A DNA stretch of 11,350 nt, taken from Candidatus Heimdallarchaeota archaeon. Its GTDB lineage: Archaea; Asgardarchaeota; Heimdallarchaeia; Hodarchaeales; Hodarchaeaceae. Below, in pieces: positions 1 through 11,350 of the stretch. How positions within the stretch are numbered: the stretch's first letter is position 1; each line of letters opens with the position of its first letter. The DNA is taken from the NCBI GenBank assembly GCA_019057635.1, contig DXJL01000203.1:1-11350 (forward strand), in the 5' to 3' direction. Both the position numbers and the translations under genes were made by a program. The notes beneath the pieces were generated by a model that worked only from the letters and a program-made list of their open reading frames with translations, made no database searches and was not told the origin of the DNA.

Positions 1-87
1 AAGATGACTGTTTATCCAAATGATACGATCGCAGAAATGGGAATCAAGGATGAATACCCTCTGGTTGTACCACTTCCATCCAAGTAA
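1..87 (+). CDS. 3' end of an unknown protein truncated by the window edge (...KMTVYPNDTIAEMGIKDEYPLVVPLPSK*)
   Basis: Frame +1 is open from base 1 to TAA at 85-87 with protein-like composition. It converges on the CoA-transferase gene and is followed by a T-run at 139-145. Confidence 0.6.
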   Translation, partial: KMTVYPNDTIAEMGIKDEYPLVVPLPSK

Positions 88-143
88 AAATAGATGGAAT
101 AATCAGATACAATAAGTCAGCTAGAAGGATAGGATCAATTTTT

Positions 144-1292
144 TTATTCAGAATTATTCGTTCCTATTACTCCTTTTTTCATGAACCGTTCTATGTCTTC
201 ATTCATTCCGATTTCTTCTAAGATCTCTCTAGTATGTTCCCCTAAGCTAGGAGCAACTTGATAATCGCGTGATATTTTAGGATTAAGATATGGAGAAGAA
301 ATTAATTTAATTGCTCCCAATTCAGGATGATTTACCTCCGTCAATCTGTCTTTCTTTCGGAAAATAGGATCTAAAGTAAGAACCTCTCCTCCTGGAATAT
401 CAAATTTAACAAATAGGTTAGTCCACTCATCTGTTGTACGCAAGGAAAAGATTTTGGGGAGTTCCACCTCACATAATTCTAAATTATGTTGTTTGTCAAT
501 TAGATCAGAACGATCTACGGCATTACAAAAATTCTTCCAGAATTTACTTTCAATTGGAGCAAATGAAATGAATTTCTGATCCTTTGCTTGGTAAACACCA
601 TACCAAGGGATATAGCCTGAGAGAGCGTGCAAAGTTCTCTCAGGTTCTCCTAAACCTGCTATATATTCTGCCGCAACAACTGATAGCCATGGAAGAAGAT
701 GCTCAACCATTGAAATGTCAAAATATTGAGGTTCATCTTTCCGTTGGAGTAAGGCCCCTAAAACTGTGATCACGGTCGGTAAGCTTCCTCCACCTATATC
801 AGCAATGGGAACACCAGGGACAACAGGATAATTTTTTGGTCCTGTCAGATTCAAAATTCCAGCTTCCCCAATATAGTTCAAATCATGGCCTACTCGGTTA
901 TCTGTAGACCCATATCCAGTTAATTGGCAATATATTAATTTTGGGTTAATTTTGGAGAGGGCAGAATATTCTATTTTTAATTTTTTTACAGTTGAGGGTC
1001 TGAATCCGATTATCACAACATCACACGTTTCCACTAACTTGTAGAAGATTTCTAAACCCTCCTTTTGTTTTAAATCTAGGGTTATTGACCGTTTATTTCG
1101 ATTTAATAACAAATTTAATTGAGATTCGTGATCAACAAATGGTGGATAATGTCGAATTGGATCCCCAATTAAAGATTCAACTTTAATGACATCTGCACCA
1201 AAATCGCCTAAGATTTGTGAAGCTAGTGGCCCAGGAAGGTTAGTAGTTAAATCTAATATTCTAATTTCGTCGAGTACAGATCGTAGTGGCAT
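144..1292 (-). CDS. CaiB/BaiF family III CoA-transferase, alpha-methylacyl-CoA racemase-like
   Basis: 382 aa with family motifs RILDLT..LPGP, LGDFGADVIKVE, NRNKRSITLDLK, GFRP, INPKLIYCQLTGYG, GHDLNY, IADIGGG and APSLGEHTREILEEIG. Confidence 0.93.
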   Translation of the reverse strand: MPLRSVLDEIRILDLTTNLPGPLASQILGDFGADVIKVESLIGDPIRHYPPFVDHESQLNLLLNRNKRSITLDLKQKEGLEIFYKLVETCDVVIIGFRPSTVKKLKIEYSALSKINPKLIYCQLTGYGSTDNRVGHDLNYIGEAGILNLTGPKNYPVVPGVPIADIGGGSLPTVITVLGALLQRKDEPQYFDISMVEHLLPWLSVVAAEYIAGLGEPERTLHALSGYIPWYGVYQAKDQKFISFAPIESKFWKNFCNAVDRSDLIDKQHNLELCEVELPKIFSLRTTDEWTNLFVKFDIPGGEVLTLDPIFRKKDRLTEVNHPELGAIKLISSPYLNPKISRDYQVAPSLGEHTREILEEIGMNEDIERFMKKGVIGTNNSE

Positions 1293-1311
1293 ACCGAATT
1301 AAAGATAACCT

Positions 1312-1335
1312 TGATTATATTTTTTTTTATTTTTT
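1312..1335 (-). promoter_or_regulatory. Putative BRE/TATA promoter of the CoA-transferase gene (probably leaderless or short leader)
   Basis: The minus strand reads an A-rich tract then ATATAAT (1320-1314), about 22-28 nt upstream of the ATG at 1292. Confidence 0.4.
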
Positions 1336-1391
1336 GAACAATACTCATTTGATATTGTCTGGAATTTAAAATATCAAACGTGAAGAATTAG

Positions 1392-1435
1392 AAATAAAAA
1401 AAAAAAAAAAAGATAGGAAAAAAAGAGAAGGAAGG
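1392..1435 (-). terminator. Archaeal oligo-U terminator downstream of the substrate-binding protein gene
   Basis: After the stop at 1441 the minus strand is pyrimidine-rich, with U7 (1424-1418) and U16 (1411-1396). Confidence 0.7.
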
Positions 1436-1440
1436 ATTGT

Positions 1441-3318
1441 TTACTTCCGTTTTCTTCTAATTATGGGGATAGAAATGAATATCGCCAACAAGAAGGTTGC
1501 AATTTCAAATCCAGGGGTTCCATCGTCTTCTGTGGTTGTGGTTGTGGTAGTTTCGGTTGTAGTAGTTACTTTGTAGTAACCTGGTACTTCACGAACGCCA
1601 TCATCATCGGTGTCGATGTATCCTGCATTTTCTAGCATCAGTTTAGCTTTCGCTACATCCAGATCGTAATGTTCAATGTTTGGATTATTATATCCAGCAA
1701 AGAATACAGAAGGAATAACGGAATCAGTGACTGTTGCATAGTCACCAAAAGCAAATTGTGCAATGGCTTGTGGATCTATTGCATAGGCGATTGCTTTTCG
1801 TACGATTGGATCATCTAGAGGTTTCACTGCAAAGTTAAGTTGCATATAATAGTCCCATTGAGAAACTGCTTCATTAACACACTTGATATTCGGATAGGTA
1901 TTACCTGGACCGACAGCATCGATTAATTCAGTAGACATGGTTTCATATCTCTCTGAATCATAGAGACCAGTATTCATTCCCAAGATTCGATTCATCTCGG
2001 TTCCTTCAACTTCGATTGTGAAATTCTCGATTTTGGGGTATACTCCGGCAGCTATGGGGTTGCTACTTGAGTATTGTGGCATTCCTGCTCCACCAGTGTA
2101 CCAATAACTGTCATATTTTTCGAAAATGTGGAAACCAGATGAACCTCGTAAGCCATACATATAAACGAATGGACCTGTACCGACATGAGCATCCCAGTCT
2201 GCGGGGTCTTGCCATCGAGCGTCTGTAATGTTAGCACCTGCCCAAATGTGTTCAGGCAGAATACTTATGGAACCTATGTCATCAACAGCCCAAGCGTAGG
2301 GTTCCGTCAAATTGATCATGATAGTTTGACCATCAATCGCAACTGTATCAATTTTCTCGACACTTGAATAGGATGGAGTTAGAGTTCCATTTGCTACTGT
2401 AAAGTCTAGAGTAAATTTGACATCATCGGGATTTAAAGCTTCACCATCGTGCCATGTAACACCAGTTCGTAATGTGAAATTGAGGTGCATTCCATCAGCT
2501 GATTGGCTCCAGCTCTCTGCTAACCAAGGAACCTTTTGGAGGGACTCATTATAAGCAATGAGGTTATCATAATGCAGATTTGCTGCAAAGCCAGAACGTG
2601 CATCTGTGTAAAGGAAGGGATTCAGATGGGTCACATCACTGGGATAAGCCATGTCGAATTTTGTGTCACCACTCATATTCATAATGCTCCATGGGTTGAA
2701 ACCAGTAAATATTCCTCCAGGCATTGGTGAATAGCCAACCCATTCTTGTCTAATGAAGTGAGCATCGTTTGTCAAGAAGAGTGGAATATAAGGTAATAAA
2801 TCGGCCATTAAGACCTGTGCTTCGAATAAAGCTGCTTTCAGCTCGATTGGATTTGTAGCACTTTGACTGTCTTCTAATACAGCATCAAGAGTATCATTGA
2901 ACATAAATGCAAGGTTATCACCCCAAGGATAATCTTGAGAAGAATGGCCTCGGAAATAAACATGATTGGGGATCGGTGAATAACCACCTGCCATTTCATA
3001 CATTTCATAATCTCGATAATCGTTTACTACTGCACCTGCGGGACCATCAAGACGTCCCTTTTCATAAATCTGTGGATAGAATACAGAATCATCTAATTGA
3101 GTGACGATTACTTCCACTCCTATTTCTGCACACGCTTCCTTTATTCCTAAACCAGCATCTACGGAGATCGTATCCCAGTCTAATACTAAGAGCTCAAAAG
3201 AAAGCTCTTCTTTTTGGGGTTGTTGAGAAACTGAACCCATAACTGGAGAGGAGAGACTAGTTATGAAAAGGATAACGAATGCTAATCCTATTAAAGAGAA
3301 AGTTGTACTTTTTTTCAT
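1441..3318 (-). CDS. ABC transporter substrate-binding protein, family 5 (OppA/DppA-like), circularly permuted, with Thr-rich linker and PGF-CTERM-like anchor
   Basis: N-terminal signal peptide; motifs LNPF, PWLAESW, FTLRTGVTWHDG..DDVKFT, VGTGPF, PLDDPIVRKAIAYAID and AKAKLMLENAGY; C-terminus TTTTETTTTTTTEDDGTPGFE + hydrophobic segment + RRKRK; AGGTGA Shine-Dalgarno at 3330-3325. Confidence 0.93.
   Translation of the reverse strand: MKKSTTFSLIGLAFVILFITSLSSPVMGSVSQQPQKEELSFELLVLDWDTISVDAGLGIKEACAEIGVEVIVTQLDDSVFYPQIYEKGRLDGPAGAVVNDYRDYEMYEMAGGYSPIPNHVYFRGHSSQDYPWGDNLAFMFNDTLDAVLEDSQSATNPIELKAALFEAQVLMADLLPYIPLFLTNDAHFIRQEWVGYSPMPGGIFTGFNPWSIMNMSGDTKFDMAYPSDVTHLNPFLYTDARSGFAANLHYDNLIAYNESLQKVPWLAESWSQSADGMHLNFTLRTGVTWHDGEALNPDDVKFTLDFTVANGTLTPSYSSVEKIDTVAIDGQTIMINLTEPYAWAVDDIGSISILPEHIWAGANITDARWQDPADWDAHVGTGPFVYMYGLRGSSGFHIFEKYDSYWYTGGAGMPQYSSSNPIAAGVYPKIENFTIEVEGTEMNRILGMNTGLYDSERYETMSTELIDAVGPGNTYPNIKCVNEAVSQWDYYMQLNFAVKPLDDPIVRKAIAYAIDPQAIAQFAFGDYATVTDSVIPSVFFAGYNNPNIEHYDLDVAKAKLMLENAGYIDTDDDGVREVPGYYKVTTTTETTTTTTTEDDGTPGFEIATFLLAIFISIPIIRRKRK
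1531..1566 (-). repeat. Low-complexity ACN-codon repeat encoding a poly-Thr linker
   Basis: ACT ACT ACA ACC GAA ACT ACC ACA ACC ACA ACC ACA encodes TTTTETTTTTTT. Confidence 0.8.
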
Positions 3319-3324
3319 TCTTTT

Positions 3325-3330
3325 TCACCT
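3325..3330 (-). promoter_or_regulatory. Shine-Dalgarno site (AGGTGA) of the substrate-binding protein gene
   Basis: AGGTGA lies 6 nt upstream of the ATG at 3318. Confidence 0.8.
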
Positions 3331-3495
3331 ATTGGTAAAAGCTAACACGCGTAATCTGAGAAAAATTCCTTCTAATATAAAATGTAAAATTTTACTTGGA
3401 ACTTAGCCAGATTTCGAACACCGTAATTTTGTTTAATAAGCTTTCTTTCTACGCAAATCTTGGTGAAGAATATTCGTATAGAATAAGTAAATGGT

Positions 3496-3536
3496 AAAAA
3501 AAAAGAATTTTTATCATTTAATATATGTAAAAAGGA
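3496..3536 (-). terminator. Putative oligo-U terminator after the permease-ATPase-accessory genes
   Basis: The minus strand has U5 (near 3533-3529) and U9 (3504-3496) tracts just downstream of the stop at 3549. Confidence 0.5.
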
Positions 3537-3548
3537 TAAATTTCACGA

Positions 3549-4619
3549 TTAGTCACAGCTAACGTAGCTTGCACCATATCGTGCTTCGAGCTCTGCTGCT
3601 TTCTTGGCACGTCTCACATGCTTTTTCCAGGAATAAATTGTGATAGCTATCGCTAAGATGGTAAAAAAGAGGATGTAAAGCGGCCACGCAAAGAAGACTA
3701 GTGGATTGTCATATTGATAGGGATTGTAGAGATCAAACGTTTGGACTTTTACGCTGTACTCTTTTGTGTCAAAAAAGTCTGAACTGATGAACAGATAAAC
3801 TCTGGAATGATCCGTGGCTGCAGGCGTAATACACAGAACATTGATTTCGAATAGAATATGACTATTTCCTGGAAAGAGATTCAGGGAGGGGAAAGAGTCT
3901 GATGATAAAGAAACATTTTCTATCATTTTTCCACTAATATTTCCACGTAATACCGTTGAAGTAAGTTCAAGTACATTTTCATCTACCTCTACTCGGAATG
4001 TTAAATTCCTTAAGGCGGCTACTCCTTCGTTAGATATGTTATAAGTTAATGTTTGCTCCTGATTATTGAGGAGTGAAATCCGTGGAACCACAAAGCCTTC
4101 AATTTCAAGTGGGCTGCTATCTACCTTGAGGATTGGAAATTGAACCGTCATCGATCCTATCCCGTATTGTAATGTATATACCTGCCCTTCCACCAGAGTG
4201 TCTATATCTAATCGGACTCCATCTTTGTGTAAATATACTTTATACAAAACTATTGGGTTGGTTAGAAAAGTTTGAGATCCTGTTATAATGAAACTAGTAT
4301 TTTTCTCTTCTAGCTGATTGAAATCTCCAAGATCATGAACAGCTACTTCTTCCTCCGCAAAGAAGAGACCTTTTTCTAAGGTTATATTAATAGACAGATT
4401 CTGATGATTTAAATTTGATATTTCTCTTACTTCAATGGTAATATTAACTTCCTCCCAGTATTCCATTTCGCTTGGCGTTATTATTTGTAGAAAGAAATCT
4501 GCCCCAGCCTGCGAGGATTGGGGGATATTCATCTGACCATCTATGGCATGAAAATTAAATATCATTCCGAGAAATAAACATACTAGAATAACATGTTTAA
4601 CCTTCTTATTGAATTTCAT
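3549..4619 (-). CDS. Uncharacterised type I membrane surface protein with two putative Ig-like (DUF11/CARDB-like) beta-sandwich domains
   Basis: Start moved from 4634 to the ATG at 4619, which forms a TAATG overlap with the upstream ATPase stop and begins a signal peptide (MKFNKKVKHVILVCLFLGMIF...). Beta-strand patterned ectodomain (VNITIEV, LTYNISNEGVAALRNLTFRV), C-terminal TM helix (PLVFFAWPLYILFFTILAIAITIYSW) and basic tail. The domain assignment is by eye. Confidence 0.8.
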   Translation of the reverse strand: MKFNKKVKHVILVCLFLGMIFNFHAIDGQMNIPQSSQAGADFFLQIITPSEMEYWEEVNITIEVREISNLNHQNLSINITLEKGLFFAEEEVAVHDLGDFNQLEEKNTSFIITGSQTFLTNPIVLYKVYLHKDGVRLDIDTLVEGQVYTLQYGIGSMTVQFPILKVDSSPLEIEGFVVPRISLLNNQEQTLTYNISNEGVAALRNLTFRVEVDENVLELTSTVLRGNISGKMIENVSLSSDSFPSLNLFPGNSHILFEINVLCITPAATDHSRVYLFISSDFFDTKEYSVKVQTFDLYNPYQYDNPLVFFAWPLYILFFTILAIAITIYSWKKHVRRAKKAAELEARYGASYVSCD

Positions 4620-5605
4620 TAATCTAACCAACATGCTGAGTACCTTCCATCTTTCATCATGAGCTCTGGTTCTTCTTCAATACATTTTTCAAATTGAAAG
4701 GGGCAACGAGGAGCAAATCTGCATCCTGGAGGTAAATTAATTGCAGTGGGGATTTCCCCCTCAATTTCTATCCTTTCTCGTTTAGCATCAGGATCTGGTA
4801 CAGGGATGTTTGAAATCAAAGCTTTTGAATATGGGTGGTGCGGGTTTTGTATAACTTGGTCAATGTTTCCCTTTTCCACAATTTTTCCCAAGTATAAAAT
4901 TATGATGCGATGCCCCAAATATCTAGCTTGGGCTAAATCATGCGTAATGAACAAAATACCCATATTGTAGGCTGCTTGTAAATCTTGAAGCAGATTTAAA
5001 ATTTCTATCCTTGTATTTGCGTCAAGCATGCTAGCAGGTTCGTCAGCAATAATAAATTCTGGGCCCAATACTAACGCACGAGCAATAGATACTCTTTGTC
5101 GTTGGCCGCCTGATAATTCATGAGGGAACCTTATACTGAATTCTGAGACAGGAATCAATCCCACGTCTTCCAATGCTTTAGCTACTCGTTTATGAGTTTC
5201 CGATTTTGGAAAAACATTTGTAACTTGCAGAGGTTCTGAAATCACATCATAGATGGTCATTCTTGGATCCAAAGATTCATAGGGATTCTGAAAAATCATT
5301 TGCATGTGTCTGCGTAATTTTCGTATCTTCCGTTCTTTTGCTTTTGCTATGTCTTTTCCCTTGTAAATGATTTCTCCACCAGTTGGATCTTCCAATCTAA
5401 GTAATAATCTCGCAGCAGTAGTTTTTCCTGACCCACTTTCACCGACTAGACAGACTACCTCACCCTGCTTTATTTCAAAAGAAATATCATCGACAGCTCT
5501 TACATATTCTCGTCTTCCACGAATTCCGTCTAGCAAACCAGTTCGTGTCGGAAACCATTTTCTGAGATCCTTGATTGTAAATAGAATTTTTGTAGTAGAA
5601 CTCAT
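4619..5605 (-). CDS. oppF: Oligopeptide/dipeptide ABC transporter ATP-binding subunit (OppF/DppF-like)
   Basis: Walker A GESGSGKT, signature LSGGQRQR, Walker B IIADEP, FITHDL, HPY and Cys motif CRFAPRC..C..C. Start placed at the ATG at 5605 (ATGA overlap with the oppD stop, GGAG upstream) rather than 5632. Confidence 0.93.
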   Translation of the reverse strand: MSSTTKILFTIKDLRKWFPTRTGLLDGIRGRREYVRAVDDISFEIKQGEVVCLVGESGSGKTTAARLLLRLEDPTGGEIIYKGKDIAKAKERKIRKLRRHMQMIFQNPYESLDPRMTIYDVISEPLQVTNVFPKSETHKRVAKALEDVGLIPVSEFSIRFPHELSGGQRQRVSIARALVLGPEFIIADEPASMLDANTRIEILNLLQDLQAAYNMGILFITHDLAQARYLGHRIIILYLGKIVEKGNIDQVIQNPHHPYSKALISNIPVPDPDAKRERIEIEGEIPTAINLPPGCRFAPRCPFQFEKCIEEEPELMMKDGRYSACWLD

Positions 5606-6588
5606 AAAATCGTCTCTCCTGCATGAAAACATGCAACGTGATGTCTAGATGAAGAAAAAGACTCAAATGGAGGGATATCTTCCCTACATTCTTTTGATGC
5701 CAATGGACACCGAGGATGAAAACGACAACCTGGTGGTGGATTTGCTAAATCGGGGGGAATTCCAGATATCGGTTCAATGCGTTTGCACTCACCCAATATA
5801 CTTGGGAATGATCGAATTAACATTCTTGTGTAGGGATGAGCACCTTTATGGAATACCGTAGAAGCATCTCCGACTTCAACCATCTTTCCAGCATACATGA
5901 TTGCAACATCATCACATGACTCAGCAATTACACTTAAATCATGGGTTATAAACATGATTCCAAGATTATAATTGGATTGAATTTCTTTTAAAAGCTTTAG
6001 AATCTTTTTTTCCACAATTACATCTAATGCAGTAACAGGTTCGTCTGCTATAAGCAGCTTTGGATCACAAGCCATTGCCATAGCTATTATTGCTCTTTGT
6101 TTCATGCCACCAGAAAATTCATGGGGATAGTTTTTAATTCGGTCGGGATCCAATCCAACGATTTCAAATGATTCTTTGACTTTTTTCCAAGCTTCCTTTT
6201 TTACTGATTTTGATTTTGAATTTTCTTTCTCAATAATTACTTCTGCGATTTGTTCTCCCACAGTCATCACAGGATTAAAAGCATTCATTGCATATTGAAA
6301 AACATAGGAAAGTTCTTTCCATTTGGCTTGCCTCATTTCTTCCTTTGATTTCTTTAGAAGATCAACACCATCTAAAAAAATCTCTCCATTTACAATTTTT
6401 CCAGCTGGAGGAAGCATTCGCATAATAGACAAGGCTGTTGTTGTCTTCCCACAACCACTTTCGCCAGCCACTCCCAGAGTTTTCCCTTGAGCAATAGTAA
6501 AACAAACATCATCAACCGCCCTCACACGTGATTCTTTCAGGAAAAAATGAGTGCTTAGATTCTTTACTTCAAGTAAAACCATAATCAT
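5602..6588 (-). CDS. oppD: Oligopeptide/dipeptide ABC transporter ATP-binding subunit (OppD/DppD-like)
   Basis: GESGCGKT, YPHEFSGGMKQR, LLIADEP, FITHDL, HPYT and PPGCRFHPRC...C...VAC. TAATG overlap with the oppC stop; an alternative ATG lies at 6582. Confidence 0.95.
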   Translation of the reverse strand: MIMVLLEVKNLSTHFFLKESRVRAVDDVCFTIAQGKTLGVAGESGCGKTTTALSIMRMLPPAGKIVNGEIFLDGVDLLKKSKEEMRQAKWKELSYVFQYAMNAFNPVMTVGEQIAEVIIEKENSKSKSVKKEAWKKVKESFEIVGLDPDRIKNYPHEFSGGMKQRAIIAMAMACDPKLLIADEPVTALDVIVEKKILKLLKEIQSNYNLGIMFITHDLSVIAESCDDVAIMYAGKMVEVGDASTVFHKGAHPYTRMLIRSFPSILGECKRIEPISGIPPDLANPPPGCRFHPRCPLASKECREDIPPFESFSSSRHHVACFHAGETIL

Positions 6589-7502
6589 TACCTTTCTCTT
6601 AATCGGGGGTTTAGAACTTCATTTAGACTGAAACTGATCAATGAAAAACCAAGCGCTAGAAGCATGATACTTATTCCAGGAGGAATAAAATGCCACCACG
6701 CCCCTAGAAGTATAGCATTTTCTCTTCCAGCCTCATAGAGAACTCTACCCCATGACCAAGATCCAACAACTCCAAAACCTAAGAAGCTCAGACCCGCTTC
6801 TGCGATTATTGAATTTACAACTCCTAAAATAGCGTTAGCAAATATTAATGGGAACACATTTGGTAAAATGTGGCTTGAAATGATATGTCTATTTCCTGCA
6901 CCTACAGATTTTGATGCTTCTACAAATGCTCTCTGTTTGATGGAAAGAGTTTCAGAACGTACGATTCTAGCTGTTCCAGTCCATCCAAGTAGACCAATTA
7001 TTAATATTAGATTTTCCATTCCTCCACCAAAGAGTGATACAACTACGAGCATCAATGGTAATGCAGGAAGCTGAATGAAAAAGTCTGTGATCCGCATAAG
7101 TATTATATCTATCCACCCTCCATAATAACCAGAGATTAACCCAAATAATGTACCAATGAATAATGAGATGAACGCTGCTGATAAGCCTATTAATAAAGAT
7201 ATTTGGGCACCGTAGATCATTTGACTAAATATATCTCTCCCCAGACGATCAGTTCCAAGAGGATGTGAGGCTGAGGGATTGTCACTGCGCTCGCCTACCA
7301 TTGTTTTATTAGGATCATAAGGAGCCAAAATAGGAGCAAATACCCCCATCGTAACAAACAGAAGAACAAGAAACATACCAATCATTCCAAAAGGACTATC
7401 TGTATATAGGTGCCAAAATCGTGTAAAACGAATTTTATACCTTTTGAAGATAGAGGGAGTTGAATACTTCCCAGAACCATTGTTTACAGTACTAATTGTC
7501 AT
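6588..7502 (-). CDS. oppC: Oligopeptide/dipeptide ABC transporter permease (OppC/DppC-like)
   Basis: APILAPYDP, HPLGTDRLGRDIFSQMIYGA, EAA-loop region FVEASKSVGA..HILPN, EAGLSFLG and LNPR; multiple TM segments. Confidence 0.95.
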   Translation of the reverse strand: MTISTVNNGSGKYSTPSIFKRYKIRFTRFWHLYTDSPFGMIGMFLVLLFVTMGVFAPILAPYDPNKTMVGERSDNPSASHPLGTDRLGRDIFSQMIYGAQISLLIGLSAAFISLFIGTLFGLISGYYGGWIDIILMRITDFFIQLPALPLMLVVVSLFGGGMENLILIIGLLGWTGTARIVRSETLSIKQRAFVEASKSVGAGNRHIISSHILPNVFPLIFANAILGVVNSIIAEAGLSFLGFGVVGSWSWGRVLYEAGRENAILLGAWWHFIPPGISIMLLALGFSLISFSLNEVLNPRLRER

Positions 7503-7511
7503 TCTTATACC

Positions 7512-8537
7512 TCAGTAGCGAATTCGGGGATCTAAATATGCATAAATTATATCTGCAATAAAACTTGACACGATTGCGACAGCTGCGACAAGTAAGAATA
7601 ACCCTTGAAGTAATGGGTAGTCTGAATATGTAACTGCGTCAAATGTTAGTAGACCCAATCCATCCCAAGAAAATACAGTTTCAGTTAGGGTTGCACCGGA
7701 AACAAGATAAGTCATTGCCATCGCCAACACAGATATCATAGGTAACATGGCATTTTTTCGGGCGTGGGTAAAGAGAACTCTTCTTTCCTTTAATCCCTTA
7801 GCACGCGCAGTAGTTATGTAATCTTCGAGAAATATCCCAAGCATTTGATCCCGGGCAATTAAGAACCACGCCCCAACAAAGCTTATAGTTAACGTAGTTA
7901 CAGGACCGATTAAATGATAACAATAATCTATCGCCCAAGCGAAAATATCGGCATATTTAGGATCTTCAATTCGGGGAGATCCTGACAATGGTATGAGGTG
8001 GAATTGACCAAAGAAATAAAAAATAATTAGCATACCAAGCCAGAAAACGGGGGTTGAATAACTTGTAAGGGTAACAAAAATTGAAACTAAGTCTGTTTTT
8101 GATTTGAATTTTGATGCAGCGATAGTACCAAAAATTATCGCTAGAATAAATGATAAAAGAATCGATATTCCCATCAGTAGAATGGTATTGAGTAGTCGAT
8201 GACCGAAAATTAGTTCAGATACCTCAGTTGGATAGTAGTAGAATGAGACACCTAAATCTCCTTCTAATAAACGCTGTATATATATAATGAATTGGTCAAA
8301 GATTGGTAAATTCGTACCATAACGTTCTTGTAGCACCTGACGGAATTCCGGTCTGACTTGTCCTGTTCTTCCCAAAACAGCAAGAGCAGGGTTTCCAGGC
8401 ATGACACGAAATAACACAAAATTGAATATTACAGTTAAAATTAGTAAAAATCCACTATCAAATGCTCTACGAGAGATATATCCTTTTAAACTCAATTTGT
8501 CCAACTCTTTCTTGCAAATTTTTAGTTTAGAGCTCAA
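7512..8537 (-). CDS. oppB: Oligopeptide/dipeptide ABC transporter permease (OppB/DppB-like)
   Basis: MPGNP, GDLGVSF, STPVFWLG, EDYITTARAKGL..HARKNAMLP, ETVFSWDGLG, DYPLLQG and YAYLDPRIRY. The start is uncertain: TTG at 8537 or TTG at 8495 (MSLKGYISRR). Confidence 0.93.
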   Translation of the reverse strand: MSSKLKICKKELDKLSLKGYISRRAFDSGFLLILTVIFNFVLFRVMPGNPALAVLGRTGQVRPEFRQVLQERYGTNLPIFDQFIIYIQRLLEGDLGVSFYYYPTEVSELIFGHRLLNTILLMGISILLSFILAIIFGTIAASKFKSKTDLVSIFVTLTSYSTPVFWLGMLIIFYFFGQFHLIPLSGSPRIEDPKYADIFAWAIDYCYHLIGPVTTLTISFVGAWFLIARDQMLGIFLEDYITTARAKGLKERRVLFTHARKNAMLPMISVLAMAMTYLVSGATLTETVFSWDGLGLLTFDAVTYSDYPLLQGLFLLVAAVAIVSSFIADIIYAYLDPRIRY

Positions 8538-8584
8538 ATAATTAATCTTTTATGCGTGAAGATATAGATAATTCTTGAATCGCA

Positions 8585-8602
8585 ATTTTATAAACTGGAG
8601 AA
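8585..8602 (-). promoter_or_regulatory. Candidate TATA box (TTTATAAA) for the ABC operon
   Basis: Palindromic TTTATAAA at 8587-8594, about 50 nt upstream of the first TTG. The AT-rich background lowers certainty. Confidence 0.35.
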
Positions 8603-8697
8603 TGCTTACAAGACAGGATAGCGATTCATTGATTGCTAAATTTTAATATTTAATTGCCTTATTAAGACTATAGATAAATGAAATCTATTAGGCAAAA

Positions 8698-9092
8698 TCA
8701 TCTCAACGTCTTCGATAATGAATCTGGTTCTAAAGTACTCCATTACCACAGAAATTTGCCGAAGTCAGTTTGACTTTCCCTGGAAGAGTAAGATTCATCC
8801 AGTGAAAAAATGTCATAGTCAGTATCACCAGGTTTTTCGATTACAGGAGTGCTATAATTCCTAGTATAAATAGAAATTCTATCATTAATCTCATCTATAC
8901 TTGAAATAAAAAAGATTTAATCCGTATCTAAATTGGTAGCATCCCAAATTTGCGAACCACAGTAATCTGTACATAAAACGGCGTAATCATAACGGGAGCC
9001 TTGAACAAATGCAAGGGTTGACTTACTTTGTGTCACTGGTGTCAAATTCACCAAATTAAGATTAACAGTAAAGCTGAGTACAATTTGCTCAT
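8698..9092 (-). pseudogene. Decayed gene for a secreted or surface protein (one frameshift plus in-frame stops)
   Basis: ATG 9092 gives MSKLYSALLLILI; a one-base shift near 9055 leads into LVNLTPVTQSKSTLAFVQGSRYDY...DTD*(8917)IFFISSIDEINDRISIYTRNYSTPVIEKPGDTDYDIFSLDESYSSRESQTDFGKFLW*(8743)WSTLEPDSLSKTLR*(8698), all in one frame. Confidence 0.55.
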
Positions 9093-9399
9093 AATCTTCT
9101 TTATGATGATAACAATTCCCTGACAATTACATAAATTTGTTTTTTCGAGAATAGATAATTCCACTTTGATTTTCTGGTTAACTTAGATTTTCACATAGGT
9201 GAGAAGCTTAAAAATCACAAATAAATAAGGTTGTTTGGAGTTGTTATAAAGGATGGATCGTTTTCCTTACAAATAAAAATTATTTGATCTATATTCTACT
9301 TATACAACGACAACCCTATGCTTTCCTTAATTTAAATCTTTTTTATAACTTATATTTACCATTAAAATCATTATATCAAGTACTGAATGTTGGTGTCTG

Positions 9400-10938
9400 A
9401 TGATGGCTAAGAAAAAATCAAAGAAAACTACAACAAAACCACAAGTGAAAAAGGCCCCCACAAAAGAGGACGAAAGTTTAGTTACATTCAATATATCAAA
9501 ACAAGACAACTTTTCAGAATGGTTTACCAAGATAGTCCAAATTGCTGAATTAGCTGATATGCGATATGGTGTAAAAGGGTTCCTAGTATACCAACCATGG
9601 TCTACTATAGCAATAAAACGAATGTTTGACCTCTATGAACAAGAATTAGAAGAATTTGGGCATAGTCCAGTTATATTTCCAAGTGTAATCCCTGAATCAA
9701 ATTTTCAAATCGAAGCAGATCATGTTGAGGGATTTGCTCCTGAAGTGTTTTGGATTTCCTCAGCTGGCAGTACTGGTATGTTAGAGGAACGGCTTGCGCT
9801 AAGACCAACCAGTGAAACAGCAATGTATCCTTTATACTCCTTGTGGATAAGAAGCTGGAGAGATTTACCGCTTAAACTATATCAATCAGGGAAAGTGTGG
9901 CGTTATGAAGGAAAATCAACCCGCCCATTTCTCCGGGGAAGAGAATTCATCTGGATAGAATCCCACAATGTATTCACTACTATGGAAGAAGCGGAAGCAC
10001 AAACCCGTGAAGATATGCAAATTTCGATAAATGTAATGCATGACCGTTTTGGAATTCCATTCATACAATTTCAGCGTCCAGAGTGGGATAAGTTTGCAGG
10101 AGCCGTTCATACATACGCTGCGGATACATTGATGCCTGATGGACGATTTCTTCAACTACCCTCAACTCATCTGTTAGGAGATAACTTTTCTAAGGCGTTT
10201 GGAATAAACTATATGGATGATGAAGGTGTATCACATCCTGCATACCAGACTTGTTACGGCCCAGCAATTTCAAGAATTTTTGGTGGAATGATCGCCGTAC
10301 ATGGTGATGACTCGGGATTGATTTTTCCCTTTGAAGTTGCTCCAGTTCAAGTGGTTATTGTCCCAATTTTGGCCAAAAAACAAGTAACTAAAGTCAAGAA
10401 CTACGCTGAAGAACTCCGGATGCTTGTAAAGGCTATGGGCTATCGAGTTCAAATTGATGCTAGTGATAAACGTCCAGGGGATAAGTACTATTACTGGGAG
10501 ATGAAAGGAGTTCCTATACGCCTAGAAGTTGGCCGTCGTGAAGCAAAAGAGGATCAGATTACTATTTTTAGACGAGATAATCGAGAAAAAACTATAATAT
10601 CCAAAACTGAATTAGAAGCAACAATAAAGAAGGTAGGTGCCGATCTGAATAAATGTATTAAAGAACGCGCACAAGAATTTTTCGATTCTCGATTGGCAAG
10701 TGCCGAAACACTGAACGAATTAGTTGAACATATTAAATCACGAAAGATGGTTAAAATTCCATGGTGTAGCATTGATTTAGACGGAGAAAATTGTGCTGAG
10801 GAGATTACAGATCAATTGGCTGGTGCAGAAGTTCGGGGAATTGATGTTCAGGAAACAAAAATTCCGTCCAGGGACGAAAAATGCTTTATTTGCGGAAACC
10901 AAGCAAAGTGCTTTGTTTACGTTGGAAAACAATACTGA
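9400..10938 (+). CDS. proS: Proline--tRNA ligase, archaeal/eukaryote type
   Basis: NFSEW, HVEGFAPEVFW, LALRPTSET, RSWRDLPLKLYQ, TRPFLRGREF, anticodon domain WEMKGVPIRLEVG, four-Cys Zn-type C-terminal domain (PWC..C..CFIC) and terminal Tyr; GGTG upstream; tandem ATGs at 9400 and 9403. Confidence 0.97.
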   Translation: MMAKKKSKKTTTKPQVKKAPTKEDESLVTFNISKQDNFSEWFTKIVQIAELADMRYGVKGFLVYQPWSTIAIKRMFDLYEQELEEFGHSPVIFPSVIPESNFQIEADHVEGFAPEVFWISSAGSTGMLEERLALRPTSETAMYPLYSLWIRSWRDLPLKLYQSGKVWRYEGKSTRPFLRGREFIWIESHNVFTTMEEAEAQTREDMQISINVMHDRFGIPFIQFQRPEWDKFAGAVHTYAADTLMPDGRFLQLPSTHLLGDNFSKAFGINYMDDEGVSHPAYQTCYGPAISRIFGGMIAVHGDDSGLIFPFEVAPVQVVIVPILAKKQVTKVKNYAEELRMLVKAMGYRVQIDASDKRPGDKYYYWEMKGVPIRLEVGRREAKEDQITIFRRDNREKTIISKTELEATIKKVGADLNKCIKERAQEFFDSRLASAETLNELVEHIKSRKMVKIPWCSIDLDGENCAEEITDQLAGAEVRGIDVQETKIPSRDEKCFICGNQAKCFVYVGKQY

Positions 10939-10962
10939 TCCTGATCTTTATTACCATTGGAA

Positions 10963-11349
10963 ATGAAATTAATGCCCAAGGAAGAAAAGATTAGAACCGT
11001 TTCTACCATTCACGGCAAATCGTTTTCAGTCAATCTTGACGAAGCAAAATTACCATCAGGAAGAATCACAGAACGGATTAGAGTAATCCATCCCGATGCA
11101 TCAGCAGTTATACCCATATTGGATGATGGACGAATTATCCTAGTTAAGCAATTCAGGTATTCCATCCAAGACGAAACGTTAGAAATTCCCGCCGGGAAAA
11201 TAGATAAAGGTGAAACTGCTGAAGAATGTGCAAGACGGGAATTAGCGGAAGAAACGGGGTATTCTGTCTCAAATCTTGAATTCCTTCTCACGTATGTCCC
11301 TGCTATTGGATATAGTAATGAAAGATTACATATTTTCAAGGGAACAGAC
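10963..11349 (+). CDS. nudF: Nudix hydrolase, ADP-ribose pyrophosphatase (NudF)-like; truncated at the window end
   Basis: Manual translation: MKLMPKEEKIRTVSTIHGKSFSVNLDEAKLPSGRITERIRVIHPDASAVIPILDDGRIILVKQFRYSIQDETLEIPAGKIDKGETAEECARRELAEETGY..., containing an intact Nudix box and the QFRY...LEIPAG pattern. Start is ATG 10963 or 10972. Absent from the ORF track because no stop falls in the window. Confidence 0.92.
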   Translation, partial: MKLMPKEEKIRTVSTIHGKSFSVNLDEAKLPSGRITERIRVIHPDASAVIPILDDGRIILVKQFRYSIQDETLEIPAGKIDKGETAEECARRELAEETGYSVSNLEFLLTYVPAIGYSNERLHIFKGTD

Positions 11350-11350
11350 C

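Follow-up and report, generated by a model that had tools for sequence, protein, structure and literature searches.

The window, an 11,350-nucleotide stretch of DNA from a Candidatus Heimdallarchaeota archaeon, contains a complete DppBCDF-type operon encoded on the minus strand. The permeases, of the DppB/OppB type (7512..8537, −; BPD_transp_1 plus BPD_transp_1_N) and the DppC/OppC type (6588..7502, −; BPD_transp_1 plus OppC_N), are followed by ATPases of the DppD/OppD (5602..6588, −) and DppF/OppF (4619..5632, −) types, each carrying ABC_tran plus oligo_HPY. Downstream of these transporter genes and on the same strand, the ORF at 3318..1441 (−) encodes the sole substrate-binding protein (SBP) of the operon, a circularly permuted family-5 protein of 625 aa (P0001; whole gene 1441..3318, −, 625 aa plus stop) with a match to PF00496. 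A 361-aa membrane protein without a Pfam family is encoded between the ATPase and binding-protein genes (3549..4634, −), and its homologue adjoins the permuted gene in seven further loci, all from the same genus; in other lineages, DppB directly follows the permuted gene. From the point of view of this archaeon, it is simply the gene for a binding protein of the Dpp/Opp type.

The chain of P0001 begins with an N-terminal signal peptide (residues 1–28; 3235..3318, −), recognized in the translation by its basic start, hydrophobic core, and small-residue end. The AF2 model places a helix at residues 3–20 and has low confidence at 22–28. The leader would presumably be cleaved, and leaders of the same kind occur in permuted and canonical relatives alike. 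Block A (residues 37–215; 2674..3210, −) is, by BLASTP, profile, and model, the counterpart of the final third of a canonical cluster C protein and comprises the second half of the C-lobe and the last strand of domain I. A linker (residues 216–220; 2659..2673, −) lies between the two BLAST blocks and joins the former C terminus to the former N terminus. Block B (residues 221–580; 1579..2658, −) corresponds to the N-terminal two thirds of the canonical protein by BLASTP, PF00496, and model and provides the start of domain I, domain II, the remainder of domain I, and the first half of the C-lobe. From the fold, a Thr-rich spacer seen in the translation (residues 581–599; 1522..1578, −), over which pLDDT drops to 51–64, leads to the anchor; that this spacer is glycosylated is a guess. 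Several N-x-S/T sites are also present in the protein. The putative C-terminal sorting/anchor segment (residues 600–625; 1444..1521, −) consists of a "PGF" motif, a hydrophobic helix (605–624 in the AF2 model), and a basic tail. These features, together with the leader and the Thr-rich spacer, resemble those of archaeal PGF-CTERM/Heimdall-CTERM proteins. The match to the NCBIfam Heimdall-CTERM model NF045529 spans residues 600–625 and all 26 model positions, with a score of 20.8 bits (E 3.5e-4) that lies below the cut-off of 24, and the model for PGF-CTERM-anchored SBPs (TIGR04281) scored 14.2 against a cut-off of 325. Neither the signal peptide nor the predicted membrane anchor at the C terminus has been displaced by the permutation.

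An earlier note on this DNA had proposed that residues ~38–215 resemble the usual end of OppA/DppA and that the usual start appears only from about residue 217, at nucleotide 2670. The ORF and the position of residue 217 stand as first read, and both correspondences were borne out. In BLASTP against the canonical relative P0016 (581 aa), query residues 37–215 aligned with subject residues 376–541 (44% identity, E 4e-42) and query residues 221–580 with subject residues 37–372 (39% identity, E 2e-75). Sixty of the best 120 relatives were swapped relative to the query in this way and the other 60 were colinear with it, a pattern that is far beyond chance. Two PF00496 (SBP_bac_5) hits in swapped order from hmmscan had been named in the note as support; instead, a single hit was obtained (score 189.3 bits, cut-off 32.4), in which residues 263–596 cover profile positions 3–301 of 368. 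Searched alone, Block A matched nothing in Pfam at a threshold as permissive as E ≤ 10 and, by phmmer, no PDB sequence at E ≤ 0.01. This check failed because the PF00496 model extends only slightly into Block A. A profile of the family took its place: built from 92 permuted proteins and run against solved canonical chains, it matched AppA, DppA, NikZ-II, and 5u4o, each in two stretches of swapped order. In 1xoc_A, profile positions 206–540 aligned with chain residues 21–354 and positions 34–195 with 356–516, and the alignment to E. coli DppA suggested in the note gave the same result, with chain residues 24–367 and 385–526 of 8z1y_F as the two stretches. Three PDB searches were made, and among the best 60 sequences of each, none aligned colinearly across the junction.

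AF2 modelled the full-length protein with a pLDDT of 92.6 and a pTM of 0.86, and pLDDT stayed at 96–97 over the junction linker (residues 216–220). All top Foldseek matches were cluster C proteins. Fold comparison was made part by part, with Block B and Block A superposed separately. Model residues 215–581 aligned with residues 1–345 of DppA (1dpp_A; Z 22.1), and the Block B part gave Z scores of 21–24 against residues ~1–345/370 of the DppA, AppA, and NikZ chains. A separate model of residues 29–216 (pLDDT 91.3) aligned with residues 370..533 of 5f1q_B (Z 11.6, rmsd 2.7, 158 residues aligned), and Block A gave Z scores of 11–12 against the last third (~370–533) of the same chains. The agreement of sequence, profile, and fold evidence rules out an unrelated N-terminal domain for Block A. 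On the predicted structure, the cluster C three-domain fold is present in the protein. Canonical cluster C proteins, represented by E. coli DppA (1DPP/8Z1Y) and OppA (3TCF), Bacillus subtilis AppA (1XOC), and Campylobacter jejuni NikZ (4OET), have the same fold, the same PF00496 family, and partner genes of the same DppBCDF kind, and both blocks align with them by profile and structure; the difference is that the chain of the window protein is rotated and opens with roughly what is the last third in canonical proteins. Collectively, the sequence, profile, and fold evidence shows that the protein has the family-5 fold in circularly permuted form. Membership in family 5/cluster C is kept despite the swapped blocks, and block order is a variant feature within it.

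Tandem binding-protein genes, which exist in relatives (L090), could in principle fuse, and the swapped order might then be an artefact, either of mis-assembly or of a dead fusion between the tail of one binding-protein gene and the head of the next. One ortholog (G062:C82, L063) is also split by a TGA, and that of G092 (L076) is cut at its start. However, the same open frame, with the leader before and the anchor behind it, recurs in many independent assemblies and sources, including an ortholog (P0002) from an independent assembly that is 94% identical to the window protein. Block A preceded Block B in all 20 loci of the permuted type fetched from the phylum. The dN/dS ratios against same-genus orthologs, 0.22 and 0.086, are far below 1, and the gene is under purifying selection. 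The independent assemblies and dN/dS, with the compact model and its high confidence over the junction, contradict an artefact, which is left with a negligible probability.

In the permuted chain, the fold is reopened between a loop ending in "DGVREVPG" and a strand starting with "ELSFELL," which are contiguous in canonical relatives. By structure alignment, the break lies near position 345 of the mature DppA of E. coli, which we take to fall within the C-lobe (domain III). Since the canonical termini are in domain I, a C-terminal tether would leave from the other lobe, and the alignment ranges suggest that both chain ends and the tether of the window protein exit from the C-lobe. The earlier note had anticipated each element of this arrangement: the old termini fused (now seen as the linker at residues 216–220), the chain reopened at a surface loop, and the tether attached to a different lobe, the last as judged from alignment ranges. 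The anchor accordingly appears to hang from a C-lobe loop rather than from the canonical C terminus, as in anchored archaeal SBPs; in canonical relatives from the same clade, a comparable anchor follows Block A. The break falls in the same loop in every permuted clade, including those from bacteria, and the linkers of these clades are ~5 to 10 residues long and vary in length and sequence among clades. Bacterial permuted members (Alphaproteobacteria and Chloroflexota) end directly after that loop and have no C-terminal anchor, which means that adaptation of the anchor does not by itself account for the permutation. Relocation of the anchor as a general reason for the permutation was ruled out on this basis.

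The distribution of the permuted form agrees with the suggestion in the note that it is under-described rather than unique, since the order was found across archaea and bacteria. Among the 150 best representatives, 56 were permuted as in the query, and the permuted order was carried by 35 of 66 named genome loci: 13 from Alphaproteobacteria, 18 from Chloroflexota, and 1 each from Clostridia, Desulfobacteria, Thermoproteota, and Halobacteria. A search of 400 genomes of the window's own phylum gave full-length colinear matches at 21 places in 20 genomes (including the window's own), and one further match was interrupted by a contig end. The permuted form is common in Asgard archaea, Thermoproteota, Alphaproteobacteria, and Chloroflexota and is also present in a haloarchaeon. 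No solved structure with the permuted order was found among the PDB matches returned, and no paper on a permuted family-5/cluster C binding protein was found in the literature readable without subscription; the one article there that combines circular permutation with the name of the Pfam family (PMC2588589) is reportedly a general study of domain versatility. The permuted order of family-5 binding proteins is apparently undescribed.

Phylogenetic analysis addressed how often the order has changed. A FastTree phylogeny of 245 cores required 15 changes of order. An IQ-TREE phylogeny required 8, with at least 4 forced by well-supported branches, for 56 rows chosen after inspection of the FastTree result and with the root of the tree not inferred. 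A single permuted clade was rejected by the AU test (delta lnL 678, p 8.5e-58). The permuted proteins P0035, P0047, P0019, and P0041 are 76–88% identical, block by block, to the canonical proteins P0053, P0054, and P0062, and where the leader and C-terminal extension could be aligned in these pairs, they were likewise similar. Identities of 81–88% were found for some pairs of opposite order. Identity between P0035 and P0053 was 66–100% in 30-residue windows and fairly even over all blocks. The permuted gene of genome G400 and the canonical gene of G674 are each directly followed by a DppB gene, and these DppB genes are 80% identical. The flanks upstream of the permuted and canonical genes are dissimilar, and the canonical G674 gene contains an internal TAG. 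Genome G400 itself was the sole genome in the family-level search around it, and in a metagenome scan with P0035 the sole close relative was its own 3-kb contig.

A different history could yield the same tree: a single ancient permutation, after which permuted and canonical paralogs residing in one genome were homogenized blockwise by gene conversion. Both orders do occur together, with a permuted (L092) and a canonical (L091) locus in G375 and similar cases in G373 and G376, and a single origin would be a simple explanation of why all permuted clades, including the bacterial ones, share one cut loop. However, the co-resident G375 pair is only 49–56% identical and gives no sign of ongoing homogenization. 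The evenness of P0035/P0053 identity extends over blocks, leader, and C-terminal extension, and the 80% identity of the DppB neighbors in G400 and G674 is that expected for one operon lineage. Also against a single origin, the 1.4-Mb, probably incomplete G400 genome yielded only a permuted copy (10 candidates scored), and the junction linkers differ among clades. A single origin with later conversion is thus considered unlikely. Instead, the sequence trees, although unrooted, indicate that block order probably changed repeatedly, always at the same loop and perhaps in both directions.

The route most likely taken to the permuted order runs through tandem genes, in-frame fusion, and trimming of the ends. 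Adjacent copies of the gene would fuse in frame to encode a double protein, and loss of both its ends would leave the permuted order. Two tandem canonical genes separated by 118 nt are present in G376 (L090), and fused doubles with the order B-A-B-A were found in P0150, whose cluster has 26 members (the two named ones from Methanophagales), and in P0246. Such B-A-B-A doubles are the intermediate demanded by the duplication-and-trimming model of circular permutation. They have two complete family-5 units per chain, compared with one copy of each block in the window protein, which, apart from the shared break point, has no duplicated part. Fused binding domains are also found in GlnPQ-type importers. 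Whether family 5 is a permutation series that is still active, with the same loop repeatedly opened and closed in archaea and bacteria via tandems and doubles, in some cases recently, is about evenly balanced. If the recent flips are real, permuted and canonical proteins that are ~85% identical head seemingly orthologous operons.

A natural permutation of an ABC-transporter binding protein with ligand binding kept has a precedent in TpMglB-2 (Tp0684) of Treponema pallidum, the permuted glucose-binding protein on which "Cluster Bc" was founded (PMC4990184). Its permuted form occurs in several groups of bacteria, and a connection with tethering to the membrane was raised by the authors (PMC4990184). 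TpMglB-2 differs in being a two-domain, MglB-like type I protein of cluster B, with another break point and an unrelated sequence, and the passages covered report neither repeated changes of order nor fused intermediates (PMC4990184). The fold and sequence matches listed for the window protein all belong to cluster C, which places it outside "Cluster Bc"; the two are alike in principle alone.

Family-5 members bind peptide, nickel, opine, or oligosaccharide. The window protein scored far below the cut-off of each equivalog model matched: Opp4A (NF045467), 117.9 against 650; NikA (TIGR02294), 99.4 against 393; GsiB (NF011942), 95.6 against 594; DppA (NF043070), 51.6 against 1005; and OppA (NF011684), 16.2 against 947. 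In DppA, R383 and D436 are described as clamping the dipeptide (PMC12136057), and their positions map within Block A or immediately ahead of it. At the column of D436, the permuted-family profile alignment lacks an acidic consensus, so the ligand may be a different one.

The protein might instead have kept its fold and taken its main role elsewhere at the cell surface, as chemoreceptor input or as an abundant glycosylated protein, rather than with the adjacent transporter. A precedent is the main N-glycosylated protein of Promethearchaeum syntrophicum, a family-5 binding protein that has helices at both termini and whose possible involvement in chemoreception or in the transport of oligopeptides has been discussed (PMC11284389). 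The Thr-rich spacer and N-x-S/T sites of the window protein would suit such a role, as would the membrane protein of no known family that, in this genus, is encoded between transporter and binding protein. Nevertheless, the permuted gene is the sole binding-protein gene within a complete DppBCDF-type operon and elsewhere directly precedes DppB, and a surface role of this kind is judged improbable. Equivalent SBP-DppBCDF operons are headed by permuted and by canonical forms (L092, L093). For a role in the adjacent importer, the signal peptide would direct Sec export of a chain ordered as signal peptide, Block A, five-residue linker, Block B, and C-lobe surface loop. From that loop, the Thr-rich spacer would lead to the C-terminal segment, anchoring the protein in the membrane, and ligand would be caught between the lobes in Venus-flytrap manner and handed to the permeases of the importer. 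Taken together, it is very probable that this is a working SBP of the importer encoded upstream, with a permuted cluster C fold; its block order has most likely changed several times by way of tandem genes, fusion, and trimming.

Few components of ABC transporters have been studied as well as the cluster C binding proteins, which are also common biosensor scaffolds. A second and widespread chain order shows that the fold tolerates the movement of both termini to the other lobe. It also explains the partial domain-model coverage of such proteins, and because the models cover only part of a permuted protein, annotation can miss the N-terminal block. The break loop suggests itself as a proven position for engineering permutations or inserting domains. 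How circular permutation arises, and how it affects folding, tethering, and permease docking, can be tested with the natural permutants, the fused doubles, and the nearly identical pairs whose orders are opposite, and the recent pairs, if they are what they seem, would be ready before-and-after material for experiments. If the repeated flips are true, selection would act on which lobe bears the chain ends, through the tether, the leader, or docking geometry, and not on the fold.

The binding-protein gene of the window (ORF 3318..1441, minus strand) encodes a 625-residue protein, P0001, with a leader of the usual type at residues 1-28, a fold spanning about residues 37-580 and a C-terminal end comprising a Thr-rich spacer, a 'PGF' motif, a hydrophobic helix and a basic tail. 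Its closest relative is a hypothetical protein from a Heimdallarchaeota assembly (94% identity), and its C-terminal segment scored 20.8 bits against the NCBIfam model Heimdall-CTERM, just below the cut-off of 24. An earlier note had read P0001 as a circularly permuted OppA/DppA that should give two swapped hits to PF00496. That Pfam test failed: SBP_bac_5 covered residues 263-596 only (profile positions 3-301 of 368), and block A (residues 37-215, resembling the canonical C-terminal third), searched alone, returned no Pfam family at E≤10 and no phmmer match in the PDB at E≤0.01. The swapped order was evident in other searches. In phmmer searches of the PDB, residues from about 222 to 580 of P0001 aligned to the N-terminal 330-340 residues of NikA, NikZ and DppA, and residues 132-213 aligned to residues 499-583 of chain 2d5w_A. 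Compared with P0001 by BLASTP, the 120 closest proteins were divided between a single colinear match to P0001 (60/120) and two matches in swapped order (60/120), with none outside these classes. For the canonical protein P0016, residues 37-215 of P0001 matched 376-541 (E = 4e-42), and block B (residues 221-580, resembling the N-terminal two thirds) matched 37-372 (E = 2e-75). The two pieces adjoin in canonical proteins and adjoin in the reverse order in P0001; the relationship is a clean circular permutation. A profile built from an alignment of 92 permuted proteins (A1) and run against solved canonical structures likewise gave two stretches in each, in swapped order. Profile positions in the 200s-530s and the 30s-190s matched, respectively, residues 21-354 and 356-516 of AppA (1xoc_A; i-E 3.3e-27 for the latter), 24-367 and 385-526 of E. 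coli DppA (8z1y_F), 9-330 and 333-481 of 8efz_A, and 42-359 and 365-513 of 5u4o_A.

Predicted structures gave the same picture. The AF2 model of P0001, made with alignment A1, had an overall pLDDT of 92.6, rising to 96-97 in the stretches that span the junction, and a pTM of 0.86. The top Foldseek matches of this model were all cluster C binding proteins, aligned over about 360-400 columns with target-relative TM scores of 0.45-0.57, the partial coverage expected of a sequential aligner on a permuted chain. In VIA-align comparisons, model residues 215-581 superposed on residues 1..345 of 1dpp_A (Z 22.1), 29..373 of 5f1q_B and 27..388 of 3tcf_A. A separate model of residues 29-216 (pLDDT 91.3) matched residues 370..533 of 5f1q_B (Z 11.6, rmsd 2.7, 158 residues), 388..546 of 6ofq_A and 376..539 of 3tcf_A, the remainder of the same chains. 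As modeled, the two blocks, compared separately, cover one canonical chain once, in rotated form. Collectively, the BLASTP matches, the paired profile stretches and the fold models concur that P0001 is a circularly permuted OppA/DppA-type protein, and the permutation is real and had been correctly read.

In canonical chains, the leader is followed by 'F.MAYPSD...', which opens block B, and this block closes with '...AGY.D.D.DG.RE.PG'; '.EL.F.M.VLSWD.ISVDAG...' of block A follows directly and the chain closes near '...PGG.FT..N....N.Y', before a spacer and anchor. In P0001, the leader is followed by 'EELSFELLVLDWD...' and block A closes with '...IMNM'; 'FDMAYPSD' starts five residues later, and the fold closes with '...DGVREVPG', with the spacer next. 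The model alignments place the break point at about residue 345 of mature DppA, which, by the published domain limits, lies inside domain III (the C-lobe), with both canonical termini in domain I. We therefore infer that the tether of P0001 leaves from the other lobe than the canonical tether. Bacterial permuted proteins carry Sec or Tat leaders and end a few residues past the same '...AGY...YP' loop, without a C-terminal anchor; the permuted protein of Halobellus has a lipobox. Because the break point is common to these proteins and the anchor is not, an explanation of the permutation solely as relocation of a C-terminal tether is ruled out.

The spread of the permuted form was surveyed by phmmer against 1.84 billion representatives, yielding 29,631 proteins at E≤0.001, of which the best 150 were sorted by one HMM for block A and another for block B. 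The canonical B-A order was found in 74/150 and the A-B order of P0001 in 56/150, followed by B-A-B (10/150), fragments with B only (6/150), fused B-A-B-A doubles (2/150) and giant multi-unit proteins (2/150); because the lists center on a permuted protein, the fractions should not be read as population estimates. An A-B ORF was present in 35/66 loci from named-species genomes and in 24/57 metagenome loci. Those 35 loci belong to 13 Alphaproteobacteria (among them Mesorhizobium, Nitratireductor, Chelativorans, Hoeflea and Roseomonas), 18 Chloroflexota and a single member each of Clostridia, Desulfobacteria, Thermoproteota and Halobacteria. The B-A-B proteins (P0141, P0160, P0166, P0168, P0184, P0193, P0199, P0209, P0213 and P0231) represent a second kind of permutation, in which the second half of block B, block A and the first half of block B follow one another, the cut falling near HMM position 200 of block B; one Hyphomicrobiales locus also encodes this form (L150, 7047-8666). 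The fused and multi-unit proteins are P0150 (1016 aa), P0246 (1106 aa), P0146 (2427 aa) and P0212 (4308 aa). A B-A-B-A chain amounts to two complete family-5 units, and both named members of the 26-member P0150 cluster are Methanophagales; the giant proteins hold several units.

Of 400 genomes from the window's phylum searched with a profile, with up to three candidates scored per genome, 160 had a match at E≤1e-20. Matches to the permuted profile ran end to end at 21 places in 20 genomes, including the window's own, and one more was truncated by a contig end. Block A preceded block B in 20/20 fetched end-to-end loci, and B preceded A in 10/10 fetched split-type loci. Against same-genus orthologs, the dN/dS of the window gene was 0.22 (94% identity) and 0.086 (77% identity; dS 1.66, close to saturation), and pairs further apart were saturated. 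In other lineages the permuted gene lies directly 5′ of DppB-DppC-DppD-DppF (locus L092), as does the canonical gene in L093. One ortholog (L063, G062:C82, 1498-3426) has an in-frame TGA in block A, giving ORFs of 176 and 466 aa, which could reflect a pseudogene, a sequencing error or recoding; the same genome has a second, intact copy on contig C201. Another ortholog (L076, G092:C284) is without its start.

To follow block order in evolution, blocks A and B were aligned separately after all proteins had been set to one order; 245/267 proteins were kept, and the 22 dropped were fragments, multi-unit proteins or sequences with <300 positions of B or <120 of A. The FastTree phylogeny of the 245 required 15 changes among the three orders. 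In an IQ-TREE analysis of 56 rows standing for archaeal clades, picked after the FastTree result was known, eight changes were required and well-supported branches forced at least four. The AU test rejected a single group of all 26 permuted rows (delta lnL 678, p = 8.5e-58), and with a root imposed on three canonical rows, canonical proteins nested among permuted ones and permuted proteins nested again among canonical. Permuted P0035, P0047, P0019 and P0041 are 76-88% identical per block to canonical P0053, P0054 and P0062, with identity extending to the leader and a 200-residue C-terminal extension where aligned, and only about 37-40% identical to P0001. An extension of about 200 residues between binding fold and membrane helix is common among Thermoproteota-type relatives, whether permuted or canonical (P0019, P0027-P0063 and others; about 750-790 aa), and consists of two similar repeats (57-67% identical mutually in P0035 and P0053).

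Gene conversion between paralogs residing in one genome could produce the same pattern as repeated permutation. Several observations speak against this, none conclusively: the co-resident pair in genome G375 is only 49-56% identical, identity in a close permuted/canonical pair is even along the chain, only a permuted copy was found in the small Thermoproteota assembly G400, and the DppB neighbors are equally similar. The DppB genes that follow the permuted gene in G400 and a canonical gene in G674 are 80% identical, whereas the upstream flanks of these permuted and canonical genes show no similarity. This G674 gene (L196, C34, 8522-10855, minus strand) is 76% identical to P0053 and is split by one in-frame TAG into ORFs of 449 and 328 aa; the TAG could be an error, a codon that is read through or the sign of a pseudogene. 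Tandem canonical family-5 genes 118 nt apart and 69% identical (L090, G376:C244, 1239-2996 and 3114-4877), together with the fused B-A-B-A proteins, are possible starting material for permutation. Repeated change of block order remains the more probable reading, and the order seems evolutionarily labile.

Upstream of the P0001 gene, its strand also carries two BPD_transp_1 permease genes and two genes for ABC_tran plus oligo_HPY ATPases. In translation, the ATPases (4619-5632 and 5602-6588, minus strand) have four terminal cysteines in the oligo_HPY region (C..C..C...C), resembling the [4Fe-4S] sites reported in E. coli DppD and DppF (PMC12136057). Adjoining genes of the operon share 16, 31 and 1 nt, an arrangement suggestive of translational coupling. 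Between the ATPase and binding-protein genes is the gene of a 361-aa protein (3549-4634, minus strand) that matches no Pfam family and has a hydrophobic segment at its N-terminus and a membrane helix at its C-terminus. Homologs (33-98% identity) adjoin the permuted gene in seven further loci, all from the same genus as the window; in other lineages the binding-protein gene is directly 5′ of DppB. An AT-rich spacer (8538-9399; GC about 0.31-0.33) that contains no ORF of at least 80 aa separates the transporter operon from a divergently oriented prolyl-tRNA synthetase gene and is probably their shared promoter region. The window's genome has one other PF00496 gene (L001, G000:C128, 91-3312, minus strand). 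Its block order is canonical (profile 1-364), it lies within an open frame of 1074 aa, and it is only about 26% identical to P0001 over 136 residues.

P0001 failed all equivalog models. In DppA, R383 and D436 clamp the dipeptide (PMC12136057); both fall in or just before block A of the permuted form, and in the permuted profile the column matching D436 lacks an acidic consensus. For each of three queries (P0001, the permuted profile and a Mesorhizobium member), no sequence among the 60 best PDB matches was colinear across the junction, and no solved structure of the rotated cluster C form was found. Full-text literature searches turned up no account of a permuted protein of family 5 or cluster C, and the form appears undescribed in print. 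The nearest precedent, TpMglB-2 of Treponema pallidum, is a circularly permuted glucose-binding protein, yet of cluster B; its discoverers suggested calling the type 'Cluster Bc' and raised the question of a connection with tethering (PMC4990184). For its organism, P0001 is an ordinary Dpp/Opp-type binding protein; in architecture, it is one member of a large class with a rotated cluster C fold.
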